From the IMG/VR virus record IMGVR_UViG_641201006_000001, positions 154,949-218,948 of that record: a stretch of 64,000 nucleotides of DNA; one strand, given 5' to 3'. A program made the position numbers and the translations under genes. Source of the DNA: a virus. Taxonomy: Duplodnaviria; Caudoviricetes. The notes beneath the pieces are model-generated. The model saw nothing but the letters and a program-made list of their open reading frames with translations. It ran no database searches and had not been told where the DNA came from. Shown here one piece after another: positions 1 to 64,000 of this stretch; the stretch's first letter is position 1; each line of letters begins with the position of its first letter.

Positions 1-462
1 GTCTTCTAACTGTGTACGGCTAAAGCCTAGCTTTTTACCTAAACGTTTAATCTTACCAATGCTATCAACAGATGCTAAATCAGGTTCATATGCCTGTAGT
101 TCATCGGCTGTTACCATACCTACGTTTAAGAAGTCACGGAACGCACGACCTTTGGCACGAGTTAATGCCATACGTGGGAATGATGCTGCTGTCATTTTAC
201 CGCAGTTATTCACACTTGCATCGGCTTCTTCCATACCAATGCGTTTACCTTCTTTGTCGAAGATTTCGGCACGAGCATAACATGTAAACTTATTCTCCGA
301 TGACGGATACTGCGTGACATATGCCTCGATATGTCCAAAGCGTGGGTCTTCATGTGCAAGGGCAAGCAAACCATTATATAGAATTGCTTCTTTCCCTTTT
401 GGCCCACCAATCTTCATGATAAATTCTTTCTTAAATTCGGGTGTTAATTCTCTACTTTTCAC
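1..462 (-). CDS. Partial CDS running off the window end; possible Rad52/Sak-like annealing protein (tentative)
   Basis: Not in the ORF track. GTG at 462 after GGAGG; open to base 1: MKSRELTPEFKKEF...GLLALAH...RMALTRAKGRAFRDFLNVG...QLED. Confidence 0.75.
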   Translation of the reverse strand, partial: MKSRELTPEFKKEFIMKIGGPKGKEAILYNGLLALAHEDPRFGHIEAYVTQYPSSENKFTCYARAEIFDKEGKRIGMEEADASVNNCGKMTAASFPRMALTRAKGRAFRDFLNVGMVTADELQAYEPDLASVDSIGKIKRLGKKLGFSRTQLED

Positions 463-477
463 ACTGCAACCTCCTAA

Positions 478-792
478 TTAGCCATTAATCCGTTTGTCAT
501 AGCAATAGCCACAAACATCTAATCCCGGATTCCTCGGCTCTGACTTACAATCAACACACTTCGGTTCTAGCTCTTTATAAATCGCTTCCTTGATCTCTCT
601 CCATTCACCTAGTTGCTTCTGATGATTTGCAACTTCACGTTTGCGACCATCAATTACAACTTGTGGTGTCCGCATACTTTCAGGAAGAGATTTAATATAA
701 GCACTCGCTTGTTCACGACGAGTAATCTCCGTATTCACGAGCTTCCGAAGTTTCTTTAATTGTGCATTAGAAAACGGGCGACCGTTTACCAT
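478..792 (-). CDS. Hypothetical protein with C-terminal CxxC..CxxC zinc finger
   Basis: 104-aa ORF overlapping its upstream neighbour; CVDC...CGYC. Confidence 0.75.
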   Translation of the reverse strand: MVNGRPFSNAQLKKLRKLVNTEITRREQASAYIKSLPESMRTPQVVIDGRKREVANHQKQLGEWREIKEAIYKELEPKCVDCKSEPRNPGLDVCGYCYDKRING

Positions 793-1223
793 TTCTCGAT
801 TCTACTTTCTACCTGTAATGTTGCAGTTAAGTCGTCGTTTGTACGAATTACTAATTCAGGAGCATTGTATCCATAAGAACCTTCATAGTATTTTTGGAAT
901 GTACCACCACGCCATAATGGTGTCACACGACCTTTTGCAAACGTACCATTCTTTTTCGTAGGAATTTTATTGAACCATTCTTCAAACTTATTACCCTCTT
1001 GAATCTCAATAATAAGTGCTTTGATTTCTTCCTCTTCCGCAGCACGCTCTGCTTCTGTTGGACGTGTAAAGTCTGTGTCCATATCACAAGTATTAATGCC
1101 GTAATCCTCATCTTCTGGATCAGCACCAATCATGCTTTGCAGTTCACGAATGATTTCATCCTTGTTTCCTTCTAGGTTGAATACCTTATGACGCTCATCT
1201 GTCTTTGTGAATAATACTACCAT
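786..1223 (-). CDS. Hypothetical protein
   Basis: ATG at 1223 after GGAGTG SD; overlaps both neighbours. Confidence 0.75.
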   Translation of the reverse strand: MVVLFTKTDERHKVFNLEGNKDEIIRELQSMIGADPEDEDYGINTCDMDTDFTRPTEAERAAEEEEIKALIIEIQEGNKFEEWFNKIPTKKNGTFAKGRVTPLWRGGTFQKYYEGSYGYNAPELVIRTNDDLTATLQVESRIEKW

Positions 1224-1699
1224 TTCACTCCACTCCCATCTTCGCCGCAATTACTACAGCTATTTCTTCTTAACCAGCTATACAGATGCTCTTTTAGGTT
1301 ATCTTCTAGCGGTTTCCCGTAGTCCTTCATAAAGTCAGTGACAACATCGTCAATACGCATAATGACGGCACTACGTTCCTCCCCTGTATAGAAACCAGCA
1401 TCAGTATCACATACGAGTTTGATGATTTCATCCTTAATACCTACATCAATTGCCGGCTCTACCGGTGCTAACTCATATGCACGAATCATGCTTGAATCAA
1501 TACCGTATTGCTTCGATGCAATTTCAATTGCAACTGCGGTTGATTCAACGGAATACGTACCTAAAATAATACCAGCATGAATGTCACGCCATTCTTGTAC
1601 CTCATAGAAATTCTCTTCGTCTTGTATAGGCTCCGTTAACACTTGTATGTCACGAGTGTATTCTTCGTCTACAACGCATAGATAATCATTTTTGACCAT
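1217..1699 (-). CDS. Hypothetical protein
   Basis: 160-aa ORF in a tightly packed operon. Confidence 0.75.
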   Translation of the reverse strand: MVKNDYLCVVDEEYTRDIQVLTEPIQDEENFYEVQEWRDIHAGIILGTYSVESTAVAIEIASKQYGIDSSMIRAYELAPVEPAIDVGIKDEIIKLVCDTDAGFYTGEERSAVIMRIDDVVTDFMKDYGKPLEDNLKEHLYSWLRRNSCSNCGEDGSGVKW

Positions 1700-2297
1700 G
1701 TGGGGTCACCACCTTCAATTGTTTTAGTTGTTCAAATGCTTCTTCCTCTGTTAATTCTCCCGCATCTAACTTCGCAAGCACTTCATCAATGCTATTCATT
1801 GCTTCCGGATTTCGACCAATTTCTGTTTCTACCGTATAGCTATCCAATGGTTCTACATATTCACTTGAATTTTCCGCCATTAGTTTCTCTAATGTTTTAC
1901 GTAATTGATCGTCAGGCAAGGATAAGGCATTCTTTATATCATCAACTTTAATGTATTCTGCATCCTCTGATGTTTTTACCGTATGGTCTGGTTTACCCGG
2001 ACGGACGTACAGTGTATCAGCGGCGAAACCATCGTCTGCTGAACATGATCTGTCGTATGCTGCATTATGTTTCTTTAACAACTGTTCCAGTTCTTTTATT
2101 TCACCATCTTGATTATCTTCTTCTTCAATCGAGATGAGCGTTTTCTCTTCATCTACATAACAGTTTTCTAATAGTGATACTTTATCTTTGTAATCTGCCT
2201 TCCCGCTATCGTAATATTCTTTATCCTTTAGATGCTGTGCTATCTCCGGATGCAACATACGTGCCGGGAAAGTAACTTCTACATGAAAATATCCCAT
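1686..2297 (-). CDS. Hypothetical acidic protein
   Basis: ATG at 2297 after GAGGTG; sigmaF-like promoter just upstream. Confidence 0.75.
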   Translation of the reverse strand: MGYFHVEVTFPARMLHPEIAQHLKDKEYYDSGKADYKDKVSLLENCYVDEEKTLISIEEEDNQDGEIKELEQLLKKHNAAYDRSCSADDGFAADTLYVRPGKPDHTVKTSEDAEYIKVDDIKNALSLPDDQLRKTLEKLMAENSSEYVEPLDSYTVETEIGRNPEAMNSIDEVLAKLDAGELTEEEAFEQLKQLKVVTPHGQK

Positions 2298-2317
2298 CTT
2301 GTTCACCTCATTACTTT

Positions 2318-2346
2318 TATTGTTACCATCTGTAACGCTTTTATGC
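2318..2346 (-). promoter_or_regulatory. SigmaF-like promoter GCATA-N14-GGTAACAATA
   Basis: Member of the repeated GYATA-N14/15-GGWAAYACTA motif family. Confidence 0.6.
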
Positions 2347-2363
2347 AGAGAAACAAGAGGCTT

Positions 2364-4337
2364 TTACACCTCTTGAATTAACTCATCCGGCAACTCTTCC
2401 ATAAAGCGTGAAGGTGTTTGCCAGTTATACGTACGGTTATAATCCATACGACGCTCTGCATGAGTGAAATACAATATCTCCTGCGCACGAGTGATACCTA
2501 CATACGCTAGGCGACGTTCTTCTTCTAATTGAACTGTATCAGATAGACTACGTGAATGCGGGAATAATCCCTCTTCCATACCAATCATAAATACGACTGG
2601 ATACTCAAGTCCTTTCGAAGTATGAAGCGTCATTAATTGTACTTTGTCTTGATTGACTACTTTATCTTGCTGAGATTGCAGTGCGATTTGGTCAAGGAAG
2701 TCTTGTAGATGTGGGTCTTTATTCTCTTGTTCATAACCCTTCGCAATCTTCGTTAACTCCTTGATATTATCAATACGGCGGAAGTCTTCTTCCTTACCAG
2801 TTTCCTGCAACTTCTCAATGTACTGCGTATATTTAAAGATAAGTTCTAACATGTCTGTAATCGGTTGGTCAGATACGCTCTTACCTGCTTCATACAATGC
2901 ATTTAAACGAGCGACTGTATCTGTTAATCCTACGAATGCAGCTTTCGCTTTCGCTGTCTTCGGATTGAAATACTCCACCACTTCATAGATAGACTTGTTC
3001 TTTTCGTTTGCCTTATCTTTGATTTGTTTAATCGTTGTTTTACCAACGCCCGCTTGCATGTTCAAGATACGGTCACATGCAATATCGTTGTCAGGATTAA
3101 CAGCTAACTGCATCCATGACATGATGTCCTTGATTTCCTTACGTTCATAGAAGGAGAATCCGGAAACCATATTGTACGGAATGTTATGGCGGATAAACTG
3201 ATCCTCAAGGAGACGAGATTGAACGTTCGTGCGATACAGAAGTGCAATGTCTTCATACTTGTATCCATCGAATGTACATAGGTTCTGAATCTCCTGTGCA
3301 ATGAAGCGTGCTTCTTGTTCATCGTCCGGCGCTTCATACTTACGTATCTTCTCACCCATTCCTTTATCCGTGAAGCAAGTTTTATTCATCTGCTTCGTAT
3401 TATGTTTCATGATGGCGTTACCTGCGGTTACAATCGTATTGGTAGAACGATAATTCTGCTCTAGCTTCACGACCTTCGTACCCGGATAATCTTTTTGGAA
3501 GTTGAGTATCTTCTCAATGTTCGCTCCACGCCACCCGTATATGCCTTGATAATCATCGCCAACGACAAATATGTTATTCTTATCGCCGACAATGTTTTTA
3601 ATCATACGGTACTGACATTCATTCGTATCTTGATACTCATCACACATAATATACTTGTATCGTCGCTGGAACTTCCTGCGTACTTCCGTATTGCTTTCCA
3701 GTAAGATAACCATCTTCATGATTAAGTCATCAAAGTCTACGGCATTGTTACGTGCCATTCTGTCTTGATAACGCTCATAGATTCTCGCAAATGACTTATC
3801 TTGCGGTTCCATTTGCTTACGGAAATCTTTCGGCAGTATCATATCATTCTTCAAGTTACTAATACGGGACTGCGTTGCATATACGTTCTGCTTTGAGTCA
3901 TCCATATTGTTACTCTTTAGTAACTCTTTAATGACTTTGTTTGTATCCTCTGAATCGAAGATCGTCCAGTTCTTTTTCAGACCTGCTTCACTATAATATT
4001 GATGTAACCAACGTACAGCTAGAGAGTGGAATGTACCAATCATAATCTTCTTGGCTCTCGCTTCTCCTACCTCATTGCCGATACGTTCCTTCATTTCTGT
4101 TGCTGCTTTATTTGTAAACGTCACGGTTAATATACGGCGTGGGTCAATACCATTTTCTAAAATATACCCCACACGCTTTTGAAGAACCCTTGTTTTTCCA
4201 CTTCCTGCTCCGGCGATAACTAAACTAGGGTTCTTTACTGTTTTAACAACCGCTTCCTTCTGAGCTGGATTCAGACCATCTAATAACTTACGTATCCGTT
4301 TCCGCTTTCTCTTTCTTTCTTCATCCATTACTACCAC
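2364..4337 (-). CDS. pcrA: UvrD/PcrA SF1 DNA helicase
   Basis: AGAGSGKT, TFTNKAA, DEYQD, VGDDYQGIYGWRGA, LEQNYRS, TLHTSKGLEY and EERRLAYVGITRA motifs. Confidence 0.97.
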   Translation of the reverse strand: MVVMDEERKRKRKRIRKLLDGLNPAQKEAVVKTVKNPSLVIAGAGSGKTRVLQKRVGYILENGIDPRRILTVTFTNKAATEMKERIGNEVGEARAKKIMIGTFHSLAVRWLHQYYSEAGLKKNWTIFDSEDTNKVIKELLKSNNMDDSKQNVYATQSRISNLKNDMILPKDFRKQMEPQDKSFARIYERYQDRMARNNAVDFDDLIMKMVILLESNTEVRRKFQRRYKYIMCDEYQDTNECQYRMIKNIVGDKNNIFVVGDDYQGIYGWRGANIEKILNFQKDYPGTKVVKLEQNYRSTNTIVTAGNAIMKHNTKQMNKTCFTDKGMGEKIRKYEAPDDEQEARFIAQEIQNLCTFDGYKYEDIALLYRTNVQSRLLEDQFIRHNIPYNMVSGFSFYERKEIKDIMSWMQLAVNPDNDIACDRILNMQAGVGKTTIKQIKDKANEKNKSIYEVVEYFNPKTAKAKAAFVGLTDTVARLNALYEAGKSVSDQPITDMLELIFKYTQYIEKLQETGKEEDFRRIDNIKELTKIAKGYEQENKDPHLQDFLDQIALQSQQDKVVNQDKVQLMTLHTSKGLEYPVVFMIGMEEGLFPHSRSLSDTVQLEEERRLAYVGITRAQEILYFTHAERRMDYNRTYNWQTPSRFMEELPDELIQEV

Positions 4338-4348
4338 GTTGCAACCTC

Positions 4349-4474
4349 CTATGCTGACTCTTTAATACTTTTCCATGCACCTTGCAACGCACGGTCACCG
4401 TCCATAATAGGATTATGTTCCCATACAATATCGCCGGTGTCGTTTATACTTCCTAAATAAATAACGTTCTCCAT
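4349..4474 (-). CDS. Small hypothetical protein (41 aa)
   Basis: Below the ORF-track cutoff; GGAGGTG SD; MENVIYLGSINDTGDIVWEH...; fills the gap. Confidence 0.65.
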   Translation of the reverse strand: MENVIYLGSINDTGDIVWEHNPIMDGDRALQGAWKSIKESA

Positions 4475-4485
4475 TATGTCACCTC

Positions 4486-4704
4486 CTAAAATGGAACATC
4501 AATCATGTTTTCTGGTGTTACCTCTACTGCGATGAATCCATGTTCATGTAGTGCAGGAAGTATATCAAGTTCTGTGTAATTTTCACCTTCACATACTTTA
4601 CGGATAACTCCTTTAAATTCCTCTTCTGTTGCATTTGTTTCGATTAGTTTCATCCACGTAGAACGTTTTGAATCGCTATCAAATAAACGGAATGTGTTGA
4701 ACAT
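4486..4704 (-). CDS. Hypothetical protein
   Basis: ATG 4704 after AGGAGG. Confidence 0.7.
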   Translation of the reverse strand: MFNTFRLFDSDSKRSTWMKLIETNATEEEFKGVIRKVCEGENYTELDILPALHEHGFIAVEVTPENMIDVPF

Positions 4705-4705
4705 A

Positions 4706-4954
4706 TTATGCCTCCTGTTCTTCGTATTTATCTTGATACAAGAAGAATGCGGTACTGTCTGCATGATGACTATGAATGAAGTCCGATAACTCATCATACT
4801 TGTGATGAAACCCTTCATTTGAGTATTCATCCTCAAGGTCACTTAATAATCGTTTAGCAAACTCATTGGCTTTCTTTTCATCCTTGAAGCTGTATTCACC
4901 ATTATTCACGAATAATCGTTTGACTAATTCTAAGTTCTCTTTATGGTCATCCAT
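4706..4954 (-). CDS. Hypothetical protein
   Basis: ATG 4954 after AGGAGG. Confidence 0.7.
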   Translation of the reverse strand: MDDHKENLELVKRLFVNNGEYSFKDEKKANEFAKRLLSDLEDEYSNEGFHHKYDELSDFIHSHHADSTAFFLYQDKYEEQEA

Positions 4955-4964
4955 GATGAACCTC

Positions 4965-5300
4965 CTATAATATACTGTCGTTACATGCCCATATTGCTTT
5001 TGATACATAGCGTTTATCAAACTTTTCTACGGTAGGTTCGATTGCTAGTATCTTTTCTCCACGGATTCTATTTACTGTTGAATCATCAGACTCAATTAGC
5101 TTTCGAATACCATTTTCTACACGACGAATCGCATCTGCTTCATCTTGTGCAAAGATAACAACATTCACCGCCATCCAACTTTGTGCGGAATATTGAACAA
5201 CATAAGGTTCTCCATCCGGGTCACCAATTAAAAACGATTCATCTTGCTTGCGACTCCATCTCATTGAATTAAGAAACGGGTCTGTATATAGTTCAGGCAT
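4965..5300 (-). CDS. Hypothetical protein
   Basis: ATG 5300 after AAGGAGG. Confidence 0.7.
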   Translation of the reverse strand: MPELYTDPFLNSMRWSRKQDESFLIGDPDGEPYVVQYSAQSWMAVNVVIFAQDEADAIRRVENGIRKLIESDDSTVNRIRGEKILAIEPTVEKFDKRYVSKAIWACNDSIL

Positions 5301-5380
5301 AACAAACCTCCTTACTAGTTTGGCACGGGAATCCCCGTATGATAAAAAGAGAGGGAGCATTGTTACATGCCCCTCTACTG

Positions 5381-6076
5381 TTATACAATTTCAGTTGTTT
5401 CTTTCTTCTCGGCTGGCTTCTTCGCTGGTGTTTTACGTGCAGGTTTCGTCGCTGGCTTCTTATCTGCTACCGGCTTTTTCGTTGTAATCTTCTTTGCCGA
5501 CGCTTTCTTCAAAGCAGCTTCTTCCTCTGCGGCAATTTGCTTCTCGATTTTCTCAAGTTCTTCGATGTCTTTCATTTCATCAGCATCTTGATACTTCGGA
5601 AGTAGTTCACCTTGTTTTACTTTCCCGCGAATCTCCTGACGTAACTGTTCAGCGAACCACGGATTATCCGTCATGAACTCACGGAACTTCGTTTTACCCG
5701 GAAACTTCAATGGTACATTCTTCGCCATCTGCGGTACTGGATCATCCTTCTTACGAACAAGTGCCTCGGCTGCTTCAATCTGCTCACCGTCTTCTTTCTC
5801 GTAATAGAACCATGAGCCTGACTTACGCATGATGCCAGCAGGTTCAACGTTCTCCATAATCTCAGTAAGCTTATCGACACCCTCACCATAAATAACGTAA
5901 TATTCACATTTTTTGTAAGGGTTGTCGTATACACATCGGTTCTTCGCAACACGAGCGCTGATTTTCAGTCCATCGTCGTCCGTAATTGGGTCACTATCTT
6001 GTAGTTTCAGTTTATTCATACCAAAACGTAATGACGCATAGAACGCTAACGCACGACCACCAGTTGTCACGTTTGG
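5381..6076 (-). CDS. recA: RecA, exon 2, with a Lys/Ala-rich C-terminal tail
   Basis: PNVTTGGRALAFYAS, VAKN and KSGSWFYY continue RecA after FGD of exon 1; spliced product 457 aa. Confidence 0.93.
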   Translation of the reverse strand, partial: PNVTTGGRALAFYASLRFGMNKLKLQDSDPITDDDGLKISARVAKNRCVYDNPYKKCEYYVIYGEGVDKLTEIMENVEPAGIMRKSGSWFYYEKEDGEQIEAAEALVRKKDDPVPQMAKNVPLKFPGKTKFREFMTDNPWFAEQLRQEIRGKVKQGELLPKYQDADEMKDIEELEKIEKQIAAEEEAALKKASAKKITTKKPVADKKPATKPARKTPAKKPAEKKETTEIV

Positions 6077-7189
6077 CTTACACATTTAAGTGTAATGGAC
6101 TATATCTTCATCCTCTATCGAGGAGCCTTGCGCTTCGAATGGTGCTAATCTCCATCCTACTCTACTCGCTTCCATCGTATGATGTGCTTTCGATAGTCTC
6201 TACACCTTCCCTATTGGGCTTGGCACGGTATTGGGAGCCTTCCGTCCACCGTTAGCCGTCTTACGACGACACCGCTTTTGCTTGCGTTCACAAGGTTATT
6301 TTACATACCATTACTGATATGGGTGACCCAAAACTTTTGTATTTGTTGTTTCACCTTATCTATATCATTTAACTCATCGTCTTCGATTGTTAATACACGG
6401 TATCCTTTACTGTGTAGTTCAGACAACTTACGTTTATCCTTATTTACATTCTTTTGTTTACTGTGCCAATATACACCGTTTACTTCTATCGCTAGTTTCT
6501 TACCTAAATAGAAGTCTACATTCCATCCTTCAACAACGTGATGTGTAAAATACACGATGTCTAATTCATCAAGTATTTCTTTTACACGACGTTCAGGTGT
6601 TGTTAGATGTGTCGATGTATCAATTTGTGGCTTAAACTTACCGTGTCTTTTCTTTCTCCATCGTTGGATAGCAACATCACTTACGCCATACTTTTCAGCA
6701 AGCTCAATTGATGAATACTTTGGATTATCAATATCCTTAAAGAATGCTTCATCTCTTGGTGTCTTCCCCGGACGATAGTGTGGGTTCTTCTCGATATATT
6801 GCTTCGTGTCGATACCCAACTTCTTCATTCGTTTCTGTACACCTGCAAGACTAATACCAATGTTATTGGCTAATTCATTTAAGGATATTTCTCCCTTCCA
6901 ATCTTTAATCGCTTTACGTTGTTCTGCGTTTAGTCTATCCTTCGGTACTTTTGTAAGGTCATGCTCATCAGCGTATTTCATAAGAGCATCCTTTCCGATA
7001 CCTAACTCTTTCGCAAGTTCACGTATGCTAATATCAGGAGAAGCGTAACCGTCGATAACGATTTGTTTTTGTTCAATAGATGGTGACCATGCTCGTGACA
7101 TATTATTACCTCCGACTTTAAGTAGTTACATTCGTTTACTTAAAGTCTAACATAGGTAAATACTATTGTCACGCACAAATACGAGTCCA
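6077..7189 (-). mobile_element. Group I intron in recA (1113 nt) carrying a homing endonuclease
   Basis: 5' exon ends ...TTCGGTGAT (U); intron ends ...TGTAAG (omega G); splicing restores FGD|PNVTTGG; P7 elements GAGACUA and AAGAUAUAGUCC (6097-6108). Confidence 0.93.
6301..7101 (-). CDS. Intron-encoded EDxHD (Vsr-like) homing endonuclease with N-terminal HTH repeats, I-Bth0305I-like
   Basis: Three HTH-like segments, then TTPE...VDF...IEVNGVYWH...D nuclease core; 266 aa; GGAGG SD. Confidence 0.9.
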   Translation of the reverse strand: MSRAWSPSIEQKQIVIDGYASPDISIRELAKELGIGKDALMKYADEHDLTKVPKDRLNAEQRKAIKDWKGEISLNELANNIGISLAGVQKRMKKLGIDTKQYIEKNPHYRPGKTPRDEAFFKDIDNPKYSSIELAEKYGVSDVAIQRWRKKRHGKFKPQIDTSTHLTTPERRVKEILDELDIVYFTHHVVEGWNVDFYLGKKLAIEVNGVYWHSKQKNVNKDKRKLSELHSKGYRVLTIEDDELNDIDKVKQQIQKFWVTHISNGM

Positions 7190-7867
7190 ATCACCGAAGC
7201 GTGAGTTTACATCTGTACGTAATTGGTTGATGAAGATTGCATACAAGTCCTTCTTACCGATAAGAGCAGTCCACTTACGCATTAGCTTACTCATCATACG
7301 AGCTTGCAGGGCGATATCAGACTGTGCTAAGTCCGTTTCAACCTCACGTTTCGGTACTAAACCAGCTACGGAGTTTACAACGAATCCTGATAAGATACCA
7401 GAACGCATTAACACTTCTAAACGGTCAATAGATTCCTCTGCACCTTTAAGCGAGATATCGACATAGATTAGACGGTCTAAGTCAATGCCGTGAACATCTC
7501 GTGCATAGTCTGGGTCGAAACTTTCTTCCGACTCAAGCCAAGCCCAAAGTGCATCCGGATCTTGCTCCATATCTTCACCAATTGTTTCTAAACATAGTGA
7601 CGTTTTTCCTGATGAGTTATTACCAAAGATTTCAGTAATACGACCACGAGGGATACCGCCACCAGTCATGACATTGATTTCTTCGGAAGGTGTAGGCAAG
7701 AACGTTAATTTCTTTGCTACATCTTTTGCGAAACCAACCGCTGTTGAACCCGCCGTTTTATTAATACCATCCATTAACTTCATCGCAATTTTGCGTTTTT
7801 CTTCCTTCGTTAACTTCTTATCGACTTGAGTTTCTTCGGCTGTTTCTATTTGTTTCTTCTTTGCCAA
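7190..7867 (-). CDS. recA: RecA, exon 1
   Basis: GGGIPRGRITEIFGNNSSGKT Walker A, VVNSVAGLVP, QARMMS, FINQLR; TTG start after GGAGG. Confidence 0.93.
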
Positions 7868-7880
7868 TCCGATAACCTCC

Positions 7881-8198
7881 CTATAATACCTTCTTTAGCC
7901 GTTGTAGTTTCGGCTTTAGTATACGGTTGCCGAAACTGGCATAGGCTTTCTCTTTTTTCGAATATGCATCAACGTTTGCGATAATATCATCAACAATTGC
8001 AACAGGATTAGCGATGCTTGTTGCTACACCATTAAACGTACCATTTTCTACATATTCTCCATGAACTTCTGCTATGTCTTTTGCTACTTGTGCTTTTGCA
8101 TCCTTCGCACTCATGCCCTCTTCACGATAACTATTAAAGAGATAGACAATCGACTGACGAAACATATGCTTTGCACCTAGTTGTTTTGGATTATTCAT
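7881..8198 (-). CDS. Hypothetical protein
   Basis: 105-aa ORF with AAGGAG upstream. Confidence 0.7.
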   Translation of the reverse strand: MNNPKQLGAKHMFRQSIVYLFNSYREEGMSAKDAKAQVAKDIAEVHGEYVENGTFNGVATSIANPVAIVDDIIANVDAYSKKEKAYASFGNRILKPKLQRLKKVL

Positions 8199-8319
8199 AG
8201 ATTTTCGAATAACATCTCCTTCCGTTATGATGCGGAACGTCCGTTACACCCCAAGACGGGGCGAAAGGGTTCTTCGCTTTAGGCTTTAACTCGCCCACTG
8301 CAAAGACCCCTTTCGTTTC

Positions 8320-9021
8320 TCAATCTTCGTCTTCTTCGTCGAAGTAGTTGTCATCTTCATCATCATCGAAGTCGTCATCATCATAGTCCTCTTCGTAATC
8401 CTCATCCTCGTCTTCTTCCTCACGGCGACGTTTACGAGACTTACTAGCAGGTTTCTTTTTCTTCGCACCATCAGATGCTTTACCGCTTGCACGCTTCTTA
8501 CGGCGTGGAGCTTCCTCTTCTTCATCTTCATCGTGGTCATCATAATCTTCTTCCTCATCACGACGACGGCGACGCTCACTACGTGGTTTACGTTCGCTAC
8601 GCTCGCTCTTGCCACGAGAAGCACCTGCACGTTTAGAACCACTAGACTTCTTACGACGACGTGGTTTCTCTTCTTCCTCTTCATCGCCTACGACTTCACT
8701 TACAGCCTCGGACAATGCTTTTGGAAGTAAGCTAATCTTACCTGCTTTGAACGAGATACGATCCTCTTCTGCGTCATCTGGACGGTACACATCCATTTCA
8801 CAATTGACGAATGTAACCCAATGACCTACACCTGCATACTCACGTAAATACGCTGCATCGTGACCAAAGATAGTGACTGCTGGATATACGTTTGGCATAT
8901 CCCCTTCTCGCACGAATTGTTTACGGCACTCAACAACTACCTTTAAGATAGCATCCTTACCGTCCTTGTCATTGTCATGAATGATTCTTTTGATTTGCCC
9001 TGCAATATTTGCACTAAACAT
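8320..9021 (-). CDS. Probable SSB (OB fold) with a long mixed basic/acidic tail
   Basis: N-terminal NIAGQI...VTIFG..A.YL..Y...G SSB-like pattern; D/E-rich C-terminus; replication-gene context. Confidence 0.7.
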   Translation of the reverse strand: MFSANIAGQIKRIIHDNDKDGKDAILKVVVECRKQFVREGDMPNVYPAVTIFGHDAAYLREYAGVGHWVTFVNCEMDVYRPDDAEEDRISFKAGKISLLPKALSEAVSEVVGDEEEEEKPRRRKKSSGSKRAGASRGKSERSERKPRSERRRRRDEEEDYDDHDEDEEEEAPRRKKRASGKASDGAKKKKPASKSRKRRREEEDEDEDYEEDYDDDDFDDDEDDNYFDEEDED

Positions 9022-9051
9022 ATTGTGAACCTCCTAATTGTTCATTAAGTA

Positions 9052-9080
9052 TAGTATTTCCATTTGTAATAATCATATAC
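9052..9080 (-). promoter_or_regulatory. SigmaF-like promoter GTATA-N14-GGAAATACTA
   Basis: Motif family member, 30 nt before the ssb-like start. Confidence 0.6.
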
Positions 9081-9081
9081 A

Positions 9082-9120
9082 CGAAAGAAACGCCCTCGTA
9101 CCTTTATCGCACGAGGGCAT
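9082..9120 (-). terminator. Intrinsic terminator after the HU gene
   Basis: GCCCTCGT...ACGAGGGC stem followed by GTTTCTTT. Confidence 0.7.
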
Positions 9121-9129
9121 CTGCCTTTA

Positions 9130-9402
9130 TTATTTTACTGCTGTTTTCAACTCTTTACCAGCTTTGAATGCCGGTACTTTTGTTGCAGCAATTTCAATTT
9201 CTTCACCAGTTTGTGGGTTACGTCCCTTACGAGCCGCACGGTCACGAGTTTCGAATGTACCAAAGCCGATTAACTGTACTTTGTTACCTTCTGCTAAAGC
9301 GTTTGTGATACCGCCAAATACTGCGTCTACAGCTTTTGTAGCATCCTTTTTAGAGATTTCTGCTGTTTCAGCTACGTGGTTGATTAATTCAGTTTTGTTC
9401 AT
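9130..9402 (-). CDS. hup: Histone-like DNA-binding protein HU
   Basis: MNKTELI...[41 protein letters not shown], a canonical Bacillus HU. Confidence 0.96.
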
Positions 9403-9479
9403 GATAAGTGTCCTCACTTTTTCTCTGATTTGTTTTGTGTTTCTAGTGTCCTTAGTAGTTGTCATTTCTGACTATCCTC

Positions 9480-9507
9480 ATTTTATCATCCATAAAAGTA
9501 ATGTCAA
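9480..9507 (-). promoter_or_regulatory. SigmaA-type promoter for HU
   Basis: TTGACA-N16-TAAAAT with TG extended -10. Confidence 0.6.
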
Positions 9508-9526
9508 GCCTTGACACTAAGCCATT

Positions 9527-9727
9527 TTAGAAAATAATAAACATGACAGCTCCAATAATGACAACCCACTTAAAGATACCTTTTGCTACTTCCTTGAATC
9601 CTTCCCAAAATGATTCTGCACCTTGCTTCATTCGGTCTAGACCTCGAATTGCTGATGAGCGATGCATTGGTGTGCTTTCCTTTCGCTCAATGACTTCCAC
9701 TTGGTCAATCGTAATAGTTTCCATCAT
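9527..9727 (-). CDS. Small membrane protein
   Basis: C-terminal hydrophobic helix; AAGGAGG SD directly behind a hairpin element. Confidence 0.7.
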   Translation of the reverse strand: MMETITIDQVEVIERKESTPMHRSSAIRGLDRMKQGAESFWEGFKEVAKGIFKWVVIIGAVMFIIF

Positions 9728-9770
9728 ATAACCTCCTTATACATAACAGGGCGTGCGAACGCCCCGTCAT

Positions 9771-12314
9771 TTAAATGATGTAGCTTTCTACATCTACCTT
9801 TCCGCTTTTACGTTTCTTCTTCCTCTTCGGCGTTGGTTCCTCGTCGAATAGATCGGCAACTGGGTCAGCTTTCTTCACTGGTACAGATTGCTCGACTACT
9901 GCAAGTTCCTCCTTCGGAGCTTCTACCTGTGCCAAAGGCATAGTCGTCTTGATACCCATCTGCTTTTTCAGCTTCTTCGCATCACGAACGAGAACTTTGC
10001 TTGCGATGAACTGGTCTTTCTCCTCACCATTGTAGTAGCTCTTTTCTCTATAACCACGGACAACGACAATATTATCCTTATAGAGATGCTGACTACAAGA
10101 TTTAAACACGTCAGGGAAGACCGTAAATTCTAGCGGTTCCAGTTGTGTTTCGATTTCCACGAACGCCATATCCTCTTTGCGCTTCGTCTTGATGGTACGT
10201 ACTTTTGTAATACGACCACCTACATCATACTCCTTCTTGTCACGGCGACCACGGGATACATCCATATCAAGCAGTGGCGTAAATGGTAAGTCTTCATAAG
10301 GAGAACCGGAAACATAGATACCGATTAATTCGTGTTCCATTTGAAGCATTCGTTTTTCGTTGAACTGAGCTGGATCGTAAGCGAATGAGTGGTTCGCTTT
10401 CTCTTTCGAAGTCAACAGGTCTTCTTCCAGCCCATTCCACACTTTATCTTTACGTAATGTAAAGTTGTAGTGGTTCAGTAAGTTATAGCGATTTCGTTCA
10501 AACGTATCAAAACAGCCGGCCTCAATGAGTGTACGTATAACACCTCTATTAATCGGATTACTCTTCTGTTCTTCGGTCTTCACAAATTTGACAACGCATC
10601 TCGTATAGAAATCATCAAAGTCTTTATAGTCGCCATTATTATCTCTTTCACGTACGATGGCACGAACGGCTTTCTCACCAACGCCAGCGATAGAGAAGAT
10701 TCCAAACCGGATTGCCCCCGCATCCGGAGAGAAATCGGCGTAAGACTTGTTAATATCAGGTGGGAGAATGCGGATACCCATACGTTTTGCTTCTTTTAGA
10801 TTCTCCATTGTCTTCTCTTTGTCACCGCCACGAACGGACAGTAACGCAGTCATGAACTCAACGGGATAATGTACTTTCAGCCACGCAGTTTGGTATGTTT
10901 CGTCAGCGTAGCAAGCCGAGTGACTTTTATTAAAAGCGTACCCGGCAAAGGCTGCCATCTGTGAGAACAGGTTCTTTGCGAATGACTCTTTATAATTGTT
11001 TGTCACGGCTCCTACGATTTCGTGGGAATCCATTGCTTTCTTATTCTTCTTGATTGTGTTCTCGATGTCTTGCTTACGTAAGAACAAATCATTTCCGTCA
11101 TAGTCAGACTTTATGATGACGCCCTCATTGCCATCTTTATCTGTATGTTTCGGCATAGAATCGTACTTCGCAAGTAAGTTCTCGAACTTTTCAATTACAT
11201 ACTTATGACCATACATAAACTCGTCGTATAGCTTCGGCATTTCATCAATCTTCTTCTTACCGATGACACGACGGAAGTTGTCGGCATGACCTAAATTGTA
11301 TCCTGCAATTACTTGAACCAGTCCCATGATTTGTTCTTGATAAACCATCTGACCACGAGATTGCTTGAGTAAGGCGCGCATATCTGGATGAACATCAGAA
11401 AGGTACTCTTTTGGCTTTCGACTACCATTGAGTACATATTGTTGAGCGATTGTATTACCGTTTTCCAGAGTTGCATCTAGTGGGCCGGGACGGAATAATG
11501 CTAGAATATCAATTACTTCTTCTTGTTTTGCAGGTGCTACTTGACGGGTATAGGCTGTAATCCCTCGTCCTGCAACTTGGAACAGACCATGTGTCTCTCC
11601 CTTTGCCATAACTTCGAATGCTTTTGGATCGTCACGACCGATTGAATAAATATCAATACGTTTGCCTGTAGATTGTTCAATAAGGTCAATTGTCGTTGAG
11701 ATGATACGTAACGTGGATGTACGCAACAAGTCCATCTTTAGTAGCCCTACAGACTCACAATCGGGATAATCCCACATCGTGATTGGTAACACTGCTTTTG
11801 ATTTCTCTGTTGGTTTAATCGTTGGGCAATCCAAGTCTAGCGGACGTTTTGAAATGATGACACCGCCGGCATGAATACCACTCGTATCTATTGCACCCTC
11901 TATCTTACCTAGATAGTCATTCAGTTCAGGATACTTTGTCATCAGCTTACGGAACTGTTTACTTGCCTCGACGAACTTCGATAACGAACCGCCGTAACGA
12001 GCATAGTTCTCCGGATGAACAGAGATTTCCATCATGTCTTTGTAGGTACAGTCTTTTTGGTCTGGCATCTTTCCTTGATCGCCTGTTTCCTTTAATGTCG
12101 CTTTTACTTCATCAGCAACCTTGTAGCCATATTCCAATACCTTTTTCGGATTATCCGGGTCACGTTTCTCAAGCGCTTTACAAATTTTATCAATCGAAGA
12201 CTTCAATTTGAACTTCGTGAATGTTAAGACCTGCGCTGTTTTGTCACGTCCATAACGCTGTGCTACGAAATCGAGCAACATGTCATGATTGTCACCAGGG
12301 AAATCGACGTCAAT
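9771..12314 (-). CDS. dnaE: DNA polymerase III alpha subunit, exon 2
   Basis: IDVDFP, GIHAGGV, GLLKMDLL, RPGP, YQEQIM, YAFNKSH, PPDIN and a C-terminal OB fold. Confidence 0.95.
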   Translation of the reverse strand: MDVDFPGDNHDMLLDFVAQRYGRDKTAQVLTFTKFKLKSSIDKICKALEKRDPDNPKKVLEYGYKVADEVKATLKETGDQGKMPDQKDCTYKDMMEISVHPENYARYGGSLSKFVEASKQFRKLMTKYPELNDYLGKIEGAIDTSGIHAGGVIISKRPLDLDCPTIKPTEKSKAVLPITMWDYPDCESVGLLKMDLLRTSTLRIISTTIDLIEQSTGKRIDIYSIGRDDPKAFEVMAKGETHGLFQVAGRGITAYTRQVAPAKQEEVIDILALFRPGPLDATLENGNTIAQQYVLNGSRKPKEYLSDVHPDMRALLKQSRGQMVYQEQIMGLVQVIAGYNLGHADNFRRVIGKKKIDEMPKLYDEFMYGHKYVIEKFENLLAKYDSMPKHTDKDGNEGVIIKSDYDGNDLFLRKQDIENTIKKNKKAMDSHEIVGAVTNNYKESFAKNLFSQMAAFAGYAFNKSHSACYADETYQTAWLKVHYPVEFMTALLSVRGGDKEKTMENLKEAKRMGIRILPPDINKSYADFSPDAGAIRFGIFSIAGVGEKAVRAIVRERDNNGDYKDFDDFYTRCVVKFVKTEEQKSNPINRGVIRTLIEAGCFDTFERNRYNLLNHYNFTLRKDKVWNGLEEDLLTSKEKANHSFAYDPAQFNEKRMLQMEHELIGIYVSGSPYEDLPFTPLLDMDVSRGRRDKKEYDVGGRITKVRTIKTKRKEDMAFVEIETQLEPLEFTVFPDVFKSCSQHLYKDNIVVVRGYREKSYYNGEEKDQFIASKVLVRDAKKLKKQMGIKTTMPLAQVEAPKEELAVVEQSVPVKKADPVADLFDEEPTPKRKKKRKSGKVDVESYII

Positions 12315-13437
12315 CGCTTACACCGTCCCTTTCAGGATACTTTAACACTGCTTCCGCAGTCGGGCTAGACTATACCATTGTCTCTAGTGAGACACCCTTT
12401 GGTAGTCGTTGAGGGCTACTAATGTATCCCTGCTGATCGTCCATTGTTACGATGACGCTGAGTTGTATCTTCGTCATCATCCTTCTACTTGTTTCTGCTC
12501 TCGCTCCATATAGGCAAGAAGGCTTTAGGATGTTCCAGCATATTCAGGGTACGCACGGCACATCACTGAACCGTGGGACTATACTTTTAAGTAGCGTTGA
12601 TACTTTCGAAATAAATATATATTAGCGCCATTGTAGATATAGCGACCAAACTTTCTTACATCATCTTTTGCCATAAACTCAAGTGAGTAACTGTTCTTCG
12701 TGTCAGTATGTCGCTTGTGCAATGTAGGCTTGTGGTCTATGTGTTCAGCAAGAGTCGTTAAGAACTCTCGTGTACCCATTATCTTTACTGCGTATGTATC
12801 ATCTCTCTTACCGGAGTATGAGAATGAACCATCGCCATCAAAGTAACCACGAATGAAATGATGTACTAAATGTTTCGGTACAATATCTTCGCTAGGAAAC
12901 TTGAGAATCAGTGACTTGTTTTCGAATACACCCTTCTCAACTAAGTGAGTGTACATCGTCTTACTAGTGAATCTAAATCGGCAATACTTTGTACCTACGC
13001 CATAAGAGTTACCTTCGTATTCTCCTATTGGATGCGTAGCCCGCAAAGCCTCTTTAAATCGTGATAGGTGACCTTTATCTTTTATGCCTAATGCAATTCC
13101 TACATTGTAATCGTTACGTGTATTGGACACATAACCATCGGCATACATAAAGCCTAACCAGTAAGCCTTCTCTTGAGTGTCGATTGTTTCGAAAAATGAT
13201 TCATCAAGTGTGTACTTTCTGCTATTATCTCTTGGAGATCGCATTAGTCCACGTTCTTTCAGGGTGCGTTGTAGTTTATTTCTACCGCATCCTGTTGCCT
13301 TCCAAGCGTCTAGCAAGGGCATACCATTCTTATAAAATTCGATAGCTTTTTCTAACTTATCCATGTTATAACCTCCTAATAGGGAAATCAACGTCTATAA
13401 ATAGACTAACATGGAATTACGCTACGTTCAAGTAATA
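12315..13437 (-). mobile_element. Group I intron in dnaE (1123 nt) carrying a LAGLIDADG endonuclease
   Basis: Exon ends CCGCCCGAT (U); intron ends GTAAGCG (omega G); splicing restores SPPD|IDVDFP; P7 elements UCAACGACUA (12403-12412) and UAUAGUCU. Confidence 0.92.
12579..13364 (-). CDS. Intron-encoded double-motif LAGLIDADG homing endonuclease
   Basis: WLGFMYADG and FIRGYFDGDG motifs, N-terminal HTH; AGGAGG SD. Confidence 0.92.
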   Translation of the reverse strand: MDKLEKAIEFYKNGMPLLDAWKATGCGRNKLQRTLKERGLMRSPRDNSRKYTLDESFFETIDTQEKAYWLGFMYADGYVSNTRNDYNVGIALGIKDKGHLSRFKEALRATHPIGEYEGNSYGVGTKYCRFRFTSKTMYTHLVEKGVFENKSLILKFPSEDIVPKHLVHHFIRGYFDGDGSFSYSGKRDDTYAVKIMGTREFLTTLAEHIDHKPTLHKRHTDTKNSYSLEFMAKDDVRKFGRYIYNGANIYLFRKYQRYLKV

Positions 13438-14940
13438 ATCGGGCGGACTATCACGGTATGGTGATAAGAAACGCTCAAACATTAAACCATATTGTATCGG
13501 GTCAAGACGAGTAATGTCCAACAAGAACGCCATCATACTTCCGGCTGCGGAACCTCGACCGGGGCCTACTAGGAACTCCGGATAAAAGGCATACTTCGCA
13601 TTCGGTTTCGATACGACTTTTCGTTTGACTTTCTTCTTCTTGCCTGTCTGCTTATCCTTTACTACTTTCACAACAACTTCATGTACTTCTGCTTCAATCC
13701 ATTCTTTATTCTGCGGATAGGATAACCACTTATTACGGTCGGAAGCCCAAAGTAAAATATCCCATAGCAGTAAGAAGTATGAAGGGTACTTTTTCATTGT
13801 TACGATACGTAGTTCATGTTCTACACGTTCGATATATTCTTTTACGTTAATCTTGTAGCCATTTACTTCTACAAACTCCACGTAGCCGATTAAGTTATCG
13901 AATAGTAGTTTCTTGAGATAAGATGCATCAGTATGACCATCAGGACAATACGGGAACTCAGGCATCAAGTCCTTATTGAGTTCAATATCTACATTACAAT
14001 TGTCGGCAATCCAACAAGTATTCTCGATGGCGCTGTGAGGTACATTATTTTCATCAGCCCATTGATACACTTCATCTGCACTTGCTAGATGATACGTGTT
14101 TGTTCCGGAGTACGGTGCGCAATCATATACGCTTTGCTTACGACTAATCGCAACCAGTGCATGGTGAGCGTCTTTATCGTCCGGCTTTACATAGTGTACA
14201 TCTTTTGCATACACTAATGGAACCCCTGTGTCATTGGAAATTCTTATCAATGCTTCGTTTACAATTTCTTGCTCACGGGATCCGTTATCTTGTATCTCTA
14301 AGAAATAGCGATAGAAAAGATTATTACGACGCAGTATCTCTTGTTTTGCCTCCTCTTCCTTACCTTCTAAGATAAGCTGGGACGTTTCACTCGCAAGACA
14401 TCCTGTTGTCGCAATGATGTTCTTACCTAGCCCGTTACTTTCGATATAGTTCATATCGGTACGAGGCAATGGTTTTGGTGCATAATACACATACTGGTTC
14501 GCATCTGAAATAAGGTGCTGTAAATCAGCCCATCCTTGATTGTTTACTGGAATCATTGTAATGTGACGAGATGCGTTCCAGTTTCCTCTTGCGCAATCTG
14601 CTTTACTAATAACAGTTCTATCTTTTGCTTCGTACATTTCACATGCAGGAATAAACTTAATCCCCTCTTCCTCACATGCTTTCTTGAACTGAATAACGCC
14701 ACTGATATTACCGTGGTCAGTTAAGATAATCGTATCAATGCCAAGTTGTTTCGCACGCTTCGCTGTCTCTTTCGGTTTACACATTGCATCGGCAATCGAG
14801 AAGATACTATGCATATGAATGTGAACGATACGACGTGGCTTCTTGTTAGATTTGACTGCATCTAAGTCGTCCGAGAAATCGAATATTTCATCGTCGCTTA
14901 CTACGTTTAGTTTTTTCTTTCTCTTTGTTTTTGTTACCAT
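13438..14940 (-). CDS. dnaE: DNA polymerase III alpha subunit, exon 1 (PHP domain to palm)
   Basis: HIHMHS, LTDHG, DVHY, GPGRGSAAGS, FERFL; ATG 14940 after GGGAGG; spliced product about 1348 aa. Confidence 0.95.
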
Positions 14941-15409
14941 GATTCGTCCAACCTCCCTCTGCTTTGCTCCACCATAATACCATATAAGTGAGTCCTGCAT
15001 AGAGGCTCAAGAAATAATGCTCATATGTTCGGTGACCTTTCTGTTCATTACATGTACGGCAACAACATGCTAAATTCTTTGTTAAAATCGAGCCACCTAA
15101 TCGTTTGGGTCTAACATGATCGACAGTTAACTCTGGATGATCCTTATGCATTTGTGTACCGCATAAGTAACACGTATAGTTATCACGTTCAAATGCTTCC
15201 TGCTTAAATACAGCTTCATCTTCATAGTGATACAATACTTGAATAGTAGTAGGGTCTAACCAAATGGATTTATCCGACTGAACAGAATGAGCCGCCCTGC
15301 TAGGCGTTGTGTACCCAGCAGGATTGCCATTCTTATTTAAAACACGGATACGTTTAGAACTCGTCGTCGTCCGAGATTGGTTCTTTTTCTTCTTCATCTT
15401 CGTCCTCAT
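14888..15409 (-). CDS. HNH endonuclease with PLMP/RRXRR-like N-terminus (IshB-like)
   Basis: RDNYTCYLCG...TVDHVRPKRLGG...NLACCCRTCNEQKG; N-terminal VLNKNGNP..TTPSRA...TIQVLY. Confidence 0.8.
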   Translation of the reverse strand: MRTKMKKKKNQSRTTTSSKRIRVLNKNGNPAGYTTPSRAAHSVQSDKSIWLDPTTIQVLYHYEDEAVFKQEAFERDNYTCYLCGTQMHKDHPELTVDHVRPKRLGGSILTKNLACCCRTCNEQKGHRTYEHYFLSLYAGLTYMVLWWSKAEGGWTNHGNKNKEKEKTKRSKRR

Positions 15410-16040
15410 CGTCCCAAGCTACCCATTCATCTTCCTCTTCCTCGGCTGCTGACGCAACTTCTTCCTCTGCTAATTCAATCGCAATTGGAGGATTATGAAG
15501 ACTCGTCGGATTCTCTCTAAACTTCTTGTCTTCCATTTCAATTTGGTCAGGAGATGGTAACTCACCTTTTAGTTCACTAATCTTCCATGAACCATACGTA
15601 AGAGTTGGCGTAACCGCACAATCCACTACGCTCACAAGATGAGATGCTTTCTTTAATTGTCCTACTACATATTCGTATTCTTCCTTCGTAACTCGTGCAA
15701 CTACGTGTCTTGTATCAGGCATCGTAATCCAGTATATCGTTTGCATGATAACTGGGTTTGCACTATGGATATTATCAACATACATTGTTTTTGATGTCGC
15801 TGTAATATCCGCAATATCTACCTTGATAACTTCTGTTTCGGATACTTCTTTGCAGACAATCTTACGATTTCGTGCATTTTCAGGTAGATCAGCAGTCGTA
15901 TCCTTAATTGGTAATTTCTTTTTCACGTCGGCAGTAGGCTTCGGCTTTGCTTTCTTGCGTTTAGCCTCTTCTTCCTCGATAATTTCTACTACGTCCACCG
16001 ACTTGTCTTTTGCGGCCTTGACCTTCTTCTTCGTTCCCAT
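15354..16040 (-). CDS. Hypothetical protein with basic N-terminus and acidic C-terminus
   Basis: 228-aa ORF; GGGAGG SD. Confidence 0.75.
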   Translation of the reverse strand: MGTKKKVKAAKDKSVDVVEIIEEEEAKRKKAKPKPTADVKKKLPIKDTTADLPENARNRKIVCKEVSETEVIKVDIADITATSKTMYVDNIHSANPVIMQTIYWITMPDTRHVVARVTKEEYEYVVGQLKKASHLVSVVDCAVTPTLTYGSWKISELKGELPSPDQIEMEDKKFRENPTSLHNPPIAIELAEEEVASAAEEEEDEWVAWDDEDEDEEEKEPISDDDEF

Positions 16041-16141
16041 CTCGATTCCTCCCTACATAATGCTTCCTAACTTCTTGTCTCGCAATTTCTCCTGCAACCA
16101 CCCGCAGAACTGTTTGTACTAATGCTTTTAACAATTTGTCA

Positions 16142-17227
16142 TCACCCTGTCGCCAAAATACAAGTGTGAGCCACACTGCTTTCCGGTCGAAGTGTAAGTG
16201 GTTGTTTATCACGAACACCAACTGTAATCATATCAGAATCAATATGTTTTACAACATCAATTATTCGTTTCACGCTGACACTAACCTCAGTTGCTTCACC
16301 TTGTAGCTTGGTCATTATGAACTCGGAGAAATTACCCTCCTGTGAATTTCCTGTTAGCGTTACTTTTCCCTTTTCAAACTGTAATATACCACTACCATCA
16401 ATCATGATAGAGGCACGGTCAAGTAAGCCCAACAGTTCGTCTCTGTCCGCTAGGAACTGTAAATCAAACTCTTTACCGGGTAAGACGTTATCTGTGTTCG
16501 GGAAGTTACCCGCAAGTGTTGGAAGATGATACGTCGCAAGTCCAGTCTTCACAATAAAATGATTGTTTTCACATGCTTGCATCGTTACCTTCTCATCATC
16601 TGCTACTACCTTCGCACAATTGACGAGCGACTTCTTACCCAGCACCACATTAAATGGGTCTGACTTAATCTTTCGCTTGTAATTCGCAATCGTAAAGCCG
16701 TCTGTACTAGTCAATTTCAGAAGATTACCATCTGATACAAACTGTATGCCCTGTAAGATAGGACGACTTGCTTCACGGCTAGAATCTGCCGCAAATGCTA
16801 CGTTATTAATCAGCTTCTTAAACACTAGACCTGACATATCAAATGAGAACTTCGATTGTAGCTTCGGTGTTTTCGGGAAGCTCTCTTCTTGATACGAAAT
16901 AAACGTCTGCTGTCCTTTCGCTGGCTTCGTCTTGAGTTGCAGGCCACCGCCTTTGCTAATGGCAAACATGACAGTCTGTACGTCTAGCTTCGATACGTAT
17001 GCAATGAACTTCTTCGCTTTCACTACAAATTTACCAGTTTCTTTTACACCAGCAGGAACCCATACTTCGGTTGTGTTACTGCCGTCTGTCGTTGTTAGCT
17101 TAATACGGTTGGTTTTCTTACTGGCATAAATCTTAATACCTTCATGCCCTTGTGTCTCTGTACCAATGGTATCTTTGACAACCTGCAATCCTTTCTTTAG
17201 TTCGTCGAGTGCCACGTCAACTTTCAT
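16142..17227 (-). CDS. dnaN: DNA polymerase III beta sliding clamp
   Basis: 361 aa; three-domain pattern with TTTDG, SRPILQGI, STDG and GNFP motifs. Confidence 0.9.
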   Translation of the reverse strand: MKVDVALDELKKGLQVVKDTIGTETQGHEGIKIYASKKTNRIKLTTTDGSNTTEVWVPAGVKETGKFVVKAKKFIAYVSKLDVQTVMFAISKGGGLQLKTKPAKGQQTFISYQEESFPKTPKLQSKFSFDMSGLVFKKLINNVAFAADSSREASRPILQGIQFVSDGNLLKLTSTDGFTIANYKRKIKSDPFNVVLGKKSLVNCAKVVADDEKVTMQACENNHFIVKTGLATYHLPTLAGNFPNTDNVLPGKEFDLQFLADRDELLGLLDRASIMIDGSGILQFEKGKVTLTGNSQEGNFSEFIMTKLQGEATEVSVSVKRIIDVVKHIDSDMITVGVRDKQPLTLRPESSVAHTCILATG

Positions 17228-17277
17228 CGTAAAACCTCCTTAAACATGCAAAAAAGCCCGTGCGAGCGGGCTTCATC

Positions 17278-17775
17278 TTATTTATTCAACATTGCTTTTA
17301 ATTCAGGGTCAGCATACGGTTTACCCCATGCAGCTAACATGATCTTTGCTTCTTCTGCGTATTCAACAGGAAAACGACCGCTTACTTTCGTAATGTCACG
17401 CTGTAATCGAGAGTCATTATGTTTCTTCTTCTCGAATCCCGGTGGTGGCGTAATCGTATTATAATCGACATGTAATTTCTCATGGTCGATACGTAGCGTA
17501 AGAAGTCTTGTTTCTCCCGATGGAGCTTTATTTAAACGCTTTGCGACAGCTTCGCATACTGTATGGAATCTACTTAATTCATGTACAATTGCATCTTTGT
17601 CTTTTGCGTTATCATACTTCCCTTTTATCTGTACGCCTTTCACATTCACAATGACTTCAAGGTTATCAGATAAAGGGAACGACTTAATAGCTTCATCGTA
17701 TACTTCTTCTTTTACACGGAACCCATAGGCTCCACGAATACTATTTTGTGATGACTGCGATAATGTCTCGTTCAT
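17278..17775 (-). CDS. Hypothetical protein
   Basis: 165-aa ORF overlapping the groES 3' end; start uncertain. Confidence 0.7.
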   Translation of the reverse strand: MNETLSQSSQNSIRGAYGFRVKEEVYDEAIKSFPLSDNLEVIVNVKGVQIKGKYDNAKDKDAIVHELSRFHTVCEAVAKRLNKAPSGETRLLTLRIDHEKLHVDYNTITPPPGFEKKKHNDSRLQRDITKVSGRFPVEYAEEAKIMLAAWGKPYADPELKAMLNK

Positions 17776-18055
17776 TGATTACCAAGAACTCCTCTCCATC
17801 TAAGCTAACTGGTACACCAGCCATGCGAGAGTAAATAACACGTTGTCCCGGTTCTACATCCATTGGGATACGTCCGCCGTCAGGTTTACGTTGACCGTCA
17901 CCAATGGCAACAACAACACCTTCGAATTTTGGATCTTTATCACCTGTTGGTAAGATAATACCACTTGCTGTTGTATCAGATTCTTTTTCTAGCTTGATTA
18001 CTGCTCTAGCTCCTAATACTTGAATGCCTTCATATCCATCTAAAAACTTTGCCAT
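17741..18055 (-). CDS. groES: Co-chaperonin GroES
   Basis: TTASGIILP mobile loop, GVVVAIGDG, INERDIIA. Confidence 0.93.
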   Translation of the reverse strand: MAKFLDGYEGIQVLGARAVIKLEKESDTTASGIILPTGDKDPKFEGVVVAIGDGQRKPDGGRIPMDVEPGQRVIYSRMAGVPVSLDGEEFLVINERDIIAVITK

Positions 18056-18067
18056 TTCCTATTCCTC

Positions 18068-18514
18068 CTACTTGACTGCATGTGCTTTAATTGTTGATTT
18101 TGCTGCGATAAGAGACTTTTCCCAGTTCTCTCCTCGCAACATCTCATCTAAGTATACATAAAGAGCCGCATTCTTTCCAGCTTCGTCTAAGTCATACTTG
18201 TCATCGTCAATCGTGCGGAACACATGGCGTACTTCTTTTAACTTGTTTTGTCCTGCCGAAATGTTTCCGATTTTCATGCCGAAACTATTCAAGAACTTCT
18301 CGAACGTAGCTGGCTCCATTTCTTGGCTGAATGCTTGTTGGTAAGAGCCGTTTTCTCCCAAGTATTCAACCGTAGCAATGATTTCATACGGCTCTTCTTT
18401 TGTGCGCGCGCCTGTTACAAAAGCAATACGTTCATCTAATAAATACGCTGCTCCTGCAAAATATAATGTATGTTTTGTTCCGATTAATTCACTACGTTGT
18501 GATGCAAATAACAT
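18068..18514 (-). CDS. Hypothetical protein
   Basis: 148-aa ORF; GGGAGG upstream. Confidence 0.7.
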   Translation of the reverse strand: MLFASQRSELIGTKHTLYFAGAAYLLDERIAFVTGARTKEEPYEIIATVEYLGENGSYQQAFSQEMEPATFEKFLNSFGMKIGNISAGQNKLKEVRHVFRTIDDDKYDLDEAGKNAALYVYLDEMLRGENWEKSLIAAKSTIKAHAVK

Positions 18515-18533
18515 ATCACATGCCCTCCCTATA

Positions 18534-19157
18534 TTACGCTAACATATCTGCGATTGGTTTGATGCTTCCCCATAAGTCATTCGTTCTTGCCTTGAACTCT
18601 TCTGTATCTAAGAAGTTACGTGGATGATAAACAGGAATGACAGGAATGCTTTTATTCCCTAAATCAAAATCAAACTCTTCACCGATTGCTGTATCTATTT
18701 TAATTGGTTGTTGTGCTAATGCTGATATAGCTGTCGTACCTAATGCAATGATAACCGTTGGCTTCGTTACCACTATTTCATTATGCAGATACTTATACCA
18801 GTCTTTAATCAAACTCATATTAACCGCTTCTACTGGTTCTTTAAATACTTGTGTCCAGTATACATCGCTAATCTTAATCCCGACACGATCTAACAGGTTC
18901 ATTAAGTAGAAACCATACATGCCAAATCCACTAAAGCCGAAAATCTCTTCTGACTGTTCCGGTTTGTCGCTCACAATCATTACTTCCGGTGTCATTGTTC
19001 CACTTGAGATTACTGTGCCTTGACGTGGTAAATACTGATGCATTAACCCTATTGACTCGTAATGAAGAAACATCTCCCGTGAGACACGGGAGACATCTGA
19101 TTCCTTCATTCCTTGTTCAACAAGAGACTGTATGACTCTATGCTGCGTCATAGACAT
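18534..19157 (-). CDS. Uracil-DNA glycosylase family 4-like protein, degenerate active site
   Basis: VMIVSDKP, VYWTQVFK, KPTVIIALGTTA, PVYHP. Confidence 0.75.
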   Translation of the reverse strand: MSMTQHRVIQSLVEQGMKESDVSRVSREMFLHYESIGLMHQYLPRQGTVISSGTMTPEVMIVSDKPEQSEEIFGFSGFGMYGFYLMNLLDRVGIKISDVYWTQVFKEPVEAVNMSLIKDWYKYLHNEIVVTKPTVIIALGTTAISALAQQPIKIDTAIGEEFDFDLGNKSIPVIPVYHPRNFLDTEEFKARTNDLWGSIKPIADMLA

Positions 19158-20215
19158 TACTTACCGAATAAAGTCTTTTTAATGTGAGCTTTTACTTCGA
19201 CAACTTTAACTTTACCGTTTTTCGCTTTCGGTGGTTTGATACCGTGTTTCTTCATGATAGCTTGGATTTCCGCTTTTGTTTCAAGAGCGTCGATGTCCTC
19301 AGGAGTTAACTCATCTTCTTCGTCTTCCTCATCATCATCGTAGTCCTCTTCATCATCTTCTTCTTCGTCATCCTCTTCCTCATCGTCAGACTCGTCTTCG
19401 TCCTCATCTTCTTCCTCTTCCTCGTCGTCCTCTTCTTCTTCATCGTCATCTTCTGCATCTTCTTCGTAGCCTTCTTCTTCATCCTCTACGTCTTCTACAG
19501 AATCGTTTTCGATTTCAGCATCGTCTTCTTCCTCTTCGTCGCCCGGTAATGCGAATCCAAGATATTCAGCTAATGCTTCTGCTAATTCATCCAGTTTAGA
19601 ACGAGAGTTGATACCTTCAAGAGCTAGAGGTTTTGCGAATGCCCAAAGTTTCTTTGTACCTAATTTACGTAACTCTTCATAGTTTGTTACGCCTTCTGGT
19701 GCTTCCACTGTATCTTCCTCTTCTTCATCATCGTCGCCGTCTACATCTTCGAACTCATCTTCGTCTTCCTCGTCCTCTTCAACTTCCTCGACAGGCTCTT
19801 GTTTTGCTTTCTTTTTCTTTTTAGCTGGCTTTTCTTCTACTTCTTCCTCGTCGTCATCAGCAGCTAAATCTTCGTTCTCTTCTGCTGGTGCTACTTTGCC
19901 TGCTGCAAGTTCTTGTAAGTAAGTTGTTAATGCCACTAATTCTTCTTGCGTTAATTTCGTTGGATCTTTACCTACTAATGCTTTCGCATCAATACCGCCT
20001 TGTAATGATTCTAACTTCACTGTTTTACCGGCACTTGCATGTTTAATTTTGCTTGATACTTTTACTGTTTCGCCAACGATTTCACCGATTTCTTCACCAG
20101 CTTTTGTTGTTGCGATGAACTTGTCACCCTTTTTAATAATATGGAATGCATCCTTTGCAATTGCTACGATACCTGCGAATACTGTTGCACCTGATTTACT
20201 TTTTAATTGAGTCAT
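19157..20215 (-). CDS. Very acidic low-complexity protein
   Basis: 352 aa with long D/E tracts between short helical segments. Confidence 0.8.
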   Translation of the reverse strand: MTQLKSKSGATVFAGIVAIAKDAFHIIKKGDKFIATTKAGEEIGEIVGETVKVSSKIKHASAGKTVKLESLQGGIDAKALVGKDPTKLTQEELVALTTYLQELAAGKVAPAEENEDLAADDDEEEVEEKPAKKKKKAKQEPVEEVEEDEEDEDEFEDVDGDDDEEEEDTVEAPEGVTNYEELRKLGTKKLWAFAKPLALEGINSRSKLDELAEALAEYLGFALPGDEEEEDDAEIENDSVEDVEDEEEGYEEDAEDDDEEEEDDEEEEEDEDEDESDDEEEDDEEEDDEEDYDDDEEDEEDELTPEDIDALETKAEIQAIMKKHGIKPPKAKNGKVKVVEVKAHIKKTLFGK

Positions 20216-20441
20216 TTTGACTTCCTCCTCGATTTTGGTTTAATACTTTTTGATATTCACTTGCCATCTCGTCACTGCCATAGAAAGGAGTTTGGCACTC
20301 CTCTCCCGTGACGACTTCCTCTTTACTGCCACGTATCAATCTTATTAAATCTTTTACTATGTCTATCGTCCACTCGAATACGAGTATCAAGACGACAGAT
20401 AAGACGAACGCTACAATTATTGCAATCACGTCTGCTATCAA
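20196..20441 (-). CDS. Small membrane protein
   Basis: N-terminal hydrophobic helix; GGAGG SD. Confidence 0.65.
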   Translation of the reverse strand: MIADVIAIIVAFVLSVVLILVFEWTIDIVKDLIRLIRGSKEEVVTGEECQTPFYGSDEMASEYQKVLNQNRGGSQNDSIKK

Positions 20442-20453
20442 GAGGAAAACCTC

Positions 20454-21410
20454 CTATGATTCAAGCGACGACTCCGTGTTCTTCATTAACTTCATTGCAT
20501 CAGCTAATTGATTCGATAGAACCACCAGCTTCTTATCAAGTATATCTTCATACTCGGATGCTCTGTCTTGTAAATCCACCACACGTTTTGCATATCGCTG
20601 AACAGTTTTGACACTGGCTGTGCCTTTGCCAAGTAAGTCTGCAAAGTCGGCAAGCAATTGATTTGCTTCCTCTGACATTTGTGACTCAACCTGACGTTGT
20701 ACCATATCACGTTGATCGCTCGTATCAATCATTGGAATAACTTCCATAATCGACTTCGACGTTCCCGTATGGTAATCCTCTAAGTCATCAATCACGCCAC
20801 GTAGGTTCTCTAACGTGTTACGTTGATTACGAGGAATGAATGTAGCCCTACCATTCGGCATGATGCTTACATGGTTCATGTCATTTACGACACGACGTAC
20901 AAGATTGTTTACAGTATCCTTAGTATGGAACTGCATCCATTCATTATACAAAGCTTGTGTATCAGACAGCAATACATCATACGGGTATTCTGTTAAGAAA
21001 CTTGAATCCCAACTAATGTCCATTGTGCCTGTTTTCTTTTGAAGAATGAATTTCCCCACTGTAGCATAGCCCAGTTGCTCATTCTTCTTATCCACTAGCT
21101 CTCGTACCAAGTGACGAATCACCATATTGCCATCGGACTTCACTTCACGAACCATCAGTCGTGCTTCGCTCGGTTTTCCTCCGAAGTCTATTGTCACCGT
21201 TGACGTTGCTTTTGCAGTCGCCCGGCGGTAAGCATCATGAGCCTTAATTTCCTGAGGCATGAACTTCGGGTCTAAGCTATTTCTAGCAAAGATTTGCCCT
21301 AAGTCATCCTTATGGATACGAAGGTCTGAAATGGTATGGAACTCTAAGAACCCTAATAATTCGGAAGTTTGCAAGTCTGCATTACTTCTTACTGCTGCTA
21401 CGTTTGCCAT
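20454..21410 (-). CDS. Conserved phage protein (DUF6744-like, tentative)
   Basis: 318 aa; LLG...DAYRRAT...G..FIP pattern. Confidence 0.7.
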   Translation of the reverse strand: MANVAAVRSNADLQTSELLGFLEFHTISDLRIHKDDLGQIFARNSLDPKFMPQEIKAHDAYRRATAKATSTVTIDFGGKPSEARLMVREVKSDGNMVIRHLVRELVDKKNEQLGYATVGKFILQKKTGTMDISWDSSFLTEYPYDVLLSDTQALYNEWMQFHTKDTVNNLVRRVVNDMNHVSIMPNGRATFIPRNQRNTLENLRGVIDDLEDYHTGTSKSIMEVIPMIDTSDQRDMVQRQVESQMSEEANQLLADFADLLGKGTASVKTVQRYAKRVVDLQDRASEYEDILDKKLVVLSNQLADAMKLMKNTESSLES

Positions 21411-21433
21411 AACTGTTTCCCCTCTCCTAGTAG

Positions 21434-21811
21434 TTACTTAATTTCAAGAGACAACTTCATGTAGGTATCAAAGCCCATCTCGATGTCAAAGAATGCACCG
21501 TATTCAGTTGTCGTGTAGCTAACCGTTTCTGTATTGAATAGCAACGGTAATACATGGTTTAAGTTTGTAGATGGGTCTGTATCTAACCCTTCACGCTTCA
21601 TAATCTCTTCTGCCTTTGGCGTTACATATCCATAATGTAATTCCACATTATCTACTTCAGCAGAATAGACCAAATCCACTTTTACAATACCTTTCGTGCG
21701 AACGAAAGTAGAAGCTAGAGCTTCAATCATCCCTTGTAAATCATTATGTGTTAAGCTGATTTGTACCTTGTCAGCTTTAATCAGAGTGCCAAGTCTGTTT
21801 GTATATGCCAT
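21434..21811 (-). CDS. Hypothetical protein
   Basis: ATG 21811 after AGGAGG. Confidence 0.7.
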   Translation of the reverse strand: MAYTNRLGTLIKADKVQISLTHNDLQGMIEALASTFVRTKGIVKVDLVYSAEVDNVELHYGYVTPKAEEIMKREGLDTDPSTNLNHVLPLLFNTETVSYTTTEYGAFFDIEMGFDTYMKLSLEIK

Positions 21812-21822
21812 GCTATAACCTC

Positions 21823-22359
21823 CTACCATAGTACGTAATCGTCTTTTAAATGAACGAGTTTCTTCGATAATAAATGACCGATTACATTTGTTCCGCCTAC
21901 AAAGAATCTCACTACTTTCCATTCATCATTCTCAACAACAATGGAGTAGATATAAGCGTCTTGTCTATCCAAGATATAATTTGTTTCATCTCTTGTTAAG
22001 ATGTAATTGTTACTATTTAATCCCTTGAATGCTTTTCTCGGAATTAAATCTGCTTCGTGCATAAAGTCCTGTATATTATCCACTGTCGGTGCAGATGATT
22101 TCACCGGTGGTTCAGGCTTCTTGTATTCAATTATTTCCGGTACAACTTCGTACGCTTTTAAATATGATATTGGAAGGTTCTCACTATGTGCGACAGACTT
22201 CATGGCTTCATGTACTGACCTCGCCTGTATCTTCTTTAGCAAGATTTCCGTATCAAACGGTTCATTTGCTTCTGTTGTATTACCTTTGTCATCGACATCG
22301 TAAATACGAGCGTCTGCATACTTTTCATCCACCATGACTAGATATGTCTTCACAATCAT
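21823..22359 (-). CDS. Hypothetical protein
   Basis: 178 aa; AAGGAGG SD; sigmaF-like promoter upstream. Confidence 0.75.
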   Translation of the reverse strand: MIVKTYLVMVDEKYADARIYDVDDKGNTTEANEPFDTEILLKKIQARSVHEAMKSVAHSENLPISYLKAYEVVPEIIEYKKPEPPVKSSAPTVDNIQDFMHEADLIPRKAFKGLNSNNYILTRDETNYILDRQDAYIYSIVVENDEWKVVRFFVGGTNVIGHLLSKKLVHLKDDYVLW

Positions 22360-22375
22360 CCCTCCTTGTTACTTA

Positions 22376-22405
22376 TAGTGTTACCAAATGTAATGCTAAT
22401 TATGC
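22376..22405 (-). promoter_or_regulatory. SigmaF-like promoter GCATA-N15-GGTAACACTA
   Basis: Motif family member. Confidence 0.65.
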
Positions 22406-22816
22406 AGCAAACTCTACATAAAATTCATTCATGTCTACCTTCGCTGCACCTACAAGATACCCAATCACACCATTCGTATTAATCGTGTCATCAGATACAA
22501 TCCAGTGACCGTGTATATTTTCTTTCACGGCATAGAATCTCAATGTACGACCTGCTTCTACAGATAACACCTGTACATGGTCGAGTGTGTGAAGATACTG
22601 TGCATTACCAGGAACACGGTCAGTCTTACGAAGAAGATTCGCGGCTATAATGAAATCTTCAAATGACATGTCGGTACGATCATCGTTACCCTCTTCCATC
22701 ATTGCGTTGATAGTGTTTAACATCCTATCTTTGACAGCATCATCTATACCCATTTCACCATCGAAATACTCGTCCTCATAATCAAAATCCATATCCTCAT
22801 TAACTTGCGGATTCAT
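22400..22816 (-). CDS. Hypothetical protein
   Basis: Open frame; start probably at 22816 after AAGGTG. Confidence 0.7.
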   Translation of the reverse strand: MNPQVNEDMDFDYEDEYFDGEMGIDDAVKDRMLNTINAMMEEGNDDRTDMSFEDFIIAANLLRKTDRVPGNAQYLHTLDHVQVLSVEAGRTLRFYAVKENIHGHWIVSDDTINTNGVIGYLVGAAKVDMNEFYVEFAA

Positions 22817-23048
22817 CTTCATCACCTTCATCGTCTCCACAAATTACTAAATGGAAGTATTCTTCTGTAACCAGTTTATCCATTGTTGTTTCATGCGTAC
22901 ATGTGTAACATTCAACGTCTGTCGGTTGTAGTTCTTCTGTTGGGCTGACATTAATTGTCTTACCGCTTCCATCACATACAACAACGGCTGTCATATTTTT
23001 GTGGTACTTAAATATTCCACCGCCACATTCCGGGCATACTTTTGTCAT
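22800..23048 (-). CDS. Small zinc-ribbon protein
   Basis: CPEC...CYTC; GAGGAGG SD. Confidence 0.75.
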   Translation of the reverse strand: MTKVCPECGGGIFKYHKNMTAVVVCDGSGKTINVSPTEELQPTDVECYTCTHETTMDKLVTEEYFHLVICGDDEGDEDESAS

Positions 23049-23151
23049 ACAAATCTAACCTCCTCTGGTTCTTACCACTGGTTATCTATATGAACTAGGG
23101 CATTACCCTAGAGAATCTACGTAATAGTGCGTGCGAACGCACAAAAGATGT

Positions 23152-23526
23152 TTAAAACATGTGTCTTCCTTTACGTTTTGCTTCCTTCATCGCCTTACGT
23201 CGTGCTTCACGATTTTGATATAGTTCAACCGGGTACTTCATTGATTCGTTTATCTTTTCTATAAACTGTTCATCTAAACTTTGTGCAACTCTTGGAGCAG
23301 CGATAATTTCAATTTGCTCCTGTATATCCTGCAATACGATATGGTTACTTATCTTCGCTAATTCCGCCATTGCCTCAGGACTTAATTTACCACTTTGAGA
23401 ACCAACAACGATGTATTTCTTTTCTTTTTCATTTATTTCTGATATTCCTTCATAAAACGCCTCTAATGCATCAGGATCCATTCGGCCACTCGCATCATCA
23501 ACGATGATTAATTGCTCTCTTTCCAC
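23152..23526 (-). CDS. Hypothetical protein
   Basis: GTG after GAGGGAG; ends NREARRK. Confidence 0.7.
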   Translation of the reverse strand: MEREQLIIVDDASGRMDPDALEAFYEGISEINEKEKKYIVVGSQSGKLSPEAMAELAKISNHIVLQDIQEQIEIIAAPRVAQSLDEQFIEKINESMKYPVELYQNREARRKAMKEAKRKGRHMF

Positions 23527-23788
23527 GGTTCTCCCTCGCTTCTTTACGGCGTTGCGCACGGTTCTTAAAATTCATCGCATCAATTTGACGTTGCTCTGCT
23601 AAGACCATCGCTTCTTGCCATCCATGTAAATGTACATCACTCGGATCAACCGCAAGCATTTTGCCTCGTCCTCCTGTTGCACCAAACATTTCAACAACAA
23701 CACCTTTTGGTATGTTTAGATAAGAATAGGCAGCGGAGTGTGCCGGATTAAACCCGACAACACCCGTGCCTATAGAACGCCTCATCAC
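23498..23788 (-). CDS. Hypothetical protein
   Basis: 96 aa; ends NRAQRRK. Confidence 0.65.
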   Translation of the reverse strand: MMRRSIGTGVVGFNPAHSAAYSYLNIPKGVVVEMFGATGGRGKMLAVDPSDVHLHGWQEAMVLAEQRQIDAMNFKNRAQRRKEARENRGKRAINHR

Positions 23789-24288
23789 TTCGCCACCAGA
23801 TGCGCCATATCTTTTGCATCTGTCGCTTTGATTTCGATTTCTTCTGTGCGGTCAAACTCTTCATCCGTTAATGCCATGAACTGAATCATAGCAGGTTTGA
23901 ATTGTCGCCACGCACCACGTTCATGACACCATGCGACAACTTGACCATTCTTCCAATTGTGAGGTTCAATTAAACGTTTTGATATACCGCCTTTTGCATC
24001 TTTGTATTCAATCGCTAACTTCTTACGTTGCGTTGCACTCATTACAATATAAGCGATAAACATCGACGGGTCATCTGTTTGTAGGTCGGAAGTATTTGCC
24101 ACTTTTGTAGACTCTCCCGGCTTCTCGTATGACTTCTCGATGTTGGTGTTGATGAACGCTTTATACATGTTCGCCATCACACCGTCTGGATCGTTTTCCT
24201 TTTCTACTTTGTATGCTTCCACCATAAGTTTCTGAATACGACTAAGCTGTCTATATTCAACTCCGTTATCTGCCACTAATCTCATCAA
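23785..24288 (-). CDS. WYL-domain protein
   Basis: IEYKDAKGGISKRLIEP...VVAWCHERGAWRQFKPAMI. Confidence 0.85.
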   Translation of the reverse strand: MMRLVADNGVEYRQLSRIQKLMVEAYKVEKENDPDGVMANMYKAFINTNIEKSYEKPGESTKVANTSDLQTDDPSMFIAYIVMSATQRKKLAIEYKDAKGGISKRLIEPHNWKNGQVVAWCHERGAWRQFKPAMIQFMALTDEEFDRTEEIEIKATDAKDMAHLVAK

Positions 24289-24736
24289 ACTTCGCCTCCT
24301 GTAATGTATCTTGGAACTCCATTAAATAATACGATGCAATTTGTGCTGGCAAGAAGCCCTCGTCCGGGCGTTCTGTCACATACTTGCTATATGATTTTAG
24401 TAAGAAACGTAACTGCATTTCATTACAGTCCTTCCAATTTCTCGGCCAGTTTTGTTTTGGATGAACATTCATATCCATTAGGTACTCATCTAGGTAACCA
24501 TGACTTAATGCTTCTTTAATTACATCTTCATGATATGCTAGTGTATCTTTACCCGGCTTCTTGCCGTAGTTTGGTAAATCACGCACATCGAATGTCTCCA
24601 TTTCAGGCTCATCTACAACCTGATAGTTGTATTTCATCTTCTCTTCTAATTCATCATGCATATAAGAATGAAAGATGGTAATGCCTCCATAGACGGTTAA
24701 CACTTCTGCTGGTACACGTTTAGATATATACGGCAT
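24266..24736 (-). CDS. Hypothetical protein
   Basis: 156 aa, translationally coupled. Confidence 0.7.
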   Translation of the reverse strand: MPYISKRVPAEVLTVYGGITIFHSYMHDELEEKMKYNYQVVDEPEMETFDVRDLPNYGKKPGKDTLAYHEDVIKEALSHGYLDEYLMDMNVHPKQNWPRNWKDCNEMQLRFLLKSYSKYVTERPDEGFLPAQIASYYLMEFQDTLQEAKFDEISGR

Positions 24737-25083
24737 TATTCAACACTCATTTCCGGATATAGTTTCGTTGCTGACTCAAAGATGGCATTATTACGTGGAT
24801 CAGAATCATTCATGAGTTTATCAGCAGCATGTTTCGCAATCGCAACCATCTGCTCTTTTGTATACTCACCGTTTTGGAATACGTTCTCTACTTCCGATAA
24901 AATGTCCATGTAGTCATAACGTACATGTCCATCGAACGGGAAAACTTCTACACTTTGCACTTCTGCATTAGGCCCCCATGCACCTTCGATACCTGCTTGC
25001 ACGCCTTTACAAAGACTAGAATCCGAAATCATATCTACTTTATCTAATGTCATTGCCACAAGAAATGTCTTCTTCATTACCAC
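24736..25083 (-). CDS. Hypothetical protein
   Basis: 115 aa, coupled. Confidence 0.7.
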   Translation of the reverse strand: MVMKKTFLVAMTLDKVDMISDSSLCKGVQAGIEGAWGPNAEVQSVEVFPFDGHVRYDYMDILSEVENVFQNGEYTKEQMVAIAKHAADKLMNDSDPRNNAIFESATKLYPEMSVE

Positions 25084-25544
25084 TTCATCCCCTCTTTTGG
25101 CGTATATTCTTTTATATTATGCATCGCCGTTTTTGCCTTCTCCATCCCTCCGCTTACACGTTCATGAAGATATTCATTATGTTGATTATTGATATGACTT
25201 GTAATGGTTGCTATATTTTCGTTCGCCATACTCACGGCATCAATCAATCCATTAATCGCTCGCTCCATATGCGCAAGTGACATACGAGTATTCCGTACTC
25301 GTTCAACTTCTATTTCATCATTGAGTGCAACATTCGCTTCACGAGCTAGTTGCGAAAGTTCCCACTCACCCATTGCTTGAATGACTTTATTGGATACGAT
25401 AGGTCGATAGTTCTTTTGTATATCTGTATTTTGAAAGGCTTTCTGCAACTGATACAATTCTTCTTCTGTTGCATTTAGCATCGTAATAAATAACGTAGGT
25501 CTGTCCGATAAACTTACAGGACTTGTTTGATTAATTTCTTCCAC
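25077..25544 (-). CDS. Hypothetical protein
   Basis: 155 aa, overlaps neighbours. Confidence 0.7.
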   Translation of the reverse strand: MEEINQTSPVSLSDRPTLFITMLNATEEELYQLQKAFQNTDIQKNYRPIVSNKVIQAMGEWELSQLAREANVALNDEIEVERVRNTRMSLAHMERAINGLIDAVSMANENIATITSHINNQHNEYLHERVSGGMEKAKTAMHNIKEYTPKEGMKW

Positions 25545-26278
25545 TCTTCGTCATCCTCCAATACCTTGACTACTTCAAAGTTCGTTGCTTCCATGCGTGC
25601 CTTCATCCAGTTTAATGTTAAGATGATATTCTTCATTGCATCTTCTAAGGATTGCACTTGGTTATCTACAGCTTCGATACCTACCCTATCATTACCACGA
25701 ACTGCTTCATTACGAAGATTTGTTAACCTATCGAAATGACGTTGAAACTGGTCAGATGAACTCATCTCTAGATTTACATCCACATACATATGGTCGGGTT
25801 TATACACATCCCAACGTATTCCTGTTACCCACGGTATCATTGTTCTAATACTATGCGGGTTGCCATACCCGTTTAGTGTATACCCATAAGTCACTTGTGT
25901 GAGTTCATCAAATATCTTCCACTGCGTTGACTCATCCAGTGCCAATGCAGATGGTGGTAATGCAAGGTCATCCTTGATTGTTAACTCTAAATCAACACAA
26001 TACGTTTCACTCTTACTAGGGTCGATTTCGAAGTTATAAAAGCAATGCATAAGGTCTTCCTCTTCGAATAGACTGCCCGAACCTGCATCTACCTGTAATG
26101 GTCGTACATACTGCATATCTGTAAAGTTTACAATTGCTTCGGGGAATGCAATGAGTAATGCGCCATTTTGATTATTCTCATAAATGAATCCCCTTGATCC
26201 ACACTCGACACCAATATTGTTTTCACCATTGGGCCAAAAGTCCTGACTTGCTTCTACCCAGTTCTTTAAGTGAATCAT
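25514..26278 (-). CDS. Hypothetical protein
   Basis: 254 aa. Confidence 0.75.
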   Translation of the reverse strand: MIHLKNWVEASQDFWPNGENNIGVECGSRGFIYENNQNGALLIAFPEAIVNFTDMQYVRPLQVDAGSGSLFEEEDLMHCFYNFEIDPSKSETYCVDLELTIKDDLALPPSALALDESTQWKIFDELTQVTYGYTLNGYGNPHSIRTMIPWVTGIRWDVYKPDHMYVDVNLEMSSSDQFQRHFDRLTNLRNEAVRGNDRVGIEAVDNQVQSLEDAMKNIILTLNWMKARMEATNFEVVKVLEDDEEWKKLIKQVL

Positions 26279-26434
26279 TTAGCACGCCACCCTTCCTCGC
26301 TGTGCTGTACTGCTGATAATTGCAGTTGGTTCCTTCGCTAACAACTTTTGGTCTGCCTCACCTGTTGTTTTAGCGTATATAAAATCTGAATGTGGATAAC
26401 CATCCACGTAATACTTAATGTAATACTCAAACAT
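26279..26434 (-). CDS. Small hypothetical protein
   Basis: AAAGGAGG SD behind the hairpin element at 26469. Confidence 0.65.
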   Translation of the reverse strand: MFEYYIKYYVDGYPHSDFIYAKTTGEADQKLLAKEPTAIISSTAQRGRVAC

Positions 26435-26504
26435 GACTACTAACCTCCTTTTGTCGTACAAAAAGAGCCGTGCGAACGGCTCCCTGATTTTACATGACTA
26501 AGCG

Positions 26505-26783
26505 TTATCCGATTGCTGGATAATTATCTCTTACGAACTCTGAAATGAAGTATGGTGTTTCTTCTTTTGTATCGTTAGCAAGATAGAATCCCATTTCTTC
26601 TTCACCACTATCTGGATTATAGATGTACTGCACGGTTGTTTGACAGATGTCATATGCCTTTTCATCCGCTACATCTAAGAACTGATAGAACAGTGTCTCA
26701 TCGTCCGCTAATTGAATCTTTAATGCCAATGTATTTGTAATGCTAGATGTTGCCGTGTTATCCCCTTGTAGTACAGCCGCCAT
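26505..26783 (-). CDS. Hypothetical protein
   Basis: 92 aa; AAGGAG SD. Confidence 0.7.
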   Translation of the reverse strand: MAAVLQGDNTATSSITNTLALKIQLADDETLFYQFLDVADEKAYDICQTTVQYIYNPDSGEEEMGFYLANDTKEETPYFISEFVRDNYPAIG

Positions 26784-26810
26784 ACGACCACTCCTTTGCT
26801 ATGTTACTTT

Positions 26811-26839
26811 TAGTATTACCATTTGAAATACTCTTATGC
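26811..26839 (-). promoter_or_regulatory. SigmaF-like promoter GCATA-N14-GGTAATACTA
   Basis: Motif family member. Confidence 0.65.
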
Positions 26840-27262
26840 ATGTTGTGGTAAATAATTCTCATGCTCCGCCATGACCTGCTGACGGTACTTGCTATGTGGC
26901 TTAAACCAAACATCATAGACCATCTTTCTAAGTCTCCGGTCACCGAATAACCGTGCTGGTGGTACTGGTCGTTTCTCGTCGATATACATTGTTACTAATG
27001 TTCTGTCACGATTATCCACGACAATGTTCCATTCGTGATAATATCGTACTTCGGTGTGTTCTGTATCGCCGGGTCTACCGTAGATTGAGAACAACAGCAT
27101 GTAGTTCGCTCGTTTTGTTAACTCTGCGCTACCTACCTTCTGAAATCTTTTACGTGCTTGTTTCTTTTTCGTAGCCTCTGCCATACGTTGACGGAAGCGG
27201 TCTTCAAAGTGTTCACTTGCTTCGTAATACGTTGTTTGATAGTAGTACCGTCTTTTTACCAT
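26834..27262 (-). CDS. Basic hypothetical protein, possible RelE/BECR-like RNase fold
   Basis: SEHFEDRFRQR...IVVD..RTLVTMY; GAGGAGGTG SD. Confidence 0.6.
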   Translation of the reverse strand: MVKRRYYYQTTYYEASEHFEDRFRQRMAEATKKKQARKRFQKVGSAELTKRANYMLLFSIYGRPGDTEHTEVRYYHEWNIVVDNRDRTLVTMYIDEKRPVPPARLFGDRRLRKMVYDVWFKPHSKYRQQVMAEHENYLPQHA

Positions 27263-27610
27263 ATCTCTCACCTCCTCTATAGTATAAAGCAAAAGACACG
27301 GCATAAGTCACCGTGTCTTGCTGTAAGCGAGGAATAAGTTATCGAACCATCCTCATTATAACATCGTGAAATACTGTATAACAGGTACAATATTTTACAA
27401 TATCATACGTTTTTATCCATCAACCGAATAACCGTATCCTCCGTTCTGTTCGCGACCATACTAGGATTCCTCGAATTATTATGTATCAGAAATGGGTACA
27501 CGATAAACCAACCCTTGTTACCCATTAGGATGAGCCAATCTAAAAAGGGCGAAAAGCAAATGCTCATTCAATACACGATACGCTCATATACTCAATGAGA
27601 ATTTGATATA

Positions 27611-27726
27611 GTGCAACGGGCAGGATTCGAACCTGCGACTTTCTGTATACTCCGGTGACCTCTGTCATGAGCAGTAGTGACCCATCTCCGTATACAGACT
27701 GTTTTACCCCTAAACTACCGGAAGCA
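27611..27726 (-). ncRNA. tRNA-like RNA with greatly expanded anticodon arm
   Basis: D arm GTTT-AGGGGTA-AAAC; T arm GCAGG-TTCGAAT-CCTGC; anticodon arm TCTGTATAC-(37 nt)-GTATACAGA; imperfect acceptor stem. Confidence 0.7.
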
Positions 27727-27865
27727 TGGAGAAGAGATACTATGCAGTGCATCCCTTCAACAGTGTGTAAAATTTACATAACGATGAATCGGTTAAAGTC
27801 ATCGTGACATTTTAGCGAGCCTATCGGTTAAATATGGCTCTTGTGGTGGGCTTTGCCCATGATAT

Positions 27866-27892
27866 AAAAAGGAGAGGATATTTCACCTCTCC
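27866..27892 (-). terminator. Intrinsic terminator
   Basis: GGAGAGG...CCTCTCC stem followed by TTTTT. Confidence 0.65.
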
Positions 27893-28170
27893 GCTCCGAG
27901 TCATGTGATCCTATACAAATAACTCATAAGACTAAACTAACAATAATCGTAGAACCCAATACCAATAATAACCTATAGATAGAGACTAACACTTTGAAAC
28001 CAATTAATATTTTTAGCTAATTAGACCATTGAAAATTAATGAGATACAAAAAACATAGCCAACATATCAAGGCAGGTGTGATTTGCTTTGGAGATAGAAA
28101 TTTAGGCGGGCATTACGCCCATAGGAGGGAACACACGCAGGACTCCCCAGTTCTCGTGCATTCGCCTTTA

Positions 28171-28245
28171 GGTCATCATGTAAGGTTTCGAACCCCATTC
28201 TCTGACATTGTTAGGTCAGCGCTTTACCTATTAAGCTACGATGAC
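28171..28245 (-). tRNA. Atypical tRNA or pseudo-tRNA with an 8-nt anticodon loop CTAACAAT
   Basis: Acceptor GTCATCG/TGATGAC; D arm GCTT..AAGC; anticodon stem CTGAC/GTCAG; T arm TGGGG-TTCGAAA-CCTTA; 2-nt insert before the 3' acceptor strand; no encoded CCA. Confidence 0.7.
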
Positions 28246-28306
28246 ATGAACTCCGGTTACCCGGAGAACAATATAAATCAGTTTTTGTGTATGTAACGGT
28301 AACCTT

Positions 28307-28335
28307 ATTATATAAGGCTTATGTCACAATTGCAA
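28307..28335 (-). promoter_or_regulatory. SigmaA promoter for the tRNA-like cluster
   Basis: TTGCAA-N17-TATAAT. Confidence 0.7.
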
Positions 28336-28351
28336 CACCTTTTTGTAACAT

Positions 28352-29098
28352 TTATTTATTATGATGATACTCATAATATGGTGTACGTGAACCAGCAATA
28401 AAGAAGTTCAAATACGGATCAGGTGTAAGTTCTGCATCCTGCGTCGCACGTCGTACTTTCATACTCGTACCACAATCATGACAGTTTACTTCTTTGACAC
28501 CTTCAGGTACGAAATGATTTGCTTCTGTTTTACAACGATTGTTTGGACACTTGTAGCGTACTTTATATCGCTTCGTGCCGTCACTATCTATTTTGAATCC
28601 TGTCTTCGATGGATCGTTCTCTTCTACGACAGGTTCTTCCTTCTTATTCATAGCAGCCTTCATGCGTTCACCGATTGTTGTACCGAAACCATTTGATTCT
28701 TCGTGTACCACTTCTAATGAATCATGTTTCTTGTTTTCTGCTATCGGATTAAACGGCTCATATGATTCTGCTATTTCTCTAGCGGCTCTTAGTGCTTGTG
28801 GTGGTATATGTTGCACGGGTAAATCAACATCAATATCAGGCATCGTTTGTCGCTTACTCACACGTTGTGATGGTGATACATATTCCACCTGCATACCCTT
28901 CTCTACAATCGTAGGGTCTGAATCACCTAATAGCTTACTGAAATCCATGATAGGTCGTTCTGCTTGTGCAAATTGGAATGCGTGCATCAATGCTTTCTCT
29001 ACTGCAAATTGTTTTAGTTGATCGCTTGGATTCGGAATCTCAAGTTTAATCTCCGGCTCCGATTTAATATGTAGCTTCATTTTCTCTACTGTGTCCAT
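28352..29098 (-). CDS. Hypothetical protein with a C-terminal zinc ribbon (paralogue of 46352..46816)
   Basis: RYKCPNNRC...CHDCG...NFFIAG; GAGGAGG SD. Confidence 0.75.
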   Translation of the reverse strand: MDTVEKMKLHIKSEPEIKLEIPNPSDQLKQFAVEKALMHAFQFAQAERPIMDFSKLLGDSDPTIVEKGMQVEYVSPSQRVSKRQTMPDIDVDLPVQHIPPQALRAAREIAESYEPFNPIAENKKHDSLEVVHEESNGFGTTIGERMKAAMNKKEEPVVEENDPSKTGFKIDSDGTKRYKVRYKCPNNRCKTEANHFVPEGVKEVNCHDCGTSMKVRRATQDAELTPDPYLNFFIAGSRTPYYEYHHNK

Positions 29099-29130
29099 TA
29101 CGGTTCCTCCTCGACAACAGAAAAGGCACT

Positions 29131-29838
29131 CTAATTGAGTACCTTTAACTGCACGTTTCGTACACCCCAAGATTCAGATGCTTGAAATGACGGCATTAAT
29201 AAGTCTACACGATTTCCTTTAATAGCGCCACCGGTATCTAGTGCCATCGCCTCACCGTATCCTTCCACCCATACTTTACTACCGAGCGGAATGACACTAG
29301 GGTCAACGGCAATCACTTTTGCTCCGGGATTCGCTGATAGGTCATACCCTGTCTTCGTTAATACTCGTCCTCCATATGTACCACCATTTTCACTCGGATG
29401 CGCTGTATAAGCCGTAGCCTTTACAGTGAGTGTTCGCCCGCCGTCTGATGGTGGTATATCACCGGCAGGTTCAGCCTTTTTTGCTTGTAAGTTCTTGACT
29501 TCCTTACGAGCGTTGTCTAAGTCAGCTTGTGCTTTAGACAATTCATTTTGGAGACTGTCAATACGTTCTTTTGACTGTTGCAGTTCTGTTTCTTTATTGT
29601 TCAGGCTATTGTCGAGAATGGTTTTCTCTTCTGTCGCCTTTGCAACTTCGTTCTCCAATCCTGCAATGGTATTATTCTGCGTAGAGACTTTCTTCTCCAT
29701 AACAGAAATGACTTTCTCCTTTTCGAGAAGCGCCTTGTCGTACTTCTTAAATTCGCCTTCTACTTGAAATGCGGAATAGATTACAAAACCTATTGTAAGT
29801 ATTACTGCGAATAATGTTGCGACTTGGTTCCTATTCAT
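29131..29838 (-). CDS. Membrane-anchored coiled-coil 3D-domain (lytic transglycosylase-like) protein
   Basis: TM helix, coiled coil, ATAYT...IAVDPSVIPLGS...ALDTGGAIKGNRVDL. Confidence 0.9.
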   Translation of the reverse strand: MNRNQVATLFAVILTIGFVIYSAFQVEGEFKKYDKALLEKEKVISVMEKKVSTQNNTIAGLENEVAKATEEKTILDNSLNNKETELQQSKERIDSLQNELSKAQADLDNARKEVKNLQAKKAEPAGDIPPSDGGRTLTVKATAYTAHPSENGGTYGGRVLTKTGYDLSANPGAKVIAVDPSVIPLGSKVWVEGYGEAMALDTGGAIKGNRVDLLMPSFQASESWGVRNVQLKVLN

Positions 29839-29914
29839 TCGAACAGTCCTTTCTGAAAATAACAATAGCCCCCAGTTATGCCGGGGGCAAGGTTACATTC
29901 TAGTATAACATACA

Positions 29915-31576
29915 TTAAGGCTGTGCGTTTGGATCCGGTTGAGCATCGAATTTAGAATCATCTTCTACTAAGTTAAAGATTTGCTTCGCATTCACTGGGT
30001 CTAAGTCAGCAATAGAGGATAGTGTAATGATTTGGTCACTAAACTTCTCTACTGTTGCACGAGATGCGCCACCGTCTAAGTTGATTAAGACAGTTAACAC
30101 ATTGAACTGCAATTGCTCTTTTTTCTTCTTAAATTCTTTCAACCACTCATCTGTGATACCGCAATCGCCATCGGTGATAAATACAATGTCACCTTTCTTA
30201 TAGCGGTCACTTTCTAGACAACGAATAGATTCATCTAATACCGGCATGAATGTTGTACCACCGCTACTATCTAACTCTGCAATGTCCATGATGTCGTCAG
30301 GATCCAACTCACCGGCTGGTATGTTTTTAACATGACTTGCTACAATCTGATGCTGATACGGAATGTATCCGAAGTTACGCTTCTCTTTCTGCGCGACTTC
30401 TAACATCGCTAATGTAAGTGCAGTTGACCAGTCATCCTTGTTTCCTCTCATCGAACCCGATTTATCATGGTCTATGATAATGGGGCCACGACCAACTTTC
30501 TTTATACCATCTTTCTTGTATAACTGTAGTTGTTTCTCGGAGAACTCTTTCATGAATTGGTTACGTGTTGCTGGACTTGCTAACTTCATTAGTGACGTTG
30601 GCGTAACACGAGATAAATCATTTCCTGTTTCGATTGTACGAACAGAGTGACCATCTGGTGTACGCTGCGTCTTCTTCTGCAAGGCAATAGCTTTCATGCG
30701 ACCAACTAGGTCTGTTAAATTATTAAGGCGTGGACTGCGACGAATACGTTCAATTGCCTTCTTACGTCGGTCAATCGAGATACGCATCGTACTAGACGTA
30801 CCATCCAAGCCCCATGATTCCATTGTGTCACGGACTTCACGAACTTCTTCAAACGCCTTCTTCGACGCTTGTTCCATTGCTTGTTCCATGCCTTGCTTCA
30901 TTTCTTCCTGACCTGATTTGTTTAGGTCAATTTCATCTTCTAGATCTTGTATTTGCTGTTGCAAGCGTGCTAGTTCCTCGGCTTCTCTTTGTGTTAAACC
31001 TTTACCGCCGGGGCCACCCTTTTCATTTAATTCATCGACACGGTTCTGTGCATCTCGTGCCTTGTTTAATTGGTCAATCAACTCACCAGCGTCACCGCCG
31101 TCTTGCTTTTCACCAGTTTGTTGCTGTTGTATATACTGCTGTTTGAAATACTGGATTTTCTCCATTGCCTGATTCTGCATAACTTCTGTACCAATGGCAC
31201 TGTTCATCACATCAAACTTTGTATTCTTACGAAGCTGGTCATACTGCTCTGACTCCATCAGTCCTTCCATCATTTGATGGTTTAACCGAGAGAAGGCATC
31301 CATGTCCTCTTCGTCGTGCATACGTGCTTTGTAGCTGAACAAACTTTGGTAAATATCTTCTGACAGGTTACCGAAAGGAGCATACTCGTCTAAACCACTT
31401 TGCATGTTCTCTTGCATAACCTCGTACTGATCTACCGTGTCATGAAATAACTCACGGTCAAATTCCGTCATCTTGATACTATTCTTATGCTTCTGTAACG
31501 GGTCAATGTCCTTTTTCAATCCTAACGTTTCTTGTACTAAGTTACCCTCATTACGTTTTCTACGTCCCCAGCTCAT
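29915..31576 (-). CDS. VWA-domain protein (ViaA/CoxE-like)
   Basis: MIDAS DKSGSM, GGT, FITDG; adjacent to a MoxR ATPase. Confidence 0.9.
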   Translation of the reverse strand: MSWGRRKRNEGNLVQETLGLKKDIDPLQKHKNSIKMTEFDRELFHDTVDQYEVMQENMQSGLDEYAPFGNLSEDIYQSLFSYKARMHDEEDMDAFSRLNHQMMEGLMESEQYDQLRKNTKFDVMNSAIGTEVMQNQAMEKIQYFKQQYIQQQQTGEKQDGGDAGELIDQLNKARDAQNRVDELNEKGGPGGKGLTQREAEELARLQQQIQDLEDEIDLNKSGQEEMKQGMEQAMEQASKKAFEEVREVRDTMESWGLDGTSSTMRISIDRRKKAIERIRRSPRLNNLTDLVGRMKAIALQKKTQRTPDGHSVRTIETGNDLSRVTPTSLMKLASPATRNQFMKEFSEKQLQLYKKDGIKKVGRGPIIIDHDKSGSMRGNKDDWSTALTLAMLEVAQKEKRNFGYIPYQHQIVASHVKNIPAGELDPDDIMDIAELDSSGGTTFMPVLDESIRCLESDRYKKGDIVFITDGDCGITDEWLKEFKKKKEQLQFNVLTVLINLDGGASRATVEKFSDQIITLSSIADLDPVNAKQIFNLVEDDSKFDAQPDPNAQP

Positions 31577-31830
31577 TTCGCTACCTCTTTCAAGTTCGTT
31601 TCTTTTTCAATTGATATTTTAATGAGTTCTTTGTCTTTGTTACGATACTGAATGTATCCTTCATCTGTATCTGTTAATGATGTAGCTTCGACATCAGTCT
31701 CCGTTTTCAGAGCAGCTACGATGATGTTTAAGACATGTTCTGCATTAAACCCACTGATATGTGTAAAGAAGAACTTCTTGTACTTTGTGACTGTTGAAAT
31801 TCGATAAGGATGCAATTGGTTTTCGTCCAT
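31573..31830 (-). CDS. Hypothetical protein
   Basis: 85 aa; GGGAGG SD. Confidence 0.7.
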   Translation of the reverse strand: MDENQLHPYRISTVTKYKKFFFTHISGFNAEHVLNIIVAALKTETDVEATSLTDTDEGYIQYRNKDKELIKISIEKETNLKEVAK

Positions 31831-31921
31831 TGTATAGCCTCCCTAGTTAGAATCAGGAGAAGGCGCTAAGTTCCATAAGTCTCTTAGTTGCTTCTCCATA
31901 AATTCACTTACATTTAATTTC

Positions 31922-33337
31922 TTATCCCCACTGCCGAGAAGACTTGCGGTTCGTTTGACGTAAGCATGTAGTAGAGATTTCATTTACGATTTCTTCTACT
32001 TTTACTAAGTACGCATCTAACTTATCAAGTTCTGCGTCAGATGCGCCGTTACGTTCTGCTTCTTTGATTTCATCAGACATCTTATCTAACATTTCGGATA
32101 GAGAAGAATTTGTTTGAACAGCAGTTCCGGCACGCTCTGTGCGGTTCTCAATTTCCATTGTAGACTTCTTCAATTCTTCCGCTTTCTTCACGAACTCTTT
32201 CATCTTCGATTCATGCGGATTCATATACTTGCCTAACTCTTTATCAAGAATTTCTAGCTCCTTGCGGTCTTTGTTCCAAAGTACGTTACGTAGTGCCATG
32301 AAGTCACTACCATTTACTGTGTCACGACCTTCTAATAGAGCATTAGCCATCATGATAAGCTGTGCTTTGTAATAACGTCGGTCAGAGATAACCATGTTAT
32401 TAGTGCCTAATGTACGTACTAAACGCTCGAAGTCTTTCGCAATACGAGCAGGGAAATCAACCATATGTACCGCTTGTTGCAGTAAGTCGATTTCATCTAA
32501 CGTGATTGTTGTTTTCGGTAAGATACCTTTCTTCTTCGATGCACGACCTGCTGTAACCATTTTGATACGGTTCTGTGGGTCTTGGATATATTCAATCCAG
32601 TGACGGAACATGAATCGGTCATAGAACGCCTCTAATCCTTCGTCCTCCGGATATTCATTTGACGCACCCATAACGATACGTAATTCAACTGGTACAGCTT
32701 TCCCATCGTTATAGAAGATACCTTCATTCAGCATAGATAACAGATAGTTCAGTGACGGTTCATTCGATTTGAAAATCTCATCAAGGAAACCGACATGTGC
32801 TTCTGGCAACTTGCCTGTTGTGATACGTAAGAACTTATCGTTCTCCATACCTTTTACGGAATACGGGCCAACTAAATCCGCTGGGTCAGTTGTACGGTTC
32901 ATTAACCATTTGAATGTGCGAGCCTTTTCAACGTGACTTGAGAATAAATCAGCAAGCATCGACTTACCTGTTCCCGGAGGCCCTAAGAATAGAATGTTTT
33001 CTCCTGCAATTAATGCACGAAGAATATCTTTAATTACATGCTCACGTTCGAATACGTTTGCATTCATTTCATCGAAGATGTCTTCTAACTTCGGAACAAC
33101 CGCTAATGCAAGTTGCAGTGGATTCGATTTCTTTTTCACGGATGATTTCGTTGTAGATACTTTCTTTTTCTTACGAACAGGTTTTACTTCTTCAACCTCT
33201 TCTTCTTCGTAATCTTCATCCTCGTCATCCCAATCATCTTCGTCTAACTCATCATCTACTACGTTGTAGTCCTCTTCTAGTTCTTCCTCTTGCTCTCTTA
33301 GTCTACGTCTACGCTTTCTTGCTACTGCCTCTGCCAT
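31922..33337 (-). CDS. MoxR/RavA-family AAA+ ATPase
   Basis: GPPGTGKS, FLDEIFK, ASNE, DRF, SDRR. Confidence 0.93.
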   Translation of the reverse strand: MAEAVARKRRRRLREQEEELEEDYNVVDDELDEDDWDDEDEDYEEEEVEEVKPVRKKKKVSTTKSSVKKKSNPLQLALAVVPKLEDIFDEMNANVFEREHVIKDILRALIAGENILFLGPPGTGKSMLADLFSSHVEKARTFKWLMNRTTDPADLVGPYSVKGMENDKFLRITTGKLPEAHVGFLDEIFKSNEPSLNYLLSMLNEGIFYNDGKAVPVELRIVMGASNEYPEDEGLEAFYDRFMFRHWIEYIQDPQNRIKMVTAGRASKKKGILPKTTITLDEIDLLQQAVHMVDFPARIAKDFERLVRTLGTNNMVISDRRYYKAQLIMMANALLEGRDTVNGSDFMALRNVLWNKDRKELEILDKELGKYMNPHESKMKEFVKKAEELKKSTMEIENRTERAGTAVQTNSSLSEMLDKMSDEIKEAERNGASDAELDKLDAYLVKVEEIVNEISTTCLRQTNRKSSRQWG

Positions 33338-33368
33338 AATAAAATAACCTCCTTAGAATGTATAAAAA

Positions 33369-34037
33369 TTAATTAAATTCTTTGTATACGTCGCCCATTG
33401 GGTCATCGCCGTTATCATCTGATTTGCCAAGACCAGACTGACGCTCCCTGCGACTTCTTTTCTTCGGTTTCTCATCTTCTTCCCAGCTATCATTGTCATT
33501 GATATGATTGCCACGACGAACGCCACGAGAATCCTTTGTAACATGGTCTTGTAAGTCCAGTGTATCCACTAGGTCATCCGGATCGTTTTCTACTTCTTCC
33601 TCCGGCTCTTTCTTATCCCAGTTACGCTTTTGTTTCTTGTTGCCATATTTGCTCATAGATGTCTTCTGTAAATTGTCTACAAAGTCATCTAAGTTACTTG
33701 CTTCAAAGTCTTGATAAGAATCTTGCATGTCTTGTTTGACTTGGTTCGCAACATCAGGTGTTCCTGCTACGACGATTAACACACCAGCGATTGCTTGATG
33801 TAATTGTTTCATCATATCCATGAACTCATCTGTTGTTTTTACCTGCAACATTTCTTCAATCAATTCATGAATGTGCATGTATAACATTTCTAAATCTGAG
33901 AAGTCTGTACCTGAATACTTTGTAAGTGCCTTACATTCATCGTACAAACCTTTTACAAATGCATCTAGTTGCTCTAATTGCTTTTTACGGACAGCCATGT
34001 TATCGACATTGCCTTGACCGTTATTCCCTTTTGCCAC
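33369..34037 (-). CDS. Hypothetical protein
   Basis: 222 aa; AAGGAGGAG SD. Confidence 0.75.
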   Translation of the reverse strand: MAKGNNGQGNVDNMAVRKKQLEQLDAFVKGLYDECKALTKYSGTDFSDLEMLYMHIHELIEEMLQVKTTDEFMDMMKQLHQAIAGVLIVVAGTPDVANQVKQDMQDSYQDFEASNLDDFVDNLQKTSMSKYGNKKQKRNWDKKEPEEEVENDPDDLVDTLDLQDHVTKDSRGVRRGNHINDNDSWEEDEKPKKRSRRERQSGLGKSDDNGDDPMGDVYKEFN

Positions 34038-34512
34038 TAGAATCTCCTCCTTTAAATAAATCAGCTAACTCTTGCACGAGTTCTTCCTCCATACGGATCA
34101 AGCCGAACTCCCAATTGATACGTGTACGCTTCAAGATAACTTTACGTAGTAAATCAATATGTGGCAAGGTTTCTTCCTTTGGCAAATCTTGCATAGCCAT
34201 TTGTTTCTCGGACTTCATCTTTTGAATCCATTCCGCCCGCTTATCACGAAACATCTGTTGTAACGAAACAATGCGTGGCAATTCAGTCTCCACTTCTTCT
34301 TTCGTTTTATGAAACAGAATGTCGTCGATACGAAATGTTCGCTCCATCCATGTAGCCATCGGTTTACCCATACGTGGAACCTGTGCTTTCGGTTTCCGGT
34401 GTAATGTAAATCCTTCAATTTCAACCCATCTTCTATTCATAAAATCAGGTACATGTGGACTATCAATAAATATATAGTCGCCTACCTTTAGTTGGTCTGC
34501 GATGACTGTCAT
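34021..34512 (-). CDS. Hypothetical protein
   Basis: ATG 34512 after AAGGAG; sigmaF-like promoter (34537-34565) and a hairpin element upstream. Confidence 0.7.
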   Translation of the reverse strand: MTVIADQLKVGDYIFIDSPHVPDFMNRRWVEIEGFTLHRKPKAQVPRMGKPMATWMERTFRIDDILFHKTKEEVETELPRIVSLQQMFRDKRAEWIQKMKSEKQMAMQDLPKEETLPHIDLLRKVILKRTRINWEFGLIRMEEELVQELADLFKGGDSSGKRE

Positions 34513-34606
34513 GTCGCACGCTCCTTCCGTTACAATTAGTATCACCAAATGTAATACGAATATACATTTTACCATACAAAAAATGCCGTGCGAACGGCAT
34601 TAATGT

Positions 34607-35140
34607 TTAATCAACCCACTCTTCATTATCTACTTGATTCTTTATAGGTAATGTAACAGTTTCAACGGGTTCTTGTGCTTTTTGTAATGCTCTGACGAAC
34701 ACATTATGGTCTGCACTTAGTTCCATATGACGACGTTCTAAATCATCGTATTCAACTTGCAGACTATCATATCTCTTTTGCAGAAGATCATAATGCTCTT
34801 GAAGCGTGATATGATTTAGTTTAAATTTCTCCTCTTCCTCTGCCTTCTGCTTGAGTACATGAATGATTGCATCATAAGACGTATCTCCAAGTGTAATAGG
34901 TTCCGGAGCGTCCTTTAACATATCATGTAATTGCATGGCACGAGCATATTCATGTCGTAATTCACCGGAGAAATGAGAGGCAACTGCCGCTGCTGTTCTC
35001 TGCGGTAAGTGTAGTTCGGAAATAATAGCAGATGCATCAGTTTGGTTATATCCTTGTTGGGTATACTCATGCATATGCTTCATCAAAATTAAATCTTCTT
35101 CTTCTGACCACGGGCCACGTTTCTTTTCAACTGCTTCCAT
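34607..35140 (-). CDS. RsfA-like (Myb/SANT) transcriptional regulator
   Basis: WSEEEDLIL...G..Q......RTAAA......LR..Y..A matches the RsfA N-domain; coiled-coil tail. Confidence 0.75.
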   Translation of the reverse strand: MEAVEKKRGPWSEEEDLILMKHMHEYTQQGYNQTDASAIISELHLPQRTAAAVASHFSGELRHEYARAMQLHDMLKDAPEPITLGDTSYDAIIHVLKQKAEEEEKFKLNHITLQEHYDLLQKRYDSLQVEYDDLERRHMELSADHNVFVRALQKAQEPVETVTLPIKNQVDNEEWVD

Positions 35141-35157
35141 GTATAGTTCATCTCCTC

Positions 35158-37032
35158 TTACCACTCATCATCGTCACTTACGACTTTCTTTTTCTTTTTA
35201 CGTTTCTTCTTCACAATAGATTGGTGGAACTTCGTTACTGCTTCACTATTTTCAAGTGTTGCATCAAAGCTCGCCTGTTTATCATCTAGTCGTTCACGCA
35301 TTTGTTCATCGACAATACCCTGATTAATCAGGTTGATGATATGCACCCTATCGTGCGTGGAATCTAGTCTTCGAATACGATATTTACGCTGTTCCCATAT
35401 AGCAGGATTGTGAGGTAAATCGTAGTTAATCAAGTATCGTCCGGCTTGCAGGTTTAACCCTGTACTACCTGCACCAGTTGCGATTAATACTCGGCATGAA
35501 GGATCGGTATTGAATTTCATCTTACGGCGTTCCCTCACGGAGTCTTTCAATCCACCAACGTAGCGGACGGCACGAGTAAACTTCGATATTTCTCTATGTA
35601 GCATAACAGTCATGCGTTTACTCTCTACGAATATAACGACCTTATGACCATTGTCTACAATCTCCTGTACACGCTGGATACACTCTTGAAACTTCGGTAT
35701 GTCATAAATGTTCTTCACGGCATACTTCTTGTTTCGCTCACGTATCTTCTTATTCTTAGACATCTGGAATAGGTTCGGATGACAACTACCTTGAATACGG
35801 GCATTTAATACCGCCTTCATTCTGTCACCGACTGCTTTCGCTTCCACTTTACGTCCTGCTCGGAGCAGATCACTCTTCTCGGATATTAAATCCTTTTGGT
35901 ACTGCTTGAGTTCTTTATCCAGTTTCAATTGGTTTGGATGTGGCTGAATCGGTACATCTTCTTCTATCATCTTCGGTAGTGATAAGCCAATCTCGGCATC
36001 CGTACGTCTAATGAAGAACTTCTGTATCTTGCGTACAAATTCATCGAGGTGTTGATACCCGATAATGTCTTTATACTCATTCAGTGTTGTGTAACGTTCT
36101 CTGAACTTACGCCAACTACCTAGTATCTTTTCTGACACCATGCTCACAAGTCCAAACATATCATCCGGATAGTTCATAACTGGTGTACCGGTAACAAGTA
36201 ATGCATACGGAATACCTTTGTGGTATCCTTTCTTGTTACGATTGGTACGTGCTTTGATTAATCGTTTTGCGGCCTTGTTCGTTTTACTATCTTTGTTCTT
36301 AATGTTGTGCGCTTCATCAAAGATAATCATGTCAAAGCCCGCTTTTTCTAGCATCAGAGCATTCTGTTGCATGGTTTGATAACTCATGACCATGAACATA
36401 TCATCACTCTTCTTAAACGCTTCGATACATTGTTTCTTCTTATCATCAATGGATTCAGCTACATAGCTTTTACCATTCTTCTTGCGGTAGGTCGCACGGA
36501 AGTCAGCAAACAGTACAGCTTTCTCGTGACTAAACTTTTCTATCTCCTTCATCCATTGCAGACGAGTCGATGCAAGAACAACAACTAACGTTTTATTGAC
36601 ATGACCGGATTGCTTCATTTGAAGTGCCGTCATGATTGCCTGAAACGTTTTCCCTGTTCCCATTAAGTCACCGAGCAGTGCGATGTTTTGCTTCTTGAGT
36701 GAATAGGATAAGAAGTTTGCTCCGAACAACTGAAAGTCTTTCGGTGGCATCTTGAGGTCATGTATCTCAACCTCTTTGATTTTCCTTAGGATTGCAGGTG
36801 GTTTTGGCGGGTCAATATCAAGTAGTTCGTGTCTCGGTACTTTGTATATTAACTCTCCTTCAAATAGTTCGTCTAAATGGTCAGCAGACTCGATAGGGAG
36901 TACCCATACATCATTGTCGCCGTCCCATCTCGCACCATCCACCTGTCGCATCCTCTTATTGTAGTCTTCGTGAAAAGGTGTCTTCACTTCTACAATGTCA
37001 TCGGTTCTTAGGTCTACGAATATTCCCGGCAT
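35158..37032 (-). CDS. SNF2-family helicase/translocase
   Basis: DLMGTGKT, DEAH, TGTP, GLNLQ, NPA...Q..RI.R. Confidence 0.92.
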   Translation of the reverse strand: MPGIFVDLRTDDIVEVKTPFHEDYNKRMRQVDGARWDGDNDVWVLPIESADHLDELFEGELIYKVPRHELLDIDPPKPPAILRKIKEVEIHDLKMPPKDFQLFGANFLSYSLKKQNIALLGDLMGTGKTFQAIMTALQMKQSGHVNKTLVVVLASTRLQWMKEIEKFSHEKAVLFADFRATYRKKNGKSYVAESIDDKKKQCIEAFKKSDDMFMVMSYQTMQQNALMLEKAGFDMIIFDEAHNIKNKDSKTNKAAKRLIKARTNRNKKGYHKGIPYALLVTGTPVMNYPDDMFGLVSMVSEKILGSWRKFRERYTTLNEYKDIIGYQHLDEFVRKIQKFFIRRTDAEIGLSLPKMIEEDVPIQPHPNQLKLDKELKQYQKDLISEKSDLLRAGRKVEAKAVGDRMKAVLNARIQGSCHPNLFQMSKNKKIRERNKKYAVKNIYDIPKFQECIQRVQEIVDNGHKVVIFVESKRMTVMLHREISKFTRAVRYVGGLKDSVRERRKMKFNTDPSCRVLIATGAGSTGLNLQAGRYLINYDLPHNPAIWEQRKYRIRRLDSTHDRVHIINLINQGIVDEQMRERLDDKQASFDATLENSEAVTKFHQSIVKKKRKKKKKVVSDDDEW

Positions 37033-37041
37033 AATACACCT

Positions 37042-37974
37042 CTATAACTGAAAGACAATTGGTTTACTTGCGTAATTCTCATTAATGCCTTTCAAAAGAT
37101 ATAAGTCTGGATGTTTATCCACATACTCTCTCTTGCCTTCATACACATAATCCAGCAAGTGTGCGTGAAATGACGTATCGTACGGGTCACGCTTCGTAAA
37201 CATGCTACTGAACGATTCTGAAAGCATTGCTCGTCGTACTTTCCACGGTTGCGGCCCGACAAGTGTAGCTGTTTTCCCAATGTAATAAATATCATGTAGG
37301 ATTAAACGACTACCATATCCAATATATGCACCGTATATTGTATTTTGATTTTGATAAGCAACGCTCATATCATCCGGATCTTCCTGCTCAAATAAGATGA
37401 AATTACCATTGTCATTAAACACATACCATCCTGTTCCTTTATTTGCATTCACAAGGAACATAACAAAATATGTTTGAGAACCATATTGTATACCAGCTTC
37501 ACCTAACGGCTCTAGTATCATCGTGTCTGAATCAATGAGTCTTTGCACAACGTCATCTGTGTAAGGACGTGATACCTGTATTGTAGTAGGATTAATACTT
37601 TGCGCCATGTTTAACATGAACTGCACATAACTAGTATCAAGAGAGTCTTTTGGTGATGAATGTGCCTCGTATGATGTACCTAGTCTAAAGTATCCCTTCT
37701 TCACTTTCTCGTCTGCACGTTTCTGCGCTGCTTTCGTTGCGTCTTCTTTCGTAGGAAATTCACCTATCGTAGTAGATTGTAGGTTTGCACCGTTCCTGCC
37801 ATAGAAACCAGTGACACCATAAGTTGTTTCCCCACTATGCGGGTTTTCTGCTTTTGAAGCAATGACGATATATACCTTGTCACTTGTACCTTTATGGTAT
37901 CGTAAGTCTGTTCGTTGTACGATAGTCGCACCGCTTGGTAAACCATATCTAAAATCCTTGTAGCCTGTTAGCAA
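37042..37974 (-). CDS. WGR-domain protein with a degenerate ligase-like C-terminal region
   Basis: SDKVY...YGRNG...KVKKGY WGR domain; later ILHDIY...PWKVRRAML. Confidence 0.7.
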   Translation of the reverse strand: MLTGYKDFRYGLPSGATIVQRTDLRYHKGTSDKVYIVIASKAENPHSGETTYGVTGFYGRNGANLQSTTIGEFPTKEDATKAAQKRADEKVKKGYFRLGTSYEAHSSPKDSLDTSYVQFMLNMAQSINPTTIQVSRPYTDDVVQRLIDSDTMILEPLGEAGIQYGSQTYFVMFLVNANKGTGWYVFNDNGNFILFEQEDPDDMSVAYQNQNTIYGAYIGYGSRLILHDIYYIGKTATLVGPQPWKVRRAMLSESFSSMFTKRDPYDTSFHAHLLDYVYEGKREYVDKHPDLYLLKGINENYASKPIVFQL

Positions 37975-38018
37975 CTACAAAACCTCCTTAAAAACGGCAA
38001 GCTCCCGAAGGAACCTGC

Positions 38019-38189
38019 CTACTTGTAATGCCCTACTTCGATTAGATCAAGACGAAGTTCGGATAACCTGTCTTTCAATTCAAATACTAATACATCATCT
38101 TTGTCTTGCATAGCTTGATGTAATTCTAACAGTGTGTAGTCCACTTCTGTCAGTAATGCTTTCGTGCTGAGAGGTTGCCTTGTTGTCAT
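38019..38189 (-). CDS. Small helical protein (56 aa)
   Basis: Below the cutoff; GAGGTG SD; MTTRQPLSTKALLTEVDYTL...; promoter motif at 38210-38239. Confidence 0.65.
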   Translation of the reverse strand: MTTRQPLSTKALLTEVDYTLLELHQAMQDKDDVLVFELKDRLSELRLDLIEVGHYK

Positions 38190-38240
38190 GTTCAACACCT
38201 CATTACATATAGTATTACAATCAGAAAGACAGATTATACA

Positions 38241-38633
38241 TTACATCTCGTGCGAACGAGATTGAAGTACCGTATGGTTGACAGGCAATTCGCCTTCTTC
38301 TTGCTGACGATATAAACTCTTGTTAATTGCTTCAACCATAATAGTAGATAGTACAACCATGTCCTCCGGATTGGTTAAGGAGCATTCGTTTAATGTCTCC
38401 ATTACTGCATTTACTGTACCGTTGATACGATTACGTAATGTAATCTTCTCCTCTTCTGTACGACACATACTATCTACATGATTAAAGAACGTAGATTGAA
38501 TAATGTCTGTGAATCCCATTAGTACAGTGTTGAAGTTGTGCTTGTCAGGATTGATTGAATTAAGTATGTCGTTCATATTTTGTTGTCGTTGTTTACGACT
38601 AATGAACGAGCGCTCTGTATTCTTTGCGTCCAT
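38241..38633 (-). CDS. Hypothetical protein
   Basis: 130 aa; GAGGTG SD. Confidence 0.7.
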   Translation of the reverse strand: MDAKNTERSFISRKQRQQNMNDILNSINPDKHNFNTVLMGFTDIIQSTFFNHVDSMCRTEEEKITLRNRINGTVNAVMETLNECSLTNPEDMVVLSTIMVEAINKSLYRQQEEGELPVNHTVLQSRSHEM

Positions 38634-38669
38634 ATGTACACCTCTTTCTTTTTGGCTACCTACATTATA

Positions 38670-38879
38670 TCAGAACAAGTAGTGCCATAAAGCTTTTAGT
38701 GTCTTTTTCCAAGTACCATCGTTCTGCAATTCATAACCACCCATATACACCTTCCCGTTTACCTGTGAAACGTTATTACATGGAATGTGTTTGGGAATCG
38801 TAAACGACTGTCCGTTCATGACCACGAATCTATCTGCTGTGTCGATGTGTATTCCATCTTGTTTATAAATCATTGGCAT
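38670..38879 (-). CDS. Hypothetical protein
   Basis: 69 aa; AAGGAGG SD. Confidence 0.7.
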   Translation of the reverse strand: MPMIYKQDGIHIDTADRFVVMNGQSFTIPKHIPCNNVSQVNGKVYMGGYELQNDGTWKKTLKALWHYLF

Positions 38880-38913
38880 GTATGTTTCCTCCTTTCGGTC
38901 AACCTCCTAAAAT

Positions 38914-39010
38914 AATAAAAAGACTGACATGACGATAGGGTACTCAGGAGGTTTAGAGTAGGCATCCCTGTCGTTGAAGCAATTGGCTGTCGCTTCACTG
39001 TCAGTCTCAT
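38914..39010 (-). ncRNA. Candidate small RNA with an anti-SD loop
   Basis: Closing stem AGACTGACA/TGTCAGTCT, nested hairpins, loop TAAACCTCCT, 3' U-tract, promoter-like GTATA-N15-GGTTATAAT at 39031-39060. Confidence 0.55.
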
Positions 39011-39069
39011 GTTTATAGTGCAGTCACTAACATTATAACCACACTATGATGAAAGTATACAAGATAAAT

Positions 39070-39267
39070 TTAATCATTGTCAGTAATGACTTGAATACCT
39101 TGTTGTCTTAATTGACCTAGTAAGTCATTCACTTTACCGTCATACAACCCTAAGTATTCCGGTGCAATGTCCTCTCGATTCTTTACTAGACCGTCAGTTA
39201 TGTGCTGCACTTGTTCTAGATCAAGCCGTAACAAGACCACTTTCGGTGTCAACGTCACTGTTTCCAA
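39070..39267 (-). CDS. Hypothetical protein
   Basis: 65 aa; TTG after GGAGGAG. Confidence 0.6.
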   Translation of the reverse strand: METVTLTPKVVLLRLDLEQVQHITDGLVKNREDIAPEYLGLYDGKVNDLLGQLRQQGIQVITDND

Positions 39268-39718
39268 TTGGTGTCACTCCTCCCGCTTTCGCTAACGGAC
39301 TTGTCGCAAATTGATTATACATTTCATCAGACTCTTCAAAGACGCCTTTGACAGTTTGTCTATTCACTTGTAAGTCCTCGAACACGATAATACCTTCTGT
39401 TTTATCATCGCTGAACTCTTTCAGTACGTCCGTGTTCTTCCAGTTGATTTCTTCACCCTTGAATGCGATAAGATGAACTTTACCTTCATCCTTTAATTGA
39501 CCATAGCCATCTTCATTCACGATTGTTTCGCCGTTCTCATCCTTTTGCATATCAAAGCGACGAGCAGCTAAGAAGCCATACGCTGTGTTTGGGTCATCGA
39601 ATAACATAGGCGGTTGACCATTGGCTGTATCACCTACACGTTTTTGCAATTCAATTCTCTTCTTGTCTGATGCGAAGAACGGGAAGTACCATATACGTTT
39701 ACGTCTTTTCTTTGCCAT
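39221..39718 (-). CDS. Hypothetical protein
   Basis: 165 aa, coupled. Confidence 0.75.
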   Translation of the reverse strand: MAKKRRKRIWYFPFFASDKKRIELQKRVGDTANGQPPMLFDDPNTAYGFLAARRFDMQKDENGETIVNEDGYGQLKDEGKVHLIAFKGEEINWKNTDVLKEFSDDKTEGIIVFEDLQVNRQTVKGVFEESDEMYNQFATSPLAKAGGVTPIGNSDVDTESGLVTA

Positions 39719-40356
39719 TATTTATTCGCTCCTTTGAAGTCTTTTGAGAAGTCTACTGCTAATGCTTCTTTTGCGTATTCAGGTACACTGTCTACAGATG
39801 CTTGTGCATCCGGAATGAATGTTGCGTTTGCAATGTAATCATCTGCAAGTGGTACGTCGGCCGCATATTCTTCTTGTTGCATTAACTCAATGAATAAGTC
39901 ACGAGCGTTGCTAAAGTTTAATCCATGTTCAAGAATCATTTCTCGTGTCTTTAACACAAGTGGATTCTCCATGTTAGGATTGATTAAGATTGTGCTAAGT
40001 ACACTGCTGTACGTAATCTTCCATAGTCCTGCACGAATACCAACTGCAACTGCAATCATTGTTAATTCAGGATTGAATAATAACGGGAAGTTCGGGTTGT
40101 TTACACCGCCCATGAACTCTTCTACTGTTTTACCAATTGCTACTTTACCTACGGATGGATCAGCAGTCGCTAACCATGTTGGGTAGAATAACATACTATA
40201 TGAGATTAATAGAGCAGCACTTGGAATCTCCGGCTTTAATGCAACCTGTGCTGATACGAAATCAATAACAACTGCATCTTCTGGATTATCTCCCATGTCT
40301 CTGTCAATCATTGCAGAACGTAATGATGTATAAATACTTTCATAAAAACTAGCCAT
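39718..40356 (-). CDS. Hypothetical protein
   Basis: 212 aa. Confidence 0.75.
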   Translation of the reverse strand: MASFYESIYTSLRSAMIDRDMGDNPEDAVVIDFVSAQVALKPEIPSAALLISYSMLFYPTWLATADPSVGKVAIGKTVEEFMGGVNNPNFPLLFNPELTMIAVAVGIRAGLWKITYSSVLSTILINPNMENPLVLKTREMILEHGLNFSNARDLFIELMQQEEYAADVPLADDYIANATFIPDAQASVDSVPEYAKEALAVDFSKDFKGANK

Positions 40357-40389
40357 TGATATAATGCCCCCTATGTAATGTTTTCGCCC

Positions 40390-40788
40390 CTATATTGTAA
40401 CAGGCGGGATAAGGTCTTGTACAGCTTCGAATGCATCTTGACCGTCTTGGTAACCTTGATCGTACTGTTTTCGATAGTCGTCATGATAATTCTCTGTATC
40501 GAACGGCGTACCATCGAACCCTTGTGCAAATCCAGTACGATAGGCAGATGAATACTGTGCATCTAAATCTGCACAAATATGACGTTCATCAATCGTACCG
40601 TTCTTCCATTCTGAAATCGTAGCTTCTTTGTTCTTGAATTGTTCATTTGCTTCTTCCATACGTTGTTTTGTATAGACTGCACCTAAACCACACCCGCATC
40701 CATCATTAAATAAAAACTCACCCTGTTTAGGAGTGAGTCCCGTAAATATAAATGCTTCACGAACTTGTTCAGGAGTAATACGCTTCAT
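40390..40788 (-). CDS. Hypothetical protein
   Basis: 132 aa; Y..GF..G / Y..GY.DG repeats; overlaps the recJ stop. Confidence 0.7.
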   Translation of the reverse strand: MKRITPEQVREAFIFTGLTPKQGEFLFNDGCGCGLGAVYTKQRMEEANEQFKNKEATISEWKNGTIDERHICADLDAQYSSAYRTGFAQGFDGTPFDTENYHDDYRKQYDQGYQDGQDAFEAVQDLIPPVTI

Positions 40789-42518
40789 CGCCTTTTACCT
40801 GCCTTTCGTAAATCCTTGATTTTTAGTTGCACATCAACTTTACCTTTGTACTCATTTCTATCCGGAACGAATACAATGTCGATGTTCTTCGGTTTCCCTA
40901 ATGCTTCATACTTCTCATACAGGAAGAAACCAATCGTACTAAACGTTTTCTTTCCGTCGGACATAAGCGCCCACAAGTGGTTCTTCTCATCTCCTACCGG
41001 CATCTCACGAATCACACGCATCTTCTCCATCATAAACGATGGTTGCGCATGACCTCTGCCAAACGGCTCCATCTTATTCATCTCATCAACAAAGTCTAAG
41101 TCGATGATGTTACCTTTGACAATCGCATCCACGTAAACCTTAGGCTGTAAGTCAATCTCACTAATCATCGTATCCGCAAGGAACTCCATACGTGTCTTCA
41201 ACTCTTGGAATTTATCATTTGTAACAGATAAACCACAAGCCATTGCGTGACCGCCGAATCCTTCCATGACATCGGTCTGTCTCATAAGTGATGTGAATAA
41301 ATCAAATCCCGTAATGCTACGACCACTGCCCTTGTATAGTCCCGGTTCATCTGCATCTGTCATTATAATAGATGGTTTGTAGAAGTGGTTCATTAAGCGA
41401 GATGCAATGAGTCCCACAATGCCTTCGGGTATACCAGGATAATAGTGTACGATGATGTTCGTTGGATTATCTATTTGGTCTGCTTCGACACTCTTGATAA
41501 TGTTACCAACGTACGTCTTCGTGAGTTCCTTACGTTCCTTGTTGATCTCCACGAGTTTCTTTGCGCAACGATAGGCTGCTAACTTATTCGTAGAGATTAA
41601 CATATCCACCGCTTCTTCTGCTGATACAATACGACCAGCAGCATTAATACACGGTGCAATTGTCCATCCAATGTCCTGCGATGTAATCTGTTTTAATTCA
41701 TTCGCACGGAACAATTGGTATAGGCCTCTGTTTGGTTTGCGATTCATCATATCAATACCTAGTTTACCAATGACACGATTCTCATCAATGATGTCCATCA
41801 TGTCGGCAAATGTGCCAAGAGCCACAATATCCATGTATTGATACGCACCGGCTCTCCCAGCAGGATGAATCTTGTCGCAAACGGCGCAGAGTATTTTAAA
41901 TGATACGCCCACACCCGCAAGTCCTTTAAATGGATACTTGCAGTCCGGACGTTTTGGATTAACGACGATGGTATCCGGAATGAGATAGTCGCCAATGTGT
42001 TGCCCTACCTTCTGTACGTCATCTTTATACGCACTTGATTCTTGTGGTTCATGGTGGTCAGTGATGATAATATCCATGCCCTTATTCTTTGCGTATGCTA
42101 CTTGTTGGATTGCTGTGATGCCAGTATCACAAGTAATAACCAAATCAACTCCATTGTCAGCAAATAGATCCAGTCCTCTCTGATTTACACCATACCCATC
42201 TTTGAATCGGTCAGGTACGAAGTACATAACATCTAATCCCAGTTCACGTAATATCAGTACCCATATGGCTGTAGAACTTGCACCATCGGCGTCATAATCA
42301 CCGAAGATACCTATCGTTTCTTTCTTTTGAACAGCTTCAATAATACGAGTAACAGCTTTCTTCATATCCCTCATCTTATAAGGATTGTGAAGCTTCTTCT
42401 TGGTGATACGAAGGAACTCTTCTACGTCCTCTATACCACGAGCTTCCAATATGTCATAGATTAAATCATCCTTATGACTGATACGTAAGCCACCTGTTTG
42501 CCATACTGCGTCTGCCAT
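40785..42518 (-). CDS. recJ: ssDNA 5'-3' exonuclease RecJ
   Basis: GDYDADG, TCDTG, TDHH, INAAGR, GSGRS, GGHAMACG, EPFG. Confidence 0.97.
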   Translation of the reverse strand: MADAVWQTGGLRISHKDDLIYDILEARGIEDVEEFLRITKKKLHNPYKMRDMKKAVTRIIEAVQKKETIGIFGDYDADGASSTAIWVLILRELGLDVMYFVPDRFKDGYGVNQRGLDLFADNGVDLVITCDTGITAIQQVAYAKNKGMDIIITDHHEPQESSAYKDDVQKVGQHIGDYLIPDTIVVNPKRPDCKYPFKGLAGVGVSFKILCAVCDKIHPAGRAGAYQYMDIVALGTFADMMDIIDENRVIGKLGIDMMNRKPNRGLYQLFRANELKQITSQDIGWTIAPCINAAGRIVSAEEAVDMLISTNKLAAYRCAKKLVEINKERKELTKTYVGNIIKSVEADQIDNPTNIIVHYYPGIPEGIVGLIASRLMNHFYKPSIIMTDADEPGLYKGSGRSITGFDLFTSLMRQTDVMEGFGGHAMACGLSVTNDKFQELKTRMEFLADTMISEIDLQPKVYVDAIVKGNIIDLDFVDEMNKMEPFGRGHAQPSFMMEKMRVIREMPVGDEKNHLWALMSDGKKTFSTIGFFLYEKYEALGKPKNIDIVFVPDRNEYKGKVDVQLKIKDLRKAGKRR

Positions 42519-42589
42519 TCGTTCACCTACTTTCCTTAGAATCGTTATTCTAAGTATAAACGATAAAAGCTAAGATATACACGTATACC

Positions 42590-43141
42590 CTAGCTTACCG
42601 CCTTCTTCTTTTTCTTTTTAACCGGTTTATCGCCTGTTGCTTTCGCCGGTTTAGATGATTTTGGTTTCTTTCTCACACGTTTTGCCTTTTGTTCTTCGGC
42701 TAGTTTCTCCTCATTACGAATCTTATTTACTTCGATATTCATAAGGCGTGTGATAGACTCATGGTCATGGTTAAAATCATACAGTGACGTAGGTAATGGT
42801 TTATCTACATCACCATCAGCAAGCGCAAGTAATGGTGCTACGGTATCCTTTGCCTTCTTGCGTCGCTCAAGTTCTTGCTTTTGTAATATCGCAAGGACAC
42901 GAGGTTCTGCTAGGCTACGTAACCGCACTAACTCTTGCTCGCCGATTGGTACAGCTTCTATACGAGGCTTATGATCTTTAAGGGTAAGTATCTGTACTGA
43001 TTCAAATTCCTTCATCAGTTCGATAAGCTCACTCATAAACTCATTGTCCACCGTATCTACATGCTCATATAAATGCCATGCAATTTTACTCATCGGGTGT
43101 TCGTCACCCATAAACCAATCAGCAGGAACAACTATCGTCAT
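42590..43141 (-). CDS. Hypothetical protein with a Lys-rich tail
   Basis: 183 aa; AAGGAGG SD. Confidence 0.75.
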   Translation of the reverse strand: MTIVVPADWFMGDEHPMSKIAWHLYEHVDTVDNEFMSELIELMKEFESVQILTLKDHKPRIEAVPIGEQELVRLRSLAEPRVLAILQKQELERRKKAKDTVAPLLALADGDVDKPLPTSLYDFNHDHESITRLMNIEVNKIRNEEKLAEEQKAKRVRKKPKSSKPAKATGDKPVKKKKKKAVS

Positions 43142-43271
43142 AACTGCAACCTCCTTATAAAAGCATCATTACATACGTGAATATGCAGAATGCTAACATT
43201 AAATATTTCTTCACGATGTCCCCTCCTATTTTAGAGCAAACAAAAAGTTCCGTGCGAACGGAACCTCTGTC

Positions 43272-43484
43272 TTAGCCTTCTGCTGGTGGTTGTGGTGCTG
43301 CGCCAGCCGGTGCTTCTTCTACTTTCGTAAGTAAACGATCCATGTTGATTAGTTCGTTTAATACGTGGTAGCCACCGTTAGCTTGTAAGTTTAGTGAGTT
43401 GCGGATTTCTTCCTTCAACTGACCAATCTTACCCTTTACCGCATCAAATGCTTCTTGTTGCTCTTTTGATAAGTTACTAGCCAT
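43272..43484 (-). CDS. Small hypothetical protein
   Basis: ATG 43484 after GAGGTG. Confidence 0.7.
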   Translation of the reverse strand: MASNLSKEQQEAFDAVKGKIGQLKEEIRNSLNLQANGGYHVLNELINMDRLLTKVEEAPAGAAPQPPAEG

Positions 43485-43529
43485 ATGTATCACCTCAATA
43501 ATAGGATAGAGGACACGCCTCGTTACCAA

Positions 43530-44312
43530 TTATATCTTATTTGGATACATAAGGATATATTCTTTTACATCCGCTTCCACGATAGCATGAAGTTCTTCCT
43601 TCAACTTCTCACCATCTTGTGAGTATAAATCATGTGCTTGTTGATAGATATACTCGTACGGCATCATATCTTCTAACAAGCGTTGCGCTGTATGAACGGC
43701 AAAGTCACCCGGAATCACATTGTGTCTATAATCCAGCATCTTTGCTCGGTACAGGTCATCCGCATAGATAAGGTTATGCAATGTTTCAAATCCTTCGTCT
43801 GCAAACTTCATTAAGATAGTAGCTGTGCGATGAATGAACACCATTTCCTTACCGTCATATGAACCATCGCCACGTTTCTCATAGTCCTTTACGAATCGCT
43901 TCACACGATGCTGTATGCTATGATACTGTGACTTGTAGAACTTAAACAGATTCATGCGTACGATCTTATCTCGCATGGTCAGTATCTTCTTTAGACCACC
44001 AGTATGCTGTGCGAATGGACTAACGTCCGAATACGATGCATAGAGCAACTGCAAGATGTCGAGACTTTGTTTGTATAGTAATTCAGGCAAGTCACGGAAA
44101 TCATATGTTTTTAAATCAATCATATTTTCCGGTGCGCATAAGTCTTTTAAGTAACGCTTACCTTCATATAAATCTTTGAACGTTGGATATACGATTTGAA
44201 TCACATCAAAATCAGATTCTCCACTTACTGCTAGGTTGTATTCATGACTACCTGTTCCCGCAACCCATACGGTATCTCTTTCTGCGATTTGTAATTGGTC
44301 TTGGATTCCCAT
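43530..44312 (-). CDS. Pol-beta-superfamily nucleotidyltransferase (YcgL/RlaP-like)
   Basis: GSHEYNL...SDFD (GS-x-DxD) motif. Confidence 0.8.
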   Translation of the reverse strand: MGIQDQLQIAERDTVWVAGTGSHEYNLAVSGESDFDVIQIVYPTFKDLYEGKRYLKDLCAPENMIDLKTYDFRDLPELLYKQSLDILQLLYASYSDVSPFAQHTGGLKKILTMRDKIVRMNLFKFYKSQYHSIQHRVKRFVKDYEKRGDGSYDGKEMVFIHRTATILMKFADEGFETLHNLIYADDLYRAKMLDYRHNVIPGDFAVHTAQRLLEDMMPYEYIYQQAHDLYSQDGEKLKEELHAIVEADVKEYILMYPNKI

Positions 44313-44313
44313 C

Positions 44314-44607
44314 CTATTTACCTCCTTTATTGAATACTGTTTTATGTATAGCGTTTACTGCTGATTTGATTACATCTGCACGGTTAACGGAACTCACACC
44401 GTGGTCTACATAATAATCCATTAGCTCTCCCATTTGTTTGCATGTTTCATTTGGAACAGCTACCAACTGTGTATCCTTTGTTTCTAAATTTAAAGCATAT
44501 GCAATTTGTCGTGCTGCTGATTCATTTACACAACGTGCTACTAGAATTTGTTTTGCTGTATCTTGTACTGACCAGCTAGTTCCTTGAATTGCTACATATC
44601 TTGCCAT
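44314..44607 (-). CDS. Hypothetical protein with a possible C-terminal ribbon-helix-helix
   Basis: LVAVPNET...NRADVIKSAV. Confidence 0.65.
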   Translation of the reverse strand: MARYVAIQGTSWSVQDTAKQILVARCVNESAARQIAYALNLETKDTQLVAVPNETCKQMGELMDYYVDHGVSSVNRADVIKSAVNAIHKTVFNKGGK

Positions 44608-45044
44608 GTCATTTCTCTCCCATTCACTATTTTATTATGTACAGCCAATGATTGTTCATTCGAGTGTACGAATTGTTTTGCTGATAGTGACATATTCTCT
44701 GCCCATGCACGGTATTCTTTATTGATACTGTGATGCACACGATCCATATGCACAAATAGGATATAATCAATGCAGAAGTATGTCGGTATATTTAATACCT
44801 CACATATGCGTAGTCCTATATCCATTGCAACGGCGAACTGTCCCTTCTCTACTTTACGTAGATAGTCACGTTTCGCTCGTGTCTTTAGCTTAATCGCAAG
44901 CATCTCATATGAGTAACCCTTTGCCTCTCGTGCTTCCTTCATCGCCACCGTAAACGGATGTATGCGTTCCGGTTGCACGGGCATAGCCTTACGACCAACA
45001 ATCTTCTTATATAATGTCGTCAATGTGTATCTCCCCTTTGACAT
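44592..45044 (-). CDS. XRE-family HTH protein (start uncertain)
   Basis: MKEAREAKGYSYEMLA...YLRKVEKG...ICEVLNI. Confidence 0.75.
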   Translation of the reverse strand: MSKGRYTLTTLYKKIVGRKAMPVQPERIHPFTVAMKEAREAKGYSYEMLAIKLKTRAKRDYLRKVEKGQFAVAMDIGLRICEVLNIPTYFCIDYILFVHMDRVHHSINKEYRAWAENMSLSAKQFVHSNEQSLAVHNKIVNGREMTWQDM

Positions 45045-45170
45045 AGGTCTTTCTAATGAACAGAGAAGGAAAAGTGAAAGTAAAGAAGTTGAGTATAGTA
45101 TTGTGTGTGAAAAATACCCTTCTCTGCTCATTACAAAGGGCGTGACCGGAGCCACGCCTATGTGCTTTGA

Positions 45171-45584
45171 TTAATGTACGATCTTTTCTTGTGTAACTGT
45201 TGCTTCGTCTACAGGCGTGCCTTCTTCTTCGCCATCTTCGTCATCATGACCAAGTGGCTTACCGCAAGAGCATTTACCTTCACGAGCGTTTTCTTGTGCT
45301 GCTTCTAATTGCTCTAACATTTCGATTACATTAGGGTCAGTCGTCATCAGTTCTTCGATTTTCGCTCTCGCTTCTACTTTCTTAGCTTCCACTGCTGCAT
45401 CAAGTTCTGCTTCCGTGATAAGACCTTTCTCAACCAATAGGTCGATTAACACTGTACCGTGACCAATTTCGCTTACGATTTCTTCTTCTAATTGCTCACG
45501 TACTTGGTCTTTTACTGGACGGTCAAGAGTAAGACGTGGGCCTCCGAATGGTGATAAGATAGCTCCTAGTAATTCTTTTAACAT
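45171..45584 (-). CDS. Hypothetical protein
   Basis: 137 aa; AGGAGG SD behind a hairpin element. Confidence 0.75.
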   Translation of the reverse strand: MLKELLGAILSPFGGPRLTLDRPVKDQVREQLEEEIVSEIGHGTVLIDLLVEKGLITEAELDAAVEAKKVEARAKIEELMTTDPNVIEMLEQLEAAQENAREGKCSCGKPLGHDDEDGEEEGTPVDEATVTQEKIVH

Positions 45585-45651
45585 GATTGTTTCCTCCTAG
45601 TATGATAGTTAGTTTAGTTTTTACAAAACAGTTCGTGCGAACGAACTAGTC

Positions 45652-45945
45652 CTAGCTAAGTGTATATACTTCGCCTGTTACTGGGTCTGCTGTAATGTCC
45701 CATGCATAAGGGATGTTGTACTTCTTGCAGATATTCATCCAGCAACGATTCTTTTCTTGCACTGCTTTTTCAATCTGTGCGAATGGTACATTATCAGCAA
45801 GCTCAATCGCTTGGATATGTTCCCATGTACGAATGTTTTCTGCTTGTTCTTCCGGCGTTAATACAGCAAGCACTGTACCCTTCTTCGGTTTCTCCTTGAA
45901 TACATTCTTCGCTTTTGGTGTTACTTCTTTATTTTTCTTTTTCAT
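45652..45945 (-). CDS. Hypothetical protein
   Basis: 97 aa. Confidence 0.7.
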   Translation of the reverse strand: MKKKNKEVTPKAKNVFKEKPKKGTVLAVLTPEEQAENIRTWEHIQAIELADNVPFAQIEKAVQEKNRCWMNICKKYNIPYAWDITADPVTGEVYTLS

Positions 45946-45966
45946 GACTTAGTTCCCCGCTTTCAA

Positions 45967-46434
45967 TTATTGTTTCGTAACAAATGCCTTGATGCGTTGT
46001 AACTTTTCTTCACGACTATGACCATCATGCTCTACCATTTCTAAATTAGACATGAAGTAAGCAATTTGACCTTGTGGTAATACGATATAAGCGATAATGT
46101 CGCCAGCCCAATCAGGCTTTTTACGAGACACGACTTCATGTACTTTACCAGCTACAATGTCTCCTACTTTGCGGAACCCTGATTGAAATCCGCAATGCTG
46201 CGCCGTAGCTACACACTGTGTAACCAAACGGTCACGAGTTTTGAAATCACCAATTGCTTCAAAGGACTCAATGCCTAGTAACATATCTCGTAATTCATTT
46301 TGTGCGTTCATTTGGTCAAGTGTATATCTTGGTTTTGGCACACTTGTAGTTTTACCTTCTGTCAATTTCAACAACTCCTGCCTTAAAGAAATTACCATGC
46401 TTATCTTGGTTCGGGAATCCAATACTTGTTGCAT
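45967..46434 (-). CDS. Hypothetical protein
   Basis: 155 aa; GGAGG SD; LPQGQIAY motif. Confidence 0.7.
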   Translation of the reverse strand: MQQVLDSRTKISMVISLRQELLKLTEGKTTSVPKPRYTLDQMNAQNELRDMLLGIESFEAIGDFKTRDRLVTQCVATAQHCGFQSGFRKVGDIVAGKVHEVVSRKKPDWAGDIIAYIVLPQGQIAYFMSNLEMVEHDGHSREEKLQRIKAFVTKQ

Positions 46435-46816
46435 CTCGAACCTCCATCATGTCTCCGCACTTATGACACTTCTTCTCTTTCCATTCCGGAAGGATATACG
46501 CATTGTCTCTGTGCTTACATGTTGGACAGTTGTATCGTAAGCGATACGTTTCTTTCCATTCACCGTCGAACTTCTTATACTTGATGCCAGTCTCTAGATA
46601 GTGTTCGTTCTCCGGATGATCTTCCGCCTCTTCTAAGTGTTCAGGGAAGAATCGTTCCAAAGCTCCTTCTAATTCTGGTGGATATGGTGCTTGAACTCGT
46701 AGTGCTTTTGCTAGTGCTGTCATTGCTACGTATGACTCATCTCTTGTTAATTGTTCGCCAGTGAACCTTACCTCATTGTGTTTATTTACTACACTAAATG
46801 TTATGCTTGTCGCCAT
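46352..46816 (-). CDS. Zinc-ribbon protein (paralogue of 28352..29098)
   Basis: RYNCPTC...CHKCG...GNFFKAG. Confidence 0.75.
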   Translation of the reverse strand: MATSITFSVVNKHNEVRFTGEQLTRDESYVAMTALAKALRVQAPYPPELEGALERFFPEHLEEAEDHPENEHYLETGIKYKKFDGEWKETYRLRYNCPTCKHRDNAYILPEWKEKKCHKCGDMMEVRDATSIGFPNQDKHGNFFKAGVVEIDRR

Positions 46817-47351
46817 CAGTTGGTTCTACCGACGGTTGTTGGTTTTCGTATGCTTTAAAGAAATGGTGCATACGATGCTGTATTAAATGAGATGAAAGTG
46901 CTGTGGCGATAGGGATATATAAGTCATGCGCTAAAACTTTAACATCAGGATGCTGGTCAACAAATGTACCAATCGTGTTGTTGATTGTTTCTGCTAATTT
47001 AATACGGAAGTTCGTATGTGATTCAGGATTATGATTCTGTAGTTCGTCCTCCGGAATCATTTCATCCATGTCACGAGCGAATAACGTAAAGACAGTTGAT
47101 AATGCAAGCAATGGTACAGTAATGTCCATTTTCTCGCCCTGATCTTTACCGAACTTCTCCATCGCATCAGCAATGACAACCTGCATTTCTCTTGTTAATC
47201 GCTCTGCTTCCTGTAACTTCTCCTGCGTCAGTTCTGACAGACCTAATGCCTGTGTGAAGAACTCAATTGGATTTGTTGGAACGCCAGCTTCTTGCTGTGG
47301 TGTCTCTGCCTTAGGCTTAAATGAGACAATGTTGTCTTTTTCTGTAGACAT
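46794..47351 (-). CDS. Hypothetical protein
   Basis: ATG 47351 after AGGGGAG. Confidence 0.75.
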   Translation of the reverse strand: MSTEKDNIVSFKPKAETPQQEAGVPTNPIEFFTQALGLSELTQEKLQEAERLTREMQVVIADAMEKFGKDQGEKMDITVPLLALSTVFTLFARDMDEMIPEDELQNHNPESHTNFRIKLAETINNTIGTFVDQHPDVKVLAHDLYIPIATALSSHLIQHRMHHFFKAYENQQPSVEPTDGDKHNI

Positions 47352-47379
47352 AACTTTTCTCCCCTTTGAAAACATAATA

Positions 47380-48424
47380 AAGGAGGGAACACATAACGTA
47401 TCCCCTCTTCAACCGGTTGTGTATATCGTAGGCTAGTTAGGTATATGGTTTACTCTGCCCTCCGCAGTCCAAAGCACGTTCCGCAAATCAACTTTGCATC
47501 AAAGCTCACAGCTTATAGGTCACACATGTAACTTAACTGTGTAGGTATCCGTTTTATAATTAAGGAACATTCTGCAATGCTAACTCCCCAACCACATGTG
47601 ACCTATAAGCCGGACGAAGAGGTATGAATTATGCAACAAATAAGTACTCACTCTTATCTTGTTAATTCCTTCGTCGGCTTATCGTAAGTTGTTTTCCGCA
47701 CGGTTCCTCCTATTGGATCCAGCGTACACAAGGAAAGAATCTCCTACCATCTACTTGTATGTATTCTCGAAACTTCGTTGCAAAAGGCAAGAATGCCATT
47801 AGCAGAGGATACGAGAGACTCACTGTTGTACGTTACCGATATACTTTACTTTATGGAGTAATCTACTCCAAAGACAAGAGGGAAACCATTTGACTTTTAA
47901 CCACTTTATATTTAAGCCCTCTTATCTTTGCAATAGACTAATAGAATACAATAACGCCACGACAAGTGACCAAAAAGACAACAACATATTATCAAATTTT
48001 AGTGTAGAACATTTCATCAATATGGGCTGTATCACTTGCCGTGTGTATTGCATTGTCGTAGTTTTGGAGATAGTTGTTATGAGACAAACTATCATGGAAT
48101 GGTAGTCTAGGGGGACTACGCATTTGGAGTTATTCACTCCATGTAAGGTGTGTATAGGCTATTGAATACTTGACTATTGGGAGATAGTAAATTTTCCACA
48201 CCCTACATGGAAGGAACAAGTCCTCCATTGTAAGTATCAAACTATTTTATGTAATAGAAAAGGTGAAGCAGTGAATTGTCCAAGTTACACTGCTGGAATG
48301 GGTCGCCCAAAACCCAAATCAACATACAAGGTGGAAAAATATTAGGGTTGGAGGACCCCGGCATCAGCCTTAAAAACCACCTTGTATGCTCATTTGAGTA
48401 GAGGATGTAAATCCTCTCTCTACA
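47380..48424 (-). ncRNA. ~1-kb non-coding array of large stem-loops
   Basis: Stems at 48323-48388, 48139-48210, 47958-48043, 47869-47930, 47611-47677 and 47511-47610; starts at the TGTA of the hairpin element at 48433; no credible ORF. Confidence 0.6.
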
Positions 48425-48450
48425 ACATAGTTCGTGCGAACGAACAAAGC

Positions 48451-48843
48451 CTATTCTTGTCTAATTTTTTCAATAACCTCGTCACGACGACGGGCATAAA
48501 ATTCAGATAAGATACTAAGCACATGTGCTGCACTTAACAGTTCAGCCGTTGGAGTCGGCTTCATGTCACTACGATTCTCATCCAGTAACCGAATGAGTTT
48601 GTCACCAATGACAAGACCTTCGTCCATTGATTTCTTAGCGTGTGCTTCATCAGGTGATAAACCTTTCAGTGACCATTCATATGCCACCTGTCCTAATGAT
48701 GCTATTAATAGGAAGAGATCCATACGCTCATATTTATACTCTTCTTTGGTAAATGTCTCAATTGCCTTCTTAATTGCGGTTGAGACTTCTTGGATGTTTT
48801 CTTTCGTAAATTGTTGCTCATATGTATTTTCGTTTACAGCCAT
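48451..48843 (-). CDS. Hypothetical protein
   Basis: ATG 48843 after GAGGGAG. Confidence 0.7.
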   Translation of the reverse strand: MAVNENTYEQQFTKENIQEVSTAIKKAIETFTKEEYKYERMDLFLLIASLGQVAYEWSLKGLSPDEAHAKKSMDEGLVIGDKLIRLLDENRSDMKPTPTAELLSAAHVLSILSEFYARRRDEVIEKIRQE

Positions 48844-48974
48844 GTCTTGTACCACTCCCTCGTCTTGTCCCTTTTTAAAAAAAAAGAGAACGATCTCGGC
48901 ATAGCGGATAACCGCTACACTGAGTATACGTTCTCTGTAAGGGACTGTCAACACTTTGAGGGATATTTGTAACA

Positions 48975-49697
48975 TTAAGCGAAGAAGTCAGCGTCCTTCT
49001 GTTTTGAAGATGCTACTTCTTTCTTCGCTTGGTTCTGCTGTTTACGTCCAGCAGATTGTTGCTTTTTCTTTTGTTGCTGAGTAGAGCGTCCACCACGTTG
49101 CGTTTGCTTTTTAGGTTTTTCCTCTACCTCTTCAGGTTCTTCCACTTCCTCTTGGTCTTCCTCTTCGAAGTTATCGTCATCCTCAACATTATCATCCGCT
49201 TCATCTTCACCTACGAACTCGATGTCATCATCTTCGTCGATGTCGTCGAAATCTTCATCGTCAGTATCAACACTACGTCCAGTGTTGCGTCCCTCTGATG
49301 ATGGTACAAATGACGCCGTTTGGATTACGAACTCATACGTATTATATGGTACACCGCTAATCGTTTTGATTTTCGTTGCACCATTCTTTTTGATTTTAAT
49401 ATCAACATCCATTTGCTTCTCTGATTTACGTACATAACCAGTAAGCACAACAGGATGACCAGTTTTATCATCTTTACCATCGGCACTAAAATGCTCGTCT
49501 AAGAAACCAACTAGACCGCCTTTGTTACCGAAGTCTCTAAAGCAAACTGCGTCCATGAACTCGTATTCACCAGTTTCAGGATTACGATAACCGATACGTC
49601 CACGGAATAAAGTGCGGTCGTCATTATCGTTCTTTTTGTCAGTCCACTCATAAGCTTTACCATTATATAATTTACCTACTACAGTTGTGTTCATCAT
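48975..49697 (-). CDS. Second probable SSB (OB fold, acidic tail ending DFFA)
   Basis: MNTTVVGKL...EFMDAVCF...VVLTG; acidic tail. Confidence 0.7.
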   Translation of the reverse strand: MMNTTVVGKLYNGKAYEWTDKKNDNDDRTLFRGRIGYRNPETGEYEFMDAVCFRDFGNKGGLVGFLDEHFSADGKDDKTGHPVVLTGYVRKSEKQMDVDIKIKKNGATKIKTISGVPYNTYEFVIQTASFVPSSEGRNTGRSVDTDDEDFDDIDEDDDIEFVGEDEADDNVEDDDNFEEEDQEEVEEPEEVEEKPKKQTQRGGRSTQQQKKKQQSAGRKQQNQAKKEVASSKQKDADFFA

Positions 49698-49773
49698 TTT
49701 AACATCTCTCCAATTCAACATTTTATTTTAATAGATAATACAAAACAGCTCGTGCGAACGAGCCACACAATAC

Positions 49774-50133
49774 TTAGATTCGTTGTGTTACAATTCTACA
49801 CATTGAATACGCCTGTATCGTAAAGACATTATAAATATTGCGAAGCTGGTCGTATGCTTTCTCGTCGTCGCTAAACTCATCAATGAGTATCGCTAATTCT
49901 TCGAGCATTAAGAAAGCCTTTAAATCATCCAGTGCGGTAACTCCTAAACGAATTAACTGATGGACTAAACGAAAATCATTCAAGCGTCCTTTCATGCGTG
50001 TGATAATCTTCGTTCCCAACACTTCGAACTCCCACTGAGGCATAATGAATGTTTCAGCTTCCTCGTTCTTTACGTGCTGTCCAAATAATACACTGGGTAC
50101 AACCTGTTCGTTTTTCAGTGCTAATGATGACAT
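49774..50133 (-). CDS. Hypothetical protein
   Basis: 119 aa; AGGAG SD behind a hairpin element. Confidence 0.7.
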   Translation of the reverse strand: MSSLALKNEQVVPSVLFGQHVKNEEAETFIMPQWEFEVLGTKIITRMKGRLNDFRLVHQLIRLGVTALDDLKAFLMLEELAILIDEFSDDEKAYDQLRNIYNVFTIQAYSMCRIVTQRI

Positions 50134-50196
50134 AATAATCTCCTACTTTCATATAGTTTTAGTTTTACAAAAGAAGCCGTGCGAACGGCTCCTGCT

Positions 50197-50664
50197 TTAC
50201 TGACGACGAGCTTTACCTAGCGTAGCCAAATCAATAACAGCTTCACACAAGAATGCGGCGGTATCCACAACACCGTGAGCGACATCACCAATCGTACCTA
50301 ACGTGTTATCAAGTATTCCTTCACGTTTCGGTTTCTCGGCGTCCTTACCACCATCCATCGCAACAGATTGAATCTTACCTGTTGCCATGCCCTCGATGAC
50401 ACGCTCAAGACCTTCGATGCGTCCTGCGTGATTCTCAAGGATTTCCTGATGTTCGGATAACTTCTCTTTCACTTTGTTGATACGTTTGTTTGTGTATGCA
50501 TTCGCTTTTTGAACGGATGTTGATACACATTTCTGCATAATTATGTCGAGTTGTTGCTCGGCTGTCAATTCTGACACACCCTCATTTTCCTCGATTTCTT
50601 CGCCTTCAATCTCTTCGAAGTCTTCATCGTCTTGAACCTCGACAGTTACTCTTTCTTCCGCCAT
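50197..50664 (-). CDS. Hypothetical coiled-coil protein
   Basis: ATG 50664 after AAGGGAAG. Confidence 0.7.
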   Translation of the reverse strand: MAEERVTVEVQDDEDFEEIEGEEIEENEGVSELTAEQQLDIIMQKCVSTSVQKANAYTNKRINKVKEKLSEHQEILENHAGRIEGLERVIEGMATGKIQSVAMDGGKDAEKPKREGILDNTLGTIGDVAHGVVDTAAFLCEAVIDLATLGKARRQ

Positions 50665-51165
50665 TTCCAACACTTCCCTTCTTTTTCGCCTAATATCATC
50701 CAATAATGTGACAACTTTGTGAACGTTTAGGTCAAAAAGTAACAAAATGACACTTTTCCGGATAATTATATATATAGTGAGGAGGGTTCTACAGGGGTCA
50801 GCGACTCGAATCGCTCACAAAAAGAAAAACCTCCCCAAACCACATGGTATAGTGGTCGTGTTCACCTTGCATAAAACATGCAAGACAAAAACCATCACTA
50901 CACACTACAATGAAGTAGGATGTGAGTTTGATAACTTGATACACTCGAACTGAAACTCGCATAGCACTACCGCACAACGAATGACTCAAGTGATTCAAGT
51001 AATTTAAGATGGGGCTATATCTAAGGGGAGAACATCGCTTCGCATACGCTACGCTGAGTCCTCCCCTTTAGAATCCCCTCTCCAATCATCCATAGGATAG
51101 GTTTGTTGGAGAATGTATACTGCGTTCATTTGAAGACAGTACAATACACGTCGTGCGAACGACGA

Positions 51166-51549
51166 TTAACTATGTGACTCCGGTGATTCCATTTCAGATT
51201 CCGATTCATAGTGCAGTTCAGGATTGATGTTATTATCAACAATGGATGTAATCTTATCACCGTCGTTATCTGCACCTGCATAGCTTTTCGATGCACGTTC
51301 CTCTGCATCACGTTGAACCATATCACTATAGGCTTCCGCTTCTATATCACGTTGAGCGTCATTCTCCCACATTGGTTCCTCGATAGCCTTACGTAAGTCA
51401 CGCACGATTGTAGGAAGTGCTTGTGCGACTTTAAGAGAATCCATAATGTTTAAGCCTTCGATAGAATACTCTAGTTTACCAATTTCAATAGTTGCCTCTT
51501 GCGTTGGGACGTTTACTTTAATACCTTCTACGTTAAATTTAATGTTCAT
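51166..51549 (-). CDS. Hypothetical protein
   Basis: 127 aa; AGGAGG SD. Confidence 0.75.
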   Translation of the reverse strand: MNIKFNVEGIKVNVPTQEATIEIGKLEYSIEGLNIMDSLKVAQALPTIVRDLRKAIEEPMWENDAQRDIEAEAYSDMVQRDAEERASKSYAGADNDGDKITSIVDNNINPELHYESESEMESPESHS

Positions 51550-51639
51550 TATGATTTCCTCCTAAAATGGTTTAGAGCCACGTCGAATGTGACCACGTTT
51601 TTGTTTTTAAAAAATAAAGAGCAGGATCTCCGCTCCGGA

Positions 51640-51825
51640 TTAATAACCAAATGCAATGCGTGCGTCACGAATGAACTCACGTCTGACAGCAGGAGATGCG
51701 TTTTCCCACGCTGGTAACTCTCTGCCCGATAACATAACTCTCGCTCGATAATTAATATACAGGGTACGAGCGTAACCCTTAATTTGATGTTTAACGTCTA
51801 CGATTTCTAATGCTGATACTGTCAT
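51640..51825 (-). CDS. Small hypothetical protein
   Basis: ATG 51825 after GGAGAG. Confidence 0.6.
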   Translation of the reverse strand: MTVSALEIVDVKHQIKGYARTLYINYRARVMLSGRELPAWENASPAVRREFIRDARIAFGY

Positions 51826-51896
51826 GATTGACACTCTCCATTTCATATGTAATTTTCAAAGAACAATAATACATAACAAGCCGTGCGAACGGCTGA

Positions 51897-52025
51897 TTAA
51901 ACCACTGCTACTGCATAGCCACCACGAATTAAATCGACAGCGACACGCATAGGTACATGAACTTTATCACCTACTGTGAATTTTGCACCATAACCTAATG
52001 AATCAATAATTTTAAGACATAACAT
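51897..52025 (-). CDS. Small protein (42 aa)
   Basis: Below the cutoff; AGGAGG SD; lies between two hairpin elements; MLCLKIIDSLGYGAKFTVGD... Confidence 0.65.
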   Translation of the reverse strand: MLCLKIIDSLGYGAKFTVGDKVHVPMRVAVDLIRGGYAVAVV

Positions 52026-52074
52026 GCGTGTACCCTCCTATAATAAAATACATAAAAGCCCGTGCGAACGGGCA

Positions 52075-52641
52075 TTACGAGGCGAATAATTTCTCTCCTC
52101 TTCTAACCTTACGCACGAGCTTTCTATTTGGTTCAAGCACAAGCATAGGTAGTTTCTTACGCTGTGCATATTTTAAACAGTTTGTTGTTCCACTAGAACC
52201 ATTCCATACACCAATGATTGCCGTAGCATTATCAACCATATATTCATTACGTGCTTGCATACAACGCATGGTAAAGGGTTGATTACTTACCATCGTTACA
52301 ACATCAGCTTTGGATTTAATCCACTTATAATGCTTGCGTGCTTCTGGTCGCCATTTGTTACCGTGACCTTCATGCGGGACGGCAATCTCTAGTGTGATGT
52401 CGGGATATAACTTACGTGCTTCAATTACAATTTCAGCAGCCCACGTATCGACGCCCAACGCACCACCTGTGATGAAGTGTGCATTCGGATATTTCTTACA
52501 GTATGCTAGTATCTTCTTCGTAAGCCATATATACACCATCTTGTTGTCGGGATTATCTTTATCGAATCCGAACAAGTTCTGCGGGCGTGGGCCTGTAAAT
52601 GTTAATACTTTTCTACCTTGTTGGCGTGGTGTTAATGTCAT
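52075..52641 (-). CDS. SLOG-family (YspA/DUF1273-like) protein
   Basis: FTGPRP, FITGGALGVD, ARNEYMVD, GTTNCLKYA. Confidence 0.88.
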   Translation of the reverse strand: MTLTPRQQGRKVLTFTGPRPQNLFGFDKDNPDNKMVYIWLTKKILAYCKKYPNAHFITGGALGVDTWAAEIVIEARKLYPDITLEIAVPHEGHGNKWRPEARKHYKWIKSKADVVTMVSNQPFTMRCMQARNEYMVDNATAIIGVWNGSSGTTNCLKYAQRKKLPMLVLEPNRKLVRKVRRGEKLFAS

Positions 52642-52643
52642 GA

Positions 52644-52748
52644 TTATCGTCCCCTTATCATATTAATAGCGATTGCAAATACTATAAGTCCTATCCAACC
52701 CGGAGGGGTACAGAATATTAATGTTAATGCTGTTGCGATTGCTTCCAT
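52644..52748 (-). CDS. Small hydrophobic peptide (34 aa)
   Basis: MEAIATALTLIFCTPPGWIGLIVFAIAINMIRGR fills the gap. Confidence 0.5.
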   Translation of the reverse strand: MEAIATALTLIFCTPPGWIGLIVFAIAINMIRGR

Positions 52749-52750
52749 GA

Positions 52751-52999
52751 TTACAATACACCATCCTTTAGTTTCCACGTATAAATACCATGAACATCTA
52801 CAGCTTCATCACCCATCAAACGACGAGTTTGTTCTGTATCATCATAGAAATCATCTTTCTTAAACTGTCCAGCTTCACTTAACCATTTCCATGCATATGT
52901 TTCATTAATAGGCATAATAGCTTCATTCGCTTCGATACATATCTGTCTTGCGATTACCTCTCTACTTGGATTATGCATTAAGAACTCTTCAATTGTCAT
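52751..52999 (-). CDS. Hypothetical protein
   Basis: AAGGGAG SD behind a hairpin element. Confidence 0.65.
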   Translation of the reverse strand: MTIEEFLMHNPSREVIARQICIEANEAIMPINETYAWKWLSEAGQFKKDDFYDDTEQTRRLMGDEAVDVHGIYTWKLKDGVL

Positions 53000-53077
53000 A
53001 GCCACTATCTCCCTTGTTATGTAATAAAAGAACAGTCCATGTCGTGCGAACGACACGAACCGTCCTATCTTATACTA

Positions 53078-56000
53078 TTAAGCTTGTTTGCGTAAACCTT
53101 TTGCTTCTACATATAATTCATAGTGAGCAAATTGTAATACTAATGCACGGAATGCAGGATTCATGTTCTCACGGCATACATCGAATACACCTTTAGCAAC
53201 AGCTTTCACACCAACAGATGCTTTACGTCCGTCGCCTAGAACAACAGTTACAACTGCACACTCATGACCAACAGCTAATTTACCAGTTTGTTCAACAGAT
53301 ACACCAGCAACATCCATTGCTTCTGTATCAAATTCTGCTGTCCAGTAGTCAGCACTTAAATCCATAGAGTCAAGAACATCGTTGTTGAAGTTTAATGTGA
53401 ATACTTCTGCTTCTTCTTGGTACTCTTCTGTTTCCATGTCGTCATCCATTTCGATAACTGCTTTTTCTTCTTCCATGTATCCAGTGTAAGCAGGTTCTTC
53501 TACATAGTATGGTTGCTCGTTAACAGATGTTGTAACAACTTCTTCTTGGCGATCCGCAACTTCTGTTACTTCCTCTTTCTTAGCTTTTTGTTTCTTCACT
53601 AGTACACGGTCGAATGTCATTTCTAAGAAGAATGCTTGCACTTCCTTCTCTTTACCTGCACGCTTCGCCATGTAAGTTGGTTCTAATTTATCTAAGTTTG
53701 TTACTGTTAATTCACATGCACCAGTTTCCGCTACGTATTGAGCAACGTTTGCTTTTTGGTCACGAGCAACAGCACCGATACGTTGTTTACCAGTATATAC
53801 GTTCACACGCATTTCACGGTCAACTTTCTTTTGAACAAGACGAATCTTACCTTCGTTCTTTTGTAGTAATGCAAGAACATCATGTGAAGATAAATCTTCG
53901 AACTTCCATCCTTTAATTTCGAATGTAGCGAACTGTTCGATTGGACGCTCAACTTGACGCTTCTCTGCAACAGACTTCGTACCCATGATGATGAACACTT
54001 GACCATTACGTTTGAATGTTTTGTAAGTACCGTTTGGTAATTTAGACTCAACACGGTAGTCTTCACCTTCTGATACATTACGGTAGAACTTTAATTCAGA
54101 AGGTACATCATCAATATGACCATCGAACTGAACTTTACGAAGTTTTGTTTTTGTGTCTGTAGATTTAGACACGTTTAATAATAAACCATCATAGCAAGTT
54201 ACCCACGGGAATGAGATAGACTTACCTTTTGATGTAGATGAGAAATATGTGTGTTGATAAGCAGCACCAGCGATGTCACGGATGTCACCGTCGATAGATT
54301 GTACTGCTCTTGTGTACTTATCCATGATATGAGAAATATGTGCTTGTTCCTCTTCATCAGTTAACTCCATGTCACGCATGTTCATTAACTCTTTACGGTA
54401 AGCACCTTCTAAGTCAGAGATGATAGGACGAATACGATTTACTTCTGCATCGTCAACATCAGCTAAGAACTCAAGTGTGAAGTCAACAGTTGTTTCTTTT
54501 GTTTCTTGCTTGAACTTCGTTTCCATATACTCTTTAACAGCGTTGAATAATTGACCTAACTGAGACTTAGATACGAAAACATTTTTCTCTTTGTTCACTT
54601 TCTTCATTACGTTGAACTGTTTCCAGTGTGGTTGCTCCATGATTTCTACATATTCAGGAACTTCAGGGAAGAATCCAGTTTTAGCGAAGTCAATTGACCA
54701 ACCTTGCATGAAACGTAAGATACAAACAATCTCATCAATACGAGCAGGTGTTAAAGACTCACCATTGATTTTACGCTCTTTCATGATTTTAGGATTGTTC
54801 GCAATATCTTTCCATGCAGTAGACATGTTTGTAATTTCACCAATAGATAATACATCTTCGTTGATGATTGTTGCTAAGTCATACTTGAAGATTTGTGCTT
54901 CTGAGTTCGGGCTTTCACCAGCTTTGAAACCAGCATCATATAACATTGGTAAACCAGTTTCAACTGCATCACAAATCTCGTCGTTCTCAACCATTGCTAC
55001 TTTATCACCATCTGTATCCGCTCCACCCATACGTGGTAATGTATCATCGAACGGGTTCATGATTAAGATGTCTTGGTTAAATACATGGTAAGCAGGTGCA
55101 TCAACAGTGTTTAGTACCACTGCTTCTGATTTATGGATTAATGGAGAACGGAAAGCAGCGAAGCGTGACTCTACTCCATTGTAGTAATATTCACCAGCTT
55201 TAAGTACAGCTTTTCTGCCGAACTGTAATTCAGGGCATGTAACGATATAAGGGTTCGCACCTTTCACTGGGATACGTCCTTTCGCCATGTCACCCACATA
55301 CTTCTCACGAGTTTTACGGATTGTTTCTTGTACGAAACGCTCACCAATCATGTCAGGATTCTCCGTTAATAACTCGATAACTTTTTGAATCTTACCACCT
55401 GCGGCATTCATCTTCTTATCGTACTCACCAGCATCACGTCCAGTGTCATACATACCTAAGAATGCTTTTGCATCATCAGCGTTAGAGAAGATAGTTTCTT
55501 TTAACTCTTTTAATGCACGTCCTGCGAATGTCTTAGGAGAAATCTTGTCATTGCGAAGTGCTTGCCAATATTGGTAACCCATGAACACTGTATCGTTTAA
55601 GCGGTTCTTCTGCCATAATACAATCTCAAGTTTTACACGTTTCTCTGATGGACACTCTTCACTCACGTAGTAAGGATTGAAGTTTTCTTTCCACATTGAA
55701 TCAGTGAACATGATGTCTTTCGTGAAGTCATACTTGTGTGTCTTCTCACCGAAGAACTCCATGCATTTACCAGTGTTACGAGTCTTACGTCCGTTGCAGT
55801 CTTTTGTCTCAAGGTTATGTGGGTATACAAGTAATAAACCTTTAGTGAAACCGAAACGAATTTGGAATGCAGATGGTACTTTACTCCATACTTTAAGGAA
55901 CTCTTCGTTACCTTCTACTTCTGCAATACGTACATCTTGGTTATAGATTTCTAACCAGTCTAATAACATTTCACGTTCGTTACGAGAGATTAACTCAAGA

Positions 56001-56734
56001 CGATGTGCTGTACGAACTGCGGCACTCGGTAACATTGTACCTTGACCATCTAATGGCTCGTAAGTATCAACATGTTGTTTGTATGTGCTTAGTTTACGAG
56101 TCTTCCAGTCATATACTTTGATGTCATGTTTACGTTCGATAGCGTAGTCAGGCATAATGTCGAATGAGAAGTCTTCGTTCGTGATCTCAATCGTTGATGA
56201 CTCTGCTAAACCGTAACGTGCTTCCATGTTTGCAATCTTCACTTCTTCCGGGAACTCTGCACCATAAGATACACCATCACGTACTTCTTTCACTGGTAAG
56301 CTAGTCATTAGACGTTTACCTACACGAGTCTGTGATGCTGATGTTAATACACGACGATATACTACACGAGTGCCGTCTAACTTAACGATAGTTAAACCTT
56401 TCTTTAGAATACGACGAATAGCAAGTTTCGCACTCTCTTTATCTTCTTTAGATAAACCACCATATGAGAAGTTCACTACAATGAACTCTTCTGCAAGACG
56501 TACAGTTACTTCTTCGTTCAGTTCGTTGCCGTTCTCATCAACAATAGTCTTAACACGTACTTCTGTCTTATGAGAGAACATACGGAATGCACGGTTTTCT
56601 GATACGAATGTTTTCACTGATTTGAATCCACGTTGACCATAGTTTGCTTCATAGAATACATAGTCACGTCCCTCTGCTTGTACATCTGCGATATTGATAA
56701 TTCCTACTTCAAATTGATTACGTTTCTTAGCCAT
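53078..56734 (-). CDS. YonO-like single-subunit two-barrel RNA polymerase (homologous to eukaryotic cellular RdRPs)
   Basis: DGQG, FQIRFGFTKG, FRSP and catalytic GGADTDGD; about 1218 aa; AAGGTGG SD. Confidence 0.9.
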   Translation of the reverse strand: MAKKRNQFEVGIINIADVQAEGRDYVFYEANYGQRGFKSVKTFVSENRAFRMFSHKTEVRVKTIVDENGNELNEEVTVRLAEEFIVVNFSYGGLSKEDKESAKLAIRRILKKGLTIVKLDGTRVVYRRVLTSASQTRVGKRLMTSLPVKEVRDGVSYGAEFPEEVKIANMEARYGLAESSTIEITNEDFSFDIMPDYAIERKHDIKVYDWKTRKLSTYKQHVDTYEPLDGQGTMLPSAAVRTAHRLELISRNEREMLLDWLEIYNQDVRIAEVEGNEEFLKVWSKVPSAFQIRFGFTKGLLLVYPHNLETKDCNGRKTRNTGKCMEFFGEKTHKYDFTKDIMFTDSMWKENFNPYYVSEECPSEKRVKLEIVLWQKNRLNDTVFMGYQYWQALRNDKISPKTFAGRALKELKETIFSNADDAKAFLGMYDTGRDAGEYDKKMNAAGGKIQKVIELLTENPDMIGERFVQETIRKTREKYVGDMAKGRIPVKGANPYIVTCPELQFGRKAVLKAGEYYYNGVESRFAAFRSPLIHKSEAVVLNTVDAPAYHVFNQDILIMNPFDDTLPRMGGADTDGDKVAMVENDEICDAVETGLPMLYDAGFKAGESPNSEAQIFKYDLATIINEDVLSIGEITNMSTAWKDIANNPKIMKERKINGESLTPARIDEIVCILRFMQGWSIDFAKTGFFPEVPEYVEIMEQPHWKQFNVMKKVNKEKNVFVSKSQLGQLFNAVKEYMETKFKQETKETTVDFTLEFLADVDDAEVNRIRPIISDLEGAYRKELMNMRDMELTDEEEQAHISHIMDKYTRAVQSIDGDIRDIAGAAYQHTYFSSTSKGKSISFPWVTCYDGLLLNVSKSTDTKTKLRKVQFDGHIDDVPSELKFYRNVSEGEDYRVESKLPNGTYKTFKRNGQVFIIMGTKSVAEKRQVERPIEQFATFEIKGWKFEDLSSHDVLALLQKNEGKIRLVQKKVDREMRVNVYTGKQRIGAVARDQKANVAQYVAETGACELTVTNLDKLEPTYMAKRAGKEKEVQAFFLEMTFDRVLVKKQKAKKEEVTEVADRQEEVVTTSVNEQPYYVEEPAYTGYMEEEKAVIEMDDDMETEEYQEEAEVFTLNFNNDVLDSMDLSADYWTAEFDTEAMDVAGVSVEQTGKLAVGHECAVVTVVLGDGRKASVGVKAVAKGVFDVCRENMNPAFRALVLQFAHYELYVEAKGLRKQA

Positions 56735-56846
56735 GATAAATTCCACCTTTTCATTTTTTATAGTTTTATAGTTTGATTCATACTCTGTCGTGTCTTGGGC
56801 GGACACAACAATCATCACTTACACGCCCAACCGTGCGAACGGTGGG

Positions 56847-57295
56847 CATAACGTGCGTGATACTAACTTTCGGATTTCATTACGCTGACATTATGCCAAC
56901 TTCAATCGTTCTCTTGTGCGTTTGTCGTCCATCTCTATAGCGTAACGAACAATCGCTGGTCGATATTTGATATATAATGCATATATCTCCTTATCGCTCT
57001 TATACTCATACCAGTGGTCGGCATAAGGAAGTATAACCATCAACTTCTCTATCATGCCTTGCACTTCTCTGCTGCGAGCAAGTCGCTGACCGTAATACAT
57101 AACACTCACCTCCTTTCAATTTCGCGGGCGACATAACGTACCCGATACTAAGAATATCTATATAAACCTCCTATACATACATAAGACATATAAGAGAGGA
57201 AAGACATAACGTGTGCGATACTGTGAATACATAACACATGCGATACTAGAATGACATAACGTACGTGATACGAGAGACATAACGTGTGCGATACT
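56847..57295. repeat. Direct repeats CATAAC-N6-GATAC (iteron- or operator-like)
   Basis: Copies at 56847, 57132, 57205, 57230, 57255, 57278; the last four are spaced 25/25/23 bp. Confidence 0.8.
56891..57100 (-). CDS. Small hypothetical protein
   Basis: AAAGGAGGTGA SD. Confidence 0.7.
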   Translation of the reverse strand: MYYGQRLARSREVQGMIEKLMVILPYADHWYEYKSDKEIYALYIKYRPAIVRYAIEMDDKRTRERLKLA

Positions 57296-57874
57296 GACTC
57301 TATATATAAGAGACACATATGAGAGTGTCTTGAATGACTTAGGTAACAATTTAGATACACTTAGGATATATAACAACCTAACACTTGAATGACTTGTGTG
57401 TGACAACACACAAGAGAAATACCTCCCAACCATGTTCAGCGTATGCTACGACTGTGCTTATCCACGTTTGGTACGACGAACCATAAATGGTACAACGTCC
57501 CAGTTTCCTTGAGTGACTTGTGGAGCAGGGAGAGAAAGGGACGAAAAGAAAACTATTTCGCCCATATACGTTCGTCGATTGCCCGATGATGCGTGCGAAC
57601 GCAATCATATAAAGCATCAAGCGTGCGAATGCGTTTCGAATGAAAGCAATGCGACGCAAAATGAAGATGCCATATATACAGGGACGACGAACCATAACTG
57701 GTAGAGCGTACCAGTTGTACAAGAACGACGCTGGGTGGTGAACGGCTCGCTCTGCTCGCCGTCGTAGGTCACTGCGTTTCCCCACAACACCCTTCCTGCG
57801 AATACGCCGGAGGCGGGGTATCACACAAGCAGAACCTCTATTGACTGCGAACACGGTCTGAATGTACGACCGTA

Positions 57875-58621
57875 CTACGCTCCACATCTTAACCATGCAT
57901 CTCTTATTTCATAACCGGTTGGCTGACGTTCATTGTTGCTAACGAACAACTCACGAAATTCGACCAACCACGATGCATCTACTGTTCCGCTGTATCTTGT
58001 CACTAGAGTATTTTCCTTACGCTCCGCAGGACTCACATTCTCCTGCTTCGGTTTATTATGCGTCTGTACTCGCTTACGCTCCTCTTGTTTTACTCGTACG
58101 GATGCTGGCATCTTACGTACTCGGACTAACGCTTTTACTATGCGTGCAATGTCACCATGCACTCCATTACTGAATGGCTTAAATGAATCAATCGCTGACT
58201 GTATCATCATTGGTTTCATAGGTTTCCCATCCACCTTTATATATGGTCGTGCATCAGATGGATTCCATCCAATCTTAACTGTTACTCCCTTTTGTTTGAA
58301 GACAACGCCCAGCTCGTTGCTACGCACATACTCAAATACTTTCGTGTACGCTGGTGCTGTCTTTTCTTCCGGCTCGCTGTCGCTCGCCGAATCATATCCT
58401 AGTTCCTCTGCTACATAGAAGTCATTCAGACACTCTATGCAAATGTGTCCATCATCCTCTGTGTAACATAGGTGACGAGACTCCTCATTGCAGAGTTCAC
58501 ATTGCTCGCTGACGCTCGCAAGTTTTACAGTCATCACTTTATAACTACGACCAAGTTTCTTTGTTTTCCAATCCATCCATAATACATATCTCTCTTCATT
58601 CACTACTGTTAAATTCATCAT
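57875..58621 (-). CDS. Hypothetical protein with a zinc finger
   Basis: CELC...CIEC; GGAGG SD. Confidence 0.75.
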   Translation of the reverse strand: MMNLTVVNEERYVLWMDWKTKKLGRSYKVMTVKLASVSEQCELCNEESRHLCYTEDDGHICIECLNDFYVAEELGYDSASDSEPEEKTAPAYTKVFEYVRSNELGVVFKQKGVTVKIGWNPSDARPYIKVDGKPMKPMMIQSAIDSFKPFSNGVHGDIARIVKALVRVRKMPASVRVKQEERKRVQTHNKPKQENVSPAERKENTLVTRYSGTVDASWLVEFRELFVSNNERQPTGYEIRDAWLRCGA

Positions 58622-58654
58622 TTTAAATTCCTCCAATTTATATGTTTTTTGTTT

Positions 58655-59345
58655 AAAGCCGGGGACTCATTAGTGGTAGCCTGTTCAGGGCATCTCAGAC
58701 TTCACCAATCGTGTCCATGAAGTTGCTAGGTCAACTGACACTGACTGAACAACTCCGTAGAGATTGTTTTCACATGTGCGTGCGTTATGTCTTCTAGTCA
58801 TGACGTACTCTCCCTCGACCAAGAGTTAGAGTCGGCGTCCTAGCTTCTTGCACTTCCCTCGAAAGGGTGGCTATCCACTAGGGGCGTCCTCCATTCTTGT
58901 TAGTACGGAGAGCAGCAATGACATACATGATGTCACGCAATGAGGACTCGTGTTGTCTTAACCCGAAGCAATCTGTGTCCTCACTGCTTCGGGATGTTAG
59001 CTGGTTGCTAAGTTTCCTAGTACCATGTTTGTCCGCTACCCTATCGCGCTATCACTGATTACGGAGTGACCATCCGGGATACTGAATAAATGCTACATAT
59101 ATCTCACGACATACTGCATTGCCTGATTCCTCAACAGATCTCTTGTTTATACCGACGTTGATTCAGACGTCGAGGCATACTTGTGAAACGGTGGATGCTT
59201 ACCGTGCCTGATAGGTCGCTACTCGTCTACTGTTATGAGTAACAACGATGTTAGGTCTGATGATTCTACGAGGGCAACCAACCCTCCTCTCTGGTGTAGT
59301 TATAGTTGACACCATAAGAGACACGATATGCTCATGTCTCCTAGC
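58655..59345 (-). ncRNA. Large structured non-coding RNA candidate (~690 nt)
   Basis: No ORF of 60 aa or more; relatively GC-rich; H-type pseudoknot and long-range helices. Confidence 0.65.
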
Positions 59346-59356
59346 TACCAACTATA

Positions 59357-61009
59357 TTACTGACGACCTAACAACATAGCTTCTAACTGTGTATTTAACG
59401 CTTCTTCATCTCCTGTCTCATGGAATAGTGCCATCGCATCACACAATGGTGTTGATACTAACTTCTCTGCTGTCATTCTTAATACGCCGTTGTCATCGAA
59501 GTCTACATCAGCTACTTGTTCATGATTGTTGTACGGCCATAACACTAAGTCTTTTGATACGAAGCCACTGTTCATCATGTTCTCTTTTGTATATACGGTG
59601 TATCCTCTCTTACGTAATGTATCAGCAACGATTTCCACACTGCCTTTATACTCAACACGACCTGTATATAACTCTTCAATGAATAAGGAATGATCTTCAC
59701 CAATGCGGATTAAGAATCTACCACCCCATCTGTTTTCACCTTCATCGAAATAGCCAACGATTGTCGCACCGGATACATTACCCAACACACCGATGTTGTT
59801 GTCATTCACCTTACCTAGTTCCCACTTCATACATGACGTCCACTCCTTATCTGTTGATACACGTAGTAGATCATCCTTCATACCACTGAACTTCACATGA
59901 CCTGTCTTCTTCGTATTACGTGTTTCTACAATGTGTTTTACTTTGCCTAATGGAATACGAATGTCATCACCCAATATTTCCATCACTTGCGGAAACTCTT
60001 TTTCAATTCTGTTGATATACTTCACGACGCTGATCTTTCTGCCATCATCTAGTTGTACCTTGTTCTCCATGAAATCATCCTCATCTAATCGTTGTAATCG
60101 TAATAGTCTCATTTGGAATATTACTGTGTGTTTGTGTAATGGATTCTCATAATCGACACGCAATGCACTTGATACATCTCGCAATGCTGAATGGAACATC
60201 TCATGTGAGTGATTGATTAACTCAATGTCGAATGAATCTACAAGCAATGGATGTGCTGCTACTTGTTTGTGATTCGCTATCTTCATCATGTGATTGATTA
60301 ATACTCTTGGATTGTTATCTAATCGTGCTAAGTAATACATATCAACCATCATCACATTACCGATGTCGTACTTACCTGTGAATGTCATCTCTCTATCTAC
60401 GTATGCATACTTCTTAGTTACATAGTTTTGTAGAACACCTTGTTCATATAGATACTCACAATAGTCTCTGCTTAACTTGTATTCATGTCCGAGTTTGAAT
60501 CCATACTTCTTCGCACATAATGATGCTCTGATATAACCTGTTGGTTCGAACTTGAGTGGACGAATGATACGTTGTTTGAATCCAATCTCTGCTGGTTCTG
60601 TGATAACAACCTTGCCGTCGTAGTAACATGCAGTGATGTTAATGTCGAAGTCCTCTTGTACATACTGACGAATATCATCTGTGTTCACCATCATGATCTC
60701 TACACGATACTTACCTATCGTACCTTTTAATACTGATACAATTTTACTGATCTCAATGACACGTACTGATTCATCATCATCTTCTACTGTGATACTTGGA
60801 CGTTCTCTGATTACCTCGCTGAACATAAAGCCCTTGCTTAATACGTGATATAATACCTCTGACTTACATGCGTCGGATGTAGATACGAACACATCAATGT
60901 CATTAGGTTCTTTACCCATCAATGCATCTAATACACATCCACCTGCGATAATACCTTTGAAACCTTTTACCACTTTGTATACTTCTTTAATACCTGTACT
61001 TGCTGTCAT
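59357..61009 (-). CDS. CCA-adding/poly(A)-polymerase-type nucleotidyltransferase fused to an unknown C-terminal domain
   Basis: IAGGCVLDALMGKEPNDIDVF (motif A DxD) and EDFDINI (RDF-like); C-terminal WTSCM domain. Confidence 0.8.
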   Translation of the reverse strand: MTASTGIKEVYKVVKGFKGIIAGGCVLDALMGKEPNDIDVFVSTSDACKSEVLYHVLSKGFMFSEVIRERPSITVEDDDESVRVIEISKIVSVLKGTIGKYRVEIMMVNTDDIRQYVQEDFDINITACYYDGKVVITEPAEIGFKQRIIRPLKFEPTGYIRASLCAKKYGFKLGHEYKLSRDYCEYLYEQGVLQNYVTKKYAYVDREMTFTGKYDIGNVMMVDMYYLARLDNNPRVLINHMMKIANHKQVAAHPLLVDSFDIELINHSHEMFHSALRDVSSALRVDYENPLHKHTVIFQMRLLRLQRLDEDDFMENKVQLDDGRKISVVKYINRIEKEFPQVMEILGDDIRIPLGKVKHIVETRNTKKTGHVKFSGMKDDLLRVSTDKEWTSCMKWELGKVNDNNIGVLGNVSGATIVGYFDEGENRWGGRFLIRIGEDHSLFIEELYTGRVEYKGSVEIVADTLRKRGYTVYTKENMMNSGFVSKDLVLWPYNNHEQVADVDFDDNGVLRMTAEKLVSTPLCDAMALFHETGDEEALNTQLEAMLLGRQ

Positions 61010-61071
61010 GTTTATTCTCTCCTTTTAATTTAAATAAGGAGCCGAGATATACCCGACTCCGATGATTGTTA

Positions 61072-61746
61072 TTATTTATTTAATACTTCTGCTACTTTCA
61101 GTTTCCATACACCTCTTGTTGGCTTACCTTGTTTACCTAAGTCTCTCATGTATGCTTGATACCCACTGTTGAACTTACTACCTACCTTCTTGAACTTGTT
61201 CGCTGCATATACTTCTGCACCAATCTCTTTATGTGCTTCGATGATAAGATTAGAGATTCTTTCATCCATTGCTGATTCATATACTTTAACTTCCTTCACT
61301 TCCTCTTCTTCTTCCTGTGGAGTGATAACAGGCTCTTCTTGTTGTGGCACGATACTTACTTGTCCTTGCATCATACCTTCCACGATACCACGCATGATAC
61401 CTTGTACTGCATCTGCTAATTCCTCTTGTACAACTTCTCTTACTGTTGCTCTGATCTCCTCTTTAAACACTGGCATTACATCCTCTCTAACTGTTTTGAT
61501 GATTGTATTCTGTACGTTGTTTGCCCACATTTGTGTTAGTGTCCCAATACTATCACGAGCGATAACAGCGAATATATCCTCTGTTGATACTGGCTTCTTC
61601 TTAATAGTTGATACGATTTCTTTTGCTACTTCCATTTCAGTTTTCTGTTTTAACTTACCTGCACGAATGATTTCTTCATCACGCTTGTTTGCACCATAAC
61701 GTTTATTCCATCTGTCTAACCCTGATTGTGTATTCTTCATAGTCAT
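61072..61746 (-). CDS. Hypothetical protein
   Basis: 224 aa; AGGAGG SD. Confidence 0.75.
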   Translation of the reverse strand: MTMKNTQSGLDRWNKRYGANKRDEEIIRAGKLKQKTEMEVAKEIVSTIKKKPVSTEDIFAVIARDSIGTLTQMWANNVQNTIIKTVREDVMPVFKEEIRATVREVVQEELADAVQGIMRGIVEGMMQGQVSIVPQQEEPVITPQEEEEEVKEVKVYESAMDERISNLIIEAHKEIGAEVYAANKFKKVGSKFNSGYQAYMRDLGKQGKPTRGVWKLKVAEVLNK

Positions 61747-62090
61747 TAGATTGTATCCTCCTGTGTAGATGCTGTTTCAGCCATCATCATTATTTGTTCA
61801 AACATAATCTCGAATCTTACTTCACTTCCTCCATTACCTTGTGCATTCAGTCGAATACCATGATGTGCATACATTTGTTTAATAATCTTTGCTTCATTTG
61901 TGCTTTTTAATCTTACGTTTGTTTTGATTCTTGTTACAGTCAATCTGTCGATACCAAGAGATAACATGTACGATACGCAATCTTTTAAATAAGCCTTAGC
62001 TTCTTGTTGTTGGTCTAGGATTAGCTTTTGTGCTACGTTGTGTGATAATACCCCTTCAATCATTGAGATTGTTTCATTTGACAACTTCAT
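61746..62090 (-). CDS. Hypothetical protein
   Basis: 114 aa, coupled. Confidence 0.7.
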   Translation of the reverse strand: MKLSNETISMIEGVLSHNVAQKLILDQQQEAKAYLKDCVSYMLSLGIDRLTVTRIKTNVRLKSTNEAKIIKQMYAHHGIRLNAQGNGGSEVRFEIMFEQIMMMAETASTQEDTI

Positions 62091-63115
62091 TATTCCTTAT
62101 CCCCTTTACTAATTAGTTCACTTGTTGCACGTAATGTTCCTGATGCTAAATCCACTCCTGCATGACCTACTTCTCCGCCTAGCTTGATAACTGTTCTACC
62201 GGCACGTTCTGTTACATTCAATACTTCTCTTGTTAAGCCGAGTGCAGATTCTAATACACTGTTTAATAATTGTGTTCCTCTGTCTACACCTGCATGACCG
62301 TACTTATCTACTACAGCAGCTCCTTTCAATAGCCCTTGTGCGGCACTTAATGTTAAACCTTTGTACTTCGTTCTGATTAATTCCTGTACATCACCTCCCT
62401 TCAATGCATGTAATTTCTCTTCCACTGAACGGTACTCTAATACTAGTTCGTTGTACTTTTGAGGCTTAGTGATATTCTTGTTCATCTCTTGTTGAATATG
62501 ACCTAGTTGTTTATCTAGCCCATCAATGACCTTTTGCTTATCCCCTTCTGTTAATACCAATTCCTGTACTGCTTCTTCTACTACCTGTATGCTATCCTCT
62601 GCTACTGCCTGTGCTGTTGCATCTGTTACTTGTTGCATCTTCTCTGCTGCCATAGCCAATACTTCTTGTTCTTTCTTAGCTAGTGCTTGTTTCGTTAACT
62701 CTCTATGCTGTGCTGTTAGTTCTTCCTGCATTGCTTTAACCTCTTCCTCTGTGTATACCTTACCTTCTGTTGTTGCTGCTACTTGTTCTTTAGCCATGTT
62801 CATTACCTCCATTTGTTGTTGTATTGCAGTGAATTGATTGATGATCTCTTTCAGTATCTCTGTACGCATACCCATGTTGACGTTAGCACCTAAGTTGTTA
62901 GCCTGTTGTACTAGTGATAATCGTTGACTATGCATTACTGTTACTCGTTGATATAGCTTGATGATGTTCTCTTTCTTTGTTCTATCACCTTGATACTCTA
63001 CTAATTGTTTTTCTGCTACTACCTTGATGTTTAAGCCCATATCCTTACATAGCGCCCCTGTAATACGGTTAATATCCTTTACTGTCATACCTTCGATTGT
63101 TTTTAAGTCTGTCAT
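62090..63115 (-). CDS. Hypothetical coiled-coil protein
   Basis: 341 aa; AAGGAG SD. Confidence 0.75.
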   Translation of the reverse strand: MTDLKTIEGMTVKDINRITGALCKDMGLNIKVVAEKQLVEYQGDRTKKENIIKLYQRVTVMHSQRLSLVQQANNLGANVNMGMRTEILKEIINQFTAIQQQMEVMNMAKEQVAATTEGKVYTEEEVKAMQEELTAQHRELTKQALAKKEQEVLAMAAEKMQQVTDATAQAVAEDSIQVVEEAVQELVLTEGDKQKVIDGLDKQLGHIQQEMNKNITKPQKYNELVLEYRSVEEKLHALKGGDVQELIRTKYKGLTLSAAQGLLKGAAVVDKYGHAGVDRGTQLLNSVLESALGLTREVLNVTERAGRTVIKLGGEVGHAGVDLASGTLRATSELISKGDKE

Positions 63116-63136
63116 AATAATTAGCTCCTTTTATAA

Positions 63137-63283
63137 TTAGTTGTTTTTGTTTTTATTGATTAACTCACCTAGTGTTGGTGCTAGTTTAATACCTTGTTTC
63201 TTTTTGACTATGCTAGTTGATACCTTACCGATACCTGCTTTCTCCACTGTGTTAATGAATGTAACTACTGCTCTCTTCTTCAT
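63137..63283 (-). CDS. Small basic protein (48 aa)
   Basis: Below the cutoff; AGGAGGAG SD; MKKRAVVTFINTVEKAG... Confidence 0.6.
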   Translation of the reverse strand: MKKRAVVTFINTVEKAGIGKVSTSIVKKKQGIKLAPTLGELINKNKNN

Positions 63284-63295
63284 ACCTAACTCCTC

Positions 63296-63916
63296 CTATG
63301 CAAATAAGTTTTTAATCTTACCTAATAGACTACTGAATACACCCTGCTTACCTTCTCCTGGTGGTAATTCATTGTTGTCCTTTAGTCTCTTGATGTAGAT
63401 GATACGTTTCTCTAACTCAGGTACTAGATGATGGATACCTAGTCTGATACCCTCTGCTCTCATGATGTTAAGCATTAGTAATACACTCTCCTTTCCACAC
63501 TGTTGTACTGCATACTCATCACACTTAAACTCTTGCTCTGTCACCTCGTGCTGTTCTGTTAGATGTCCAGTAGGATACATGATATGACCTAGTTCATGAG
63601 ATACTAGTGCTTGTCTTACATACTGGTTACTGTTGAATGATTTATAGTCATATACAATAATCATGTAATCTAAGTAGTATCCTGTTAGTTCAGCGATTTG
63701 TTCATTGTCATACACTGTCATCATTACAGTTAAGATACGAGTGTCGATGTGGTGCTTCTCGATGTCCTCAATGGATAGTTGATGATGACTTGCTAAGTCT
63801 TGTGGTTGTTCGATGATAGCAACATGTTCTGTCTTGCCGTTGATGTTTACAGTGAATACTTCTTTCACCGATTGTCTTACTTCCATTACTTCTGCTTGCG
63901 TTAGTTTGTCTGTCAT
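63296..63916 (-). CDS. Zinc metallopeptidase-like protein
   Basis: HELGH...EFKCDEYA (HExxH...E..D). Confidence 0.75.
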   Translation of the reverse strand: MTDKLTQAEVMEVRQSVKEVFTVNINGKTEHVAIIEQPQDLASHHQLSIEDIEKHHIDTRILTVMMTVYDNEQIAELTGYYLDYMIIVYDYKSFNSNQYVRQALVSHELGHIMYPTGHLTEQHEVTEQEFKCDEYAVQQCGKESVLLMLNIMRAEGIRLGIHHLVPELEKRIIYIKRLKDNNELPPGEGKQGVFSSLLGKIKNLFA

Positions 63917-64000
63917 TTGTCATTCCTCCATTAGTTTAGGTGTAGTCAAAAGGGGTGGGGCATGAAACAACCCTATACCCCCATTGCTATATATAAGACG

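Follow-up and report, generated by a model that had tools for sequence, protein, structure and literature searches.

A candidate large structured noncoding RNA from the terminal repeats of a giant Bacillus phage

The window that we analyzed, a 64,000-nt stretch of DNA forming the right end of the 218,948-bp genome of a giant Bacillus phage, contains 735 nt free of ORFs between the gene for a nucleotidyltransferase (NTase) and that for a 248-aa protein, ORF248. What is this DNA for? It may be that its minus strand specifies a large structured RNA of no described family, as a preliminary description of the sequence had proposed after noting about 690 ORF-free nt beside the NTase gene. Alternatively, the stretch may be a leader of ORF248, a dedicated partner of the NTase, an element that acts as DNA, or a spacer. 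Only a handful of elaborately folded bacterial or phage RNAs longer than 500 nt are known, with functions that are mostly open. A further, unrelated example would, if true, widen this set. The setting here is the terminal repeat of an orphan jumbo phage, where the neighbors are an unusual NTase that resembles tRNA enzymes and a protein likely to bind nucleic acids. If the RNA is merely a leader or spacer, it is of local interest only.

We re-read the sequence and found the NTase, the hairpin and the pairing strands of the preliminary description all in place. ORF248 (57875-58621, minus strand) most likely starts at the ATG at 58621, which has GGAGG ahead of it at 58630-58634, so the noncoding stretch extends from 58622 to 59356. 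No ORF of at least 60 aa is present in 58637-59356, in agreement with the ORF-free interval first noted, and none of the seven small ORFs of the gap (25-53 aa) occurs in a collection of 15 billion proteins. The G+C content is 46-51% in the stretch versus 36-41% in the flanking genes, and the GC skew of coding type vanishes there. We detected no repeats or iterons within the RNA stretch, and a blastn comparison with the rest of the genome, covering possible targets and paralogues, returned chance-level matches only (best E 0.46).

On the minus strand, the stretch folds with an energy of -232.4 kcal/mol and a z score of -5.0, and none of 20 shuffled sequences folded as well. The plus strand gave a z score of -2.45, and folding with DNA parameters gave -2.83 and -1.90. 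The 687-nt core had a z score of -4.46 (0 of 40 shuffles folding as well), and its ensemble diversity was 89.9, compared with 168 +/- 41 in the shuffles, none of the 40 being as well defined. Since the shuffles preserved dinucleotides, composition is controlled for in these comparisons. Five 720-nt coding controls ranged from +2.9 to -2.4, and a z score comparable to that of the RNA stretch was found only in a tRNA-bearing gap (-4.7). G-U pairs make up 27 of the 230 predicted pairs, consistent with a minus-strand RNA. What we find here, a long (>500 nt) ORF-free stretch with an exceptional and well-defined fold on one strand, is one of the marks of a large structured noncoding RNA. Three global topologies are predicted to lie within about 14 kcal/mol of one another.

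The folded core spans about 58671-59354 (~685 nt) and is predicted to be closed by a helix, P1, whose 5' strand UAGU-U-GGUAGC (59344-59354, minus strand) pairs with 58671-58680 in the minimum-energy fold at probabilities of 0.82-1.00, and the two ends of the RNA would thus be joined. The 3' strand, GGCUACCACUA (58671-58681, minus strand), has an alternative partner in UAGUGG-A-UAGCC (58869-58880, minus strand), and it is this second pairing that the preliminary description had put forward as a long-range helix. By sequence inspection and folding we recovered that helix, with a one-base bulge, but the minimum-energy fold favors the 59344-59354 partner and pairs part of the 58869-58880 strand locally (58877-58882 with 58839-58844). 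The 58671-58681 strand pairs about equally well with either partner, and the fold as a whole reaches -235.8 kcal/mol at its minimum versus -226.1 kcal/mol with the 58869-58880 / 58671-58681 helix enforced.

The minus-strand RNA also carries a hairpin at 58962-58993 (pair probability 0.95) with a stem of 9-11 bp, formed by CCCGAAGCA (58962-58970) and TGCTTCGGG (58985-58993), and a 14-nt loop that includes UGAGGAC. As had been claimed, this loop is complementary to GUCCUCA at 58941-58947 (minus strand), the duplex comprising 7 bp with an energy of -11.4 kcal/mol. The resulting candidate H-type pseudoknot is compatible with the nested fold; a like arrangement, defined as a perfect hairpin of 8 bp with a 7-nt complement to its loop within 60 nt, occurred in 20 of 2000 dinucleotide shuffles. 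GUCCUCA also has an alternative partner, GGAGGAC at 58887-58893 (-9.9 kcal/mol). A long irregular arm of about 170 nt (58770-58943, minus strand) consists of helices with probabilities of 0.8-0.99, and a UUCG hairpin at 58856-58867 is predicted to cap it.

We searched the region against Rfam 15, whose 4227 models include group I and II introns, RNase P and tmRNA and presumably also ROOL, GOLLD, OLE and HEARO, and found no match at the gathering score. At E <=10, just two chance-level matches appeared, a tobamovirus IRES (17.5 bits against a cut-off of 50) and mir-30 (15 bits against 50.2), and we rejected both. A group I intron was likewise rejected: the model RF00028 has no match in the repeat, although it detects an intron elsewhere in the same genome, which serves as a positive control. 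The group II model (RF00029) finds nothing, ARAGORN finds no tRNA or tmRNA in the region, and neither Rfam at E <=10 nor ARAGORN detected a tRNA-like element in the RNA. The Rfam and ARAGORN results bear out the earlier impression that hallmarks of tmRNA, RNase P and group I introns are lacking, and together with the z score of -5.0 and the definition of the core, they uphold the proposal of a large structured RNA of no described family.

The element lies within a direct terminal repeat of 6,479 bp, recognized from the exact recurrence of the genome prefix at 212470; the right copy occupies 57522-64000 of the window. The 720-nt RNA stretch is accordingly found at genome positions 1116-1835 and 213585-214304, that is, twice per genome and, in the left copy, 1.1-1.8 kb from the left genome end, and the NTase and ORF248 genes, also inside the repeat, are each present twice as well. 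A terminator-like hairpin (61038-61060, minus strand) lies 29 nt upstream of the NTase start and is the only terminator-like site in 57800-61300. We found no site resembling a promoter or terminator at either boundary of the RNA, nor one dividing the NTase gene, the RNA and ORF248 from one another, and the repeated intergenic hairpin of this phage, a candidate promoter motif, is absent from the flanks of the RNA. Scans of seven proteins against NCBIfam and PADLOC gave no meaningful match; six of these have genes lying entirely inside the repeat, and the seventh, ORF172, straddles the repeat boundary.

We then asked how the stretch varies among relatives. Compared with a near-identical metagenome locus (L004), the window differs by 1 change across the 720 nt of RNA, 62 across the 1653-nt NTase gene and 4 across the 762 nt of ORF248, the last counted over the longer TTG-start frame at 57875-58636. 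Synonymous divergence was 0.136 for the NTase, 0.065 and 0.071 for two other repeat genes, and 0.019 for ORF248. The RNA diverges by 0.0014 per site, about 100-fold below the NTase synonymous value, and is the slowest-evolving part of the locus in near relatives. It has about 10-fold fewer changes than ORF248 synonymous sites in two comparisons, with only 3-4 events behind the contrast with those sites. Run X15 gave 2 changes for the RNA, 7 for ORF248 and, in the alignment rows listed, 24 over the opening 543 nt of the NTase gene, and run X7 had 11 changes over 2068 nt of ORF248 plus RNA versus 54 over 1652 nt of the NTase gene. The constraint is even across all 720 nt, and nucleotide conservation exceeds the neutral expectation among the close relatives compared, the comparison with ORF248 drawing on few events. 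The low-divergence block takes in ORF248 too, and recombination might mimic constraint; the conservation may in part stem from a recent recombination or sweep.

Three of the variants fit the predicted fold: 59330 lies within the loop of a hairpin, 58881 G>A replaces a C-G pair of a local helix with U-G (C to U at the RNA level), and an inserted T after 58644 falls in an A-rich tail. A fourth, at 59085, conflicts with the fold, as it would disrupt a weak predicted helix (pair probability 0.45). We saw no compensatory changes among the relatives compared, all of which are more than 99% identical in the RNA. In a more divergent relative (record 5 of run X15, a 1947-nt contig), 58866-58946 is still recognizable at about 86% identity beside an ORF248 homologue, and the spacing from this RNA piece to the ORF248 start is kept (251 letters for 253). 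Contigs of X15, a metatranscriptome run, cover 57320-61067 evenly as one piece; they may derive from DNA and carry no information on transcript ends, strand or level. We attach no meaning to the parts of the stretch left uncovered in X18 and X19.

Beyond these relatives, a metagenome scan recovered only near-identical loci (L004-L006), and blastn of the locus found no match in a phage set of 50,697 records or in plasmids. In tblastn searches against phages, ORF248 had no match and the NTase only two weak N-terminal matches with 23% query coverage. Scans of viral_contigs with alignments A2 and A3, ORF248, and the NTase homologues P0002 and P0006 returned no related locus, nor did scans of genome_contigs with the NTase and alignment A3. 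One further hit, obtained in viral_contigs with the NTase as the query, proved to be a 45-residue N-terminal match inside a 1014-aa ORF and is not a member of the family. Among all collections searched, the RNA element is thus known from one narrow phage lineage.

The absence of ORFs, the quality of the fold, the strand asymmetry, the sequence constraint and the lack of a known RNA family are direct results. As an explanation, we tentatively favor the reading that the minus strand of the gap specifies a highly structured RNA of about 685 nt that is selected as RNA, a new large noncoding RNA in the terminal repeat, and we put its probability at roughly 45%.

ORF248 is the neighbor whose conservation most resembles that of the RNA. 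Its N terminus carries a zinc-ribbon-like module (CxxC...CxxC), followed by a basic linker, and the C-terminal two-thirds are conserved; it matches phrog_36578, a family of unknown function. The homologues P0053-P0061 range from 41 to 93% identity, divergent ones at 41-63% exist in Logan or ENA assemblies, and those that do not have the zinc module have a weakly SAP-like N terminus (E 0.003). Pfam and PDB profile searches of ORF248 gave nothing significant, and its structure model has a mean pLDDT of 56.9, too low for use in a fold search. Judged from its sequence, it is likely a nucleic-acid-binding protein, and it is co-conserved with the RNA in the sequences compared.

This co-conservation could also mean that the stretch is not a free-standing RNA but a cis-acting leader, a very long 5' untranslated region governing how ORF248 is translated or its stability, perhaps with autoregulation by the ORF248 protein. 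The fold does reach the ribosome-binding site of ORF248, in that a 3' hairpin predicted beside GGAGG pairs CCGG (58659-58662) with UUGG (58633-58636) at a probability of 0.94. The unbroken path from RNA to ORF248, with no terminator-like site in between, and the spacing kept in the divergent relative point the same way. However, this CCGG/UUGG pairing is short and G-U-rich, and the constraint is uniform over 720 nt instead of being limited to the 3' end. To our knowledge, bacterial leaders and riboswitches are all far smaller than a closed, multi-arm fold of about 700 nt. We therefore consider a leader unlikely, although it is the best placed of the alternatives.

On the other side of the stretch, the NTase (550 aa; 59357-61009, minus strand) is a divergent, CCA/PAP-like class II enzyme, recognized by its ORF, which contains ...VQEDFDINITACYYDG, and by Pfam, phrog, Foldseek and structure matches. 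PolyA_pol (PF01743) scored 20.9 bits in the protein scan and 23.1 bits in a six-frame search, against a cut-off of 23 bits; phrog_1614, a nucleotidyltransferase, matched at E 2e-14, and the Foldseek matches, at E 2e-7, were CCA-, A- and CC-adding enzymes. The head-neck part (aa 2-212) superposes on CCA-adding-type enzymes with a Z of 13.3 and an rmsd of 3.0-3.9 A over 163-183 residues, and motif A (GG..D...DxD) aligns with that of CCA-adding enzymes. Residues A22, G23, G24, D28, D37 and D39 are invariant in 11/11 family members, and the third acidic residue is conserved throughout the family. Motif A and the head-neck fold are the defining features of class II nucleotidyltransferases, and the alignment and superposition support the assignment to this class first made from sequence.

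In canonical CCA-adding enzymes, RRD of motif B and EDxxR of motif D are the nucleotide-templating residues. The class II tRNA nucleotidyltransferases (CCA-, CC- and A-adding enzymes and bacterial poly(A) polymerase) share motif A and the head-neck fold with the phage protein and carry the RRD and EDxxR arginines, whereas in the phage NTase these appear, by inspection, to be replaced: the stretches at the motif B and D positions read QEDFDIN and EPTGYIRA, the residue-level alignment covering motif A only. The structural match ends near residue 212, and instead of the tRNA-binding body and tail of those enzymes the NTase has a helical bundle (aa 264-368) followed by an alpha/beta domain specific to its family (aa ~369-490), in line with the unrelated C-terminal domain described earlier. 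This alpha/beta domain is weakly GNAT-like (TM 0.55-0.59 in an atlas structure search, below the naming bar of the tool). The family is tiny: a search of 1.84 billion representatives gave 34 matches at E <=1e-3, of which 10 are full length. Nine distant full-length homologues (P0002-P0010), at 28-37% identity, lie on Logan or JGI contigs, and most of the distant homologues end in an acidic ...DDLPF tail, which resembles the C-terminal tip of bacterial SSB.

The preliminary description had gone further in suggesting that the RNA could be a dedicated substrate, template or scaffold of this enzyme. The two are direct neighbors in the same orientation, and no terminator-like site separates them; the catalytic GG...DxD and the third acidic residue are kept; head and neck are as in enzymes that act on the 3' ends of structured RNAs; and the predicted pairing of the RNA's own ends recalls tRNA-like substrates. 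The C-terminal domain is weakly like GNAT folds, some of which use aminoacyl-tRNA according to the accessible part of PMC13219725. Nonetheless, adjacency is the sole link between the two, and NTase synonymous sites evolve about 100-fold faster than the RNA, which argues mildly against a tight pair, as does the divergent relative that retains an RNA piece beside its ORF248 homologue. In relatives, moreover, the 3' end of the NTase gene has been exchanged exactly at the RNA boundary (81 bases replaced by 99, giving 550-aa and 556-aa forms), so NTase alleles are reshuffled against a constant RNA. The RNA has no tRNA-like element by Rfam or ARAGORN, and the ...DDLPF tails hint at DNA-replication partners instead. 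We regard a dedicated NTase-RNA module as improbable.

Terminal repeats of other large phages hold noncoding control regions, such as the injection-stop region of T5. By this precedent, the stretch might act as DNA (an origin or primer site for replication, a region where injection pauses, or a packaging signal) with an incidental RNA fold, and its location inside the repeat, 1.1-1.8 kb from the left genome end, would suit such a role. The accessible text of PMC2147016 argues that noncoding DNA retained in the right arm has noncoding functions and that a separate synthesis step is needed for making the repeat, and both points would favor a DNA element. On the other hand, the stretch has no iterons or internal repeats and is G+C-rich, not A+T-rich; its folding as DNA (z -2.8 / -1.9) is weaker than that of the minus-strand RNA; and the repeated motifs of this phage that resemble end signals lie elsewhere, at 57329-57716. 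An element of this kind seems to us quite doubtful. A functionless spacer or lost-gene remnant, which would owe its conserved look to a recent exchange of the block 57600-59356 and its fold to composition, would suit the low-divergence block that reaches into ORF248, the mosaic divergence of the repeat genes between relatives (0 to 11.4% per gene) and the closeness of every relative compared, but we think it a poor candidate, since no dinucleotide-preserving shuffle folds as well, the RNA has about 10-fold fewer changes than ORF248 synonymous sites in two comparisons (few events), a more distant relative retains part of the RNA, and tightly packed phage genomes tend to shed useless DNA, as stated in the accessible part of PMC2147016.

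Returning to the favored reading of an RNA selected as such, we infer its transcription, any processing, its protein partner and its biological role as follows. The locus would be transcribed leftward, the NTase gene first, then the RNA, then ORF248, and the RNA would fold into a closed multi-arm structure and act as a protein-binding RNA. Its best candidate partner would be ORF248, co-conserved and probably nucleic-acid-binding, with the NTase as a possible but unsupported second partner; there is a little evidence, from sequence comparison, that the RNA is tied more closely to ORF248 than to the NTase. By virtue of its place in the repeat, the RNA would be present twice per genome in a block that resembles an early-gene block. 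A bolder version, which we consider a long shot, is a new class of large phage RNA that forms a ribonucleoprotein with its neighbors. The NTase with its GNAT-like domain would treat the paired ends of the RNA like those of a giant tRNA-like substrate, adding nucleotides and perhaps transferring acyl or aminoacyl groups, while ORF248 would hold the fold, and the two-copy module would be expressed as soon as infection starts, to take over the host or escape its defenses. The RNA would also come with a cultivable system: B. thuringiensis supports growth of phage 0305phi8-36, for which deletion mutants have been isolated, according to the accessible part of PMC3357382. Transcript mapping, deletion and partner pull-down would therefore be directly feasible.

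How does the candidate compare with known phage RNAs? The packaging RNA (pRNA) of phi29 is a structured phage RNA of about 170 nt, encoded near the left genome end and transcribed leftward, that forms part of a protein machine. The candidate would resemble it, by analogy, as a phage-encoded structured RNA near the left end, read leftward, but it is far longer at about 685 nt and has no Rfam match or demonstrated link to packaging genes. Staphylococcus phage K is, like the present phage, a large Firmicute phage with long terminal repeats, and the accessible part of PMC9241854 describes its long noncoding RNAs lnc001 and lnc002, three small RNAs that map in its repeat, and repeat genes that are the earliest transcribed. 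According to the same text, RNA-seq revealed the phage K RNAs, of which the long ones adjoin tRNA genes, whereas our candidate comes from folding and conservation only; blastn against the 50,697 phage records shows no sequence relation. ROOL and GOLLD are backed by covariation and expression data, and the candidate is known here from folding and conservation; they typically lie beside tRNA genes (accessible part of PMC9241854), whereas the candidate lies between protein genes in a terminal repeat, and no Rfam match even at E <=10 means no sequence or structure homology. Still, they too exceed 500 nt, are free of ORFs, fold intricately, occur in Firmicute phages and have no known function, and on the favored reading the candidate is an RNA of the same kind, unrelated to the known families. 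GOLLD, ROOL and OLE form RNA-only homo-oligomers, as reported in the accessible part of PMC12286853, and such assembly is one possible mode of action for the candidate RNA.

The RNA stretch lies in the terminal repeat of a phage genome. The virus record spans 218,948 bp and is classed with direct terminal repeats; its bases 154949-218948 make up the window. Using a script, we found that the first 6,479 bases of the genome recur exactly at its right end and that its G+C content is 41.8%. Length, repeat size and G+C content are those printed for the Bacillus thuringiensis phage 0305phi8-36, for which an excerpt of one paper gives 218.948 kb, a 6.479-kb repeat and 247 ORFs (PMC3357382) and a table in another gives 218,948 bp and 41.8% G+C (PMC12474458). 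The right copy of the repeat (window 57522-64000) contains the RNA stretch, the nucleotidyltransferase (NTase) gene and ORF248, a 248-aa ORF, and the 720-nt ORF-free stretch stands in two genome copies, at 1116-1835 and 213585-214304. The repeat's large ORFs are all on the minus strand, toward the left genome end. Direct repeats run across the repeat edge (57522) at window 57329-57716, in a stretch of up to 56% G+C: a 36-nt unit occurs twice (57470-57505 and 57681-57716, the copies being 86% alike) and a 15-nt unit three times (57329, 57384 and 57508). These units are candidate end-recognition signals. The ORF at 57378-57896, which crosses this boundary, may not be a real gene.

The preliminary description held that the NTase gene is followed by a stretch free of ORFs, and we found no ORF of at least 60 aa in 58637-59356. 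ORF248 most likely starts at the ATG at 58621, downstream of a GGAGG at 58630-58634, and its PHROG family match begins at residue 6 of a longer TTG frame; with this start, the non-coding stretch is 735 nt long. It is among the genome's two longest gaps without an ORF of at least 70 aa, has a G+C content of 46-51% versus 36-41% in its neighbours, and lacks their coding-type GC skew.

Read as minus-strand RNA, the stretch is predicted to fold at -232.4 kcal/mol (z -5.0), and none of 20 shuffles did as well. The plus-strand RNA fold scored z -2.45, and folds with DNA parameters scored z -2.83 and -1.90. Of the 230 predicted pairs, 27 are G-U, which accounts for the strand asymmetry and points to the minus strand as the one read into RNA. 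For the 687-nt core, z was -4.46, and the fold ensemble was much more sharply defined than that of any of 40 shuffles (mean pair distance 89.9 compared with 168 +/- 41, minimum 100). Five 720-nt coding controls from the same strand ranged from z +2.9 to -2.4, and within the control set only a gap with tRNA-like genes came near the RNA stretch (z -4.7). The previously noted helices are there: the hairpin at 58962-58993 and its loop complement at 58941-58947 are as described, and the long-range helix between 58869-58880 and 58671-58681 has one bulged A. The pseudoknot-like arrangement, with a duplex energy of -11.4 kcal/mol, is compatible with the nested minimum-energy fold, and 20 of 2000 dinucleotide shuffles showed one like it; its partner strand (58941-58947) could also pair with GGAGGAC at 58887-58893 (-9.9 kcal/mol). 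For the long-range helix, the 3' strand pairs about equally well with the extreme 5' end (59344-59354), and the minimum-energy fold takes this latter, end-to-end pairing (pair probabilities 0.82-1.0); forcing the long-range helix costs ~10 kcal/mol, and a two-domain topology costs ~14 kcal/mol.

No Rfam family reached its gathering score in the region, where even at E up to 10 only two matches appeared, both at chance level. ARAGORN placed no tRNA or tmRNA in the stretch, a whole-genome scan with the group I model returned nothing in the terminal repeat, and a group II model gave no match. The genome's only group I match (RF00028; window 6078-6326, minus strand; 32 bits against a gathering score of 50; E 1.7e-7) is presumably the recA intron with the homing endonuclease I-Bth0305I described in an excerpt of PMC3239194. 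Within the RNA stretch there are no noteworthy repeats, tandem or dispersed, and nothing else in the genome resembles it or is complementary to it over a long run; none of its seven small ORFs occurs in a 15-billion-protein collection that holds the neighbouring proteins from at least 20 contigs.

A scan of metagenome contigs yielded three near relatives of the locus, including L004, which is 96.9% identical to the window over 8 kb with very patchy differences. The RNA stretch differs from L004 at 1 of 720 nt (0.14%), ORF248 at 4 of 762 nt (0.52%), the NTase gene at 62 of 1653 nt (3.75%) and other repeat genes at 0.9-11.4%. The upper value belongs to a hypervariable ORF at 62090-63115 (minus strand; 117 differences in 1026 nt), whose differences are packed into ~400 nt (window 62600-63000) between neighbours that differ by 1-3%, and whose product may be a diversifying early protein. 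Synonymous divergence falls from 0.136 for the NTase gene through 0.065 and 0.071 for two further genes of the repeat to 0.019 for ORF248, the last from 3-4 events only; the RNA stretch, at 0.0014 changes per site, is near the level of non-synonymous sites. All or part of it occurs in 20 public runs from 11 studies, and we compared the contigs of four. By complete totals, run X7 has 11 differences in 57300-59367 versus 54 in 59449-61100. For the metatranscriptome run X15, the differences listed include 2 within the RNA, 7 within ORF248 and 24 within the NTase gene's first 543 nt; for X7 and a further run, X18, totals per piece are complete and site-by-site lists partial. The RNA variants comprise one in a predicted hairpin loop (59330), a C-G pair of a predicted helix turned into U-G (58881), an extra T in the A-rich tail (after 58644), and one that would break a weakly predicted helix (59085; probability 0.45). 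We read this low divergence as constraint, not covariation, compensatory changes being absent among the close relatives compared.

Within 57800-61300 there is a single terminator-like hairpin, immediately upstream of the NTase start (61038-61060), and the minus strand has no promoter-like site. Given that no such site is internal, the NTase gene, the RNA and ORF248 may share one transcript. A hairpin motif recurs between genes in 18 copies across genome 144,270-211,780, 17 of them within window 9752-56832 and one at genome 144270. Its conserved core reads CGTGCGAACG on the plus strand and has inverted repeats on both sides, which are short and variable; TACAAAA-like bases precede the core, and the gene (minus) strand reads stem-CGUUCGCACG-stem, then UUUUGUA. 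Copies directly precede ribosome-binding sites, among them the one of an RdRP-like polymerase gene (56832), and two stem-less copies (57592 and 57622) lie near the repeat's left edge. The motif probably corresponds to the 14 phage-specific 21-bp promoter candidates in the available portion of PMC2147016, although it resembles a terminator or a processing hairpin as well. Neither the RNA nor any gene of the repeat has one of the 18 copies at its flank, which fits a separate expression class for the repeat genes, probably early. PMC2147016 also describes a right arm with excess non-coding DNA, argued to be functional, and lists the RdRP-like protein as orf99, a putative phage RNA polymerase. This 1246-aa protein (window 53078-56818, minus strand; gene end ~700 nt outside the repeat) matches Pfam PF05183 (E 1.3e-18), a family of eukaryotic cell-type RNA-dependent RNA polymerases, and its sole phage relative by tblastn is in Bacillus phage BUCT082 (23% identity).

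A more diverged relative bears on the link between the RNA and ORF248. A 1947-nt contig from X15 matches 58866-58946 (~86%) as well as the opening codons of ORF248 (58504-58612, ~80%), with 251 unrelated letters between the two matches versus 253 in the window, so a diverged phage appears to retain the RNA piece, the ORF248 gene and their spacing. In ORF248, a CxxC...CxxC module and a basic linker are followed by a C-terminal two thirds that is conserved. Ten clusters of such proteins exist, with identities of 41-99% and with Logan or ENA assemblies as their sole source; homologues without the zinc module have a weakly SAP-like N-terminal segment (E 0.003). The zinc-type module, the basic linker and the SAP-like starts make a nucleic-acid-binding role plausible. 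Our preferred reading, with a probability of roughly 0.45, is that the stretch is a functional minus-strand RNA of ~685 nt, probably made within an NTase-RNA-ORF248 transcript and probably acting through a bound protein; ORF248 would be the better-supported candidate partner because of its co-conservation and retained linkage. The basis of this reading is thermodynamics and constraint among close relatives. That the stretch is instead a giant cis-acting leader of ORF248 seems to us unlikely, although it ranks next.

The preliminary description instead paired the RNA with the NTase. This protein was indeed encoded as a 550-aa ORF at 59357-61009 (minus strand), containing ...VQEDFDINITACYYDG..., and its class II CCA/PAP type held up: motif A aligns clearly with CCA-adding enzymes, class II enzymes that add CCA, CC or A, along with poly(A) polymerase, match the AlphaFold model (mean pLDDT 76; Foldseek E 2e-7), and its head and neck (aa 2-212) give Z 13.3 on superposition. 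Pfam PolyA_pol was borderline (20.9 bits in a protein scan and 23.1 in a six-frame search; cut-off 23). With its catalytic acidic residues retained, the NTase is probably an active enzyme. Residues 264-368 are modelled as a generic helical bundle and 369-490 as a conserved alpha/beta domain (motifs WTSC, LGNxSG and GRFLxRxGE), weakly near GNAT folds in an Atlas structure search (TM 0.55-0.59, under the naming bar). The family is very small: a search of 1.84 billion representatives gave 34 matches (E up to 1e-3), of which ten span the full length, one at 92% identity and nine at 28-37%. Seven of these nine end in an acidic ...D(D/E)LPF tip or close variant (...DFPF) after a low-complexity linker; the window's NTase has a different tail without it. 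Such a tip is the signature of the bacterial SSB C-terminal tip and suggests, by analogy, recruitment of the distant homologues to SSB-binding replication or repair proteins. The genome's other long ORF-free gap (window 27305-28246, 734 nt), the tRNA-bearing one of the fold controls, also folds exceptionally well on its minus strand (z -4.7); it has a weak 104-nt tRNA match at 27617-27720, and a second tRNA match, to which ARAGORN gives a 4-base anticodon, lies just outside it (28174-28245); both are possible NTase substrates. The only point in favour of a module of NTase and RNA is that the two are adjacent. Mildly against a co-adapted pair, the NTase gene evolves uncoupled from the RNA, and its tail is swapped at the RNA boundary: the last ~30 codons (window 59367-59449) are replaced in relatives, 81 bases giving way to 99 unrelated ones in the X7 contig, the swap stops a few bases short of the conserved RNA start, and cluster 1 contains proteins of both lengths, 550 aa and 556 aa. 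We consider such a module improbable.

We give slightly less credence still to a DNA-level element of the terminal repeat. A functionless spacer kept alike by recent exchange is just as doubtful, even if exchange of the block 57600-59356 could explain part of the conservation signal.

The available portions of PMC2147016 and PMC3357382 make no mention of a large RNA or of this gap, and a literature search on this phage, on large phage RNAs and on NTase-RNA pairs, with the primary genome paper outside its scope, found no description of the element. The RNA stretch matches no described RNA family. Although it is unrelated to either ROOL or GOLLD, the putative RNA would be of the same general kind as these two, a large phage RNA.
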